Shown piece by piece: positions 1 to 64,000 of a DNA stretch of 64,000 bases. This DNA is from Oikopleura dioica (lineage: Eukaryota; Animalia; Chordata). The DNA is taken from positions 15,438,001 through 15,502,000 of the forward strand of contig OU015567.1 in NCBI GenBank assembly GCA_907165135.1, read 5' to 3'. How positions within the stretch are numbered: the first letter of the stretch is position 1; the number at the start of each line of letters is the position of its first letter. The notes beneath the pieces are model-generated. The model searched no databases. It was not told the DNA's origin and saw only the letters and a program-made list of their open reading frames with translations. Position numbers and translations under genes: made by a program.

Positions 1-2
1 TT

Positions 3-354
3 GAAGTAATTTGCGAGCACTGTGGGGCGAGACTGTGCTCCGAGCCACGGTATTGCAAGGATATGATCGATACGCATATGAAGAATCGCCATCGCGATCG
101 ATATTTACAATTCAGAAGTAAAAGGTACCCGTGGTTTTATGACGAGCCTTCTGTATATTTGCAGTTAAACAAAGCCAGACTAAAACTCCTCGTCACAAAA
201 TGAATACCGCATTTTTAGATCGGAGTACTTTAATCTAAAGTGTCCTGGGTGTCTCTTCTATTTCTCCAGCGAGAAGGCCCTCGATCGGCATGAAGAAAAC
301 TGTCGGCACCCGACCAACCCGCCCTTACTTGATCCTGCAGAAGATACCCTTTGA
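3..354 (+). CDS. 3' end of a zinc-finger protein gene (partial, runs off the window)
   Basis: Manual translation gives EVICEHCGARL...THMKNRH (BED/C2H2-like) and KCPGCLFYFSSEKALDRHEENC (C2HC-like), ending in TGA at 352-354. Splice junctions not fully resolved. Confidence 0.45.
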
Positions 355-768
355 AAGTTCAATCTTTCCCAGCCTATATTTATTTCTCCCTATTATCTAC
401 TACTATTTATTTTGATTAAGTTTAACTATCTTTGTTTCTAACTCTTAAAAGTTTTATTCGATTATGCAAAACAGAAACTCGTACGTTGCAGCGCACGTCT
501 TACAAGGTAAAGATTCGCGAATTGAAAAAGTCTCGCCTACTTTACTTATGCCAACAATCTTAAATTGTAATTGCTCTTGCTTGTGACATTTGTCGACTTT
601 GAAATCTGCGCTACTGATCCGTTACTCTATCTCTTTCCCCTTTCTATCCTTATTCTTTTTTTGATTTTCATTCCCAAAAAGTGTGGTGACATTTCTGGGC
701 ATATACATACTGAAGCAACTGTTGAATATAAATGAATCCTACTCACTCTTTGTTGTCTAGATAATCAA

Positions 769-2913
769 ATGGCGGACGCAGGAGCGTTGCCTCCCGCTGC
801 AGAAGCGGAGGGCGCGCCGAACGGCCAGCCCGAGCAGCAATCTACTTTCAAAATGCTCATGGGCACGGTCGGCAGAATGATGTTCTTCTGGATGATCATG
901 AACTGGTTCAAAGGAGGCGGGCAGAATCAAACTGCGAACCAGCAAGCGGCTGCGCCGGGATCTCCAGCAGCCAAACCATCGACAAATTTATTCAAGCCGG
1001 CGATTGTTTACGACATGAGCGCATATCTTATCGAAACGAATAAAGTAGACTTTGAAGTACACGAACCTGTGTGGGAACTAAAAGAGCTGACTTTTGGCCT
1101 GTGGAACGAGGGCGAAACGCAGGATTCCATCTTTTACAAAGAACTCGAACTTGATTTGAACGCAGAATACGAACAACTGAGAAACAATGGATCACTCTTT
1201 CTTGTTAGCTACATTTATCCTTCGAAAACAAGTCCGAATCCGAAAGCTGAAAACTATGGCAAAAACTTTGTGACTTCGACGTCAAAGAGCATGACAAAGA
1301 TCCGCAAGAAGAAATATCAAGAGACTGTGAACCTTCTCTCTGGAGGAACTGAACGTCAGGAAGACAAAGAAAAGTCTGGGACTACAGAGTGGCTTCCCCA
1401 CTGGCACGGCAACCTGACGATATCACCCGTCTACGATCATACCGCTTGGCCACAGGGGAAAATTCCAGCGCCACTTGATAGATACATTCGTTTCAACAAC
1501 AACGGCAACTATTATCCTGTTCTGTACTTGAACGACTGGTGGAATCTACAGGAAGATTACAAGCCGATTAATAAAACTGACGAGACACTCAAAGTTCACC
1601 TTTGCTTCCAGCCGCTCAGCTTGTTCAAGGTTCGGCGAGATTTATATTATTAAGAATCACCATTTTCTCTTTTAGTTCCAGCTCTATCTTTCTCAGTCAT
1701 ACAACGCGGAAATGTTTTCCATGATTCAAGACGCAGAGGAAGCTGAGGGAGATAAAGATGCGATGAAGGTAACTGACATCTGGTTAATCTTATGCTTAAA
1801 TATCGGTTTTAGAAAATGATCCTTGAGACTCAACCTTGGCTCCTTGCTCTTACAGTCGCAGTTTCTATCTCGCACACTGTTTTCGAAATGCTTGGTAAGT
1901 TGAGTTTCAATGTAGCGTTTTGAATGATTTTTTTAGCGTTCAAAAACGATATCCAGTTCTGGAAGTCACGAGAAAACATTCAGGGACTCTCAATCAGAGC
2001 AGTTTTATTCAACTGTTTCTGTCAACTGATTGTCCTCCTTTATGTATGCGACAACGATACCAACTTTATGGTCAAAGTGTCGATCGGCGTCGGGCTCCTC
2101 ATTGAGCTTTGGAAGGTCACGAAGGTATGCGAAGTTTTAAGGGACTCTACTGATTGTTATTTAGTGTATCATTGTTGAACGAGCTGCTCCCGGTGAGTCA
2201 AACTTCATGGGCTTCAAATTCAAGGAGAATCGATCAAGTGGCGATTCGGAAACATCTGAATATGACAAGCTAGCGTTCAAGTACCTTGGCATGGTTTGTT
2301 TCCCCCTCGCTGCTTGGTAACATACCATTCAATTTATCGTAAATGTTCATTCTTCTTTAGCTACATGGTCTACAGTCTATATTACAACGAGCATCGCGGT
2401 TGGTACAGCTTTGTTCTCCAGTCTGCATATGGCTTCCTTCTGACTTTCGGCTTTATTGCTATGACTCCTCAATTATTTATTAACTACAAGGTAAGTGGAC
2501 CTCGCTTGCACTCTCTCATTCTACATTTTCATTCAGCTAAAATCAACGGCTCATTTGCCTTGGCGAATGATGACTTACAAAGCACTCAACACATTTATCG
2601 ACGACCTCTTTGCCTTTGTTATTCAAATGCCCACTTTGTACAGAATCGGTAATGTCTCTAAAACCCAGTAGCCTAACTGACTGTAACAATCGTAGGTTGT
2701 CTCCGCGATGACGTTATCTTCTTGATTTATCTTTACCAGAAGTGGATCTACCCAACAGATATGAGCCGGCGAAACGAATTTGGAATAACTGGCGAGCAAG
2801 CTTCTGGTGATGCCAAACCCGAAGAAATCAAGGAAGAGAAGAAAGCTGCCATCGAAAACAAAGAGGAGTCAAGCCAGCCTGAAAAGACAGTTGAAGAGAA
2901 GAAGGACGACTAG
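769..2913 (+). CDS. CLPTM1: Cleft lip and palate transmembrane protein 1 (multi-exon)
   Basis: Family motifs YYPVLYLNDWWNLQEDYKPIN, LAFKNDIQFWKSR, NDTNFMVKVSIGVGLLIELWKVTK, GFIAMTPQLFINYK and IYLYQKWIYPTDMSRRNEFG. Short GT-AG introns join the ORF fragments. Confidence 0.92.
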
Positions 2914-3267
2914 CCAGTCTTCTTAGACCAATTTATCTAGAATTTTAATACTTCTTGCGTGTGCCATTCAACGCAACTCCATATCTTCCATGTGTGGCAT
3001 TGAAAATCTGAAAATGCCATTAAAAACAATATTTGTAGAATAATTTTAAGTCCACCAACATGTAATTGTGCAATTATGCATTTCCTTCAATTATTTTGTT
3101 ATAAGCGTCCGCTGCGTGTTACAGTATCAATCAGTAAAGTCGTATTACTGTAATACTAATAGACTGCCTTGATTACCTCAGACCTGAGACCTAATCGACC
3201 TTCATTTTTAGCAATTTTCACTCTTGGTTTTCGGGTGAAAAGTTGGATGGAAAGAAAGGTGGAATAA

Positions 3268-5220
3268 ATGAGTTCCGCCCGGGTGGTCAAATCTATCAAG
3301 TATCCTATCGAAAACGCATTTGTCGAAAAACTCACGAAACAGAATACAACTGAGAGTAGCGCCGATTCTTTCCTCTCCAGACCAAGCAGAGGTACCTTCC
3401 GAATATCTTTGTCCTTTGTTATTGAGCTTTCTCGTAGTAATTTCTTCATCACAAAGTTCTGTCTGTTCTGATGATTTTCCCTGTCTGGCAGAGGAGATTT
3501 CCAGCTTTAAAAACGAGACCAGCTCCATAGAAGCTGGCCGAGTGAACAACAATTCCTACATTCAAATGGAAGGTTCGCCAGCCTTCCCACTCCAACCAAA
3601 GAATCCCAACGAATAGGGTCGCATCTTTGTTTTAATTATCAATCCATGCAAAATTCTAGTGGGACAATTTACGACCCCGAAAAAAGCCCAAGAAAGTGTA
3701 ACATTTGAGTCTGAAACAACGCGCCAAACAACAAACATAAACCGGCCCGAAGATATCACACCTCGACGGTAAATTCCCTATTCAAACATTCACAAAACAA
3801 GCCATCTCATATTCACATTAGTAAAATACTCAAACAACAAGCTTCTATAATTTCATGCTTCAAAAAATGCCCACCAGAAAGGTTCTCATCTCTTTTTTCT
3901 TTCATTGCATCTATCTTTCATGTCTATATAATCCTTTTTGTGGTTACTAATGTACTAACATTACTAACAAACTTGCACAAAAATTACTAATTCGAATAAG
4001 AGAAACATAACGTAACAATGTCTTCAGCGTCAAACCAGGAACAGAGCTAGCAGAGGCTCTATCACGAATAGAGAACGCACAAACGAAGCCAGTTGCCTTT
4101 GCCGTGAGAGCAAATATTTTCTTTTACGGCGTTCCATGCGACGACTGTCCGGCCAGTGGGAATCAAGTTACTTTTGAAGGTTGATTTTGAACAATAGAAT
4201 AAGATCAAATTTCCAATTTAGCTCGTGACTATATTCATATAAAGGAAAAATACTCAACAGACTGGTGGATTGGAAGATTAGTTCGCGAAGGCTGTGAGTT
4301 AGGCTTTGTCCCTTCTGCTGCCAAGTTGGAGCAAATACGAGCTGGCAAGGGGAAGAAGAACCCCCTCAGAGCCGGGTACTTGCCTCTTCTTTTATTCGTT
4401 CGTTTAACTGTTTTTCTAGCGCCGATGGTAATGAAAACGTCGGTCAAAAGAAAAAGGCTTTCTTCAGAAGAGGTCAATCACTTATCAACCCATACGATGT
4501 TGTCCCGAATTCGAGACCAATAGTGCTCGTTGGACCCAGCCTGAAGGGCTACGAAGTGACTGACATGATGCAAAAAGTTATCTTCGATTTCCTCAAGCGC
4601 CATTTTCAAGATAGGATACAGTAAGCATCACACTTTGTGACAAACAATTATCTACACTTATTTGTAGCATCACTCGCGTAACAGCTGATCTGTCGCTGTC
4701 AAAGAGACAGAATCCTGGCGTTGAACGACTCCAGCGAAAAATGCTTGACAAAAATCACCAGCGATGTACTCTTGCTGAAGGTTTGTTTTGCGCGTAGAGA
4801 AACGGGATGGTTATTTGTTTTGATTAGTTGAGCAAGAGATCGATCGAATATTTGAGCTTGCGTCTGGGCTCCAATTGTTGGTGCTGGACGCTGACGCAGC
4901 AAACCTTCCTTCGCAGCTTGCTAAAACATCGCTTGCACCGCTTATTGTATATTTAAAGGTAGCGAGTTTTCTGTCAAAAATGCCCTATCTCATCCCTTTA
5001 GGTAACAAACCAAGAAGTACTGCGTCGCTTGATCAAGTCGCGCGGCAAGACGCAATCGAAATTCATGAACACGCAAATGCTCGTTGCCGAAAAACTGGCA
5101 AACTGCTCTCCTGACAGCTTCGACGTTATTCTAGACGAGAATCAGCTCTCCGACGCTTGCGAACATCTCGGCGAATACTTGGAAGCATACTGGCGCGCCA
5201 CCCATCCCCTCGAAAAATGA
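3268..5220 (+). CDS. CACNB: Voltage-gated calcium channel beta subunit (SH3-HOOK-GK); 5' exons before ~4030 uncertain
   Basis: [91 protein letters not shown], then TGA at 5218-5220. Confidence 0.88.
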
Positions 5221-5864
5221 CCCCCTCCCCGGTAATTTACAAACACCCGCTTATCTCTTTCTTTCTTCATTCTACCCCGATGTTTCATTCCTCCTCCTCA
5301 GTACTATTTAAATCCTCATCTGTGAATTTACCTATTCGCAATTTCGTTTTGAAAATATTCCGAATGATCAAATTACTGTCCTTCAAAATCGACAATGGCG
5401 ACTGTTTTTTTACCTTCTCCAATACGTTCCTCCTCGTTATGTTTTCTTCAGCTCGACTATTTCTTCAATAAAAACTTATCCTTTGACATCAAAACGCAAT
5501 AAAAACATTTCTTCTAAAAACGAATCTACTTCTGTCTGACTTCAAAAAGGCGAGCAGTTTAGGCTAGGAGAGATTAAATTCCTTAAAAATCGAAAAAAAA
5601 TTGAATGATCACAAGATTATATGAGCAAAAAATGCAAGATACTCTCTCTCTCTCACACCTTTTCTGCCGGATTCATGATCTCAAATCTCAGCTTGCTCGT
5701 TTTCTATTCATTCTATTTTTGCATGCGTTCTTCTATGTTCTGATTTATTCAAAATATTTTGATTCTGTTGTATTTTTTCTTTTGCATATTGCTACTATTC
5801 CATTAATAACGAAATTCATTAAAAATTATCAATCGATCCTTTTTAAAATAAAACGTTTAGACTT

Positions 5865-6963
5865 ATGACATCCATTATTGATTCAATCGTTGAGTCGGAT
5901 GTTTCTGAAGCAAGCGATGTATCGGTAGAAAAACCAAAACTGAACCTTCGGGACATCGTGAATGCTCCCCCGTCAGATGTGAAAGAAGCGGAACCGTCAG
6001 TACCAGCGAAGAAACCTCGGAAAAAGAGAATTGTACGCACATTCATTTTTATTTCACATTTTCTGAAAGCGCCATTTTAGCCGCAAGAATTGAAGAATCT
6101 CCAAGACACAGAAGAGTACATGGAAGCGAGCCGGTCCGTAAAAGGTGATGTAAATTCCGAAAGAGGTCGACGACCCCCGCGCCGTGCCGCCGTAATCGCG
6201 CGAGAAAATGTCAACTTACTTCGGGGAAAAGAGCCAACGGCAGCAGAACTAAGAGAAAATCGCAGCTTTGAAAAGTCGCCTGATAGATCTTCCCCAGAGC
6301 CACAGGTTTATATTTTGCCCTCTTCCTTGATTTCAATTCTTTGTTAGGATTCTCTTCGCGATCAAATTATCTCAATCAACTCATCCGGCGAAGAATCGGA
6401 AGCTGAAGCCAAAGAGAAGCCAACGGAACGAAAAAAATCGCCGTCCCCACCTCCAGTTCAGCCAAAACCTCGACGTAAGGAGAAATTTCTAGAGTAAAAA
6501 TAGATTCAACCGATTTTTAGCGCCTCCGCTCAAGAAAGCGCCAAGCCGCGAAAGTGCAATTCCAAAGCCTCCACAGCTAAAACGCCGTCCCGAGCCTCTT
6601 CCAAGCCCCGTCAAGTCCAAGATTCCCAACCTGAGTCCGACAATTTCCAAACTGCCCGATTTCAAGCCAAAGTTAAAAAGCCCGAAAATCGAAGGAGACA
6701 GCAAGAAACCAGAGCAGCCACAGCCAAAGAAAATGAAAGAAGAGAAAAAAGAGCAGCAGGAGAATGAATCGAGCGAAACTAAAAGCAAGAAAGTGAAGAA
6801 GGAAAAAGAGCTGGATCCACAAGACTTGAGCGAGATCAAGAAGAAGAATGAAGAGTACGAGATCGCTTTTCAGAAAGTCTCGAAGCTCTTCTACGATTGG
6901 ATCGAACAACGGGCGAAGACGGCGTCGGAAAATGGAATCTCGACGGAAGCCAGTGCAACTTAA
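5865..6963 (+). CDS. Uncharacterised K/E/P/S-rich low-complexity protein, probably nuclear, about 4 exons
   Basis: ORF fragments 5865, 6090 and 6733 joined by short GT-AG introns. Basic clusters (KKPRKKR) and a helical C-terminus YEIAFQKVSKLFYDWIEQR. Confidence 0.55.
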
Positions 6964-7420
6964 CTCTTTTCATAAATTGCCAATCTCACAATCTCATAAT
7001 TTCTGTGAAACAACAACCTAATCATTTTACTTTTCCAAAATAGCTAGATTCAAAAATCAGTAATATTTCCCAAATATTGATCAACTTTAAGTAGGGCCTT
7101 CACATTAGCAATTATCCTCTTAATTGCTCTCTTCCTTTACAACTTTTACTCCATTTTGAACATTAATTTTTAAAACTATTAGAGACGAAAAGACAACTGT
7201 ACATTGTTAAATATTATATTTAAGTCCTCGCTTTTTGCGAAAAAATAAAGAAAAAAAAATTAAAAAGACTTGTTCAGCTTCTTGATTGTGAAATGAATAA
7301 GCTCGAATTCGCGCCGAAATCTGCGAAGGTTCTTGTGTCTGGATAAGAGTTAAAAATTGAGAAACATTCTTTATCGGCAGTTTAATCATCTCTTAATTTT
7401 GAATACCGCTGAAATGCCCC

Positions 7421-8195
7421 TTGCAGGAGAAAGAACTGACAATAGAAATTTCGCATATTGTAAGAACTTGGGGTGAAATTAAGTCGATCAAACTTCTGCC
7501 GGCGAAAAGAACTTCTTCGTCCAGATCCGCTGAAGTCGAGTATATTTGGCCAGGCAATGCGATGGAGTGCGTCAAGTTTCTCCACGAAAAAGACGTGAGA
7601 GCAGATCTCCAAATGCCGGAATCCACTTTTCAGCAAAGCATCTTTCTTCAAGCCACCTTGCTTCAGAACAAAAAACGAACAGTTTTCAATGATAAAGAAT
7701 TGAAGAAACAATTGCTTTCTGAGGCAAAAACTGCAATCGCAAATGAACCGGATCTTGTTAATTTTGTGGCTCATTCTATTTCAGCTGAAAATCCACCAGG
7801 TATCTGTCTTTCGAATTCGTTGATCTTATTCGGTAGCATTCACTGGGAACACTATCTACGCGCTTCATGACATTCTAAAGGAAATTGAGCCGTTGAATAT
7901 TTCTGATCTTGTCCACGACTTTGACCTCCCCGATCCTCCCGTGCCTGATGACCCTGTTGATACTTCTTCTATACCGCAAGTTTCTTTGTCCTCCTTGCCT
8001 CCAGACATTCGTCACTTGCTGACTCCTTCTAATACCCATCAAAGTACGCAGCGCGTGTTCGTTCAGAATCTCAAAGAATATTTAGCGTCGATTTATGAAA
8101 ATGAGCTGGACGATAGAACTCAATATGCATTTGGTCGAGGAAAGAACACAACCAAGATCAGTACCAGGGATCTTCTCAAGCAACAAAAGCGTTAA
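7421..8195 (+). CDS. Uncharacterised protein with a degenerate RRM-like segment
   Basis: EISHIVRTWGEIKSIKLLP...SAEVEY...AMECVKFLH has RRM-like spacing. Continues into ORF 7893-8195. True start is upstream and uncertain. Confidence 0.45.
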
Positions 8196-8299
8196 TCCTA
8201 AACTTCATTCCAATCCTTTTCACTGCCATGTAATTTATAATCTCTTCCTTGATTTCAATACTTTCATAAAACCGATTTCGAATGTCTATTTTTCAGACA

Positions 8300-11200
8300 A
8301 TGGGACTCGGAAAGCTCTTTATAATATGGGGATTCACCTTTATGGGTGGCTATCACATGTATCGAATGTTTGTGGATCAGAAGTCAAAGATGACTTGGAT
8401 GTGGGAAAAGCCACGGTATCATGAGATCAAACTAGCCGAAAGCGGTTCGCGTAATTCCTATGGATTATACTTCTACGGCGAGGGCCAGTACTTCAAAAAT
8501 GAAATCGCAAAAGGCTTTCGCGATAGTGCAGCTTGGCCAGTTTTGTTTGTTCCTGGCTCTGGCGGCTCCTACAAACAGTGTCGCTCTATCGGTTCCGTGC
8601 TCTATAATAAATGGAAGAAAGCCAAGGAAGCTCCGTATTTTCACACGTACGCTATTGATTTAAAGGAAGAACTTACGGGCATCTACGGGGGACCCCTCGA
8701 AGATCATGTGAAATTCGTACGAAGTGCGATTCAAGAAATTCTCGAGTACTATCCCACTGATGCGAAATTAACAATTGTCGGACATTCGATGGGAGGTATG
8801 GTCGCTAAAGCCGTGGTAAATCAATTCGCCGATCGTGTCAACTTCTTGCTCACCCTCGGTAGTCCTCATGCGTATCCTGTGATTTCTGATAGGATTCTAA
8901 AGAGATTTACCGCGCAGCACTGGAATGAAAAGCTGAAAGTACCATGTCTCAGTGTTGTAGGAGGTCTTCGCGATGTACAAGTTCGATCAGCCCTTTCTTT
9001 CGACGAAGAATGTAAATTTATCAGAGGCGAATCTGTTCCTGGAACTTGGGTTTCTCAAGATCACCAAAGCTTGGTTTGGGATAATGGTCTTGTTCTTGCC
9101 ACAGCGAGGAGTATTTATGACACTCGCAGATATCCAGAAGAAATTTCCCAAGTTCTGAATTATCATTGGGCTGAGAAGACGAATTCTAGTAATCAGTACT
9201 CACCTCCAGTATTTGCTGAATCAGACAGTCCCAATTCTGAAACAACTGATTTACGTCTAGCACAGGGATCTTACAAGCTACCGGAAGTCGAACAAGATGT
9301 ACAGCTTATTGTGTATGGAGACATCCATCGAGTCCAAGTCGAGAAAGAACTATCAAATTCATTCATGATCAGCGAAAAAGAGTTCTTCACTCAAACATCT
9401 ATCACTCCTGATTCCAATGGATTCATTCAAACAAGTGGGGATGTTTCTCGAGCAGTTATTGCTTCAAATGACGTAGTCGTCGTGCCATATGTTATCAGTG
9501 GATTATTCAAGTGGATTCCAGGCATGAGCACAAAGACTATCGAGCTGAAAGGACCTTCGATCGTGGAACTTGAAGGGTTACTGATGACTTATCAAGTATT
9601 TGACATTTCTACAGGTATAAGAATGCTCCTATCGCAACTTTATTTTTTTATTAGATCGTGACTCTCATCTCATCGTTCGCGAAAATGGCAAAGCCTCTAT
9701 CATTGGAAGAAATAATCTGACAGTTTCGTTGACTCGAGCAACGAAGGAAAGCACAACTCAGGGAGGGATTTTTATAATTTTTCCTCTTACTGACTGGAAT
9801 TGTATGAATCCAAACACAGGTTATCGTGCTTCCAGCTATTGGTGAAGATGAAAACATGAAAATGACACTCAATGTCAATATTTTCGCCGTCTTCGACATT
9901 CTATTCAGAGAATACTGGTCTGTGATAGGAATGTCTTTCAAAAAGATTCCCTTTTGGGACAATTAAAAAGAGTAGTAAAATTTCCTGTTTCACGAAAATG
10001 TCTGTCATTCAAAGACTCAATACTCAGTTTCTTTTATTGTCGTTCAAGCAGCCTTCGTGGCGGCGTCAATCGTCCGAGGAAAGCAGGCGACCTGGGTTTT
10101 CTGGGAAGTGCTTTCATTCGTCTCCAAGCCGTATTATATCTGTCCGCTTCTTTCAATCTGCCACGGAGCCTTTACTAAATCCTGGCTCGAGTGGCTAGTT
10201 CCAGCAAAGGTTAGTTTTAAAACATTGTTATAAATTACTCAATTTGATAAGCAAAAGGCTCCTAGAGTGCATTAAAAACGCCTGCAGGTCTATAAACTTG
10301 CTTATAATCCTGTCGGGCGCCGCTTTTTGAAGTAGATTCTCGACTTTGATGTTTTATTCAGGACAGTAAATTTGCGCCAGACTCTGAGGTTCTTGACTCT
10401 CGGGAGCTCTTTCATCCGATCGTTTGCATAATTTGCTTTCTATTTGCCGGAGTCTTTCTTGAGACGCTTGCATTCTGCGTTTATGCTCTCCTCCGTCTGA
10501 CGGCGCTTCTTTTCGGCAGATTCCTCGACCTCTTTCAAATGCTGTTTAGCGTCAAACTTCTCATTTTGGTGAGTTTCATTTATCACCTCCCGTCTAACAA
10601 AAATTTAGGCGTGCTCGGCGATCCTTGTCAAAACTAACGGTGCAAGTGCTCTTTTGCCGATTATACTTGCATCTTTCATTGATCTCGCTTATTTAGGGAT
10701 CCCATATAATATATTTTATAATTTAACCCTTTAGGCGAACGTGGCGTTTTTAAACGCCACGGGATCTTTGGCGGACCATTTCTCTGTGAATTTCTTAATG
10801 AATTCATAAAATTTTCACTTTTCTGAAAAAATTGGACATTTTTCTACATAATGGTCACTTCAAAATAAAATTAACGCAAGAAAAACTTCTTCAAAAATCA
10901 AAAAGAAAAAGTCCGATTCGCCTAAAATAGGCTTACTCACGCGCTTTTCCCTTCAGAAAGGGAAAGGAGAGGGAGAGCGCGCTTCGCTTCCCTGTTTTTC
11001 GGTCTAACTTTGATGAACATTTACAGATATTTAGGACTAATGAATAGAGATAAAATTGACATCTTTAGACGGCCCAAACGATTTTCTAAGTATCAGTCAT
11101 TTTAGAATCAGAGAAATTAACAGAGAAATACTTGAAAAAAGGGAAAAACTTCGTGGCGTTTGAAAACGCCACGCGGCTGCCAACCCATAGAGCCAGGCTT

Positions 11201-11723
11201 GCGCCCAAAGGGTTAAACGCCCAAAATGTAGGATCCCATCTTCAGCAAATACGGAAAAGCGGTAACGCAAAACCTAAAGAACGAGATACCTTCTGGGTCG
11301 ATTTCATCGTCCTCCTATGCTTGCTGCTAGAATTTGCCCTGCTTCTACCTTCATTTATTTTCTGGATTCATCGCAGCGTTCAGATGGATTCCTATGAGCC
11401 GATTCCATTCACCGAAGATCCAGGAGTCATTCCTGGTCTCATAATAACAATTCAATACCCATTCGATTTGGCTGCACTAGAATTGTCTTTTCCAAGGTCG
11501 AGTTCGTCAAATTAAATGAATCCGATTCCCCTATTGAATGGTTTACGAACTTATGAATAGAAAAAATGCTGCTTTGATTCTAGCTGTTTACTCTGGAATG
11601 TACTGTCTCGTCAACATTCATCGATTGACCTTTGTACTTCCGATTCTGATCATTCTCCTGCGATCAGCGTCCTTTTCAACTGCCGAATCAGAAGTTGACG
11701 CTTCTGAAAAGAAAAATGATTAA
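8300..11723 (+). CDS. PGAP1: GPI inositol-deacylase
   Basis: PVLFVPGSGGSYKQCRS, lipase motif GHSMGG, SQDHQSLVW and multiple C-terminal TM exons. ATG lies 3 nt after a TTTTTCAG acceptor. ~1 kb intron at ~10210-11230. Confidence 0.85.
10302..10679 (-). pseudogene. Antisense 126-codon reading frame with two in-frame stops, nested in the PGAP1 intron
   Basis: Reverse strand reads MKDASIIGKRALAPLVLTRIAEHA*IFVRREVINETHQNEKFDAKQHLKEVEESAEKKRRQTEESINAECKRLKKDSGK*KANYANDRMKELPRVKNLRVWRKF...GL*, one frame throughout. Confidence 0.4.
10727..11212. mobile_element. piggyBac-type non-autonomous element (MITE), 486 bp
   Basis: TTAA on both sides (10723-26, 11213-16). Termini CCCTTTAGGCG / CGCCCAAAGGG. Subterminal palindrome CGTGGCGTTT..AAACGCCACG abuts the left end and is spaced ~27 bp from the right end. 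Confidence 0.78.
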
Positions 11724-13098
11724 AACACCTAACTTCTTCAATTCCTTCTTTAGACATTCAATTATCTGTACATAAAAATCGCCAATATCTGATGCTGATT
11801 CCGAGTCTATTTTTGTAGCGAATAAATACCACTATTCTGATTCAAAATGAACCAGCTGCTTGCTCTAAAGTCGGCGCGATCGCTGTCATTAGGCCATAAT
11901 TTCCATTCAACCTCTCGAGTTCAGACAGATCGACTCGGAGCTCAGCAAAGCGTGTTTACTCGAGCAGCATTGGAGCTGAACGCGAGGTACTTGTTTATCA
12001 GTAATAAGCTCTCTCAGCTGTAAGGCAAACAGTCCTTTGAAATGCAGAGCGCGGATAATCCCTTTTTACACTAGATTTCCTTCCCCCGCTCCTTCTATCT
12101 CCGTGAGATTTCCTCCCTCTTCATCTTCTTATTAACCAGCCACTTGACAAAACGCCAGAGCCCTTTTCTAAAAAGGGCATTGTCCGTGTACCTAATTCAC
12201 CATTTCAATGCATTTTAAATTAACCTTTCCAATTTTGCTCCAACTTTCAAACTTTCGGAACGCCATAGAAACAGAAAAGCAATTTGTTTTGCTTACGAAG
12301 TTAATTAAACTGGGAATCGTAACACACGATGCATGTCAAGATGATTGACATCCATCAATCTAGCAAAGACACTTTGACAGAGAGTGAGACCGGTGGAGAA
12401 CGGTCGTATCGCCGGTCACTAATCCAGCGGTCAGTGATACGCTCTTTGTAGAACTTGCAGCATGTTTTACGGCTGTCTCTCTGGTACAGATGATATGTGC
12501 GGTAGAAATTTAACTCTTTTATTTTCTGATGATTTTTATAATCAGAAAAAAACAACCAACGAGATTTTTGAGCCTCAGAATATTACAATTTGAAGCTGAA
12601 CTCTCAAAACATGTCTAGAAATCCTGAGTCAGGATCCTTCGCTTTAGGACCCTGACTCAGGTTACCCCGAGCCCATTGAAAGAGTAGTCAGCATATTTGA
12701 ATGGTTTGAAATATCGTGCTGTTGACCCCCGAAAGCCATTAAAAAGTATATCTTGTTTAATTTCTACTCATGCAATTGGTATTCCTTTATGATTTCCATA
12801 TTCATAAAACATAAATTCAAATTCATGTGCGTAAATTGCGCATTTCCTCGAGCGACCTTCGCGCTCTACTGGAATCGACTGAGCATCACGTGTTCTTTTA
12901 TCCCAGCGCGATAAATAAATACCCGCCATCTGAATCCGTCGGAAGTAGCACAAAAGACTTTATAAAGTGCATACTGCCCTTGAAGTTATTCAAAGAAAAA
13001 GTGTGGGATAGAGCTCGAGTCTAATAACGTCGCTACGAGTGCGGTTTTTTAAATTCTTTAATGCGGAATTAAAAATTATTCTGTACCCCTGTCATCTG

Positions 13099-15036
13099 AT
13101 CAAAGGATGTCTTTGAAGGTCTCTTGTGATGAGATTGTGGCCAAGGCTCTCTTTTTAGCGCGTTTTTTTGCGATCAGGTGCTCCGATTGATCTCTCCTTC
13201 GCGCACTTGGCGGCCCCGTTTGATGTCGCTTCCGATCAAGCCAATTCCCTTTTATGAAGTAGATCGCCCATTAGCAAATATTTTCTTCAGTTTTCGACAT
13301 CAATGTCAAATCGTTGCTTCGTTGATACGCCTTTTTGTAAGAGTAGTTGTTTGTTTGGGCCAAGTACTAAAAATCGATAAGTGGGAAATAAATGACGTGG
13401 AAATTTTGCTGCGGTCAAGGGTCGTTTTGACAGGGGGTGTAAAAATAAGACTGAGGAATTTTCGCGGTTTCCTCATTCAAAATTCTCATAAAATCCTAGG
13501 TACACATTCGATTACCACTACCAACATAAATTTGTATTTTGATTGCCTTATTCTGAATATGGATTCCTTATCGAACCATTTTGATATGGGCTCAGCAAGA
13601 TGTGTAGAAAACCGGACTCAGGCTCTGTTTCACCATGCCAGAAGTCTGGCGAATCCTGACTCAGGTTTTCCACACAGGTTGCTGATCGAAGATTTGCTTT
13701 TGATTGGAATGAATCTATAAGCACAAATTGATCTAAGAGTAAATCAAATTTGGAGATGTTAATTATGACAAATCTTGTTAGTATCGGAAAAATATCAAAT
13801 GAAAAAAACGAGCTTTTCTTCAACTAAACTTCTAAAAATCATGTTTTCGCTGGAGCGTTAATTTTCTTTACGATAATAATAAGAACCTTCGGAACTTTGC
13901 TTTGAAGAATCGCGAACATATCAAGGCCTTGTTCGTTTCGCAATTTATGCATCACGCCGTCGCCGCTTTATCATGAAACGATTTCACATGGGCCCTTCGT
14001 TTCTTGGCTGATTAAAGGGACCGGCGGGCCGGCTGGCTTTGATGTCTTTGTATCTACTACAAAGTGGAACCTGTTCTAGTTTTAGGCAAGCCAGGCCTCA
14101 TTAGGGCGCTCCCGCGTTGATCAGATAAAGGAAAATTCAATTCGTGGCTGGAGGCGACCTCATAGCGCCGCACTTTACGCGCTCTTCCACCACCGTTTTT
14201 TTTTTTCTTCCTCTTTCAAAAGAAAAAATATCCAAAAATCTAAACGTTTTCGAAAAAAAAACTTTGAAGAACACAGAAGTCATAAATAGAAACAACGCGT
14301 ATTTTCTCTCTCTTTCAGAATTAGAAGAAAACGAAACACGAACGAGAATCGGAAATTGTTAAAGAGAATATAAAGAAGCAAATGTTTGGATGCCACTAGA
14401 GAGACCACCCGTTATTGGGGCAGAGGATGCACATAACACAGGTAATAATTTACAGTGATTATCGAAGTCATCGAAAAGACGCTCGCGGCTTCGATCAAAA
14501 ACTTCAGAAAAGCCGCAGTTTTGTGCGGCTTCTCGATTTTCAGACTGGTTTTTATAAATTTCAATTTTACAATTACTTATTTTCATAATAATTCTTTACT
14601 CGGGCATATGTACAGTAAGATGATAAAAGGCGTTCTTTGATTTGTCTGCATAAATTGGTCGCGGGCTCGTTCTGCGTTGTGAGTGTTTGATCTCATTAGG
14701 ATTTGTGGGAAACCGTTGTGGCGGTGCCTTTGAAGTTGATAAACGCGCGGCGGCGCCCGTTTGACATAGATTTTACAGATCAGCTGATTTGATTGGGACT
14801 CGCCGGCGGCGCCTGCTTTCATCTTCTGTCAAACGCACCGACCGGTTTTAAATTCTCTGTTAGTAAATAAAACGTTAGAGCTTTCGAGGAAGCGGCTGCG
14901 ATTCTAGCTCCAGTCTAGCCGAAGAGAAAAAATAGGCGGGTAGGTGGCCCCCGCTATATCGACTAAGAGTGATAAATCGGCCCCTTTGATCTCGCATGAT
15001 GATCTGATGGAGGCACTTTACATGAATCCTTTGAAC
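13099..15036. promoter_or_regulatory. Cluster of TCF/LEF consensus sites (CTTTGAW) with GC-rich helper-like motifs upstream of Axin
   Basis: Sites at 13099 (rev), 13111, 13900, 14037, 14262, 14635, 14727, 14983 and 15028. GGCGGT abuts the 14727 site and CCGGCGGGCCGGC precedes the 14037 site. Confidence 0.55.
13586..13685. mobile_element. Short degenerate copy of the CCTGACTCAGG fold-back MITE family
   Basis: Inverted ends TGTGTAGAAAACCGGACTCAGG ... CCTGACTCAGGTTTTCCACACA, matching the copies at 49141 and 63513. Confidence 0.55.
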
Positions 15037-15247
15037 TCGCTGGGAGATCTCATTCTCTTTACTGAGATTAAATCCGGCAGAGAAAATTCAACGCCAAGTT
15101 TTTTTTTCAACAAATTACCGACAAGAGATTCCCAAGAAAAAACTGGTTAGTTGTAAATATTTCCCCGAAGATAGTAAAGTAATATTTACCGTCAAAGATC
15201 TCCTCAAAGACGTTCACAATCCTGAAAAGTAATTACGCCAATTTTCA

Positions 15248-17185
15248 GATCGACTCAGAGCCGAGTGGTATTTGATGAACAATCATCATGAAGCTTTCGA
15301 AGACGTCCTCAGCAATGCGGAGAAGCACGAAGAGTTCAGAAATTATCTAGAAGAAAACGACGAGCGCGGAAAAGACATTCTATTCAAGATCAATGTCGTT
15401 CGAGTAAGTTCTTACACAAACTTCAAGAACAGTATCTAGCGTCTTATATAGGGACTTATCATAAAATGGTCGGAAAACTGCGACAAGGGAACAAAAAACT
15501 TGAAAGAAATCATCTTCTTCCTCTTCAAAAGCTCGCCCCAGCTGCTGAAGAAATTCGACCGACGCGACGAAGACTTCAACATCCACGCGGTCGAGCAATG
15601 TACTGCTGAGTTGAAGAAAGCATGGGATCAGAAAAGTAAAAAAGAAATTGCCGCTGAGAAGGCGGAAGCCCTCGTTTCCGCCTACCAAGAGACGCTCAAT
15701 GCGATGAAAAAGTGCCTTCAGATCAAAAGCTTTCCCTTGTACCTCGAGCACAAGGCCAGCTTCCAGCCGCCTACTTTCGCTCTTCCTGAAATACCAGAAA
15801 ACAGAGTAAGCATTTCATCATCTTGTTCCTATTCTAACTCTTCTTTCAGGAGTGCCGGCTGACCAGCGCCAATCTGCTGCGAACCCAGAGCAGCAGATCG
15901 CAGCACTCAACCCGCGAACCTTACTACAACTCAAACTACAGACCTCCGCCAACCAGCCACAACAATTCCGAATACGCCAGCCAAAGCTCCGACTGTACAT
16001 CCGACACGCTTTCATTCACCACCGATTCCGACCATTTCACGTCCGAAGAAAACAGAAAGAGACGCGAAAAGGTAGTCTATTCTTTTTTACTTCTAAGTCA
16101 ACCCTTTCCCTAGAAAAATCGAAGGCGGATGCTTCAAGCGAACCAATCGTACACGGGAAAATGCAACTTGCCCAAGTACGAGAATCCCAAGGAGCCGGAG
16201 CCACCAAAAGCTATTGATCCAAACCTCGTCATGCGGGATCAAAAGAAGTTCCACGAGATCCTGTGTGAAAAACTACGCGCTTATATCAAGAAACAGGTAA
16301 TCACTCAAAGCCAGGGATTGGCTCTAAGATTCGTTTAGGATCAAAATGCCGATGACAATATACTCGACGAGCATATACGTACCAAGATGACGACGCCTGG
16401 CTCTCATACTCCCACACATCGACCTATCGTTCAGTTCCCTGCCACGCATCACCGTCCTCATGGCCTTCACATGGGCCCGCTTCCCTCAACGAATCCTCTC
16501 CCCGCAAAAGACCTGAGCCAGGACGTCACTGGCAAAGTCACCGGCTGGCTGCGCGAATCCGATCGCGAAATCGAAAGAAGACGAGCCAGTAGCAAGACGA
16601 AATCGAAGAACAAACACTCGCAGTCATTCAGTTCTTACGCCACAAATTCCGGCTACGAAAACGCGCAACGACAATCTGGCGCGAGCAGGCGAAATCAAAC
16701 CATGAACCAGTCGTACAGCCATGAGAACCCGCAGAGTCATTTGAGCGTCGACTCAGGTCTCAGCTCGATCAGGCGACCGGAACACGACGATAATGACTTC
16801 GAAATGAGGGGCATCAAGGATCGACTCATTCAAGAAACAGAAGGAGAAGTCGTCACCAGAGGCCTTTACCACTACAACGACGAGAAATACGTTGTTAAGT
16901 ATGTCCAATCAACTAACAAATTATCTATTACTAATAGAGTTACCATAAATCCAAAATTTTCAGTATAATCGAAGAGTTCTAACGTTTGATTTCAGAGTTC
17001 CCGGACGACCACCGACTTTTGACGCCTTCCGAAAGAAGTACCACGATTCATCGAGCCTCCAAGCCGTGCGTTTCTTCTTCAAGTGCGAGGACGGAGCGTG
17101 GATGGAGGTCCAAAACCTCGATGAACCGCTTCCCGTTGTGAACGATCTCGTCGAAGCCAAGGTCCACGAGCAGCGTCTCGACTGA
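15248..17185 (+). CDS. AXIN: Divergent Axin (RGS - GSK3-binding - beta-catenin-binding - DIX); 5' exon(s) not resolved
   Basis: RGS-like AFEDVLSNAEKHEEFRNYLEE...AYQETLNAMKKCLQIKSFPLYL. GSK3 helix DQKKFHEILCEKL (cf. EPQKFAEELIHRL). Beta-catenin motif NILDEHIRTKMTTPG (cf. SILDEHVQRVMRTPG). Terminal DIX YHYNDEKYVVKVPGRPPTFDAFRKK...VRFFFK...WMEVQNLDEPLPVVNDLVEAKVHE. Confidence 0.85.
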
Positions 17186-17738
17186 TCGACAACCCGTCTA
17201 CCTGAAAACAATTCTATCACTCCCTCTGAAAACACCATCCAAAATTGTTCACCTTCAAACAAAAAATTCAGCTGAATTATATTTATTCATCTTTTTGCTT
17301 TTTCGACGAAACCTGCAAATAAAAAGAATCTTTTTGTCGACTTTAGTTTTTGTAAATTTGATCACATGTAGAACCGCATGATTTTACCGATAACTCTTGG
17401 TTCTAGTCCGGTAAAGGGTAGCAGCGCCAGCTCGATTTTACACTGAGTTTGAAACGGCCCGCGACGGGAAATCACAGTACATCTTGATTACAGTGGATCG
17501 AATACAAAGCCTATGAGGTGTCTATCATTTGACCGGCAGTCAGAATTCCGGAAAATCTTATGGTTTCATTTTTTCTCTAGAAACAAAAAGTCAACTGCCA
17601 AATTGGAAATGGATCGAGCTCTTATTTTTCTCTGGAATAGTGCAACTTTGCATTTCTTGTACAAAATGTTTTCGTAGTAGAGAAGGAGCCTCAATTCTCA
17701 TTTTTTCTGATTTCAGATAAATTTGAATTTGCGTGAAG

Positions 17739-19252
<1,514 letters not shown>

Positions 19253-19423
19253 TCAAAATTCACGTTTAGCTTACTTTACATTCTCTCGCATTTTACTTGT
19301 ACTGTGAACGACTGTTACGGAAAAATATTTTGAGTCAAATACATGTAAAAGATTTCACTAGAGACCGACCTTTGTTTTACTACCAAATTTTAACTATTCT
19401 AACGCATTAAATTTTTAGGAAAA

Positions 19424-21636
19424 ATGATGAGGCCATCTATATCGGAATCGGAAATCGATGAGCCAATAGACCTTACAGGAGAGTCTTCATCAAGTTCAAT
19501 TCTGAGGCCCTCGCAGAGGGAGAACTTGCCGTCTTCAGAATCCCAGGAAAGCTTGGATTCTTCATCAAAGTCTGTCCCTAATCTCAAGGAACTTCAAATC
19601 ACGAACTCACAAGAGCCTCCCGTCGCACAGCGTATGCGTTCCTCATCGCGCACCAATGTAAAGCATCTGGACAAGCCTGATGACTCGGGAGAAATTGTAT
19701 TAAAAATAGATACCGCCGAGCTGGAAAAAATGAAAGTCAAGAAATGTCGATTCCCAAGACTCACCTCATTGCCTTTTCTTGGAGAGATCGCGGAGTCCTT
19801 CGCCAACTCCGTAAATAATTATGAGAACCGACTTCGTTATCTGAAAAAGAAGCATCCTCGGACAGAAAGCGACGACGAAAAAGAATGGTTTTACAGGCCA
19901 AGAGGTTCACATGACAACGTATCAGCTTCTTCAAATCCGCACACATCAAATTTACCTTTGTCAGTTGAATATAACCTCTATTTTCCAACCGATAAAATGA
20001 TGCCCGACGCAACTCCCTCTGAAATCGCCAGAATCGACCATTACAGAGACATGTTCAAGTGGGAAAAGCGTCATACGAACTGCGCAAAGCGCAAAGTGGA
20101 ATACATAGTGGACTTCAAGCGAAAAAATCAGCACGATTTGTACAAAGTAAAATGGTGCGGCATTCCGGAGGTTGGCGCGACCTGGGTGCGGCTGATCGAC
20201 ATTCCTTTGCATCGCTACAACTTCAGTCAGAAAATAAACGATTTCTGGAAAGCGGCTAAAAAAGTACTACCTCACAAGAAGATGCCCGTTGTCCGTCGTT
20301 CTAACTACTCGATTCCTCCTGAGTACTCGGCAAAGATAATCACCGACTACGTCAAAGAAAAACACCAAATTATGAAAAAGATATTAGCGCAAAATCCTCT
20401 TGGTGAGAATCTAATGATCGAAAATGAATTCGACTTGTACAAAACGCCATTTTCATTTGAGTTCATCAAAGAGAACAAATTCATCGGGAACGAAACACAG
20501 CGGGAAGAATTTCGAAAGGAACTAGAAAGTCAGGAAGAAGTTGCGAATGCGATGGGGCATTTATGCATGGAGGAGTGCGGCGAATGCACGACAGAGTTGT
20601 ATAACCAATACGACTTGGCTCCTCATAAAGCGACTTGGACGAAGTACAGACATTATCAACACGTTCTGACAGAAGAAGGCGATGACTACTGGAAAGTCGT
20701 CCATCCACATAAGTTCCTCATCTTCGAGTGCACAGATGGCTGTGTTTGCCGTAAAAATGGAACTTGCAAAAACGATCAGCTTTCGAAACTCCGAGCAAAC
20801 TACAAGAAAACGAAGTTTTCCGTCTTCAGAACTGGCGACGACCGTGGTTGGGGGCTGAAAGCCATGCAGCGTTTCAAAGAAGGCGAGGCAGTCATAGAAT
20901 ACGTCGGCGAACTGATGAGAGAGGAGACGTTTCGACAGGCAGAGACAAAACTTTGGCGAAAGGGCCTTATGTACAGGCAGGGTTTGAAAATTTGATGAGG
21001 CCTGTTTCGCGTGGAACTTTACCGTTACCACGAAAATCGTTTGTCAAAAACACTTTGATTTTATCAAGTCTATTTTTCTTCGTTCGGGTCACTAGTTCAT
21101 AGGGTTCGTATTTTAGAAGTTAGAAACGGCGAAAGTCAACGATCGCGCGATATTTTTCAAATCCTTTCAACAGTATGGACTTGCCGGTAAACGACAACAA
21201 CTTCCATGAATATGTTATCGACTCGTCAAGGAAGGGCAACCATAGCCGGCTTATTAACCATTCCTGCGACCCGAACTTGACCGTTTACAATATCATCAAA
21301 GATGATAGAAATGTGAATCGCCCGTGCCCAGTTCTCTTTGCGTTGAAAGACATAGAACCCGGCACTGAATTGACGTTCAACTACAAGGTCAAGGTGAAGC
21401 AGGCGAAAGAAGAGGATGATTCGAGCGACGGATCGTCAACTGAAGGAGACTCAGAAGAGGTTGAATGGGCAGGCGAAAACGGACAGCCATTCGTCTGTCA
21501 ATGTGGAAGTAAAAATTGCAAAGATCGTCAGCAGAAAAACATGAAGAAAAAGAAGAAGCAGGATAGTAAAAAGCGGAAGATTCAGACAAGTTCGAAGAAT
21601 AAACCGAGTAAAAAGCCAAAAGCCGAAGATATCTAA
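19424..21636 (+). CDS. SUV39H: SUV39H-like histone H3K9 methyltransferase (chromo, pre-SET, SET, post-SET)
   Basis: Chromo KVEYIVDFK...YKVKWCGIPEVGATW. SET RTGDDRGWGLKAM...VIEYVGELM, GNHSRLINHSCDPNL, ELTFNY. Post-SET CQCGSKNC. One intron (~20977-21173) needs a GC donor to keep the frame. Confidence 0.8.
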
Positions 21637-22294
21637 TTCAAGCGCAGTTGCAAACGAAGAGCCTTGTCCTTTGTTCCGTAGAGTTCTAATTGAAGCTGTT
21701 CCACTGTTCCATTTATTTATATAATCTTCACAATTTTTCTATTTTTCACAATTTTGACCCGCTTTACTGCCAACGGTCAAACTCAAAAATAAATGCGAAA
21801 ACATAATCAACCGACAGTCTTTGAAGATTCGTTCCCATACCATCTAGACCTTACAGTAACTCATTCTGCTTTCAATTGAAATTTTTTCTTGACCGTTAGT
21901 CCAAAAGATTTCTGATTGCATCCAGTCTACTTTTTGGCGAGTTCAATAGTTCAATCAATTTTGGTTCGGTCCATATTTTTGGAAATTGGAAGTGGCTAAA
22001 ATTTAGCGATCGCGCGCTGATCGGTTGAAATCAGGTCCGGCGCTAAGACGGTTGCTCTCATTCGCCTTCGTTTCACACTTGTGGACTGCTGCATTGTCAA
22101 TTATATTTTCCAAAAAGACAGAGAAATAGATTAATTCATAATTTTCAGAGATTCTATTCAGTAAATTCATTCTTATTATTAGAGATAGTGAGCCTTAATA
22201 TTTATAATTTATGTATCCTTCTATGTTTAGTCGTCATTTTAGCTCGTAAGTTGTGGTGCATCTTTTTAATTCTCCTTTTTTTAGATTGTTAAAA

Positions 22295-25200
22295 ATGTTC
22301 GGCAAGCGAAGACGGGAGAGCCTATGTGCGTCGAATATCGCGACAGAAGAGAATAAAATGACGGTAAGCATTTTAAATTACTATCCTTCGCAATAAACGA
22401 TTCATTTTAGACGGTCCTGCGAATCCGTCCGACCGCCGGGATCGACGACTACGACGATAATTACCTCCGTATCAACCAGTTTGATTCGGAGGTAACGCTT
22501 ATCCCTCCGGAGTTTCGACCAGGTGCTCCGGCGGAGAAGTTCAAATTCGACCAGATCCTCGGCCCGGAAGTCCAACAGCCAGAAGTGTTCAAAAACACCG
22601 TCAACAACCTGGTCAAGGCAGCGTTCGATGGAAAGAACGCCTGCCTCTTTGCTTATGGCGCCAGCGGTTCTGGAAAAACTCACACGATGATGGGCAAGCC
22701 ATCTGATCCAGGAGTTATTCCACGAACCCTGGAATTGCTTTTTAAGGCTGTGGGCGGCCAGATCGATGAGAACGAACAGCTCATTGCGACAGGTAATCTT
22801 TAAAATCTAAAGATATCAATTATCTACTTTATTTTTAGGGAGCTGTTCTATTCGAGAGGGGACGAAAAGCGAGCTGAAAGAGAACGAGAAAGCTCGTCTC
22901 GAGGTGCGTCAGCTCGCCAAGGGCGCTTCGTCGAAGAAAGGACCTCGTCGATCGATCACGTCAGTTCCCGACGAGCCTTTCCAGCAGCGACTAGACGATG
23001 TCGACTTCGAAATCGACAACGATTCGACATACGTCATCTACGCTTCGTTTTACGAGCTCTACAACGAAAAGGTAATTCAGTTGAGATCAACGAGGACTAA
23101 CTTTAAAACATAACTTTAGGTCTACGACCTGCTCGTTCCGATGCCAAAAGATAAGAAGCGAGTGGCGCTGTCGGTGAAGATGGACCACAAAGGCGCCTAC
23201 GTGAACAAGCTCCGACAGATTCGAATTAACTCGCCGCACGAAGCGCTCACTCTTCTGAAGGCGGGTCAACAAGGTCTGACTACTGGAGCTACGCGTCTCA
23301 ACTCCGACTCTTCACGATCGCACTGCTTGTTCACCCTGCGCATCGCGAGAAAAGTCAACAAGCATGCCTTCCAAGTGTCCAATCTGGCCTTTTGCGACTT
23401 GGCTGGCACTGAGCGCGGAAAGAAGCTTGGTCGCGCCGACCAAAAGCTTCTCAGCGAATCGAAGACGATTAACAAGTCGCTAATGCAGCTGCGACTTGTC
23501 ATAACCGATCTTCAAGGGCTTCAGAAGAACGGAAACAAAGTCGTCTCCTTCCGAAATTCGAAGCTGACGCAGCTGATGGAGCCGTATCTCGTTGGACATT
23601 CGATGACATGCATCATGATCGCTGTGTCCAACGATCCAGAGATCTACGACGATACGCAGCGATCGTTAGAATTCGCCTCAACGGCCCAACAGATTCAAAT
23701 GGGCCTCGATCGTCACGGCAAGAAGCTGAAAGAGTCTGCGAAGCTCAATCTTTCTCGGGTTCCATCGCCCGAGGAAGAAATTGAGGATACGATGCATCAA
23801 GACGAGCACGAAATCGATGACCCCTACGGCGTCGGCACTGACTTTTCCGACTGGACGAAGCAGGATGTCATCGACGATCTCGTCTACTATATGCACTTCG
23901 TCAAAGACCGCGAGCAGTGCATCCAGCGAATGAAAATCGAATGGCAGAAAGACGAACAGGAGTGGAACGAGTACAAAGTCAGCTACGAAGAAAGAATCGA
24001 AGACTTGAAGATTCTTCGTCATAATGCACGAGCGACTGGTACTAACGATCTGATCGACGCGGAAGAACGGTATTCTAAGAAACTCAAAGGTCTGAATACT
24101 GTCATCGAGGACCTAAAGAAAAAGCTTTCGAAAGCAGCCGGGACCGAGAAACTCGATGAGCTTACTGCGGAGAACATCAGCCTCCAAGAAAAGATCGATT
24201 CCCTGAACAGCCAGATCGAGCTCGACAATCAACAAATCATCGATTTGGAGCGCAGAAAAAATGATGAACTCGACGCTAAAATCTCCGAGATCACTTCACT
24301 CAAGGCTGCTGCTGACAGTCATCAACTGACCGTTTCCGATTTGAAGTGCACCATCAGCGCTTTGCGAGAAGAGCTCGACGCTGAACGTGGTCCAGGGCCT
24401 ATGAGTCCCATTAGCGAGAGCACCCATGTCTTCGAACCGAACAACACGAGGCAGCTATTCCGAGATTCGTTACCCGCGGCTTCAAGTCATAAGATTAACG
24501 ATCTCGAAATCGAAAACAAGCAGCTCCTCGAGGACAACGATTCGCTACGACATCAGATTGAGATCGGCAAAGAGATGCTCTCGAATTTGCGCAGAGAGAA
24601 GTCTGAGTTGCGAGCGGCGCTTGAAAAGACCCAAGATGAGGACGTGACATCTGAACTTCAGGAGCAAGTCCAGCAATACGCTTCCAACTTGTCCTCGATG
24701 AAAGAACAGTACCAGTCACTTGAGAATCAGCTCGAGGAAGTCCGTCAAGATAAAAACAGCTTGGCTGAGAAACTTGAGCTCCAAATTGACCGTAAGTTTT
24801 AGAATCGAATTAGATTTACTTTTTTTATCAAATATTTCAAGCGATAACTAACTTTTCAGAACTGGCGAGGTCCGAATCCGAATGCGACGAGCTCCGACGG
24901 TCAGCAGAGCAACTCAAAGAGCGTATTCACGGCGTGGAAAGATGCCTGGAAACATCGGAAAAAGAAAAGCTCGAGGCTCAAAAAGGTAAATCAAAGGATT
25001 TTATTCTTAAACTCAATGTGCAAATCCTCATTAGCGCTGGAACTCTTCAAAACAAAATCAGAATCGCTGCAATCTGATAGTGAGAGAATGAAGGAGCTCA
25101 ACCAGGAGCTGACAACTTTGAGATCTGACTTTTCAACGCACCTCGAAAAGTCAAAGGAGCTGGAGCAAAAACTCTCTGAGAAGATAATAACAATTGATCT

Positions 25201-26323
25201 GCAGAGTGAGGCAAAAAATCTATTTTCAAAATCAATTTCTTCAAACCTTGTTAAGAAAATCGACGAGCTTCAACACGAGTTGAACAACGAACGAATTTCT
25301 AAGGATCACGAGATAGCATCACTCGCTGGTGATTTGGAAAAGCTCAAGGTCTCGCAAAAGGCGTCTGAGGAAGCATCCGAAAGCGACAAGCAAGAACTTG
25401 CGAATCTGAAGGATGATGTTTCGAGCTTGACTTCCGAGATTGCTGCCAAAGAAGTCGCCATCAAAAAGCTCGAAGATGAGCTCGAATCCATCAGCTCGTC
25501 AAAATCGGACGCTCTTGAAAAAGCAAAGAACGATCTTCTTGCTGCTGAAGAATCTTCAAAGGCCGATTTGGAGAAGGCGAAGGCCGATCTGAAACAGGGC
25601 CAAGAAGATCTTAAACAGGCCGAAGAAGAAATTAAACAGGCCCAAGAAGATCTGAAACAGCTGAAAGAGACTTCTGACGCCGAGCTCGTCCGAGTCAAGC
25701 AGATCATGGAGGAAGAAATCGAAGAGCTCCAAAGCGTTGTCGCCACACTTCGCGAAAAAGCTGAAGCTGAAATATCTCCTCCAACTGACTCAGAGGAAGT
25801 CGAAAAGCTTCAAGCAGAGGTAAAATTTATAATTTATTTATAGAAATCTAATATTTGGATTCAGATCGACGAGCTCAAAGAAGCTCTCAAGGACAAGAAT
25901 TTTCGATCGAAGCTGCGAAAACAGCTCGATAAAGAAAAAGAAGAGTCCGCATCTCTGCGAAAGAAGCTTGCCAAGATGGAGCAGCAGCTTCAAGAAAAAG
26001 AAGCCACCATCGAACGGTCGCTCACCTCTTCTTCGATCGTCAAAGGCGAGGTAAGAACCAAATTATCTATTTTCATCCAATTGATTCTTTTCTAGCCGAG
26101 CTCTATAGAGCAATCCAGCACCGAGGACTCAAAGGTGAAAGATGAGCCCGACGAAGAATGGGTTCAGCCAAAGCCTCAAACTCCTCTGCAGCGTATCAAG
26201 AACAAGCTGACCGGAAACACTCGAAAGAAACGTCAACTTGCTCCCCATTCGCCTGATGCGATGGAAAACTCTCCAGCTGCTGCTGAGGTCCCAGCTCGCC
26301 GAACTCGACGGCAAAGAAAATAA
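22295..26323 (+). CDS. KIF20: Kinesin-6 family motor (KIF20-like) with long coiled-coil tail
   Basis: VLRIRP, FAYGASGSGKTHTMMG, a long insert after the P-loop region, SFYELYNEKVYDLL, NSDSSRSH, CDLAGTER, FRNSKLTQL, then heptad-rich exons including a 21-bp tandem (DLKQ..E) at ~25586-25660. Confidence 0.82.
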
Positions 26324-26853
26324 AACTTGTCGTCTTTCATCTGTATTTATTCCATCCACCATCATCATTTTTATCACGTCATGTTTTTTCCAAATTGCAT
26401 GCCGTCATGGCATGCCCTACAAATTTCACCAAACATCCTCGCACAAGTTCACCATTCCAAATTTAACTTTCACATTCCCCTTTACCCCCACTGCCCTTAT
26501 CAAGTGCTACCCAACAATAAATTGAACTCAAAACTTATCAAAAATGTCTCTTTTTGTTTCAATAATAAGAGATCATCAAGCTTTTACAGTATTTTTGCAG
26601 GCATTTATGAAACGCATTGTCCATTCATGAAATGTTTTCTGGTACTTCTTGCAGCTTTTGTTTTTGATAACATGGGCGTTTTCTGAAGTCCAAATATTTG
26701 CTCGCCCGATTTATATGTTTGCAGAATCCGCAGTCTATTATCCTCCGACTTCTTTTGAATCATTTTCATCAACTGATGTCGAGATATTTAGAATTCGCTT
26801 CCGAGTGGCAAAAGTTTATTGTCCAAAAGTCTGAAGTCTTGAGCGAACTCGAG

Positions 26854-28801
26854 ATGGACGACTTGCGGGCGGCGGTGATGAACTGGAAGATCGGAGTCGG
26901 CCTTGGCGCCGCGTGGTTTTTCTTCCGAAGAGTCAGAAATCGACAGCAGTATCACCACTTGTGCGAGTACGAATACGGCCAGTACAAATGTGTCCCCGAG
27001 TGGCTACCCTCAATAAATGGGCGAGCTCTTAATTTTCTTTCTTGGATTTGTAATACACAGGTATTTCATTTTCATCAACCAGTAATTAAAGTATTGAATA
27101 AGTTTGGTGATCTATTTATCAACGAAATCATTATGGCCGTTGTTGGCCTTCCCAAATTCAGAACGTTGAAACTTGACGAAGGTCCAACATTCTTCCCTTT
27201 TGCGCCGCATAACCTTCCCGTCGCGTTGCCAAGCGAGCCAGTTGACATTTCTGGTCTTGAAAAAGCTCATAAAGAATTGTCTCACGTCCCGAATGAGTTC
27301 CGTTACCGATCTGCGTTTGAGTACGTTCAAGCTTATAGAAACAGCCAACTTACTCCGTTGGATGTTGCAGAGCGACTTGTGGAGACGATCAAGCGCACGA
27401 ATCCAAAGTTGAGAATGCTGTGCGACTGGCATCCTGAAATGATTCTCGAACAAGCGCGAGACTCAACAGAGCGTTACATCTCTGGAAAAGTATTGTCGCC
27501 ACTCGATGGAACCTTTTGCGTCGTCAAGGACCAGATCTCCGTGATCGGCCACTGCAATCGGGGAGGACTCAGCTACGTGAACAAAATGGAAGACGTTGAC
27601 GCACCGATCATCACTAAAATTCGCGATGCCGGAATCATCATCGTTGGCATTTCAAACATGACCGAGCTTGGAATGTCTGTATTTGGCGCAAACCCTTCTT
27701 CTCATCATGGAACTTGCAGGAATCCGATCAACACAGACTACTATCCAGGGGGAAGCTCCAGTGGAACTGCTGCGGCTATTTGCTCTGGGCTCGTCCCCTT
27801 CGGAATCGGTACCGATGGTGGTGGATCGATCAGAATGCCTTCTTGTCAAACTGGTATCGTTGGCTTGAAAACAACATTCTCGAGAGTATCTGCAAACTCT
27901 TATTCAAAAGCCAAGACCTGCTGTAGCACAGTGGCTAATATCGGTCCCATGGCATCGAACATCATTGATCTCGCGCTCTTCTATCAAGTTCTCGCAGGTC
28001 CTGTCCGTGGTGACGCTTTCTCAATGGCGCAACCAAAAGTGAAAGTTCCAAAAGAACTGACTCCCTATATCGACGGCATCAAAATCGGCGTTGACTGGAA
28101 ATGGGCGGAGCTTTCGCGCCCAGAAGTCTTCTCGAATTTCAAAAAGAAAATAGAATTTCTGGCTGAGCGTGGTGCAAGAATTATTGGCATCGACATTCCA
28201 GAGCTGGATTTCATCAATACCGGTCACTTGGTGTCTATCGTTTCCGAAGGTTGCGAACAGATTGGAGAGGCGCTGAATAAGCAGCGAAAAATTGCTCCAG
28301 ACAATGCGGTGATTCTGAATGCTGGAATCGCAAAGCTCGCAGCTACCGATTTTGTTCTTGCTGCTAAGTACAGAACGAGACTGATGACGTACTTGAAGGG
28401 ATTGTTCAAAAGCATCGATATTCTTGCCAATCCCACTTGCGCACAAACAGCAGAACGAATCCTGGATAGTGATGAAGCCGGCTGCTGGAAGTTTGGTGCT
28501 ACTCTGAGGTAGATTTATTATAAAGAAGCGACTATTATAAATTTTTATCTAAAGATACATGATGTACGTAAAACTCTCGAACTACTCGGGAATTCCATCC
28601 ATGTCCGTTCCATCTGGATTCGCGCCTGACGGATTGCCAACTGGAATCATGCTCCAGGTAAATACAGAAAAGCTTCATCAATTAAATTGTTACTCCAAGG
28701 GCAACTGGTATTCAGAAGAACTTCTTATAAAAGTAGGCCATGTTCTTGACCTCGACCACAAACGCGTCCGACCTCAAGTTTTCACAGACCTTCTGCACTA
28801 A
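26854..28801 (+). CDS. Amidase-signature enzyme, fatty-acid amide hydrolase-like
   Basis: PLDGTFCVVKDQI, GGSSSGTAAAI...GTDGGGSIRMPS...GLKTTFSRV, terminal NYSGIPSMSVPSGFAPDGLPTGIMLQG. Confidence 0.85.
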
Positions 28802-28956
28802 TCTTTCCATTTCAAATATCTTATCTACCTGTTCGACTTATCTGTTCAAAGTTATAAATTATCGTCAATTTAAATATTTAAATCAGCTTCTGTGCAATTA
28901 AAAAAACATTCAAGACCAATAAATTTTCTTTGATTCTAACTTCTTTCTTTGGCAGA

Positions 28957-29349
28957 ATGGAAGGCGCCATCAACCACATGGATTCCATCGGTCGACCTAC
29001 CTCAAAAGTCCTTGCGCCGCCAGGAGGTGGGAGCTCCAACATCTTCGGGACTGATCCAGAGCCTGTGAAACAAACAGCAACAAGAAACAGGAAGAATGAG
29101 TCCTCCATCTTTGGTGCTCCGGAGCCCGTTCAAACTCAGAAACCAGCTGAACCAAAGGTCGAAGCAGCTAAAGAAGCTGCACCTCCCAAAGAAGCTCCAA
29201 AAGAGGCCCAGAAAGCTGAAGATGCTGCCCCAGCTCAGGTGCCCAATGCGAGTGATTACGTTTTTAACCCTTTTTAGACCAACCAGAAGACTACTTCAAT
29301 CAAGGTCCATGCTCCCCCAGGAGGAAAATCAAGCATCTTCTTCGGCTAA
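28957..29349 (+). CDS. JPT: Jupiter / HN1-like microtubule-associated protein
   Basis: GRPTSKVLAPPGGGSSNIFG, RNRKNESSIFG and C-terminal KVHAPPGGKSSIFFG. One intron at ~29243-29276. Confidence 0.85.
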
Positions 29350-29612
29350 ATTGCTACCTCGTCAATTACACGTACTATCCTGTTCTCTGAAAACTAACGC
29401 CTTAGCCTGTCTCTGGTAGATGCTTGTTAGAATCAAGCATTTCGTATTTCTTTCTATCTCGCTTTAATTTTTATCGCTCCTATTTGATTTGCATTTTTTT
29501 TACTTTTCACTGTGAAATAATTGACTTGTACTCTTACTTATCATGATTCCACTGTTTTCTTCCGAATTTATATCTTCCTTTGAAAAAAAATCTTTACTTT
29601 TCAAATCCAAGT

Positions 29613-31571
29613 ATGATACGGGGATGTTCCCATTTACGTCGATTTCGTATGCAATTCAACACTTCGGTTTTATCCGCCAGTTCAAAAGCCCCTACTCTTC
29701 TTGAAAATGAAGGGATCTTTTTCCACGGTCAATCCATCGATGGCGCTACTTCTTCAGTTTCCACTTTTGCGCCTAAGCTCTTTGAGACAGAAATAAAAAA
29801 TGTCCAGCTTGTATCTGCTGGAATTGGCTTCTCCGTGATTCTGGCAAACGGAGAGCTCTACGGCTGTGGGCTGAATACTTCTGGACAACTTGGGTAAGAG
29901 ACTTGCCAAAAGAATGAAAATTAAATTCTTTAAGATTTCAGGGGTACTCTAAATATCACGCGGAAAAGCTCGAATCTGAAGTGAAAAACTTGGAAATCGT
30001 CAAAACTCTTAGCAAAATAAAAACGTCGAAGCTTCCTTCAAGTCAGATTATTTCGATTTCCGCGGGTCGCCAGCACTTTGGCTTTGTAACGGACACTGGA
30101 AAGGTGCACCTTCTTGGGTCAAATCGAAGTGGTCAATGTGGAAGAAGAGTGAACTTTGATGAAAGCTCTTTTGAGCGACCAACAGAGTTTGTTTTCGACA
30201 CAGCGGTTCGTTTCGGATCTCCAGCCGTCAAAATATCATGCGCGTTTGACTCAACCTTGGTCTTGCTAGAAAATGGAAGGGTTATTTCATTTGGTAATGG
30301 TTGGGACGGACAGCTAGGAAGAGGCGACTTTGTTTCCGACCACAGTCCGAACTTTGTCGATTGCGAAGAGCGTTTTGTTGATATTGATTCTTGTGCCGAC
30401 TGGACTCTTGCGAGAACGGAAGATGGGCGAATTTTCGGCTGGGGAAATAACGAATACAATCAGATTTCATGTAAAAAACAATCAGGCAACCCCAGTTCTT
30501 ATGTGTTCTTTTAGCGCAAGAAGTTGATCGAATCGGCAAGCCACAAGAGATCTTCTTTGACGAGTTCTTCGAAAACATCAAAGTCCTCAAAATCGCGTGC
30601 ACATCAAGTCAAGGCTTTGCACTTGTCGAATCTGATGTTAAAACTGGCACAGCTCTGTATAGCTGGGGCTACGGATTTCATAATGATGTCTCCACGGAAC
30701 CGACGACTAGAAAATATCCACAAGAGATTGCGCTCGATGTCAATATCAAGGTAAATGAGTATAATTCGATACTTTATCTTACTTTCCATAGAATATTTTC
30801 GGAGGTGTTAATGCTCTGGCAGTTCTCACGGAAAATGATGATCTTCTAACTTTTGGCAAAAACGAAAAAGATGTTCTCGGCCATTTGAACCGCGGAAATC
30901 TCGCAGAATACATCATCGAAACTCCAAAGACGATTTCCCAAGTGGCGATCGGCCTGAATCACGTCATTATAGCTGGCAGCAAAGAAACGAAAAAGGTTGA
31001 ATCAACTTTCAGCCATCAAGTTGTTGAAGATAGCACTCCGATACAAAATATAATTGAAGCTGAAATCGCTGCTGTTATGGAAAATGACTCTACCTCGACG
31101 CCAACTGAAGACATAAAGAATAATTCTCAAAAGAAAGATGCTCCTGAAAAGCCTGTCAAGGAAGATCTGCAAGAGAAACGTGGATATCAGGGCAAAAACT
31201 TTGACCCCAACTTCAAAAAATTCGCCAAGCCAGCTCCTCAAGAAGATGCTCCAAGAAGAGGCTACGTGGGCAAAAACTTTAACCCGAACTATAAATCGGA
31301 TCCGATTAAAGTCCACCATAACCCCAAAACATATCATAAACAGGGAAAGAACTTCGACCCCAACTACAAGAAGAAATTCAACCAGCCACCTTCTGAATAT
31401 GGATACAAAGGCAAAAACTACGACCCGGACTATCATCTTAAGAAAAAGCAGCAGCGAGAAAATAAAAATAATCCTCACTTCAAACAATCTTCTGAAAGTT
31501 CAACTGAAAGCTTTGGTTATAAAGGGAGAAACTACGACCCGGATTACTATAAAAAGAAATATCAAAAATAA
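29613..31571 (+). CDS. RCC1L: RCC1-like protein (RCC1L/WBSCR16-like) with mitochondrial-type N-terminus and a repeat-bearing C-terminal extension
   Basis: RCC1 repeats VSAGIGFSVIL...GCGLNTSGQLG, ISAGRQHFGF...GSNRSGQCG, FGNGWDGQLG, FGWGNNEYNQ. R/S-rich N-terminus. Confidence 0.7.
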
Positions 31572-31817
31572 AAGAAATTCGTTGACATAAATAATACTTT
31601 TGGAAGTAGAATGCTTATAAGCTCATATTTCCGCCGTCTTTTTCTTTTTCGAAGCATGGGCATCTTATCAGGATTATTCAGTGATGAGCATATTTTGAAA
31701 TTATTTTATTACATGTCCGTCAAATATTTGCATCTTGCTTTTCAGAAATCGTCTTCATTCTTTGCATTTTGTTATTCTTTATGATCGTCATTCTGGCAAG
31801 AAATCTTCCTTCTCGAG

Positions 31818-33700
31818 TCATCCCTGTACTTTCTGTAGAAGGCGATACTCGGAAAGGCTAATGTTAGACTCAAGGCAGCCATAACGTAGTTCATCGTTGC
31901 GTATTCTCCATTTTTGAGACTTATCCAGTTCGAAAAGAATAGTTATTTTGCTTTTTTGAATTTTTTCGAACTTTGGTTGAAGTCTAAAATGGGAATCAAA
32001 AGCAAAGTGAACGGCTGGATCAGAACAGAAATAGAGCCAAAAACGAAACTATAAAAATAAGGGATGAAAATGTCTTATCAACTTTACCCATAAACATTTT
32101 GTGGAAAAAGATAAAAATATGCCGGGTTCCACATGACTCCGAAAGCTCGGCCAATATTGTGGAGAATGCAAGACCTGAAAATTTCAATACCTATTTGCGA
32201 GTAATTTCTCAACTTACGCCATCGCTAGGTCCTTATCTCTTTGCGCCTGAAGAAAACTACTGGCAGATAGCATGATCGCACTGGTGATGAAAGATGTTCC
32301 AAGACCAAATGCATCTCCTTTTTGTGAGCCATTTTTGTTCATGAATTTCCGGCACAAGTCACAGTACATACCAGGAAGAAGACCGCAAAACAAGAAAATG
32401 AAGGCCAATTGACTCTTTATCAGGGATATTTTCGAGGAAAAGACTTGTCTTGCCATAATTTACAGTAGTTGAAATTGAAGTCCTGTCCTGACGTTTGTTG
32501 ATTGCAGCATTGAATCCAGCTGGATCATCGTCGCCGGCAACCCATTCAGGCCATCCACTTCCTTTAAAAGCCCTTGTCAAATCCCTTGAGACAAATCTTA
32601 CCGAGCCAGCCAAGATAAGATCCTCGTCTCATCGTCAAGCCAGCATGCCCAAGAAACAAAATGTAAAAGTTAAGATTCTTCAGAACATCCTTTATCGTGT
32701 ACGTTTCCTCGGAAATATTCCCTGCTTTGTCGTCTTCTTTTGTTTCTATTGAGTATTCTGAGTAAATTTCTTGGCCGCGGATCTTCCGGATGATGAAGGA
32801 GTTCTCGAACAGAGAGTACTCAGTATTTGTGGCTATCTTCAAAGGCATCGAGTTTGGCGTCCAGAGAACGAGCTTGCGAAGGGTTTGAATTTAAAATGCA
32901 CAGGAATCTTAATGAAATCTTAATGCGCACAATAAATTGCAAACCCATCCTTAATCACCGTTATGACAGCAGCACCGAGAGCCCAAACTTTGAAAATAGT
33001 GAAAACACCGACATCTAAGTTATCTTAGATTTGATTAACACAAAAGTGATCTCTAGAATACTCTTTAGAATAGCACTTTATTGATTAACCATAGCCATAA
33101 TTATATTGATAAGCAGTCCAACGGATCCACCAGCACCAAACGCCGATGACAGTGCTAAAAAGTTCGCCTTGTGCGTGAAACGGAGTTGTACCTTGCAAAA
33201 TTGACAATTTTATCGTTGGTAGGGCCAATGCCATTTTAGCATTGACGATGTGGTTGGAAACTCCTCCCGCAGCCATCAGCGGCCAAGCTGCCCAAATAAG
33301 GTCTATGTTGCCTTCGACGAAAATCATTAAGGTGAAGCCCGTCGTTACTAGTGCCCCCGAAATAATCCGAGAGGGAATAAAGCCGAATTTGTCGATGATG
33401 ACCCCGAGAAGAAGGGCCGTAACGGCATAAGAAACATTTGATATCGTGTAAATATTGTTGAAAAGTCTGTCTCGATCGCTACAATCTTCGTCTCCTGTTA
33501 CTGTGTCATTCGTACAGTACTTGGAATCGTAATGTTTGATGTCTTTCAGAATCGCTGTTATTTGTCCCTATCGCTGATTTTCCAAAATTCTTGTTGAGTC
33601 TTTATAATGAAAATCAACCCTTGCCCAGGACAACCAAAGTCCATTAATGAAGAAAGTTTCCAAGACACAAACTCTGTTCACGGTTGAAATTTAAGCTGTT
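31818..33700 (-). CDS. SLC43: SLC43/LAT3-LAT4-like MFS transporter (start approximate)
   Basis: Reverse strand VLETFFINGLWLSW..GQITAILKD, CTNDT..DCSDRDRLFNNIYTIS...LLLGVIIDKFGFIPSRII, and LKNLNFYILFLG. Ends FYRKVQG* at 31818. Confidence 0.65.
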
Positions 33701-34587
33701 GAACAGCTGCTTTTCTCTAAATTCAATGAAAATGGTAGTTTCAATCCGATCATAACGCAGCATAAATTCCCTACAATGGTTTTCGAAGACATAATTTTTC
33801 TTCGAAATGATTTTGAAACGGACGATGGACTCGGTGAGCGGCTTTATGTACCTGCGGGAATAGTAAAGGCAGAACAAAAGAATTGCAACTGGCTCTTCAA
33901 ACGTTAACTTGACGCAATTCGTTTTGAAATTTCCGGATGAAAATTTGTAATTTACGGCGTTTTTTATCATAATTCATTTATTCTAAGTTTTGGCAGATTC
34001 GATGGGTTGCATGAATTCTTGGCTTTTCATAAGTCCTTGAAGAGCGTATTCCCAGTTTTCTACGATAAGGTACGATAATTTTAGCGAGAAATTATTAATC
34101 GTCAGAATTACTTTTTGCACAAGTTGAAGTCCGGCAGTGTTGAGACTTTCGTTACTGTCGTCAATATACGGAAGCTAGAAATAGATGCAAATAATTGTTT
34201 GAATGCGAAGACGAACCTGTCTTGTAAAGCGAATGTTCATTCTTGCTCTTTCGGCGCCAGGAGAAGAAATATAAAGAGTACCTCGAAATTTAAACAACGA
34301 GATTCAAAAATTAAAACAGCGATAACGACAGAGATGATAGGAGTTCTATCATACCTTCAAACGAGTACGCCAGCTCCTAAACAGTCAAACTCGAATTATT
34401 ACCGTCATCACTGATCAATGTCACCTGGCTACCACCAAGTGGATTGACCGACCCTTCGCCAACTCTTCGTTTTTGTCGGTTCACACTTATTACAATCTTC
34501 ATTCAAAATTATCGATAAAATTTCACCTGTAAGCATTTAGCTCATCTTCAAACTCAGTGAGAATTTCTTGGACGTGAACTTTTTGAA

Positions 34588-36494
34588 CTAATTCGCTGAT
34601 TTTCGCGGCTTCATGCGATTGCTGCATCCATTTCTCCGAAAAACGCCGTTTGATCTAAAAGATCGATCTTTATTGGCATTCATTTGCATGAGAACCTTCA
34701 TGTAAAGCTCAGCGTAAATGTAGTTATTGAAGATTTCGTTGATAAGCGGGGCTAAGCCACCAATATAAGCGAGTCCAAAGAAGATCCACATAAGCACCAT
34801 GAATCTGTAGATTACGAAGATCAAGGAATCTTTGAAAGACGGAGTTATGTCTCCAAAACCAACAGTTGTTAGCGAGATAACGACAAAATAGAAAGCATCG
34901 AGGAAAGTTCTATTTTCGATGAACTTGAACAGAACGGCGGGAATGAACATCGTGATGACCATTCCAACCAGCGTGTAGAGCAGAATTAGCTGCGATTTCT
35001 TTTTGTCACTCAAAGCGCCATTTTCTTTCGAAAAAGAAATATTCGAACAGACTCGCAGATTTTGCCAAGCAAAAAATTGAAGAAGGGAACGCTGGTAAGA
35101 GCATAGAACATGGAAAAGAGCTTCCCTCCTTTTGTCGTCGGATATACATCTCCGTAGCCTATCGTAGTTCCAACAACGCCGGCGAAAAAGAAAGAGTTTC
35201 GAAAGACCCAAATGTCGGGGCATTGGACGATGAGATTGTTGTGGTCATCGATGTAGCTCTCAATCTTCGAAATGGCGGGATGAGTCTTTTCTTTTGGCTT
35301 GGCGGGTTCAGTGCTGTTTCTCTTCTCGAATTGATTCTTGCTGTTTGCCTTGGGTGCAAGTGAAAACAACGAAGACTTTTGGAGAAAAAAATTTAGCTGT
35401 CTTCACTTTTCCTGAAGCTCCTCGAGCGCAGCAATAATCGCTTCTTTAGAGTTGATTTCAAGCTTTAAATTTTCAATGTCAAAGTCTTTTCCGTCAATAA
35501 TCTTTTCGCACTTCGCTTTTTCTTCTTCCAATAATTTTTCAAGGGAAAATCCATTCGATTCATATACCTTCACTTTTTTCTCCAACAATTCCATCTTCAG
35601 AATAAACTCATTCGATCAGGAACAGAGAAGGTCAACAAACCTGTGACTTGTAGAACTGATGAAGCTGTTTGACCACATTTTCATTGATTTCATTAGCAAT
35701 TTTTGCTTGAAATTTACGTCTTTTTGCATTGACCGCCTTATTCTTTGATTTTGGCAGTTGATCGCTGTTATAAATAGTGTAGGGTTCACTTGAGACGACT
35801 TCCATCTGGAGAACCTCTGGCTCGCCGCAAGGATCTTTGTCGATTCCTTCCAGTAAGTCCTCCTTTTTCAATGGCCCGTTGACTGAATCATGAATCCTCT
35901 GAAAGTCAACTTCCAGGCTGGAACAGTTTTCGCTCTTGTCCTTGATCACCAAGTGCGCCTTGCTCTCGCTCGACACCAGGTCATAATACCTCAAGCTCAA
36001 CCCGGCGACATGTTCTCTTGAGATTGGAAAGCGCACGCGGATCGCAACAGTTTCTCGAAACGCCAAGCCAAACGTCACATTTTGCTGCTTTGAATTCAGC
36101 TTAGCAAAACCTACTGCATCCCTTCTTCGTCGAGTTTTGTTTCTATCGTCGTCTACGGGCAAGAAATGGCCATCATCACTGGAGTGATCCTGGTCGGTGA
36201 TATGACCGATTCTTTGTGCTTTGAGATACGCTGTGTTTGGTTAAAATGCTCTTTAAAAATATCGAAGATGCATTTTTATAACCGTTCCGTCATGCGCTTT
36301 TCTTAGCTTCTCCTCGACCATTTGACATGTTTTTTTTCAAGTGGCCTTTCGATGGCCATAAAGCATGCACCTCCCATTAAAACATAGGCTATGTAAACTG
36401 CAAAAACCCATCCAATGTCTTTTAGTGTGGATAGCCTTGAGCCGGCCAAGGAAAGCCGCCTATATTTTCCATTTCTCTTTCGTAAAAGAACCAT
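34588..36494 (-). CDS. KCNK: Two-pore-domain potassium channel (K2P/KCNK) with expanded M1-P1 loop; two apparent 1-nt homopolymer frameshifts
   Basis: M1 WVFAVYIAYVLMGGACFMAIERPLE; P1 WVFRNSFFFAGVVGTTIGYGDVYP; P2 FLDAFYFVVISLTTVGFGDITP. Frame breaks at A8 (36330-37) and T5 (35031-35). Confidence 0.78.
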
Positions 36495-36959
36495 TTTCAA
36501 CTTGTTAAGAAAAAAAGTAACCTTTTTTCTAATCAACTTTATCTGAAGTATTCCCACTGCCTTTGATTAGAGGTTTTAATTTCATGTTCTGCCATCGTTT
36601 GATTACTTTTTTTAAGAGGCTTAGTTTTTCGTGATTTATTAGGGGTATCTCTCAAACTGTCCTGTGATCGCTGACGGAGATGATAGTTGTTCATCCACAA
36701 ATCGGCGAAACCGCCTGAAAAAACTCAATGTTATCAAATTCAATTCGAGCTCCCCCTCTATGATTCGCAAACTATGGCTGAAAATAACTATTGTCTAGCT
36801 TCTATGGCTCTAATTCGGTGAGTACAGTATTAAAATTGTTACCTCCAGGAGCTGGAATAGGCTGAAACATCTTTCAAGTGGTTTTTATTTTATTTCTCTC
36901 AAGAAAAGTTAGAAATCAAGCCGATGTTCTTGGCCGCCAAGGCTAAGCAAAAACTCATC

Positions 36960-37620
36960 AGCCATAAGTGTGTGCTCATGTCTACCCGAAAATGACCAGG
37001 AGATTTGAGTTCGTCCAATTCAATGATAATATTGGCAGCATTGGCAACACAATTTTATAGATCGACATAGACTGAAACGATCCAGTAGAGCATGACTTGA
37101 ATATATGAAGATTGAGAAGAGGTAAGAATTTTATTATACGGAGGTCGGAAACAGTGCGGTCATCATGAATCTGGTGAACTTTTCTAGTTAGTGCAAATAA
37201 GTTGAATTAACAAGAGTCCACAGAAATTGAGGATCGTTTTCATCGAATGGAACAACTTTGATTGACTTCATATGGTCTTTCTCTCCTCTCCAAGCAAGTT
37301 CTTTTCCTTTGATAAAGATTTTTAATTATATTTTTTTTAAAAAGTGCTACCTTGACTGTTGGTGACTGTTGCCTTTATCCACCAATCTTCGCAATCCGCC
37401 ATCTAAAAAATTACGATGCCCGGCTTTTTAACTTGAATTATTTACGTTGCATGCTTTTTGAAGCTTCCAAACTTGCGAAAAACCATCTCTTCCGATTTCA
37501 TGGTGTTTCACTTGGTCTCCGATGTCAATCATTTCTGAGAAAAATTTTCCTTTTCTTCAACGATGACTATTTAACAAACCTTTTGCAAAACTTGCTCGAC
37601 AATCTTTCCCTCCGCAGCCA
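36960..37620 (-). CDS. Uncharacterised coding-like exons
   Basis: Reverse-strand exon-like segments EMIDIGDQVKHHEIGRDGFSQVWKLQKACN, ADCEDWWIKATVTNSQ|GKELAWRGEKDHMKSIKVVPFDENDPQFLW. No family recognised. Confidence 0.3.
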
Positions 37621-37963
37621 TGCGTATTGATAAATTACTCGTTCAATTTGTAAGTCGGTTCAATTTCAAGATGATGAACTTCGATCTCAGGTGTTGTCAG
37701 CATATATGGAAGGTAGAGGTTTCCGCAGGTTACAGAGAACTAAAACTCATTTCATCAACTGAATATGCTCGGGGATTATTTAACCTCTTTGTTATTATTG
37801 TTAATGAACCCAACAAGCTGGTTATAAAAGCATCTCGGCCCATCCTCCATCTCGATGCAAACATCCTCACAATCCATATCATAGCAAGTATTCGTTACAG
37901 GTGGTAATATTTCGCAGAGATCGCCTGTTATATCTTCCGGGCACTTATTTCGAAAAATCAATG

Positions 37964-38697
37964 GGGTAATGGTATACATCGGGGCGGCGCCGCTCGCTCG
38001 ATCCGCGCTCCGCAAGAACCTATTTTCACGAGGCCGTAAAATCTGAACGGATCGAGATTTTTCGAGATTTAAACAGATTCGGAATCCTCAAAGTCTCTTC
38101 TACAAACTGATCGAAAATTATAACAATTTTCAAAAGAAACAATGTGAAAAGTGCCAGTTTCCTTCAAATGACATTTTCTCCTGAATTTCTCATCCAAATT
38201 TTTTGAAAATTAGACTGTCTTGTAGAGAATCGTCAGCTCTACAATTCCTGTTTTTCAGATTTCTGTTTTAAGCTTTTATTAATTTTACATCGCAATTTGT
38301 AAAGAGCGCTACTTCTTCTCGCGCCTCTCCGCTGCATATTTCTCGCGCCGCGCTTGGTTTGAAGCTAGAAGACATAATTTTTGAAAGCCTAAATGAAAAT
38401 TCTGAAAAACAGAAATTGTAGAGCTGACGATTCTCTACAAGACAGTCTAATTTTCAAAAAATTGGATGAGAAATTCAGGAGAAAATGTCATTTGAAGGAA
38501 ACTGGCACTTTTCACATTGTTTCTCTTTGAAAATTGTTTTAATTTTCGATCAGTTAGTAGAAGAGACTTTGAGGATTCCGAATCTGTTTAAATCTCGAAA
38601 AATCTCGATCCGTTCAGATTTAACGGCCTCGTGAGAAATAGGTTCTTGCGGAGCGCGGATCGAGCGAGCGGCGCCGCCCCGATGTATACCATTACCC
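37964..38697. mobile_element. Fold-back MITE with ~300-bp near-perfect TIRs (GG termini), 734 bp
   Basis: GGGTAATGGTATACATCGGGGCGGCGCC... mirrored by ...GGCGCCGCCCCGATGTATACCATTACCC. TTAA follows the right end; the left TTAA is absent. Confidence 0.8.
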
Positions 38698-38701
38698 TTA
38701 A

Positions 38702-39327
38702 GGTGGTAGATATCAAGAAAAAAAATTTCCATTTTTTTGCCTCAAACTTTTTCTACGAATAGTTTCGAGTTTTAAGCAAAAACTTTTTGATTGGACCACG
38801 TGATTTTTCACAAAATCGCCTCTAACATTTCGAAATTTGTCCATTTCATAAAAAATCGACTTATTTTTAGTTATCAAGAATGATAATTGTCCCAAAAACA
38901 TAAATAAAAACCCCTGAAAACATTTTTAAAATGATTTTAACACCGCTGAATTAAAATTCAAAAGTTTAAATTTTCGTCGAAAAACGCGAAAATTAGGAAA
39001 TCGACTTTTTCTTTAAAAATTTCTGAAATCAAAATTTCTGGCCTCCATAGGATCTAGACAAGGGTCTTATCTTACTTCTCAGAAGAAAATATATTTCGCC
39101 CTTTAGAAGGGTTTCGAGAAAAGTCTGCCAAGAAAATGGTCATTTTTAGCGATTTCCGAATTTTCAACGCCATTTTTTACGATTTTTCTCTTGGAAATTT
39201 AGAGATCGGCCTTCCATAGGCATGAGATAAGGGCCTCAACCCTTTATTAAAACAAAAATCATAGGTCACTATGTTACGATTGGGAGAAAAGTCTGCCAGA
39301 AAATCCCAATTCTTGATATCTACCTCC
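38702..39327. mobile_element. TTAA-flanked MITE with GG termini (Kolobok-like), 626 bp
   Basis: TTAA|GGTGGTAGATATCAAGAA ... TTCTTGATATCTACCTCC|TTAA (17/18 TIR match). Shares its left TTAA (38698-38701) with the preceding element. Confidence 0.7.
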
Positions 39328-40248
39328 TTAAACTATGAAAAGATATTCACAAAAAATATTTAAAGATTTTACCCAAAAGATGGTGAATTTGTTGATGGTT
39401 TCGTTGTTGTCGTCGCTAACGTTGTTGTTGTGGAAAGGTTCATATCTTTCATACAGAGGCAATTGAACTTGTGTCCGTAGCGTTTTTTAAATGAGGTAGA
39501 AATTGAGACAAAATGAAAAAATTACTGTTAATTTTGCAAAAGGTTTTCCCACTGGATTTGATTTGTATGACCGGAACTCTGTTTTTATCTTCGTGGTCAA
39601 AAAGTCGCAGTCAATTGATTTCGTGGCATCAATATGATTGCTAGGAACAGGAGCTTCCAAATTGAGGCCATCATTCAACCAAAAATGAGCTTTTTTCTCT
39701 TAGGTTAAGTACCCCATCCAAATTTTTTCGTCAGGACATTTTCCCCAAAGAAAATCTTTGATAAACTCTACTTTTTCAACAGACTCTATCTGAAGTGGTT
39801 TGTCTTGGCGAGATTCGCAGAAATCTACGCAACTATCCCAAGACATCTCTGATGATGAGCTGCTACATTCATCAAGTGCATGTGACGCGGCATTATCTCT
39901 GAAATTTCAGTGCCTTAATTGCTCCAGAAAATTTTATTTAAATTATTCAATATTTCAAAAACAAATTTTTAACCTTGTATAAAAAGCTTCAGCGGAATAT
40001 AAAAAATGAGAAAAATCTCATTTCAGAAACAAATGATTTTCTTGAAAAGAGAAACGAGTTTTTATTCAAAAAAGAAAATTTGAATTTTCATAAAAATAGA
40101 CCGCATTATGCGAGTGAGTTTTTAAAAGTTTTTGGTCATTTGGTATTTACTTGTTCCTGGTTTCTTTTCAGAATAATTCATTTTTAATGAATTTGAAATT
40201 TCATATTGGTTGTCTGAGGGTAGTCCTTGTCTGGAATTCCATTCTTAC

Positions 40249-40288
40249 CTGTCAGACAATCGAAATCAAAGTCAAAAATGGGATGAGT
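40249..40288 (-). ncRNA. Variant spliced-leader exon (SL-like gene copy) with intact GTAAGAAT donor
   Basis: ACTCATCCCATTTTTGActttGATTTCGATTGTCTgACAG|GTAAGAAT: 40 nt with 4 substitutions vs the canonical SL (G18C, C20T, C21T, A36G). Upstream ~100 bp is homologous to the canonical SL promoter. Confidence 0.85.
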
Positions 40289-40437
40289 AAAGAGAAGGGG
40301 TGCTCGATTTCGAGGACGTTTCGCTTCTGCACGCTCCCTTCGGCCTATTTTCAGAAAAACGCGCGGTAGAGGGCGCGTTTTTTCAAACTGGGAAGATCCA
40401 TTTTGAGTTTCATTCGAGTATTTTCTCTCCTATGGGG

Positions 40438-40513
40438 GAGTGGTCCGAGCTCGCCTGTACTGCAATAGCGAGTCAACCCGTGAGAAGAGCGGAGCAAGCC
40501 CCTAACTGCATCC
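40438..40513 (-). pseudogene. U2: 3' half of a U2 snRNA gene (stem-loops III-IV), truncated by a MITE
   Basis: GGATGCAGTTAGGGGCTTGCTCC...TATTGCAGTACAGGCGAGCTCGGACCAC matches the 3' part of the full copies with 3 substitutions and abuts the MITE terminus at 40514. Confidence 0.85.
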
Positions 40514-41487
40514 GACGCGCCTTTTTAAGGTTGTGGCGGTTTTCTAGCCCACTTGCGCCTTATTAAGGCTATAACCTCTCTTTTGGCCTCTCTGGAAAAC
40601 GGACTTCCCTTGGTCGATTTCAAAAATTTAAAGGGCAAACATACTTGTTTTCTCCTAAAGAATTCAAAAAGCCATCAAAAATACTTTTCTCTGGTAATTT
40701 TTTGCTCTAGAATCATTCAAAAATCGCCGATCGGTTTTCCGAGAAAACCGGAAGCTCTGAGGTAAAATAAATCCGACAATGTTATTTAGTAAAGCACATT
40801 CTATGATCCCTTTGGAAAAAATTTCAAGAAATTGTGTAAATTATGATTCTAGTTCTCTCTTCTTTTAAATCTCTTTTGTTTATAGACTGACGCTTGAGAT
40901 CCGCGCAGCCAATCAAAGCGCGATGAATCTCTTGACTCACACGCTCGCCAACAGCGCTCTCTTTTTGGCCTGGAGGATAGCACTCCGCGCAGCGCGTCCA
41001 CGCGCATTTTTATCCTCAGGTGCCAGTACTAACATGGCCCTAGAATGAAAATTTGAAGAGATTTCGAAGATTTTTCCATAGGGATTGTAGAGAAGGCTTT
41101 AATCTATTAATTGATCAAAAAATCTACCTCTGTAATGGTAAAATTCTTCGGAAAACCGATCGGCGTTTTTTAAATGATTGTAAAGTCGAAATTTCAAAAG
41201 AAAAATTAATTTTTGATCGCATTTCTGAAATCTACGATAGATTTTGAGTATATGAGTCTTTTTAATTTTTGAAATCGACCAAGGGTAGTCGGTTTTCCGA
41301 AGAGGCCAAAAGAGAGGTTATAGCCTTAACCCTAGAACACCATACCTTTTGGAATCAGCAGGAAATTCTAAGAACTTTGACCATTTTAGTTTTCGGAAAT
41401 TCTACTTCCGGTCTGATTCTAGAGCCGGAAGTTGACGAAATTGATGAGTAAGGATAAAGTGTGACCTATCAAATTGATGCTTGAATC
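40514..41487. mobile_element. GACG-terminus MITE copy D (one end only), interrupted by a nested TTAA element
   Basis: Starts GACGCGCCTTTTTAAGGTT...CTAGCCCAC and resumes CCCTAGAACACCATACC...ACTTCCGGTCTGATTCTAGAGCCGGAAGT after 41329. Other end not found. Confidence 0.7.
40567..41325. mobile_element. TTAA-flanked MITE with GG termini and ~60-bp TIRs (Kolobok-like), 759 bp
   Basis: TTAA|GGCTATAACCTCTCTTTTGGCCTCT...CCCTTGGTCGATTTCAAAAATT mirrored at the right end ...AGAGGTTATAGCC|TTAA. Removing it restores the host MITE TIR. Confidence 0.78.
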
Positions 41488-41776
41488 TTTCTCATGGAGA
41501 ATTTGAGGAGGAAAAGGAAGGTGTATTGAAGGAAAATTAACAGAAGACATTTTCTTTCTCAGACTTGGCTAAGGATGGATCGGTTTTCTGTTTGATGAAC
41601 GAATACTGGGAAGAAGGAGGACTAGGGATAGTTGTAGCATGAAGGTATTCTAGATAAAAACAGGGACTCGCTCCCCAGCGCAAGCGCCTTTCGCGCAGAA
41701 AATTCTATAAGAATCGAGAGACCATAACGCCCGTTCGAATTTGTCGATACGGACCTTCTCGAGCAGCGGGCAAGGT

Positions 41777-41961
41777 ATCGCTTCCGGCCTTTGTGGCTAA
41801 GATCAAGTGTAGTATCTGTTCTTCTCAGTGTGACAGCTGGGACCGTCCCTACTGGGACGTCTATTGTCACCCTGATTTTGGAACTAGGGATGCAGTTAGG
41901 GGCTTGCTCCGCTCTTCCCACGGGTTGACTCGCTATTGCAGTACCGGCGAGCTCGGCCCAC
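41777..41961 (+). ncRNA. U2: U2 snRNA
   Basis: ATCGCTTCCGGCCTTTGTGGCTAAGATCAAGTGTAGTATCTGTTCTT 5' end with branch-site recognition GTAGTA. Stems IIa/IIb/IIc can pair; Sm site GATTTTGG; stem IV loop TATTGCAGTA. Confidence 0.95.
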
Positions 41962-42033
41962 TCCCCATGGGGAGAAACAATTCAAACGAAACTCAAAAGG
42001 ATCTTCCCAGATGTATACGGGCGTTCACGCTCC

Positions 42034-42613
42034 GACGTGCTTTTAAGGTTAACGAAGTTTTCCAGCCCACTTCCGCCTTACAGACCCCCAACACCATACC
42101 TTTTAGAATCACCAGAGAATTTTAAGAACTTTGATGGTTTTAGATTCTAGAAAGTCCACTTCCGGTCGATTCTAGAGCCGGAAGTTGAGGAAATTTGGGA
42201 ATACTGGTAGAGTGTGACCTATCAAATCGATGCCCAGAAGATTTTGAGTCATCCTATGATCAATATATCAGAAGACATAGTCTCAAACATGGCCAAACCG
42301 ACCGGTAAAATTATGTAAAAAGCCATAAATTGATGATTTTTTCAGTTTTATTCGGTTTGTCTGACCGCGGTTCGGGTTGGTTACCCTTCCAAAAGACTAG
42401 AAATTTCACAAGCTTTAATTTAATAGGTCACATGCATGCCTTTATTAAGTTTTAAGCCAACTTCCGGCTCTAGAATCGACCGGAAGTGGACTTTTCTAGA
42501 ATCTAAAACCATCAAAGTTCTTAAAATTCTCTGGTGATTCTAAAAGGTATGGTGTTGGGGGTCTGTAAGGCGGAAGTGGGCTGGAAAACTTCGTTAACCT
42601 TAAAAAGCACGTC
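42034..42613. mobile_element. GACG-terminus MITE copy A, 580 bp, 3-bp TSD TCC
   Basis: ~150-bp TIRs GACGTGCTTTTAAGGTTAACG... / ...AACCTTAAAAAGCACGTC with TCC on both sides. The mirror arm has the empty site CACGT-TCC-GCACTC at ~45755-45770. Confidence 0.9.
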
Positions 42614-42813
42614 TCCGCACTCGCTGTCTGAAACGGAGTACTCGCTGCATTTGACATGAGTTGGACTGAGGAACTCAATAAGAAAGTTAATTGTGAGAAT
42701 ATGCCAATAAACTCATGTCCCTGATTAAACTCATTTTTCAATTAATTATTCAATTATTGAACTTATTCAACAATAAAACTTAGAATATAGTGTGACTTGA
42801 TGCGGCAGCCTTC

Positions 42814-42932
42814 GCTTAGCGTCATACCGCGTAGAATAAACCAGTTCTCGTCCGATCACTGAAGTCAAACTACGACGGGCGAGGTTAGTACTTACATGGG
42901 TGACCGGTTGGGAATACCTCGTGCGCTAAGCA
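42814..42932 (+). rRNA. 5S: 5S rRNA
   Basis: 119 nt GCTTAGCGTCATACC...AGTACTTACATGGGTGACCGGTTGGGAATACCTCGTGCGCTAAGCA with pairing ends and a TTTT Pol III terminator. Confidence 0.96.
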
Positions 42933-43188
42933 TTTTGACTTTTTCGGCACGTAAATGATTTACTAATCGTCCTTTTTGTGAGGACCCCTTTACATAAATA
43001 CTGAGTACACTGATAGCAAAGAAAAGTCACGATGTTTGTGTGAGGCAAGTATTGACAGTTGAGCGTGGCCCGGCGGGCCGCGTGGCGCTTGTGAAAAAGC
43101 GCCCTCTGTCACGCGCTTTTCTGAAAGAGGCCGAAAATAGGAGCGAGCAGCGACAAAACGACCTCGAAATCAAGCACCCCTTCTTTTT

Positions 43189-43280
43189 ACTCATCCCATT
43201 TTTGAGTCCGATTTCGATTGTCTAACAGGTAAGAATCGTCTCCATGCCCATTCTCTCCTATCCCTCTCGCCTCTTACAAA
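43189..43280 (+). ncRNA. SL: Spliced-leader RNA gene (canonical 40-nt exon 43189-43228; 3' end approximate)
   Basis: ACTCATCCCATTTTTGAGTCCGATTTCGATTGTCTAACAG|GTAAGA is the known O. dioica SL exon plus donor. Confidence 0.95.
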
Positions 43281-43291
43281 CAAGAAACTTT

Positions 43292-43883
43292 GACGTGCTT
43301 TTTTAAGGTTAAGGAAGTTATTTCACCCACTTCCTTGTTTTTAGACCATACATATTTGGAATCAGTGGAGAAAATCTAGAAACTTGACCGTTTTAGTTTT
43401 CGAAATTCACTTCCGGTTACGATTCTAGAGCCGGAAATGCACGAAATTTATAAGAAAAGCATGCATATGACCTATCAAATTAAAGCTTACAACAAGTCAA
43501 GTCATTAAGGATCAAAACCGAGTCCAACCGTCGTCAAAAACCGCCGGTAAACAACCGGTAAAAATTGAAAAAATTCTCACTAAATCATGCTTTTTTCATA
43601 GTTTTACCGGTCAGTTTAACCGCGGTTGGGACTGTTTCTTCTAATTAATCGATGATGAGATGACTGAAAATCTTCTGCGCATCCATTTGATACATCACAC
43701 TTTACCCTGACTCCAAAATTTAGCCTACTTCCGGCTCTAGAATCGCAACCGGAAGTGAATTTCGAAAAACTAAAACGGTCAAGTTTCTAGATTTTCTCCA
43801 CTGATTCCAAATATGTATGGTGTTCTGGGTCTAAAAACAAGGAAGTGGGCGAAATAACTTCCTTAACCTTAAAAAAGCACGTC
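43292..43883. mobile_element. GACG-terminus MITE copy B, 592 bp, 3-bp TSD TTT
   Basis: TIRs GACGTGCTTTTTTAAGGTTAAGG... / ...AACCTTAAAAAAGCACGTC with TTT on both sides. The mirror arm has the empty site CAAGAAAC-TTT-ATGAACAGC at ~45081-45100. Confidence 0.9.
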
Positions 43884-43954
43884 TTTATGAACAGCGGGCT
43901 CCCGCCCAGTCCAGACACTCTTAAAAAAGTGGCCGGAGATTTCTGGCCGACTTC

Positions 43955-45020
43955 GACGCGCTTTTCCAGGTGGTGGAGGTTTTCTAGCCCATTCACGCCG
44001 TATAAACCCAAGAACACCATACCTTTTGAAATCAGCAGGAGATTCTTAGAACTTTGACCATCATAGCTCTTGAAAATTCCACTTCCGGTCCGATTCTAGA
44101 GCCGGAAGTTGACGAAATTTCGGAGTAAGGATAAAGTGTGACCTATCAAATTGATTCTCAGAAGAGTCATCTCATTATCGATTCATTTAACCCGTTGCCG
44201 AGCGCGTAGCATCCTGAATGCTACGCGCGCTTTCAATGCTTTTAAGGAAAAGTTAACATTGAGAATTCTCATAAATTTTTTGATTTTATAAAATTTCAAC
44301 CTTTTTCAAATAGATCTTACGCTTTAAAATTATAAAAATATTGTTGTTTGCCGCTAGAAAATGCAAAAGAAAAAGTGAAGTCAGCCCTCGCGGCGCTTCC
44401 TTTCTATTGTTTCACAGCGCGCCATTGTCTTTTTCTCTAGACTTGAAAAACGGCGCCGCTGAAGGAACCGTCATTCTTTCTTGATTTTCGGTCTTTTACC
44501 TTTTCGGAAAATTTGTGAAAAAGTATGAATCTAGTAGAAAAGGCTTCAGTGAATACCCACAAGTAAAAATTATGAATAAAGACAAAGTAATAGTGGGAGA
44601 AAAATGCGCTCAAAGTCGTAGCATTTCGGATGCTTCGCGAGCGGCAAGCCAATGTAGCGTAGCGCTCGGCAACGGGTTAAAGAAACAAACTCAACCGCCG
44701 TCGTACCGACCGGCAAAAATATGGAAAAATGCATAAATTTATGATTTTTTTATTTTTAGCGATTGATTTGACCTCGGTCGGGATTGATTTTCTCTTGGAT
44801 GATAGGGAATCTTCTGAGAATCAATTTGATAGGTCACACTTTATCCTTACTCCGAAATTTCGTCAACTTCCGGCTCTAGAATCGGACCGGAAGTGGAATT
44901 TTCAAGAGCTATGAGGGTCAAAGTTCTAAGAATCTCCTGCTGATTTCAAAAGGTATGGTGTTCTTGGGTTTATACGGCGTGAATGGGCTAGCAAACCTCC
45001 ACCACCTGGAAAAGCGCGTC
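43955..45020. mobile_element. GACG-terminus MITE copy C at the centre of the inverted duplication (~576 bp without the nested insert)
   Basis: GACGCGCTTTTCCAGG... / ...CCTGGAAAAGCGCGTC, with the mirror extending ~210 bp. Interior is homologous to copy A. Flanks are inverted (TTC / GAA), not a direct TSD. Confidence 0.85.
44191..44676. mobile_element. piggyBac-type MITE, 486 bp, nested in MITE C
   Basis: TTAA|CCCGTTGCCGAGCGC ... GCGCTCGGCAACGGG|TTAA (15-bp perfect TIR). Subterminal palindrome CGTAGCAT....ATGCTACG at the left end and, with a spacer, at the right end. Confidence 0.88.
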
Positions 45021-45100
45021 GAAGTCGGCCAGAAATCTCCGGCCACCTTTTTTAAGAGTGTCTGGACTGGGCGGGAGCCCGCTGTTCATAAAGTTTCTTG

Positions 45101-45192
45101 TTTGTAAGAGGCGAGAGGGATAGGAGAGAGTGGGCATGGAGACGATTCTTACCTGTTAGACAATCGAAATCGGACTCAAAAATGGGATGAGT
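45101..45192 (-). ncRNA. SL: Spliced-leader RNA gene, second canonical copy (exon 45153-45192)
   Basis: Exact reverse complement of the 40-nt SL exon followed by GTAAGA. One substitution in the intron moiety vs copy 1. Confidence 0.95.
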
Positions 45193-45456
45193 AAAGAGAA
45201 GGGGTGCTTGATTTCGAGGTCGTTTTGTCGCTGCTCGCTCCTATTTTCGGCCTCTTTTCAGAAAAGCGCGTGACAGAGGGCGCTTTTTCACAAGCGCCAC
45301 GCCGCCCGCCGGGCCACGCTCAACGCTCAATGCTTGTCTCCCACAAACATGGTGACTTTTTCTCTATCAGTGTATCAAATTAGCTCGATTTATCTTATTT
45401 GCAATTTAAAGGGGTCCTCACAAAAAGGATGATCTACTTCCTGAAAAAAGTCAAAA

Positions 45457-45575
45457 TGCTTAGCGCACGAGGTATTCCCAACCGGTCACCCATGTAAGTA
45501 CTAACCCCGCCCGTCGTAGTTTGACTTCAGTGATCGGACGAGAACTGGTTTATTCTACGCGGTATGACGCTAAGC
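45457..45575 (-). rRNA. 5S: 5S rRNA, second copy
   Basis: Reverse complement of 42814-42932 with one substitution (GGGCGGGG vs GGGCGAGG). TTTT terminator. Confidence 0.96.
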
Positions 45576-45847
45576 GAAGGCTTCTCCTTCAAGTCACATT
45601 ATATACTGAGTTTTACTTTTGAATTAGTTCAATTATTGAATAAAGAAGGGGAAAAATGGACATGAGTTTATTGGTATGTTCACGCGATTGAACTTCTTTT
45701 TGAGTTCATCACTGCGACACGTCTCAAACGCACCGACAACTCCGTTTCAGACATTGAGTGCGGAACGTGGACGCCTGTATTTAACTGGATCTCCAGTTTC
45801 TAAATCTGTTTTGAGTCTCATTTGGATTGTTTCTCCCCCGTGGGGGA

Positions 45848-46033
45848 GTGGGCCGAGCTCGCCGGTACTGCAATAGCGAGTCAACCCGTGGGAAGAGCGG
45901 AGCAAGCCCCTAACTGCATCCCTAGTTCCAAAAATCAGGGTGACAATAGACGTCCCAGTAGGGACGGTCCCAGCTGTCACACTGAGAAGAACAGATACTA
46001 CACTTGATCTTAGCCACAAAGGCCGGAAGCGAT
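45848..46033 (-). ncRNA. U2: U2 snRNA, second full copy
   Basis: Reverse complement of copy 1 except for a canonical five-U Sm site (GATTTTTGG). Confidence 0.95.
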
Positions 46034-46511
46034 ACCTTGCCCGCTGCTCGAGAAGGTCCGTATCGACAAATTCGAACGGGCGTTATGGTCTCTCGATTCT
46101 TATAGAATTTTCTGCGCGAAAGGCGCTTGCGCTGGGGAGCGAGTCCCTGTTTTTTATCTAGAATACCTTCATGCTACAACTATCCCTAGTCCTCCTTCTT
46201 CCCAGTATTCGTTCATCAAACAGAAAACCGATCCATCCTTAGCCAAGTCTGAGAAACAAAATTTATTCAGCATAAATTACGTCTAATGAATGTCTTGTCT
46301 GGGCTCTTACTCAATAATCTCCTGTCAATTTTCCTTCAATACACCTTCCTTTTCCTACTTAAAATTCTCCATGAGAAACACTCAAGGTTATTTTTAACTC
46401 AGAATGACCCAAAACAAGCAACAGTTGACCTAGAAAAGGAAGAGCCGTGGGGGATTTGCACTTGGCTTGATATTGACATTTTTTTATCAAGATCTCGCTG
46501 ACTGTTTTTGC

Positions 46512-47078
46512 TCATCTTGAATTCTGCATTTCCATCCTACCGATGGCCTTGGAAATTCGTTTCTCACACAAATTATCGTCAATTCCTGGTTTTCCATCTC
46601 CGGAATTTAGCTGAACCGATGCTCCCGGATTATCTGTCTGCTTGATAGAATTAACAGTCAGCGATTCCACTGAATGATAAATGGCTCTCAAATATCTCAA
46701 ATGGAAAGCCGCTTCGCAAAAATGATCTTTCCAATCAAGTCTGAAATGCTGGCGAAGCCGCTCCGCGGCTTTAATTTTAACAAAAGCCGCTACACGACAA
46801 TTTTTGAAACCCTGACTCAGGTTTTCTACATAGCCTTTGCCAAAATGTAGCTTTTTATCTACATCTTTGGAGCGATAACTTTTCGCTATATCTCGTCTAA
46901 TAGGATTACTCGTCTGCATCAAAGCAGATAAACCAAAAAAAGCGGGGCGCAGCGGGAATATTTCGGCGAAGCGGTGTATTCGTTGTTTTTGTTTTGAAAA
47001 CGGGACGAACGTGCTGAGCTTGATCCACTTGTGTGACAAGTTGCATCTTTCTTGTTCTTTATCTCGATCGGCACTCAA
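46512..47078 (-). other. Open frame of unknown status that runs through a repeat-family segment
   Basis: 188-aa ORF whose middle (~46720-46830) contains CCTGACTCAGG and AAGCCGC..GCGGCTT modules. Flanks look protein-like; no family recognised. Confidence 0.25.
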
Positions 47079-47639
47079 GTGGGCTGTAAATAAAACTTGT
47101 TGATGATGGATTAATTAACGCGCGGAAACGAGAGATGGTAAAACGGACTTAGCAGGGAAAATGTTTCCAGCGGCGGAAAATTGAGATTTCCGCTGGAGAA
47201 TTTTCAATTCAGGAAGGACATTCAGAAGACGAGTTAAAAGACCATCGCGTTGGAAGGACTTAATTTGGACGAAAATTAGCGAGCTAACAGAACAGCTTGT
47301 GAGTATTGATTGGGTTTGAAGGGTTAGTCTGAAAGGGAAGGAGATTATCCGCCCCTTACTGTCAAAAACGCGACTGAAGCCTAACAGTATTAATCAAATA
47401 TAGAAAATCTGGCCATTTTCATGTCTACTAATTTATCTATATTATAAAAGCATATGTTTAGATGCTGAAAATAGACTTTTGGATGATTTTTATCAATTTT
47501 CTTACAGTAACAACTGTTTTTAGAGGTTCTAAGTAGCTATTTTCACAATGAAACCCTAACCCTAACTCTCTATCTTACGGCTTTGGCCAAAGATAATCTT
47601 TGATGTTCAATCGTCAGTTTATCCATCAGATCAAAGCCG

Positions 47640-47770
47640 AACAATCTTTATTACAGAATGAATCCAATTGAAGACATAGAAGAGTAGCCTCGAATTAGGC
47701 AATCTGGTATCGTCCCCGTCTCGGCTTAATTAATCCTATCAAAGATCTAACATTTAGCAGCAGTAACTTA
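47640..47770 (-). mobile_element. Possible degenerate LINE apurinic-endonuclease fragment
   Basis: KLLLLNVRSL and, in a shifted frame, AETG..PDCLIRGYS resemble the start of non-LTR ORF2. No RT found nearby. Confidence 0.25.
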
Positions 47771-49140
47771 GTACCATTTGGGCACAGTGGACGCACACCC
47801 AGGCGCGAAATTTTCTCGATCGGGTTTTCGCGTTCCCCTTTGCGCGCGAATTTGGCGGTAGAGAGTTGTTGCGCCGCGGCGCGCGCGCGTTGACGCCATC
47901 TCATCATCGTCCTGTTCCTCTTTTCCTAATTTCAATATTTTTCAACAAAAAAATTTTCAACAACCTTAAAGTTCACTGAACAAAAAACTGAAAGACAGAA
48001 GAAAGAGAGCAAACAGTAGCAACAACAAGAGATTCTTCCTGGATTTTCGATCGAAGAGTTCAACAAAGTCGACAAGATTGTGCCCAAACCTCAATCCGGT
48101 AAGTGCTCTTACAGTAATCATCTTACAGTATTGAAATCTACCAAAATCGATAAACGAATAATCCAAAATCATCTTTTCCAAAGAATGATAAAAACCAGCC
48201 CCGGATTATTACTATCCATCTAAAGTTTATGGCCTCCAATCAACCCCCCTCATCCGGAGTCATCCCCCTTTTTTATGTCCCTTCTAGTTGAGTAACTTTC
48301 TACAAAAAAAAAAGTGTTCTGCGGTTGTTTACGCCTGTGACCAAAAATTCCAAAAAAGAAAAAGGGAAAATTTGGGTTTATTTTGGGTGGTCGAAAAAAA
48401 ACTTGGCGCATGTTATTTTCTTTCCTCGCCAAGCAAGGGTAAATCTGCAGGTGTAGATATGCATCTGGGTTTTCGCACTGTACGGGGCAGCGCGTCGAAC
48501 CAGATGTGTCTCTGATAAGGACACCCGCCGAGCGTAAAATGCCCTTGGACTGCATTTTACACCTTTTACGGGATACGTGAAGCACGAGAAGGGTCGAATA
48601 AATACTCGTGAATTTATGAATTTTGAGTTGGGGAAAATTTTGGCTTCGGTGGCACGTGATATCGAAACGATAAGATCCGGCGGAATTCGTTAGATGTGGC
48701 GCGGCTTTTCGAGAACGTAAGAATCGAAATTTCAGAGCAAATGAAGAAAGAAATTTTCTTCAAAATTTTTAAAAATTTGGGTGCCTAACAAGGTGCCTTA
48801 GTTTCGAAACAAAAGCAGCAACTATCGTTGAAGTGGTCTCCTTGTGCTCATAATATCCTCTTGTCGCCGGCGATTTGGGTACAATTTTGAAATTTGAAGA
48901 AAATAGAAAATTTTGCGCTAAACAATGGACGGAACCTTTCGCAGCCACTTTGATTTGAGCACCTCAAAGCGCGAAAAGAAAATTAAAGTTAACCAAAGCG
49001 TAAATGAATAATTTTGTCAATTGTTGAAAAATAGCGGCTTGTAATTACAGTAGTATCGAATACGCAAAAATTATCGGTGAAAAAGACGGTGCTTTCTGAT
49101 TGAATATTGAGCCAATTACTAAAGAAGGACTCTGGGCTCG

Positions 49141-49366
49141 GCATCCTGTGTAGAAAACCTGAATCAGGGTCTGAAAGATATTTTTGGAAAAGCCGCGTAG
49201 CGGCTTTTTTAAGAACGAAGCCGCTTCGCGGCTTCGCCAATATTTAAAGATAGATTGAAATGGTAATGTTCCGAAGCAGTTTTGCGGCTTCGTTTTTAAA
49301 AAAGCCGCTACGCGGCTTTCCTAAAATATCTTTCAGACCCTGATTCAGGTTTTCTACACAGGATGC
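49141..49366. mobile_element. Near-perfect 226-bp palindromic MITE (CCTGACTCAGG / AAGCCGC family)
   Basis: GCATCCTGTGTAGAAAACCTGAATCAGGGTCTGAAAGATAT...AAGCCGCGTAGCGGCTT mirrored on the right. Confidence 0.75.
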
Positions 49367-49974
49367 AGAGTCCAGGAAAGAGTTCCTTGGGTGACGACAT
49401 TTTAGGTCGAAATAAAGAAGACCGATAAATTATTTACTCGAGTACTTATAAACAGGTTGGGCTAATATTAGCGAAATGCTTGAGACCTGGCGAGGTAAAC
49501 TTTTCCTGCCTCTCATCTCCGCCCCAACAGCAGGCTTTTTGAAGTCCGTCCGGCAAATCCGGCGCTGTTTACGGTTAACCCCTCTTGAGACACATTTTTT
49601 TTCGAAAATTCTTCTTTTGCATTTTTAGGGATTTTCCCTTTTTCGCGCCGAATTAACACAAACAATTCTTTTCCCCTTCCCACGCTCTTACAGAAGTCCA
49701 CCTGTGCAACTTTTAGGGCGGGCTGTTTTAATCTCGAGGTTCACTACTTAGACTTCTTCAATTATGTATTAAATGTCAGCAGGTAGCTCGGAAACTCGCC
49801 GCCCGGATCAATCAGAAGTTTCTTTTGAACTCGCATCTGTTTCGATATATTAACATGTATATTTGATTTTTGATTATTTTTTCTTGCATCCGAGTTAAAT
49901 TTATTTAAGCGGCGGGGTCTTTTATTAGGGTTAGGCTAAGATTGTCTGAATCAGGAATTGAAAGCTCTTCAATG

Positions 49975-50280
49975 AGAAGCCGCGCAGCGGCTTTTTTCTT
50001 GGTCAAAGTCGCGAAGCGGCTTCGCAAAACTATCATTTCAATCTTATGTTGAATTCTGGCGAAGAATTCTGCGGCTTCATTTTTTAAAAGAGCTGGTTTG
50101 CGGCTTTTCAGGCGCTGACTGAGAAAGCGGAGAAAGTCTAAAATGAAAAGCCGCGCAGCAGCTTTTTTTAAACAGAGCCGCGGAGCAGCTTCAAAAAATT
50201 TTCATTCCGATCTTATGTTGAATTTTAGCGAAGCCGCTCTGCGGCTTCGTTTTTATAAGAGCTGGTTCGCGGCTTTTTAG
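49975..50280. repeat. Array of AAGCCGC(N3-4)GCGGCTT mini-palindromes related to the same family
   Basis: Two ~130-bp units with repeated AGCCGCGCAGCGGCTT, GCGAAGCGGCTTCG and AGAGCTGGTT modules. Confidence 0.6.
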
Positions 50281-51032
50281 GCCCCTAACTCTAAAATGAA
50301 CTATTCAGAATAGTCTATTCTTCAATTGGCGTCATAAACATCTGCCTTTCTTTTTATTTTCCAATCGTAGCTACAGAAAATATACTTCATTAATTCTGAC
50401 GATTATGCATCGGAGAAAACAAGCGACTGTTTTCTCTCTCATTTCATAATCCAGTACCTGGTAACAGCGCTTTTCTTTGCAATAGCAACTGATTATGCCC
50501 GAATCTGATTTGTCCTTGCTTTTTGACGAGTAGCTGGACATAATGGACAGCTGATTAATTCAGCATAAACAAATCGTACATTATTTAATAAATAAAAATA
50601 AATTATGAAAGGTGTTTCAAGGCGGCAGCTAAACCTTAATGCACCTGTCCTCGCTGCAGAATATATGAGAGAGTGGTAACAAAAGCAATTCTGATTTTTC
50701 AGTTTATCCAAACATGTCTTCCGTCAGGCTCAAGAAATATTTCCTAAAGAAGGAAAAACAGAAGCAGAGAATGAATCCCCAGGAGCTTTACAAAAACACT
50801 GGTAATGCGACTATCTCGCCACATAGCATGAACATTTTAGGACCCGACTTGAATTTACCGCAGCTTTAAAGTTTGATGCTTCCCATTCTTGAACTTCAGC
50901 CTGAGTTCTATCAACTATTCAAGAGTTGCTAAAGCAGCTTTGTTGATTGAGAATATGTCTATTTTTTGACTAACAGACGGCTCTATCAAGGTATTATTGA
51001 TCATGAGGGGTTTCATGGCCCCGGCAAACTAC

Positions 51033-51178
51033 GGAGAAAACCTGACTCAGGGTTTTGAAAAGTTCTAATGAAAAGCTGCGTGGCGGTTTTTTTTAAAACA
51101 AAGCCGCAAAGCGGCTTCGCCATAGTAATCTTTCCATCTATTTCTTTTCAGGACCCTGACTCAGGTTTTTAACACAGG
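51033..51178. mobile_element. Degenerate copy of the CCTGACTCAGG fold-back family
   Basis: GAAAACCTGACTCAGGG ... CCCTGACTCAGGTTTT inverted ends with an internal AAGCCGCAAAGCGGCTT. Confidence 0.6.
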
Positions 51179-54106
51179 AGGATATTCTTAGACAGAACTT
51201 AAATTAAGTCATGTGATCAATTTTCACTCAGCATCAATCTTTTTCTAAAACTTATATTTCCCCGCGGATGTATGAAAAATTTATGAGATTTGCTTTTTGC
51301 TCAAAATCAAATCAGGCCGCTCAATCGAGATTTCACGTCGGTCTTTCCGGTTGTAATTCAGCTCTGTCGGCGCTGAAAATGGAAAGGGTTGTAAAATGGA
51401 GACATCTCAAAAAGCGAGTGCCCACTTAAATCCGCACCGTCCATTCGCGGCTTTTTGTGACTTAGACTCGCTCTTAGCCGTAATCCAAAGAGGGCAAATT
51501 TATTTTACAATATATCAATCTTTCAATCACGCGCGGCCTCAAAGTGGTACCCACGCTCTAAGGCCAGCGAGACACATTATCGCTAAATAATCTCAAATGA
51601 TCCCTTCGCAAATTTGAAAAGGTAGTAGTTGCCGTTGCTTGGGACGAGTGTAATTGCTCAGTTTCTCCGTAATTTTGGCACTGCTAATAACCGCAAAAAT
51701 CGCAAGCATTTTTGACGCATTTTTTGCACGATGAAATATTTTCAAGCCTCGATTTTCAGCTGGAGATTTGTGCATTTGACTACGATCTGTTCGTTTTCTG
51801 ATGCTTTACGCTCCTTCCTTTCTTGTCCAAGCCCTTCATGGGAGTGTAATTTCCATTTTATTGGAGTGAAAAGCCTTCACTTTGAGCGTGAAGATGGCCC
51901 TTGACCGAAGCGCCCTGATTTTACACTGTGTTGAGTGTGTTGATTCTAATTTTGTAAAGCGTCTTGATAAACATCCCCAAGCGCGGATGTTTTATATCTC
52001 CATCGGCATTGCGTGCCCATTGATGGGGTTATTCACTTTCCCAAATAAAGTTCCATTCATCGAAAGCAATATACCGTGAAGATAAAAAAAACTCAAGGCA
52101 TTTTAAAAATTTAGAGAAGGAAAAATTAAGATGTTCAGGTAAGTGGAAATAGAAAAATGATTCCATTGTTTGGAGGAAAATTAACTTACTGTCGAGTGCC
52201 ATTCTTGGTAATTGCTACCTAGTACAATAGTTGGTAATTCTTGACCCCCTGCAGTCGCCTAAATGTCAACTTCCGGGCCCCTTTGTCGTTCTATTTATCG
52301 ATTAGCTAAATCCTGGGTCAGGTACCAGCAAATCCCGACCTTCATTTTTCCTGGGAACTTTTTCAAAATTGAAAATCGTGGCGAATCAAACCTCCTTCCG
52401 GCTCTGTTTGAAGTGATGTTATCCCGAGTTTATAATATTTTGTCACTTTGTATAATTCCAAGTTTGTGAGATAATAAAATAGTAGTTGCGTCTCGTGAAG
52501 CATCCGAGGGCGCCAAAGGACTTAATGGCTTGTTATTGATAAGAGCACACTTGGCAAAACGAGCATTATGACTAGAATTTGGAGAAGGGCTTATATAGAT
52601 TCCGTAGCGCATATTTGAGCTATCTGAATACTTCTGGTCTACCGCAAGCCTTTCGGAACCCGCGAGCTCAACTTGCCACAAGAATCCTCTCGCGAGAAAT
52701 TCCACAATCATGAACATCCTGAATTTTAAGCGTAAAAACCGTTCCTTTTTATAATCGAATAAGTATCGCTTTCTGAGCTTATTTGCACGGAAGAATCTAT
52801 CATAAATTCCTTTCATTCAATTATAGCTTAGAAAATCGATGAAAGGATTGTGGAACGGATTTTAACCGCCCTGGATAAACTACGATTCGTGTGCTTTTGT
52901 TAGAATTTCACCCCCTGACTTTCCGTCTGACGGGTTAGTTTTTACAAGCCGCTTTCAAAATATTCAAAAAATGGATTAGTCGCCTGAGCGTAAACCAAGA
53001 ACGCCGAGCTTATTGAGCGCTTCCATGCTCGCCCGGAAGTTAAACTTCTAAACAATCCAAAGACCAAAATACAAAAAAAGGCGTTTTGCTTGGCGGCCGG
53101 CCAGGAAACGGCCGTGATTTTCGTGATTATGTTCAAATAACATCGAGTCAATACAAAAAGTTCTACAAAGGTATATGTACCTTATCTCGTCATTTATCGA
53201 GTTTCTCGGCTAGCGTATGTCTTTGAAATGATATAGTATTAGTACGACCTTAATCGGCATTAGTAGTCACCCGTCTAATCCTCCCAATCTGCTCAAAAGC
53301 TGCCTATATTTGGATTAGCCCCGGACAACAATGGACAAGGGGTGAAATTCAAATGTCAATAAAGGCCCTTAATTTTTTGCTTGATCATTGTGCATAATCA
53401 AGTGCATATTCTATATAGCCGCTAAGTGCTTTTTTGCACTGGACATCTGGTCGAAGAGTCGCCAAGCAGGTCAACCTGCGGCAATAAACAGATGGAACGG
53501 GCGCATCCCGCAGGCAGGATCAGCTAGGCTCAGACTTTTTAAATAGAGTCGGCTCGTTTGACAGTAACTTTACTGTATTACGCGATCTAAGGAGGGGCAC
53601 GGCAGATTGCCAGTCTGGAATTATCATCGCCCTAATGACCTTTTAATACGGTAGTTTGGCTCTATTTTCGAGTCGAGTTTTTATAGTGCGTTCTAAAATA
53701 AGTTTTGTGACCAGGACGAACACTTTTTGTAATAACACTCCCTCAATTTTTGATCAGATTGGGCGGCAGATGTTTGAAATGATCCCGGGTGAATAATTCA
53801 CGGTACAAAGTTGTAAACTTGATCAAAAAAGGGCGTCTGTTTCAAAAACTCAATTGACAAAGGATCCACCTTGGGACAGACAATTCTAAACTGAAAGTCA
53901 ATAAATTAGAAAAATAATAATTTTAAAAGGCCACGACACGTCTATAAATGGAGACCGCAAGGCGCAACCTGCCTCTCCGAAACATATTATTTATATCTCG
54001 ATATGAAAGAGCGGGCACTTTGTCCAGCGAAAAGATATATCTGTGGCCGATCCAGCTATTGGCCAAAGTGTCTTATATATTAATTAATTTTTTTATTTCA
54101 GCGATA

Positions 54107-57100
54107 ATGATGGACCAAGTGAGCAGCCGTGAGCTCGACTCGCGAAGCATAGAGAGAATCGTCGAGCATAGGAGAGGTTCAAAACTTTATTTGAAAATTT
54201 CTGAAAACGAAATTGGCGCAGATGCGATCATTCACGTCGCTCTCCGGAAGTGTTCGCCACTTTTCGAGGAAGCGACGGGGAGAAATGAGCGCACTTATGT
54301 GAATTAGGATGAGCATTGATAATGACTTGGATACAAATTTAGCGCAATTTTAGTTAAAATTTGAGTTGAGTTTGAACCTCGAAAATCAGCGCCGCAGAGA
54401 AAAGTGACGCTGGCTCGGATCAGATGCTTCCATCGCCTCCATTCTTGAGCAGAAATCTTCAAAGTCAACAGAATCAATCAAGCTACGCATCGAAACCTCG
54501 ACCAAATCCCGTCACGAGTCCGGTTTATCAGGTACGAATAATAGCGATGTCAAAGGAAAAATCAGGCGGCGCGATAAGAATCGAATAATGCCGAGGTTGA
54601 TTCATAAAGAGCGGGGGAAAATCTTATCGAAGAAAAAACGCGCCCAGAGCCAATTCATTCAGTTTTATTCGCGTCACTTGAGAGTTTTTAAAACAAAAAT
54701 GACAGAGAAAAACACAGGGCTTTTGAAATTTGCTCCGAGAATGAGATATCACTTGAAATACTTAGACCAGGCTCGAATTCGTGATCCTTACGCGGGGGTA
54801 CTTCCAGCATCTTCTGGCCTGTCTAACTTTTCCTTTCAGAGCGGACCTTCTTCCGGAACATCCTCAACCGAACGAGGAGCATCTTACCTCGTCGCTCCTC
54901 GATCCCTCTGCGACTCAGAGCATTACACCGACTCTGGAATCCACCACACCGATTCAAACGGCATGGAAGACGAGCACCTCATCCAAAACGACCGCGAAGT
55001 GCGCCACATCTTAGGTAATTAATTCAAGTTCTTACTGTATTGCGAATTCATACGGATCCACTCATCAACGTGGCAGGTTGAATATTTTATCGCTTACTAA
55101 GTAGGTAATCTTCTGTTTCAATAGACTCAGAGTTGAGGCCCTCCTCAAAATCGCGCATACTCGCCACAGATTTTCGCTAATTGGGCGGATCAAAGGAAAA
55201 GACCTGTCGAAAGTATCCGCAGACTTGTGTGCCCAAGTGGTAATCAATACTGCGCTTGGTATTGACAATAGCGCAATCAAACGGACAATATCGAGCCTTA
55301 CTTATCCATAATTTCGAGCTAATTAGCAACAACTTTCCAAAACTAATAACACTTTGTGTTTCACTTTTCTGGACCGAACACAAAAGAGAGAAAAAACACT
55401 TCCTTCTTCGAGATAAAGGCTCAGCAGGAGGCCTGTCGAAGATTAAGCCCATTAGTAGCTCATGGTGCGTGCCCAATTATCAGCCCTGCTCGTAGTAGAT
55501 AATCTATTGTGATCAAAGGGTTGGGCAATTTGCGCTTCAACAAGTTACTGTAGGATTTCAAGCTAAACAATTTTTGCGTAGGACATGAGCAGCAGTTCGG
55601 AACATTTGGCCGACCCAACATGGTGAACTCAAGCGGACGTCATCAGAACGGAAATCAGCTCCAGCGCTCTGCTCTCGCCGCGCACTCAGAGGAGAATCTA
55701 CAGCCCATCTTCAAGCCTTCCAATGGAACGATGCCTCCTCACAAGTCAGCAACCCAAAGTCGTAAGGCAAGCTATTCGAACTACGAGCGACGATCTTTCT
55801 GCCCCGACTGGCGATGTATTCTCATGTGCAACATGATTATACTGACGATCATAACTGGTGCTTTCCTGGGATGCTACTACTACGTGTGGCCTGAAATCGT
55901 TGCACCGCTGGTGGAGAAATCCCAGCCGATCAGTAAGTTTAAAGTATTAAAAAAAGGATGAGCTAAGCTTGAACAAGTGCGATTTGTAAAGCCGAAGTAA
56001 CCGGCGAGCGACACAGACGTGCTACACTTCACCCTTTTGTTAATTACCGATTTCGGGGGCGATTTAGTGATTAACTGCGATGATGGAATATATAATAGAT
56101 CAGCCTCGATCCAAAAGTTAACGACTTCATTTTAGACGGAGAATGGGCCAAGTGGAACGAGTGGTCCTACTGCTCAGCATCCTGTGGAAACGGATTCCAA
56201 ACTCGCGTTCGTTTTTGCGGAAACCCAGCTCCAGAAGACGGTGGCTTGGATTGCGCTGGACAGGCTCTTGAAAACAGAACATGCAGGTAAAACGCTCGCC
56301 GCGTGAAAATTATGTTTTTGAAAAGGGCAAATTAATAATCAACCTAATTACACGCTTCCGAATAATTCAAAAGATCGCGTTTGCTCCGCTTGTTGGCCAA
56401 ATTAGGAACTCGCCCGCGATAGTCATGATTGACCATATTCAATCAGATTTATTAAAATGAAAATTCAGCGCGCCTCTCTTCTGCCCCGATTGCAACCGAG
56501 TCTGCGAGCGCGGAACGCTGAATAAAGAATGCACCAAGTGCACTTGCGAGGATCACAAGATCAAAATCGTCGTCACTGACAAGACTGGCAACCCGTTGGA
56601 GAACGCGCAGATCTACAAGCTCGGCCACTACGATATGCTCGGCAGGTCTGATCGCCACGGAGAAATCAGGTGAGGAATCATTTTTGAGGAAATCGTCATG
56701 CACGTGTACACACAGTACTTGTGTTCGCCAACGCGCTCGAGCATTAAATTTAACTGATATTTAGGCTCAAGTCAATCTGCTCTAATGGCGACAACCAGCT
56801 CTTGGTGACGAAGGAGGGCTTCAACCCCGAACACGTGTGGCCAGAAGTGACAGAACCCGGAAAACCCAAGGAGGCGTACGGCAACGTAGCACTCAATGTC
56901 CTCACTCCTCCAGCAATTTCTCGTCTTCCTGAATCTAAGGTAGGAGCGTTTCGAGTACACAGGTGCTCATTTGAATTTCAGGAGCGATACGTAGGTCAGT
57001 CTTTGAAGCTGTGCTGTTCCGCGTCTAGCAATGCCAACTCCCCGACAATCTCATGGTTCAAGGACAATCAATTAATCAAGCCTGGAACTTGGTACAACGC

Positions 57101-57680
57101 CACGGAAAGCACGGATTTGACAATCCCAGCCGCGAAATTAGAGGATTCCGGTCTCTACACTTGCAAGGTCAAGCGCTAATTACACACTCTTCTTTTTATC
57201 TAAATACTTTAGGCCACTAATCGCGCCGGTACTGATCTCACCGAAGCCGTACAAGTCACCATTCGCGACAAGAAACATGAGCCGTGCGATTCAACGCCGA
57301 AAACGAAGCTCGTCCCATTGTCCGACGGTTGCGAGCAAAAGTCGATCGACATTGGCGAGTGCGCAAACAACAACTCGCCTTGTTTGGAAAAGTCCCAATC
57401 CCTGGACCCCTTCAAAGAGCAATGCGCCGATCAGCCTTCAAGCTTTTGCTGCGGGTAAGTGACAAATCCCATTTCCGCTAACTCCATTTGGCCCTGGTGC
57501 ATTTTAACATGCGTGTAACGCGCGACATAATCTTGGCCGCTTGACTCGAACTAAATCGTGATTTCTAGCCCTTTGAAGACGGAGAAGATCGAGGTGACCT
57601 GCCGCACGCCTGGAAACGTATCGAACGAGTACAAGATCCCTCTGGTGCGAACGATCAGCTGTGGCTGCGTCCGATGCTAG
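54107..57680 (+). CDS. CILP: CILP-like protein, truncated after the Cys-rich module, with N-terminal cytoplasmic region and TM helix
   Basis: TSP1 WAKWNEWSYCSASCGNG; CPDCNRVCERGTLNKECTKCTCEDH; GEIRLKSICSNGDNQLLVTKEGF; Ig GQSLKLCCSAS..ISWFKDN..DSGLYTCKATN; CDSTPKTKLVPLSDGC; CCGPLKTEKIEVTC...SCGCVRC*. All are collinear with the CILP N-terminal chain. 5' exons approximate. Confidence 0.75.
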
Positions 57681-58591
57681 TTTCTATTATTTGTCCTGAA
57701 AAAGCGACTCTTCTATTGTGCCCAAAGCGCTTCATAATTTATGCCGAGATGTAAACTTCTTTCCAAGAGTTTTTCTTTATGTACAATTGTTGTAAATAAT
57801 CCTACCTTCCTCTCTGCGACTGTAAATACTCGATAAATAGCCATTCCCAATACTGACTGTTATGATTCCTACAGAAAGAACCCACCCTTACCTCAAACGA
57901 AATATATTCCAAATAAAAAAGACGAAATCATGGAAAATCCGGATTTTTCCTTTGCAAATGAAATTCAGGGATTAGAAAGCTTAATTCCCTTTGATAAGAC
58001 AGTTTATCTCACTTCCGAGCAGGTGCCCTTATCTGAAACGCTCCCCTAATGAGCTTGCAAGGCTTTTTCAGCTCGATTAGGATTTCTCAAAATTAAGAAA
58101 AAAAAATGAGGCAAAGGCGTGAAACGAGTTGCGGGATTCTAATTGCAATTGACAATATTCTAATTGCTTTTTAATTGCATCAGAGGACAGTGCCTGGATG
58201 AACGCCAAGTTTTGATTAAATGTTATGCATGAAATTTCTGACCGGTAATAGTTTTACGTTCCTTGAGGTTTTCTTGATATAAATCTGATTTCGGCAAAAT
58301 TCATGCCAAAATTTCAAATTTGCTTTTGCATCCGATGATGATCTAAATTTGTGCGATTCCAAATTGAAATCAAGGAAGAGAGCAAGATTTTTTTCGAGTA
58401 ATTTTTTATTGGACTAGAAAGAAAAGGTCAATTTGATAATAATTTGTCTAATGATTCTTTTTTCATCCCTGTCGACTTCGAGGGGCAAATTTTCGCAGTG
58501 AGTAGTTTGGTCAGTTTCAAGAGTGAATTTAAAATTCTGAGAATTTTCTGTTAGAGACGCAATTTTCTAATTCAGGCGGCCAGAGTGATTC

Positions 58592-60228
58592 TTAGTCGGA
58601 CATGTCCGATTCGGAGCCTCTTCGATTTCGGTTGAACTTGCTCTCGCGCACGGGGGACTCGTTCCTGGAGCTGTAGTTGTTTGAGCGGCGGCGAGGACTG
58701 CGACTGCGAGATCGGTAGTCGGAGCGTTCGCGCTTTACGTGGTCGTAGTATTCTTCGCGCTCTGAAACAACATTTTCACAATTCAAATTAACCAGATGAT
58801 GTCACCTCGGCGACGTCTGTTTCTCTTCATCTCTTTCTGTTTTTCGCGATATTTCTCCTCCAGCGCCTTTCTATCCTCCTGCTTTTCATCATATCGACCG
58901 TAGACACGTGGGTCGAGCTCCTCCTTGGCTGGCTGACGGGTAGACTTGCTCCAGCGCTCTTCTGCTAGCCGATGTTGCTCGCGCTCCTTGTAATCTCGCA
59001 TGGAAATTCTTTCAGAGTTTCCTTCGCGCCAGTGAGGCGGAGTGGTTGCCCTGTCAATTCGGTTCGCTCCTCGTCCTGAAAGAAATAAATCGAATCCATC
59101 GGGAATTCGTTTGGCATACCTTTAATTTTTCGCCCACCGTCATCTTTTCTCTCTCGCCTTTCTCTTCTCTCATCTCGTTCGGAATTGTCTACCTTTTTCT
59201 TCGCCTTCTTTTCGTCATCTTCATCGTCACTCATCACCCGAGCAAGAAAGTGGTTTGGCGGATCAGACGGAATATCAGATTTTTGAGCTAAATTCGGTCT
59301 TTCACAAGCAATTCTTTTAAAAATGAAGTACCTAAATTCACTAAAACACCATCTCCACGGTCAACAAGTCCTTCTTTCGCGGCTTTTTTCGCCTTCTTCT
59401 TCGCTTTCTTCTGTTTCTTTTTCAATTTCTTTTGACGTTTTTTGAATCGCCGGATTTCTTCCAAGTCGGAGCCAGAAGAGCTCGAATCGGAGGAGCTGTC
59501 AGACTCTACCGTTCAAATAAGTAGAGAAGTAACAGTTAAGTTTTTACCTGAAGAAGATGTCAAATCATCAGCGTCAATTTTCTTGCTTTTCTTCATCAGA
59601 ACAAGCTCTCCACAATTAGCAATCATGCATGGATTGTAAGGCTTCGATTTCTGATCCGTCGGCTGTCTCTCAATCTTTTTCACGACTTCTTGGCCGGAGA
59701 TAACTTCGCCAAAGACGACGTGAAGGCCGTCAAGATGGCTGGCTGTCTGAGTGGTGATGAAAAACTGGGATCCGTTGGTGTTCTTGCCACGGTTCGCCAT
59801 TGATAGAAGAAAGGGACGATCGTGCTTGCGTTTGAAGTTCTCATCGTCAAAGTAGCCGCCGTAGATTGACTCGCCACCGCGTCCCGTGTTTTCAGAAAAG
59901 TCTCCAGCCTTAGAACATTATGAATAAATGGTATTTGTGACGATTGCGTACCTGGATCATGAAATTTCTAACAACTCTGTGGAAAATCGAGCCCTTGTAA
60001 TGAAGAACTTTATTGGTCGTCTTTCCAATGCCAGCATCTCCGCTACAGAGAGCGCGGAAATTCGCGACGGTCTTGGGGACGATGTCATCGTGCAATTCGA
60101 AAATTATTCGTCCAGCGTCGACCTCGTTTATCGTGATGTCGAAGAAGCATCTCGGTCGAACATGGGCAGCCTTAAAATTCATCCTCAAATGACTGTTACT
60201 AACTCAGCTGTCCTCTCACCTTCCCCAT
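58592..60228 (-). CDS. PPIG: SR-cyclophilin, peptidyl-prolyl isomerase G
   Basis: [77 protein letters not shown], followed by a K-rich and RS-rich tail. Confidence 0.9.
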
Positions 60229-60606
60229 TTCTCTATGACAACTTTTCGGACTACAAACGACGAAATACGAAAGTCTGAAAAAGAGCGGTTAGCTCTATTT
60301 CTGCTCAATTTCTTTAGAGAGCTCTAGAGACATTATACGAAAGAGATTCTGTCTAGAAGTCAGTGAAGGGCTGAAAATTTCTTCTATCAACTTTGACCCA
60401 AGTTTACAGAATAAATATAGAATGATTTATTGCATCGAACCGGATTAAATATACTTTGTTTAGCAGAGTAGATACTTTGACTGATACTTTGAACTAGTTT
60501 TCAAGCAGTGCGAAAGAATGATTTTGATAGGACTCACAGTGAAATGAACGGGAAGAAGAAATGGATGAATTTTGAATTTTAGTGAAGATGATTCAAGTTT
60601 TGTTAG

Positions 60607-63007
60607 TTATGAAGTCAGCCGGAAATCAGGAAGGTCTTCTTTGATGACTTCCTGATACATGCATCTGCAGATGAAGTGGTAGTCTTCTTTGGATTTGTGC
60701 AGACAAATCTGAACCTTTAAAAGAAACGAACTTCAGTAGATTGATTACCTTGCAATCCCTCGTAATAGGACGCACTTTGGCAAGAGGCAACTCAAGTGTT
60801 TTCGAATGATTTTGAACCAGATCCGCGAGGCTCTCCCACATTCCGTCAATTTCCTTCATTTCAGGAGTAATTGAGAATCCAAAGTTTCGCAAGGCTGTGA
60901 GATATCTGTAGCTGGCCAAGTAAATTGAGCAGACATTCGCGAGATAGTCTTGGCCTTCTTTGGCAAGAAGAACTTCTGTGAGGATGTCGGCTTCAGCTCC
61001 TTTGAAAACGTCGTGGGTGATTCTAAAGAAATAGCAATTTAGCCAACGACAACTGGTTGCTTTTTACCTGATGACTCGAAGGCATTCCTTGAGGAGGTTT
61101 TTCCAAACAGGCTCTGCTTTACTCAATAAAGATCGCCTCTTTGGAATTTTTACTTCTTTCTCTGGAGTTTCAACAACTTCGGATGCTTCGGCGGTTTCTT
61201 CGATTGGCTTTGGAAGTTGTTCTGATTCTTCAACAGAAACTGGAGGGATTTCGGAGTTACTTCTCGACTTAGACTCTTCGCTCTCATCGTTAGTAATGAT
61301 ATCCCAAGATGGCATGTTCTCGTTGTCCGGGCTTGAGATTTCTAGCTCCTCATTTTCGACGTCTTCAACTTCTTCCCCTTTCTGGTCAATTGAGCGATTT
61401 TGCGTCTCTTGCAAATCCGGAAGGTCTAAACTCAGCACTTGCGCCAATCTATCCTCCGTCGTTGGCGCTTCAATTGGTAGAACAGGTTCCGAAGGTGTTC
61501 CGAAGTCCAACCCAGCGAGCAGATCGAAATCAGACGAGACTGTTTTGGACATTTGAGAGTTTGGCAATTGCGCGATCGGAGAACTTGTATTGAACGATAA
61601 CGCGTACGGGTCGTAGATTGGCTCAGATGGGGAGGGCTTTTCTTTGGAAATCTGTTCGAATTTTCGAATATCGAGAGAGAGCACTTTTGGAACTTCAGGT
61701 TTTTGAAAACTGGCTCTGGAATGGTGGGCTCTTCGTTCTTTGCTTCTTCGAAATCGCCGAAATCATCATCGTCTTCCTCCTCATTATCATTCTTTTCAGC
61801 ATTCACAGGATGAGGTTGTTCTAGTACTGGAAGCTCTAGTTTTGGCAACTCTTCAGAGACACTTGGTCCAGAAATGTCCCTCAAAGCGGCATAAATATCT
61901 CCATTATTCGCTGGAGCGTTCATTTCTGCCTCTTGCTGGTGATTCTCTACGAAGCCACTTGGCATAGGCGCAGTCGGAATTGAAGCCATCGAGAAATCGA
62001 CTTCAGAAACGGGAATAACTGGAATGGGCGTAACGCTGTGTTCTGTTGTATTTTCTTGTTGATTTTGATCGCTTTTCTCTGTCGGGATTTGATTCTGATG
62101 AGACGGCTCTTTGTGAAAACTATCGATTGTAGGAGCAATATGGGAAGGAGTAATTGCTGGCGCCGCTGGCTGGGACTGTAATTCCCCAGTGGCTTCAGTG
62201 AAATCACCGAATTCATCATCATCATCGTCATCTTCGAAGTTTGCTTGGATTTGTTCTTGGGGCTGCTGCTGGGGCTGGGGTTGTTGAACTTGCGGCTCTG
62301 GTCGTTGAGAAAGATCTTTTTAGGCTCAAAATTTAACTGGAAGGAATGAAATATTTAAATTTTCAGAGTCATATTCGAGCCCTTCACGAAATCAAAAAAG
62401 TTAGGCACACAGGGGAAGTCCGAAATCGTCTGCAAACTGATTTGTGCTGAGTTGTTCTGCTGCCTTATCGCCACCAGGGCCATCGCGGCGAAAAATTCTA
62501 AAGCAGCTTTAGAAAAAGAATGAAGAGTTTACTGTTCACACTGACCTTGAAAGGTAAGCTGGCCGGGAAAGGTTTGGTTGCAGACGGACCAGATCTGACC
62601 AAGGACCTCTTGAGGAAGTCGTGAATGCACCAGAAGGGGAAATAACAGATTTGTATCGATACCTTGGCCGGAAAGAGTGCAGCTTACGTACTGCAGCACT
62701 AGAATTAACAGTTTTAGGCTATTTCATCTAAAAATAAGAGGATTAAGAATGAGGGGCCTGCCATTTTTAACCTATTTGCGTTGAAAACGAAAAAAAATAA
62801 ATAAAAAAAATTGGGTTTTTAGGTTAAAAAAGTTTGATTCTCGACCACCGACTCTTTGAAAGAGAAATTACCTTCGACATAAAAAGGTGGAATCTGATTA
62901 TTCTGAATCCACAAGATCTGCTGAACATTTTCTATCTTCCTAAATCTGGCTGCTCCAGCATTTCTCTTCAAGTCCAGGCTTTCTTGAAACTTCTTGTTGA
63001 GCTCCAT
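60607..63007 (-). CDS. SYNRG: Synergin-gamma (AP-1 accessory, EH domain); start approximate
   Basis: EH domain GIDTNLLFPLLVHSRLPQEVLGQIWSVCNQTFPGQLT..EFFAAMALVAI. Adaptin-ear motifs DDEFGDF and DDDFGDF. C-terminal VWKNLLKECLRVI...EIDGMWESL and C/H-containing end. Confidence 0.8.
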
Positions 63008-63512
63008 CTCCTCCTTCTTCTTATTGGCTCATTTTCTCTAGAATGCAGATGACCTTCCGGAAGGTCAGCCCTTGACCCCGGGTGAACTCTAGAACGGAGG
63101 AATATGAAAAGGGCAGAAAGGGAACTCTTGAACTGGGAAATGGACTTCAACGAGGCGGAAAAAGCGCCCCTCAGCGAGTTGAGTTGCCTACGCGAAAAAA
63201 GGCCAGAAATCGAAATCCAAAAGACCCAAAAGAGGGAAAAATACGAAAATCGACCCGTTGGAAGACCGGGAATTCGCAATTTGGAAGAAAAAGAGAAGAA
63301 TTATTTGAAGAAGAAAGAAATAATTCGAAATACATTCAATTTTGGTGAGATTTTTTGAGCTAATTCTGTAGTTACTCATCGATTAGCTGTTACTGACTTT
63401 CACAGTGAAAAGTTTTCGATTACCCAACTATCGATTCTTCTTTGGAATCGAATTTTTCTATTGAAAGTTTTTCACTAGAGATATCCCGTCTTCTTACTTT
63501 ACGCTGGGATCG

Positions 63513-63616
63513 GCAACCTGTGTAGAAAACCTGAGTCAGGATTTGCGGCTTCGTTTCTACCTGGCTTTTGTTTGAAGATCTTTCAGACCCTGACTAAGGT
63601 TTTCTGCACAGGTTGC
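63513..63616. mobile_element. Internally deleted copy of the CCTGACTCAGG fold-back family
   Basis: GCAACCTGTGTAGAAAACCTGAGTCAGG ... CCCTGACTAAGGTTTTCTGCACAGGTTGC. The right flank continues CCCAGACTG|TA. Confidence 0.65.
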
Positions 63617-63863
63617 TGAACCCAGACTGTAGGTTTATGCATAGAGACCGATTTAGCGGGATAGGCTATCCCGGATAGCCATATTTTATATGAAACGTCT
63701 GCTGTAAGTCTTCTTTCAGAAGATTGGCATTTAGCCAGGAGAGAGGGTTTTTTAAGTCTCCAAATAAAGAGCTCATTAATTTTTTCAAGCACTTTTCAAT
63801 TTGAATCTGAATCAGCTGAGCAAAAAACTAACAGACATTTTTAGAGAAGGAGAATTCGAGAAA

Positions 63864-64000
63864 ATGGGATATGATTTGTGCCTGTTTGAGGATGAAGATG
63901 TCGACGAAGAACTGATCTGTCCTATTTGCAGAGGAGTTTTAGGTAAACTTATCACCGTTTTTTTTCTTGGTTTTATTCTGTTTCAGAGGAGGCGACTTAT
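63864..64000 (+). CDS. RNF41: 5' end of RING E3 ligase, RNF41/NRDP1-like (partial)
   Basis: MGYDLCLFEDEDVDEELICPICRGVL|EEA across a GT-AG intron (cf. MGYDVTRFQGDVDEDLICPICSGVLEE). Confidence 0.75.
   Translation, partial: MGYDLCLFEDEDVDEELICPICRGVLGKLITVFFLGFILFQRRRL

Follow-up and report, generated by a model that had tools for sequence, protein, structure and literature searches.

In Oikopleura dioica, 5S rRNA and spliced leader (SL) RNA genes are arranged together in inverted repeats, which is the standard arrangement in this species according to the statement in Bliznina et al. 2021 (PMC8008620) that cites Ganot 2004. The 40-nt O. dioica spliced leader sequence is printed in PMC6883708. 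Linkage between 5S or SL RNA genes and snRNA genes is recurrent–for example, 5S rDNA is joined to U1, U2 and U5 genes in Solea, to U2 in Crassostrea and to U1 in Asellus (reviewed in PMC3464664), and SL RNA is linked with U2/U4 in Perkinsus (PMC3101222)–and it is usually read as a sign of 5S mobility, not of function (PMC3464664, PMC3101222). All three types of gene occur in one repeat unit, SL RNA–5S rRNA–U2 snRNA, in Diplonema papillatum, whose authors called it exceptional; the unit forms head-to-tail tandem arrays of up to 27 in a row and accounts for most of the 163 U2 genes (PMC10161547).

We analysed a window of 64,000 nucleotides (64 kb) from O. dioica OKI2018_I69 (contig OU015567.1, positions 15,438,001 to 15,502,000), in which U2, 5S and SL RNA genes are found together in an inverted duplication. 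An earlier note on this DNA had described a ~4.9 kb duplication whose arms converge and carry the three genes in the same order and orientation, and Rfam matches, SL exons and inverted homology all agree with that description. The inverted homology extends from 41480 to 46386 (~4.9 kb; C5:15,479,480–15,484,386), with ends within 8 bp of where the note had placed them, and there is no arm-to-arm match beyond these two points. In both arms the gene order is U2, 5S rRNA, SL RNA, pointing at the centre. From the start of U2 to the end of SL RNA the right arm, which has no insertions, measures ~937 bp, close to the ~950 bp per unit estimated before. The main features are:

41480–46386, no strand: whole inverted duplication, consisting of a left arm (41480–44168), a non-palindromic loop (44169–44806) and a right arm (44807–46386)
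41720–41731, + strand: PSE-like box of the left U2 gene (ACCATAACG core, −57 to −46)
41777–41966, + strand: U2 snRNA gene, left arm (Rfam at gathering threshold, 147.7 bits)
42814–42932, + strand: 5S rRNA gene, left arm (Rfam), with a TATA-like box at 42784–42790 (−30 to −24) and a T-run terminator just downstream
43189–43284, + strand: SL RNA gene, left arm, with exon 43189–43228, GT donor at 43229 and a conserved 3' part to ~43284
45097–45192, − strand: SL RNA gene, right arm, with canonical exon 45192–45153
45457–45575, − strand: 5S rRNA gene, right arm (Rfam), 99.2% identical to the left copy
45843–46033, − strand: U2 snRNA gene, right arm (Rfam at gathering threshold, 155.5 bits), with a PSE-like box at 46079–46090

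Both arm copies of U2 match the Rfam model over its full length (positions 1–192). In the left copy the U run of the Sm site is one T shorter, while still fitting the Sm consensus, and the 3' hairpin is shortened. As the match is full-length and both an Sm site and a PSE-like box upstream are present, the two copies have the features expected of functional genes and are predicted to be such. The ACCATAACG box is present at about −50 upstream of all seven U2 genes in the genome, and also upstream of a U5 gene and one U6 gene. The palindrome U2 copies carry a locus-specific C in the sequence GGATG[C/T]AGT, whereas the five solitary copies have the T variant, and the palindrome copies may evolve apart from the solitary ones. 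In both arms the 40-nt SL exon matches the published O. dioica leader at every position and is followed directly by GT. The SL RNA gene has a conserved upstream region of its own, ~160 bp long; Rfam has no family for O. dioica SL RNA, and the SL RNA did not fold better than shuffled sequences (z = −0.25). The 5S genes presumably contain the internal Pol III control region known from 5S genes in general. Judging from the PSE-like box of U2, the TATA-like box and terminator of 5S, and the upstream region of SL RNA, the three genes are probably separate transcription units.

The earlier note was also right that the arms differ by insertions. Two MITEs with 3-bp target duplications (TSDs), which we call E1 and E2, are present only in the left arm, and their empty sites are intact in the right arm; a third member of the same family occupies the centre:

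42034–42613, no strand: MITE E1, 580 bp, termini GACGTGC...GCACGTC, 113-nt TIRs (100% identical), TSD TCC, 67 bp downstream of the left U2 gene
43292–43883, no strand: MITE E2, 592 bp, same family as E1, TSD TTT, at the 3' end of the left SL RNA gene
43955–45020, no strand: central MITE, same family as E1 and E2, TIRs 43955–44168 and 44807–45020 (214 nt, 98% identical)
44187–44680, no strand: element nested in the loop of the central MITE, read from the sequence as 486 bp (44191–44676) with 15-nt CCC...GGG TIRs and TTAA on both sides

The nested 486-bp element has no other copy within the 64-kb window. The arms further differ by a ~55-bp indel near the outer edge, and identity between them varies strongly along their length: it is 99–100% from 230 bp upstream of U2 through the gene, ~80% in the U2 3' flank and the region upstream of 5S, 99.2% in the 5S gene, 95% over positions −158 to −1 of SL RNA, 100% in the SL exon and again from the SL end to the central MITE, and 98% in the TIRs. 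The 5S–SL spacer is 256 bp long in the left arm and 264 bp in the right (216–270 bp at other loci). The nearest relative of each region lies in the opposite arm, both for the 5S upstream region (78.5% identity, compared to at most 54% elsewhere) and for the 5S–SL spacer (84%, compared to at most 79%), so the two arms are each other's closest relatives and the duplication is of local origin.

Because the spacers are only ~80% identical between arms, the palindrome is not an assembly fold-back, as the earlier note had already thought unlikely. The assembly is Nanopore-based, and a chimeric long read might have been assembled as a palindrome; we consider this extremely improbable, given that the two MITE insertions have TSDs and intact empty sites, and given the ~55-bp indel, the ~20% spacer substitutions, and the presence of the same architecture at 20 loci, published from independent data. 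The palindrome is confirmed as real. We infer its age and the order of events: the duplication is old, because the spacers have diverged to ~80% identity and two MITEs were later inserted into the left arm. The near-identical tracts (U2 with 230 bp upstream, and SL RNA inward to the centre) would most likely reflect gene conversion between the arms, combined with selection acting on the genes.

Genome-wide, there are 47 5S genes in 23 loci, and 40 of them form 20 convergent pairs with SL innermost; the number of SL genes is at least 40. The earlier note had correctly stated that SL–5S linkage is described for O. dioica but knew of no description of the palindromic arrangement, whereas 5S and SL inverted repeats are already given as the arrangement in this species in that same statement of Bliznina et al. 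2021 (PMC8008620, citing Ganot 2004). The locus in our window belongs with these repeats: 5S and SL lie on the same strand in that order, the units form a convergent pair with SL innermost, the 40-nt SL exon is canonical, the spacer is ~250 bp, the sequences are homologous, and like the others it is one of a set dispersed over the chromosomes. The unit common to the loci is only the ~490 bp of 5S–SL, from ~5 bp upstream of 5S to the 3' end of SL RNA, over which this locus is 80–88% identical to the 5S–SL loci compared (L001–L030); matches to 5S alone elsewhere are at 94–99%, and identity to other copies of the SL region is 93–97%. Unlike the other palindromes, whose arms reach 37 to ~670 bp past 5S into locus-specific DNA (flanks up to 1.5 kb from 5S), this one has arms extending ~1.3 kb past 5S and including a complete U2 gene with its promoter. 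It also differs in its spacers (~80% identity, compared to 97–99.5% over whole arms elsewhere) and in the two later MITE insertions. Genome-wide, the U2 flanks and U2–5S spacer are confined to this locus, with all eight candidates scored. We are fairly confident that the locus is one of the dispersed convergent 5S/SL palindromes, that its duplication reached ~1.3 kb upstream of 5S and so copied a neighbouring U2 gene, and that U2 is a passenger of arm length.

A third, degenerate unit, which was not listed in the earlier note, lies to the left of the palindrome:

40249–40513, − strand: degenerate U2–SL unit, consisting of a U2 3' half (40513–40396), an SL upstream region and a variant SL exon (40288–40249)
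40514–40562 and 41330–41482, no strand: MITE-family TIR arm, split by a nested 767-bp element with 83-nt TIRs (40563–41329)

The U2 half has the locus-specific C, is severed at 40514 by the MITE end, and is joined directly to the SL upstream region; the SL exon has four substitutions and an unrelated 3' part. The unit has no 5S gene, the 5S-containing segment having been deleted. A permissive Rfam scan of 39800–46800 added only the U2 fragment. The existence of this unit means that the triad was duplicated locally more than once, and it is supported that the three genes are linked and were duplicated together at least twice if the degenerate unit is counted. On its inner side the TIR arm breaks off at 41482, right at the left edge of the palindrome. 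Adjoining the right arm is an ORF (46512–47078, − strand) with no Pfam match and no relatives in a word search, and 5 kb to the left of the palindrome is a K2P channel exon whose relatives are found solely on contigs of at most 4.3 kb, too short to reach the locus.

In the earlier note the triad was seen as a cassette by which the dosage of the three RNAs is fixed and which was amplified as a palindrome. Order and orientation are indeed kept in both arms and partly in the degenerate unit, genes and promoters are 99–100% identical between arms, and the triad is a repeat unit in Diplonema. We nevertheless regard this interpretation as very unlikely, because the triad includes only two of the seven U2 genes, two of the 47 5S genes and two of at least 40 SL genes, the unit common to the loci does not include U2, the snRNA partner elsewhere is U6 or U5, and the three genes have separate promoters and polymerases. 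Since U2 and its flanks occur together with 5S–SL at one locus only, and five of the seven U2 genes are solitary, the triad cannot count as a standard cassette, and there is no support for dosage coupling: the copy numbers are 7 for U2, 47 for 5S and at least 40 for SL, each gene has a promoter type of its own, and we see neither a fixed stoichiometry nor shared regulation, and nothing that supports co-regulation. A metagenome scan yielded four contigs with U2 from a diverged lineage of Oikopleura, corresponding to solitary U2 loci, and on three U2-bearing contigs of that lineage 5S and SL are absent within 1–5 kb downstream, which also argues against a cassette. As to whether the triad is already documented as a repeat unit, it is so as a tandem in D. 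papillatum, whereas in O. dioica only 5S–SL is standard. The two organisms share the presence of U2, 5S and SL in one duplicated unit, but in place of a tandem iteration holding most U2 genes the O. dioica locus has a single inverted pair and one decayed copy, with two of the seven U2 genes in the pair. The two triads, one in a euglenozoan protist and the other in a tunicate, are of independent origin. The linkages in Solea, Crassostrea, Asellus and Perkinsus are likewise tandem arrays, in contrast to the MITE-centred palindrome of O. dioica.

Other 5S–SL units also have snRNA neighbours. Five of the 29 snRNA genes, at three independent loci, have a 5S gene in the same orientation less than 1.1 kb downstream (0.049 loci expected, P ~2 x 10−5); the partners are U2 at our locus, U6 at C1:13.43 Mb and U5 at C2:5.59 Mb. 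With three such loci against 0.05 expected, the presence of U2 here is not purely an accident of position, and targeting or a shared chromatin preference is at work in the adjacency. The same count could suggest that small-RNA genes cluster for function–in open chromatin bound by SNAPc/TFIII, or in a common nuclear body–and that selection keeps U2 beside 5S–SL. We find this improbable, because the other 24 snRNA genes have no 5S gene anywhere near them, the PSE-like box of the left-arm U6 copy at C1:13.43 Mb was lost where the arm ends, and an insertion or duplication bias would account for the identical pattern.

Large palindromes can be seeded by short inverted repeats, and inverted duplications mediated by transposable elements are known from foldback elements and from alternative transposition of Ac/Ds. 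Our locus resembles such cases in having 214-nt TIRs at the centre of symmetry, one flank inverted on both sides, and no TSD; it differs in that its outer left edge abuts a broken MITE and in that the mechanism is a proposal made from sequence. The central MITE, which is both hinge and loop of the palindrome, has inverted flanks (TTC / GAA). Although the non-central insertions E1 and E2 have clean 3-bp TSDs, direct TSDs are absent from the central copies at this palindrome, at C1:13436019 and at C2:5493564. The MITE family has only ~134 candidate places in 64 Mb; one copy, at C4:6603648–6604220, has a weak U1 hit on either side. In 10 of 14 convergent pairs, DNA of this family separates the two SL genes, and none of the four singleton 5S loci has it nearby. 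A central MITE in 10 of 14 palindromes, without target duplications, favours fold-back hinged on the MITE, and we think it somewhat probable that a long-TIR MITE, now the hinge of the palindrome, was where fold-back or template switching gave rise to it.

Some features of these loci fit a hinge less readily. Four of the 14 palindromes have no copy of the family at the centre, a central 3-bp TSD could have been erased by arm-to-arm conversion, and the left edge of our palindrome lies at the broken MITE arm (41482), which simple fold-back does not predict. The palindrome might instead have been formed by another route and the MITE inserted later, its targets being either the centres of palindromes or genes of the snRNA type at their 3' ends. 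E2, a genuine insertion, sits precisely where the SL gene ends, and the central copy at C1:13436019 occupies this same position; E1 is just downstream of U2, and at C2:5.59 Mb a MITE fragment is present ~60 bp downstream of U5. The palindromes lacking a central MITE, and the possible erasure of a 3-bp TSD by gene conversion, would also fit later insertion. We judge it rather unlikely, because the central copies at three loci have no direct TSD, singleton loci have no MITE, and the inverted repeat runs unbroken through arms and TIRs, its two halves separated by nothing but the MITE interior. Moreover, at C2:5493564 both SL genes are cut by the MITE ends at the same nucleotide, which one later insertion cannot explain. 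Separately, we considered whether the genes are carried by a composite or foldback transposon and rejected this, since the outer arm ends vary by locus and include locus-specific DNA.

Fold-back at a MITE thus remains our preferred origin for this palindrome. Its extension to the whole set is more tentative: it is possible, though we would put it at somewhat below even, that 5S–SL palindromes in general were made by fold-back at a long-TIR MITE landing beside SL or snRNA-type genes, with arms of varying length that repeatedly took in spliceosomal RNA genes nearby, namely U2, U6 and an adjacent U5. The locus does not represent a new regulatory device, because the triad is local and a linkage of the three genes was already described in a protist. 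It shows the reach of the known O. dioica 5S–SL palindromes and their possible cargo, and that snRNA genes are non-randomly associated with 5S–SL units. It also provides a countable, testable link between one MITE family and palindrome formation. If the general model is true, transposons would be driving the duplication of small-RNA genes in a compact genome.

Rfam models applied at their gathering thresholds to the 64-kb window found exactly four small-RNA genes, two for U2 snRNA and two for 5S rRNA. Each 5S gene is followed, in the same orientation, by a 40-nt spliced leader (SL) exon with GT immediately after it, and both exons match the published O. dioica spliced leader (sequence printed in PMC6883708) with no mismatch. 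Because about 55 bases past the exon are conserved among copies, we place the ends of the SL RNA genes at ~43284 (left arm) and ~45097 (right arm). The features of the locus are as follows.

40249-40513, minus strand: degenerate third unit (U2 3' half, SL upstream region and SL-like exon)
41777-41966, plus strand: U2 snRNA, left arm (Rfam)
42814-42932, plus strand: 5S rRNA, left arm (Rfam)
43189-43228, plus strand: SL exon, left arm
43955-45020: central element, a 1066-bp member of the MITE family of E1 and E2, at the symmetry centre
45192-45153, minus strand: SL exon, right arm
45457-45575, minus strand: 5S rRNA, right arm
45843-46033, minus strand: U2 snRNA, right arm

Inverted homology is confined to positions 41480-46386 and stops at both ends. 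U2, 5S and SL have the same order and orientation in each arm, and the right arm measures 937 bp from U2 start to SL end, so the limits, gene arrangement and unit length proposed in an earlier note all stand.

The arms are far from identical. Two MITE insertions are confined to the left arm and absent from the right: E1 (42034-42613), with TCC on both flanks, and E2 (43292-43883), with TTT on both flanks, the right-arm empty sites having a single TCC and a single TTT. There is also an indel of ~55 bp near the outer edge, and segment-by-segment comparison shows that identity between the arms is a mosaic.

Between-arm identity by segment
U2 gene and 230 bp upstream: 99-100%
U2 3' flank and 5S upstream: ~80%, many gaps
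5S gene: 99.2%
5S-SL spacer, first part: 92%, 37 gap columns
SL -158 to -1: 95%
SL exon: 100%
SL 3' part: 98%
65 bp between SL and central element: 100%
TIRs of central element: 98%

Had the palindrome come from a folded-back read, its arms would be identical, yet these diverge and carry the E1 and E2 differences, and we reject such an artefact; the insertions, the indel and the ~20% spacer divergence mark the palindrome as real, as the note had held. In a comparison of ~30 units, each arm was closest to the other in both the locus-specific 5S upstream region and the 5S-SL spacer, and the origin was therefore a local inverted duplication. Judging from the ~20% divergence of its neutral parts, we consider this duplication to be old, and long perfect tracts outside genes suggest that gene conversion between the arms has acted in patches, besides selection.

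The degenerate third unit lies to the left. Its U2 3' half (40396-40513) ends abruptly at 40514, at a MITE end, and is fused directly to the SL upstream region, the segment containing 5S in the arms having been deleted. The SL-like exon that follows (40249-40288, minus strand) has four substitutions, a retained GT donor and unrelated 3' sequence, and is probably a pseudogene. The presence of this unit means that the triad was duplicated at least twice at the locus, with one copy decaying. Between it and the palindrome, a half-MITE is split by a nested 767-bp element (40563-41329) with 83-nt TIRs that are 88% identical. A two-pore-domain potassium channel gene (34588-36557, minus strand; Ion_trans_2, E = 1.7e-12), 5 kb to the left, is the closest gene to the palindrome that could be recognised; its relatives (75% identity) were found only on short metagenome contigs.

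Searching the whole genome (64,281,565 bases, 19 contigs), we found 47 5S genes in 23 loci. Forty of these form 20 pairs, plus then minus every time, with the SL genes innermost; at least 40 SL genes were scored, from 74 candidates. Two of the 5S coordinates (C4:8487590 and 8879731) coincide with the query chr1:8487589-8,879,731 in the methods of Bliznina et al. (2021; PMC8008620), so the window belongs to O. dioica OKI2018_I69. That study put the number of copies at 27, with 22 in inverted repeats, so the palindromic mode was already in print. When the insertion-free right arm was used as a BLAST query against all fetched loci, the unit common to them was ~490 bp long, from ~5 bp before 5S to the SL RNA 3' end, and the five remaining U2 loci matched only over the U2 gene and ~7-20 nt on either side. 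Genome-wide DNA searches with the U2 upstream region, U2 gene and U2-5S spacer gave eight candidates, all scored: the two arms, the local U2 fragment and five solitary U2 genes, at which only the gene matched and neither the upstream region nor the spacer did. At other loci the arms extend 37 to ~670 bp past 5S, into locus-specific DNA. Here they extend ~1.33 kb past it, which is why U2 is included: it is a local passenger of the palindrome. At C5:12484916-12485287, two convergent 5S genes have starts only 253 bp apart, leaving too little space for a pair of intervening SL genes, and the locus resembles a mini-palindrome of 5S alone.

Scanning the fetched 5S loci with Rfam for snRNA genes revealed two further cases besides U2. 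In a palindrome at C1:13.433-13.437 Mb, each arm has a U6 gene 160 bp 5' of its 5S gene; the arm boundary, ~66 bp before the left U6, leaves that copy with a TATA-like element but no ACCATAAC box. At C2:5.593 Mb a U5 gene lies just outside the arm of a palindrome, ~600 bp 5' of the minus-strand 5S and in the same direction, with a MITE-family fragment (C2:5593506-5593613) between the two.

C1:13433434-13433540 (fetched locus L012:1234-1340), plus strand: U6, left arm
C1:13437242-13437348 (L014:1780-1886), minus strand: U6, right arm
C2:5593670-5593782 (L027:2215-2327), minus strand: U5 (Rfam)

The genome-wide tallies are U1 4, U2 7, U4 4, U5 8 and U6 6. Among these 29 genes, five lie <1.1 kb 5' of a 5S gene and in the same direction; they occupy three independent loci, against an expectation of 0.049 loci (Poisson P ~2e-5). 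U2 next to 5S-SL is thus an example of an association that recurs with different partners. What survives of the note's interpretation is a linked triad duplicated as a palindrome. A triad of fixed membership is contradicted by the varying snRNA partner (U2, U6, U5), by a common unit without U2, by the five solitary U2 genes and by U2 flanks unique to this locus; the copy numbers (7 U2, 47 5S and at least 40 SL) lend no support to the dosage role; and the arrangement was not undescribed.

All seven U2 genes have a box with core ACCATAACG at about -57 to -46, which we read as a putative proximal sequence element because it recurs upstream of a U5 gene and one U6 gene. The right-arm U2 differs from the five solitary genes by one base, C for T in GGATG[C/T]AGT; the left-arm U2 additionally has an Sm-site U run one T shorter and a shortened terminal hairpin. 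C is present in the three U2 copies of the palindrome locus (41777-41966, 45843-46033 and 40396-40513) and T in 5/5 solitary genes (L031-L035). C also occurs in three U2 contigs (L038, L039 and L041) of a diverged Oikopleura lineage from marine metagenomes, in which neither 5S nor SL is present within 1-5 kb downstream of U2. One of these three contigs is an orthologue of the solitary locus at C1:12.698 Mb (flank identity 68-75%). By this base pattern, the dispersed U2 copies seem to have changed together, and the palindrome copies not.

The MITE family has GACG(C/T)GC termini, long TIRs and variable 3-bp TSDs, and is scarce, with ~134 candidate places across the 64 Mb. On its two sides, the central element has flanks that mirror each other (TTC left, GAA right), with no direct TSD, and form with it one continuous palindrome: a 71-bp unique stretch, TIR, loop, TIR and a second 71-bp stretch. 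Nested in the loop (44187-44680) is a 486-bp element with TTAA on both sides, CCC...GGG termini and 15-nt perfect TIRs; we take these flanks and termini to be typical of piggyBac-like MITEs. Of the 14 convergent pairs examined, 10 have DNA of the MITE family between their SL genes; four singleton 5S loci have none nearby. At C1:13436019 an element adjoins both SL 3' ends symmetrically. We lean slightly towards an origin in which a MITE would have landed beside a 5S-SL unit, after which TIR-based fold-back or template switching would have copied one flank inverted, to a length particular to each locus. In the main alternative, the MITE would have inserted later in a targeted manner and conversion would have removed its TSD; this accords with E2, a true insertion exactly at an SL 3' end, with E1, 67 bp downstream of U2, and with four palindromes that have no MITE; the palindrome's left edge, a broken MITE arm at 41482, is likewise not predicted by a simple fold-back model. 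However, at C2:5493564 two MITE ends cut both SL genes at the identical nucleotide, which no single later insertion can do. Elsewhere, a full-length copy of the MITE (C4:6603648-6604220) has a weak U1 match on each side, both below threshold (46.7 and 42.3 bits; C4:6603540-6604297); the MITE may have split a U1 gene, or its ends may be U1-like.

In many taxa 5S is linked to SL, histone, rDNA or snRNA genes (PMC3464664), and Perkinsus SL genes are clustered with U2 and U4 (PMC3101222). Diplonema papillatum has a repeat unit of SL RNA, 5S rRNA and U2 snRNA, called "exceptional" by its authors (PMC10161547); that unit is tandem, whereas SL-5S-U2 is inverted at the O. dioica palindrome locus. We found no mention of snRNA genes in O. 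dioica 5S-SL repeats in the literature, in a search that did not extend to Ganot 2004. That snRNA genes and 5S-SL units are associated across the genome is modestly new, and the palindrome locus provides a testable mechanism in which a MITE would act as the hinge.

Follow-up and report, generated by a model that had tools for sequence, protein, structure and literature searches.

Fold-back of DNA at an inverted repeat primes palindromes, as in Tetrahymena rDNA and in gene amplification in yeast and mammals. Once a palindrome exists, its arms can undergo arm-to-arm gene conversion, as in the ampliconic palindromes of the human Y chromosome. MITEs and foldback-type class II elements with 3-bp TSDs include PIF/Harbinger, CACTA, and Zator-like elements. 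Annealing of inverted repeats in resected DNA, followed by tail removal, is an established fold-back route that tolerates up to 25% heterology, and for inverted Alu repeats in single-stranded DNA the pathway has been demonstrated in yeast (PMC10164571). In the chordate Oikopleura dioica, 5S rRNA and SL genes are arranged as inverted repeats. Bliznina et al. 2021 (PMC8008620) cite Ganot et al. 2004 for more than 40 copies of 5S/SL, and themselves report 27 5S-SL copies in the OKI2018_I69 genome, 22 of which are in inverted pairs. The published 5S/SL coordinates chr1:8487589-8879731 (PMC8008620) coincide with our matches at C4:8487588 and C4:8879736. The gene arrangement and the fold-back principle are therefore known. 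A MITE family as the recurrent pivot appears to be new, as the literature searched, which excluded Ganot et al. 2004 itself, makes no mention of a transposon at the 5S-SL symmetry centre.

We analyzed a stretch of 64,000 nucleotides from OKI2018_I69 (C5:15438001-15502000), referred to as the window, and searched the genome (64.28 Mb, 19 contigs) for related loci; coordinates given without a contig are positions in the window. An inverted pair of U2-5S-SL units occupies 41482-43954 (left arm, + strand; self-inverted BLAST and global arm alignment) and 45021-46386 (right arm, - strand; BLAST and arm alignment). The left arm consists of the U2 upstream region, the U2 snRNA gene (41777-41966, + strand; Rfam RF00004, 147.7 bits), the 5S rRNA gene (42814-42932, + strand; Rfam RF00001, 96.6 bits), the SL gene, and a locus-specific flank of 68-71 bp. 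It is interrupted by two transposon copies, MITE A and MITE B, and position 41482 marks the end of its homology to the right arm in the arm alignment. The 40-nt SL exon (43189-43228, + strand) is an exact match to the 40-mer printed in an O. dioica trans-splicing paper and is followed by a GTAAG donor. Rfam returned no match to the SL RNA, even at E = 1, and its identity rests on the literature 40-mer.

The right arm carries the flank, SL, 5S, U2, and U2 upstream region in mirror order on the - strand. Its SL exon (45153-45192) is the reverse complement of the 40-mer, and its 5S and U2 genes lie at 45457-45575 (Rfam RF00001, 97 bits) and 45843-46033 (Rfam RF00004, 155.5 bits). The SL region is 99% identical to that of the left arm by BLAST. 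MITE A and MITE B are missing from this arm, which has an additional stretch of 54 bp near its outer end. With 5S and SL in each of two inverted arms, the locus is a member of the O. dioica 5S-SL inverted repeat family; 5S is followed by SL in each arm and the SL genes are convergent, as in the described repeats, but the arms of this locus extend to U2. No other locus in the genome links U2 to 5S. A degenerate third unit at 40241-40513 (- strand) contains a variant SL gene (91% by BLAST), whose exon has three differences from the canonical 40-mer, and the 3' half of U2 (96% by BLAST). Its SL promoter is joined straight to the U2 3' flank, 5S being absent between them, and the terminus of a further transposon copy, MITE D, truncates U2 at position 112. 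At 37964-38697, the window also contains a 734-bp foldback-like element that is almost fully self-complementary, has GGGGTAATGG termini, and is unrelated to the GACGYGC family described below.

An earlier sequence-only reading had placed a MITE exactly on the symmetry axis, and our alignment agrees: both arms run flush to a single element, MITE C (43955-45020, + strand). The junctions read gccgacTTC/GACGCGC on the left and GCGCGTC/GAAgtcggc on the right, where the slash marks the end of the arm or element. The flanking triplets, TTC at 43952-43954 and GAA at 45021-45023 (both read from the + strand sequence), are reverse complements, so that MITE C has no direct TSD, and the locus-specific flank beside it is mirrored over 68 bp with a single indel. 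In contrast, MITE A (42034-42613, + strand; 580 bp; termini GACGTGC...GCACGTC) and MITE B (43292-43883, + strand; 592 bp) are ordinary insertions with the direct TSDs TCC/TCC and TTT/TTT, a difference from MITE C that the same reading had correctly described. The target sites of MITE A and MITE B are empty at the mirror positions of the right arm, which is evidence of mobility. An inverted repeat of 246 nt (43923-44168 and 44807-45052, 98% complementary) spans each end of MITE C and the adjoining flank. Within it, the left TIR (43955-44168, + strand; 214 nt) is 99% complementary to the right TIR (44807-45020, - strand), and the two enclose 638 nt of non-mirrored interior. In single-stranded form, the ends of MITE C are predicted to pair over about 214 bp, giving a stem interrupted by three mismatches. 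MITE C contains no ORF longer than 77 aa, and those present are mechanical ORFs only.

MITE C had been taken for a full-length MITE of 1,066 bp, a description that has to be corrected. Other copies match its positions 1-211 and 726-1066 contiguously, and positions 232-729 match a different repeat family. MITE C is thus a 576-bp host MITE (43955-44190 plus 44681-45020) with an unrelated nested element of 486 bp (44191-44676, + strand), and subtracting this insertion brings the host to the normal size of its family. The TIRs of the nested element begin CCCGTTGCC, and TTAA is present on either side, at 44187-44190 and 44677-44680; TTAA duplication and CCC...GGG termini identify it as a piggyBac-like MITE. 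Seven further full-length copies are found elsewhere, each with TTAA on both sides, and an eighth is shortened at one end and lacks the TTAA pair. Eight of nine copies, including the nested one, therefore have the form TTAA-CCCGTTGCC...GGCAACGGG-TTAA. The piggyBac-type family as a whole comprises at least 10 copies of about 490 bp that have TTAA duplications and CCCGTTGCCGAGCGCG termini and are 77-93% identical.

The host family comprises elements of about 590 bp (576-596 bp) that have 3-bp TSDs and, in all copies, the termini GACGYGC...GCRCGTC. A terminal-pattern search of the genome yielded 192 termini, compared with one control match, indicating about 100 copies. Our census of TSDs and TIRs covers the genomic loci retrieved; all 20 full-length copies in it that lie off a palindrome axis are flanked by a direct 3-bp TSD. 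Conserved-terminus TIRs, the fixed 3-bp TSD, empty sites, and small size without a transposase gene place the family among the MITEs. The long TIRs, 3-bp TSD, lack of coding capacity, copy number of about 100, and empty sites resemble those of other class II elements with 3-bp TSDs. The family differs from PIF/Harbinger, CACTA, and Zator-like elements in that its TSDs are not restricted to TWA and its GACGYGC termini are not CACTA. MITE D (40514-41481, + strand; detected by BLAST to C, A, and B and as inverted repeats I5 and I20) is a truncated copy that adjoins the outer end of the left arm. Its terminus occupies 40514-40566, and 41328-41481 corresponds to family positions 51-204; the sequence separating the two parts is unrelated.

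The longer mirrored ends of MITE C had been read as a signature of fold-back. The lengths themselves are real (214 nt in C at 99%, 154 nt in A, and 158 nt in B), but the interpretation is not upheld. Among TSD-bearing copies, TIR length ranges from 202 to 327 nt, and several have TIRs of 215-227 nt with an identity of 96-99%, so a mirror of about 214 nt is a family trait and A and B are the short outliers. The two ends of MITE C share 99% identity with each other, compared with only 88% to the nearest other copy. Judging from sequence comparison, this suggests that the insertion is old and that its ends were afterward homogenized together with the flanks, which would fit both a re-centring of an older palindrome and the seeding of the whole unit and does not decide between them. 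Alternatively, MITE C could represent a rare subfamily and have inserted recently; one ordinary copy, at C5:11935681, likewise has ends that are alike but divergent from other copies.

The 5S-SL units occupy about 0.16% of the genome, and 28 of the 192 MITE termini, counted by eye, fall no more than about 1.5 kb from one; the family clearly prefers, or survives in, SL 3' regions. An Rfam search of 16 MITE loci for small RNA genes beside free copies gave only one U5. One full-length family MITE (C1:12697253-12697856) and a lone U2 gene (C1:12698373-12698588) are separated by about 520 bp, and the association may extend to snRNA genes in general. Another (C4:12015420-12016009) is inserted in an SL exon with the TSD TAG and splits that SL gene copy. 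At C5:14004351-14004462, mirrored in the C5:14008 pair, there is an internally deleted "micro" MITE of about 75 bp that keeps both termini. It is followed by a solo terminus and occupies the centre of a 5S-SL pair with arms of only 75-86% identity.

We then examined the centres of other 5S-SL palindromes. The genome contains about 17 convergent 5S-SL pairs with SL genes facing each other, of which we inspected 15, leaving out C4:8878486 and C1:14491468; the cluster at C4:12011-12018k is at most partly covered by this census. Sequence of the MITE family was present in 13 of the 15 centres, and two centres showed no MITE. Termini of the family are also seen at the 5S-SL centre of C5:7682. The earlier suggestion that other SL/5S palindromes might centre on the same family was thereby borne out, with five elements flush at independent junctions, each placed differently with respect to SL. 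These five intact axis elements are MITE C (flanks TTC/GAA), C1:13436019-13436606 (TTT/AAA), C1:13821571-13823509 (AGT/ACT), C2:5493564-5494450 (TAT/ATA), and C2:5591799-5592567 (TTT/AAA), the last having only its 18-nt termini in common with the family. All five have reverse-complement flanks, mirrored for at least 60 bp, and none has a direct TSD. Because transposition in this family always leaves a direct TSD, the axis copies without one did not arise by ordinary insertion. At two further loci (C1:13738163 and C1:8116806), the axis MITE is symmetrically truncated, with the same terminal stretch missing on both sides. Such a structure would be impossible by transposition but can be explained by mirror copying.

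Most sister pairs are 99-100% identical over the whole 5S-SL unit. At C1:13821, C2:5591, and C1:12658, arms of 99-100% identity reach 290-670 bp into locus-specific DNA, which means that in-situ inverted duplications do occur around these MITEs. In the other pairs, the outer arm limits fall at a common unit boundary, 2-57 bp upstream of 5S. We also considered whole 5S-SL palindromes as mobile long-TIR elements and rejected this, as the outer limits have no TSDs or conserved termini.

Two sister loci bear on how the axis MITEs acquired their mirrored flanks. At C2:5493564, the flanks are identical at 479 of 480 positions, whereas the TIRs have 17 mismatches in 215 (8%, within the heterology tolerated by Alu-type fold-back; PMC10164571), and both TIRs are 99.5% matches to the equivalent ends of an ordinary copy elsewhere. 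Copying of the flank primed by the TIRs would predict an identity step of this kind, located precisely where the MITE ends. At C1:13436, the outer 500 bp of the right arm matches a neighbouring unit at 94-100% and bears no relation to the left arm; from a point some 130 bp upstream of SL, the arm becomes a mirror of the left arm and stays so through the MITE. A partner arm must therefore have existed first, and its inner part alone was rewritten. The surrounding region (C1:13432196-13438586) contains three 5S-SL units in a row, and the right arm of its palindrome is a recombinant of the upstream single unit (outer part) and the mirror of the adjacent left arm (inner part).

Palindromes flush on a MITE without a TSD also occur away from 5S, at C2:1157317 and C1:15662189. 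We rejected these as palindromes made by the MITE from ordinary DNA, as the arms turned out to be long TIRs belonging to a different transposon. This foldback-type transposon has GGGARRTTTCA termini and its own 3-bp TSD in three of three copies (loci C2:1156793-1158879, C1:15661651-15663482, and C5:10988203-10990130; TSDs TTA, TTT, and TGA), and one copy has no MITE. The palindrome thus came first there, a sequence of events that supports re-centring and not seeding. The 540-870-bp arms of this transposon contain an SL-like promoter and a start that resembles the SL exon, and the arm sequence forms further inverted pairs at C5:11752022, C1:8415590, C4:5755451, and C5:5408751.

Identity between the arms of the window palindrome is a mosaic. 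The TIRs, the 68-bp flank, the SL gene, and 127 bp upstream of it are about 98.4% identical, as against 65-77%, with indels, in the 5S-proximal half of the 5S-SL spacer. Identity is 99% in the 5S gene, about 75% in the U2-5S spacer, and 99.5% in U2 and 205 bp upstream, where the only differences are two homopolymer indels, which may be sequencing errors. The outermost 67 bp is about 88% identical, apart from the 54-bp indel. The locus thus resembles a product of fold-back in having an inverted repeat with an asymmetric spacer on its axis, arms that start exactly at the repeat ends, and one mirrored flank. Identity in unconstrained sequence is not uniform, and the arms do not appear to be of one age. 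A single copying event predicts uniform identity, so the mosaic calls for at least two further events under any model. In the 5S-SL spacer, the two arms are each other's best match (84%, compared with at most 79% for other loci). As there is also no second U2-5S locus, the diverged middle reflects old shared ancestry, and ectopic replacement of this block from another locus is unlikely.

The sequence-only reading had proposed that the MITE created the duplication: after a break, one TIR would fold onto the other and prime the copying of the whole U2-5S-SL unit of about 1.4 kb. We regard this as possible but doubtful. Its geometric part stands, as the arms are flush on an axis MITE without a TSD, the pattern recurs, and the identity step at C2:5493 is of the kind expected. 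The locus-specific U2 and upstream DNA, 99.5% identical between the arms, indicates duplication in situ, as do the locus-specific arms at C1:13821 and C2:5591, and MITE C, at 12% divergence from its relatives, could be as old as the diverged arm spacers. Creation of the whole unit is harder to reconcile with an identity that drops to 65-77% around 5S from about 98-99.5% elsewhere, which demands one or more additional events of conversion or replacement. It also has to accommodate the pre-existing partner arm at C1:13436, the outer limits of other pairs at the unit boundary, which fit homogenization of partners already present, the two MITE-less centres among 15, and the long-TIR palindromes without a MITE elsewhere. 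The mirror of about 210 nt cited in its favour is the family norm, and TTC is absent from both outer junctions, where a break exactly at the MITE end would predict a second copy of the TSD.

A quite different route would begin with MITEs at mirror positions in both arms, placed there by arm-to-arm conversion or by two separate insertions. The TIRs make inverted copies of the MITE direct repeats of each other, so that after a central break single-strand annealing could leave one copy on the axis. States resembling the intermediate exist at C1:13724 and C5:13102, where both arms carry separate TSD-bearing MITEs; but the insertion sites at C1:13724 are offset by 2-3 bp and would give asymmetric flanks, an exact mirror copy would be needed first for each of the five symmetric junctions, and the match of the right-arm SL at C1:13436 to the left arm instead of to its own relative would stay unexplained. 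We therefore consider this collapse improbable. Insertion into an existing palindrome centre, by chance or site preference, with later loss of the TSD by mutation or deletion, draws on the enrichment of the family in SL 3' regions and on the TSD-bearing insertions found in arms and centres. Such an insertion would leave a direct 3-bp repeat and asymmetric flanks, in contrast to the mirrored flanks of all five intact axis copies, and could not yield symmetrically truncated termini, which makes it very unlikely. Least credible of all is an artefact of the nanopore-based assembly, through a mis-join or a mirrored collapse. Inverted chimeras are known in long-read data, and several arm differences are single-base homopolymer indels; yet the arms also differ by two MITE insertions and the 54-bp indel, their spacers have diverged by 16-25%, 638 nt at the centre are asymmetric, and the same architecture recurs at many loci, 5S-SL inverted repeats having been reported independently.

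The account that we favour over creation of the whole duplication, tentatively and at somewhat less than an even chance, is that a mirror-copy repair, pivoting on the MITE TIRs, gave an older palindrome a new centre, with patchy conversion afterward. We infer the break, the annealing of the TIRs, and the order of events from divergence in one genome, where gene conversion can reset divergence. The starting state would have been a pair of SL genes already in convergent orientation; MITE C would have inserted into a TTC of their common spacer, 68 bp past one of them. A break adjacent to the element would have exposed single-stranded DNA, and the 214-nt TIRs could then have annealed, either as an intrastrand fold-back or through synthesis-dependent annealing with the partner SL gene, involving the new strand and the other broken end. 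Once the non-homologous tail was clipped, synthesis would have proceeded outward with the SL-side flank as template and continued until the new strand was able to pair with the SL gene on the other side. Such a repair would remove the old spacer along with one copy of the TSD, and the arms would end flush on MITE C. Where an inverted partner lay across the break, the palindrome would be re-centred; where none did, a new arm would be made. Patchy arm-to-arm gene conversion would since have kept the SL-to-MITE and U2 blocks near-identical while the 5S spacers drifted. MITE A and MITE B would have arrived later, as may have the nested TTAA element.

Some features of the locus count against re-centring. 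The arms hold locus-specific DNA (U2 and its upstream region), so an in-situ inverted duplication must have happened here once, and the simplest single-event account is fold-back of the whole unit. Under re-centring, the 99.5% identity of the U2 block requires a separate conversion tract. The copied segment may have been the whole U2-5S-SL unit or only about 0.3-0.5 kb laid onto an existing partner.

Compared with fold-back-primed inverted duplications, such as those in humans (PMC3907307) and those arising from Alu inverted repeats (PMC10164571), the O. dioica cases are alike in having an inverted repeat on the axis, an asymmetric loop, and arms that start exactly at the repeat ends. They differ in that they are germline-fixed, only 1-2 kb long, without a dicentric chromosome, and recurrent at one gene family, in that the inverted repeat is a mobile element, and in that some new strands seem to have landed on an existing inverted partner, as in re-centring. 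The arms are near-identical in blocks, as in human Y-type palindromes, but the identity here is patchy, and conversion alone cannot explain a flush axis transposon without a TSD.

A broader reading, speculative and in our judgment probably too sweeping, is that the long TIRs of this MITE family are a general engine of the 5S-SL and SL-like inverted-repeat organization in O. dioica. MITEs would gather downstream of SL-type genes, and repair by TIR fold-back would create, re-centre, and homogenize convergent pairs. If this is true, the amplification and concerted evolution of RNA genes for trans-splicing and the ribosome would be transposon-driven. To our knowledge, most other examples of fold-back repair mediated by inverted repeats come from yeast models, ciliate rDNA, and tumours, and the recurrent axis pattern would be a natural, germline-fixed example. 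The 5S-SL inverted-repeat arrangement has been reported since 2004, and the literature searched contained no mechanism for it. The MITE would link a mobile element to the copy number and homogenization of genes on which every trans-spliced mRNA depends, and would offer a testable reason why the very rearrangement-prone genome of O. dioica keeps its 5S-SL genes as palindromes.
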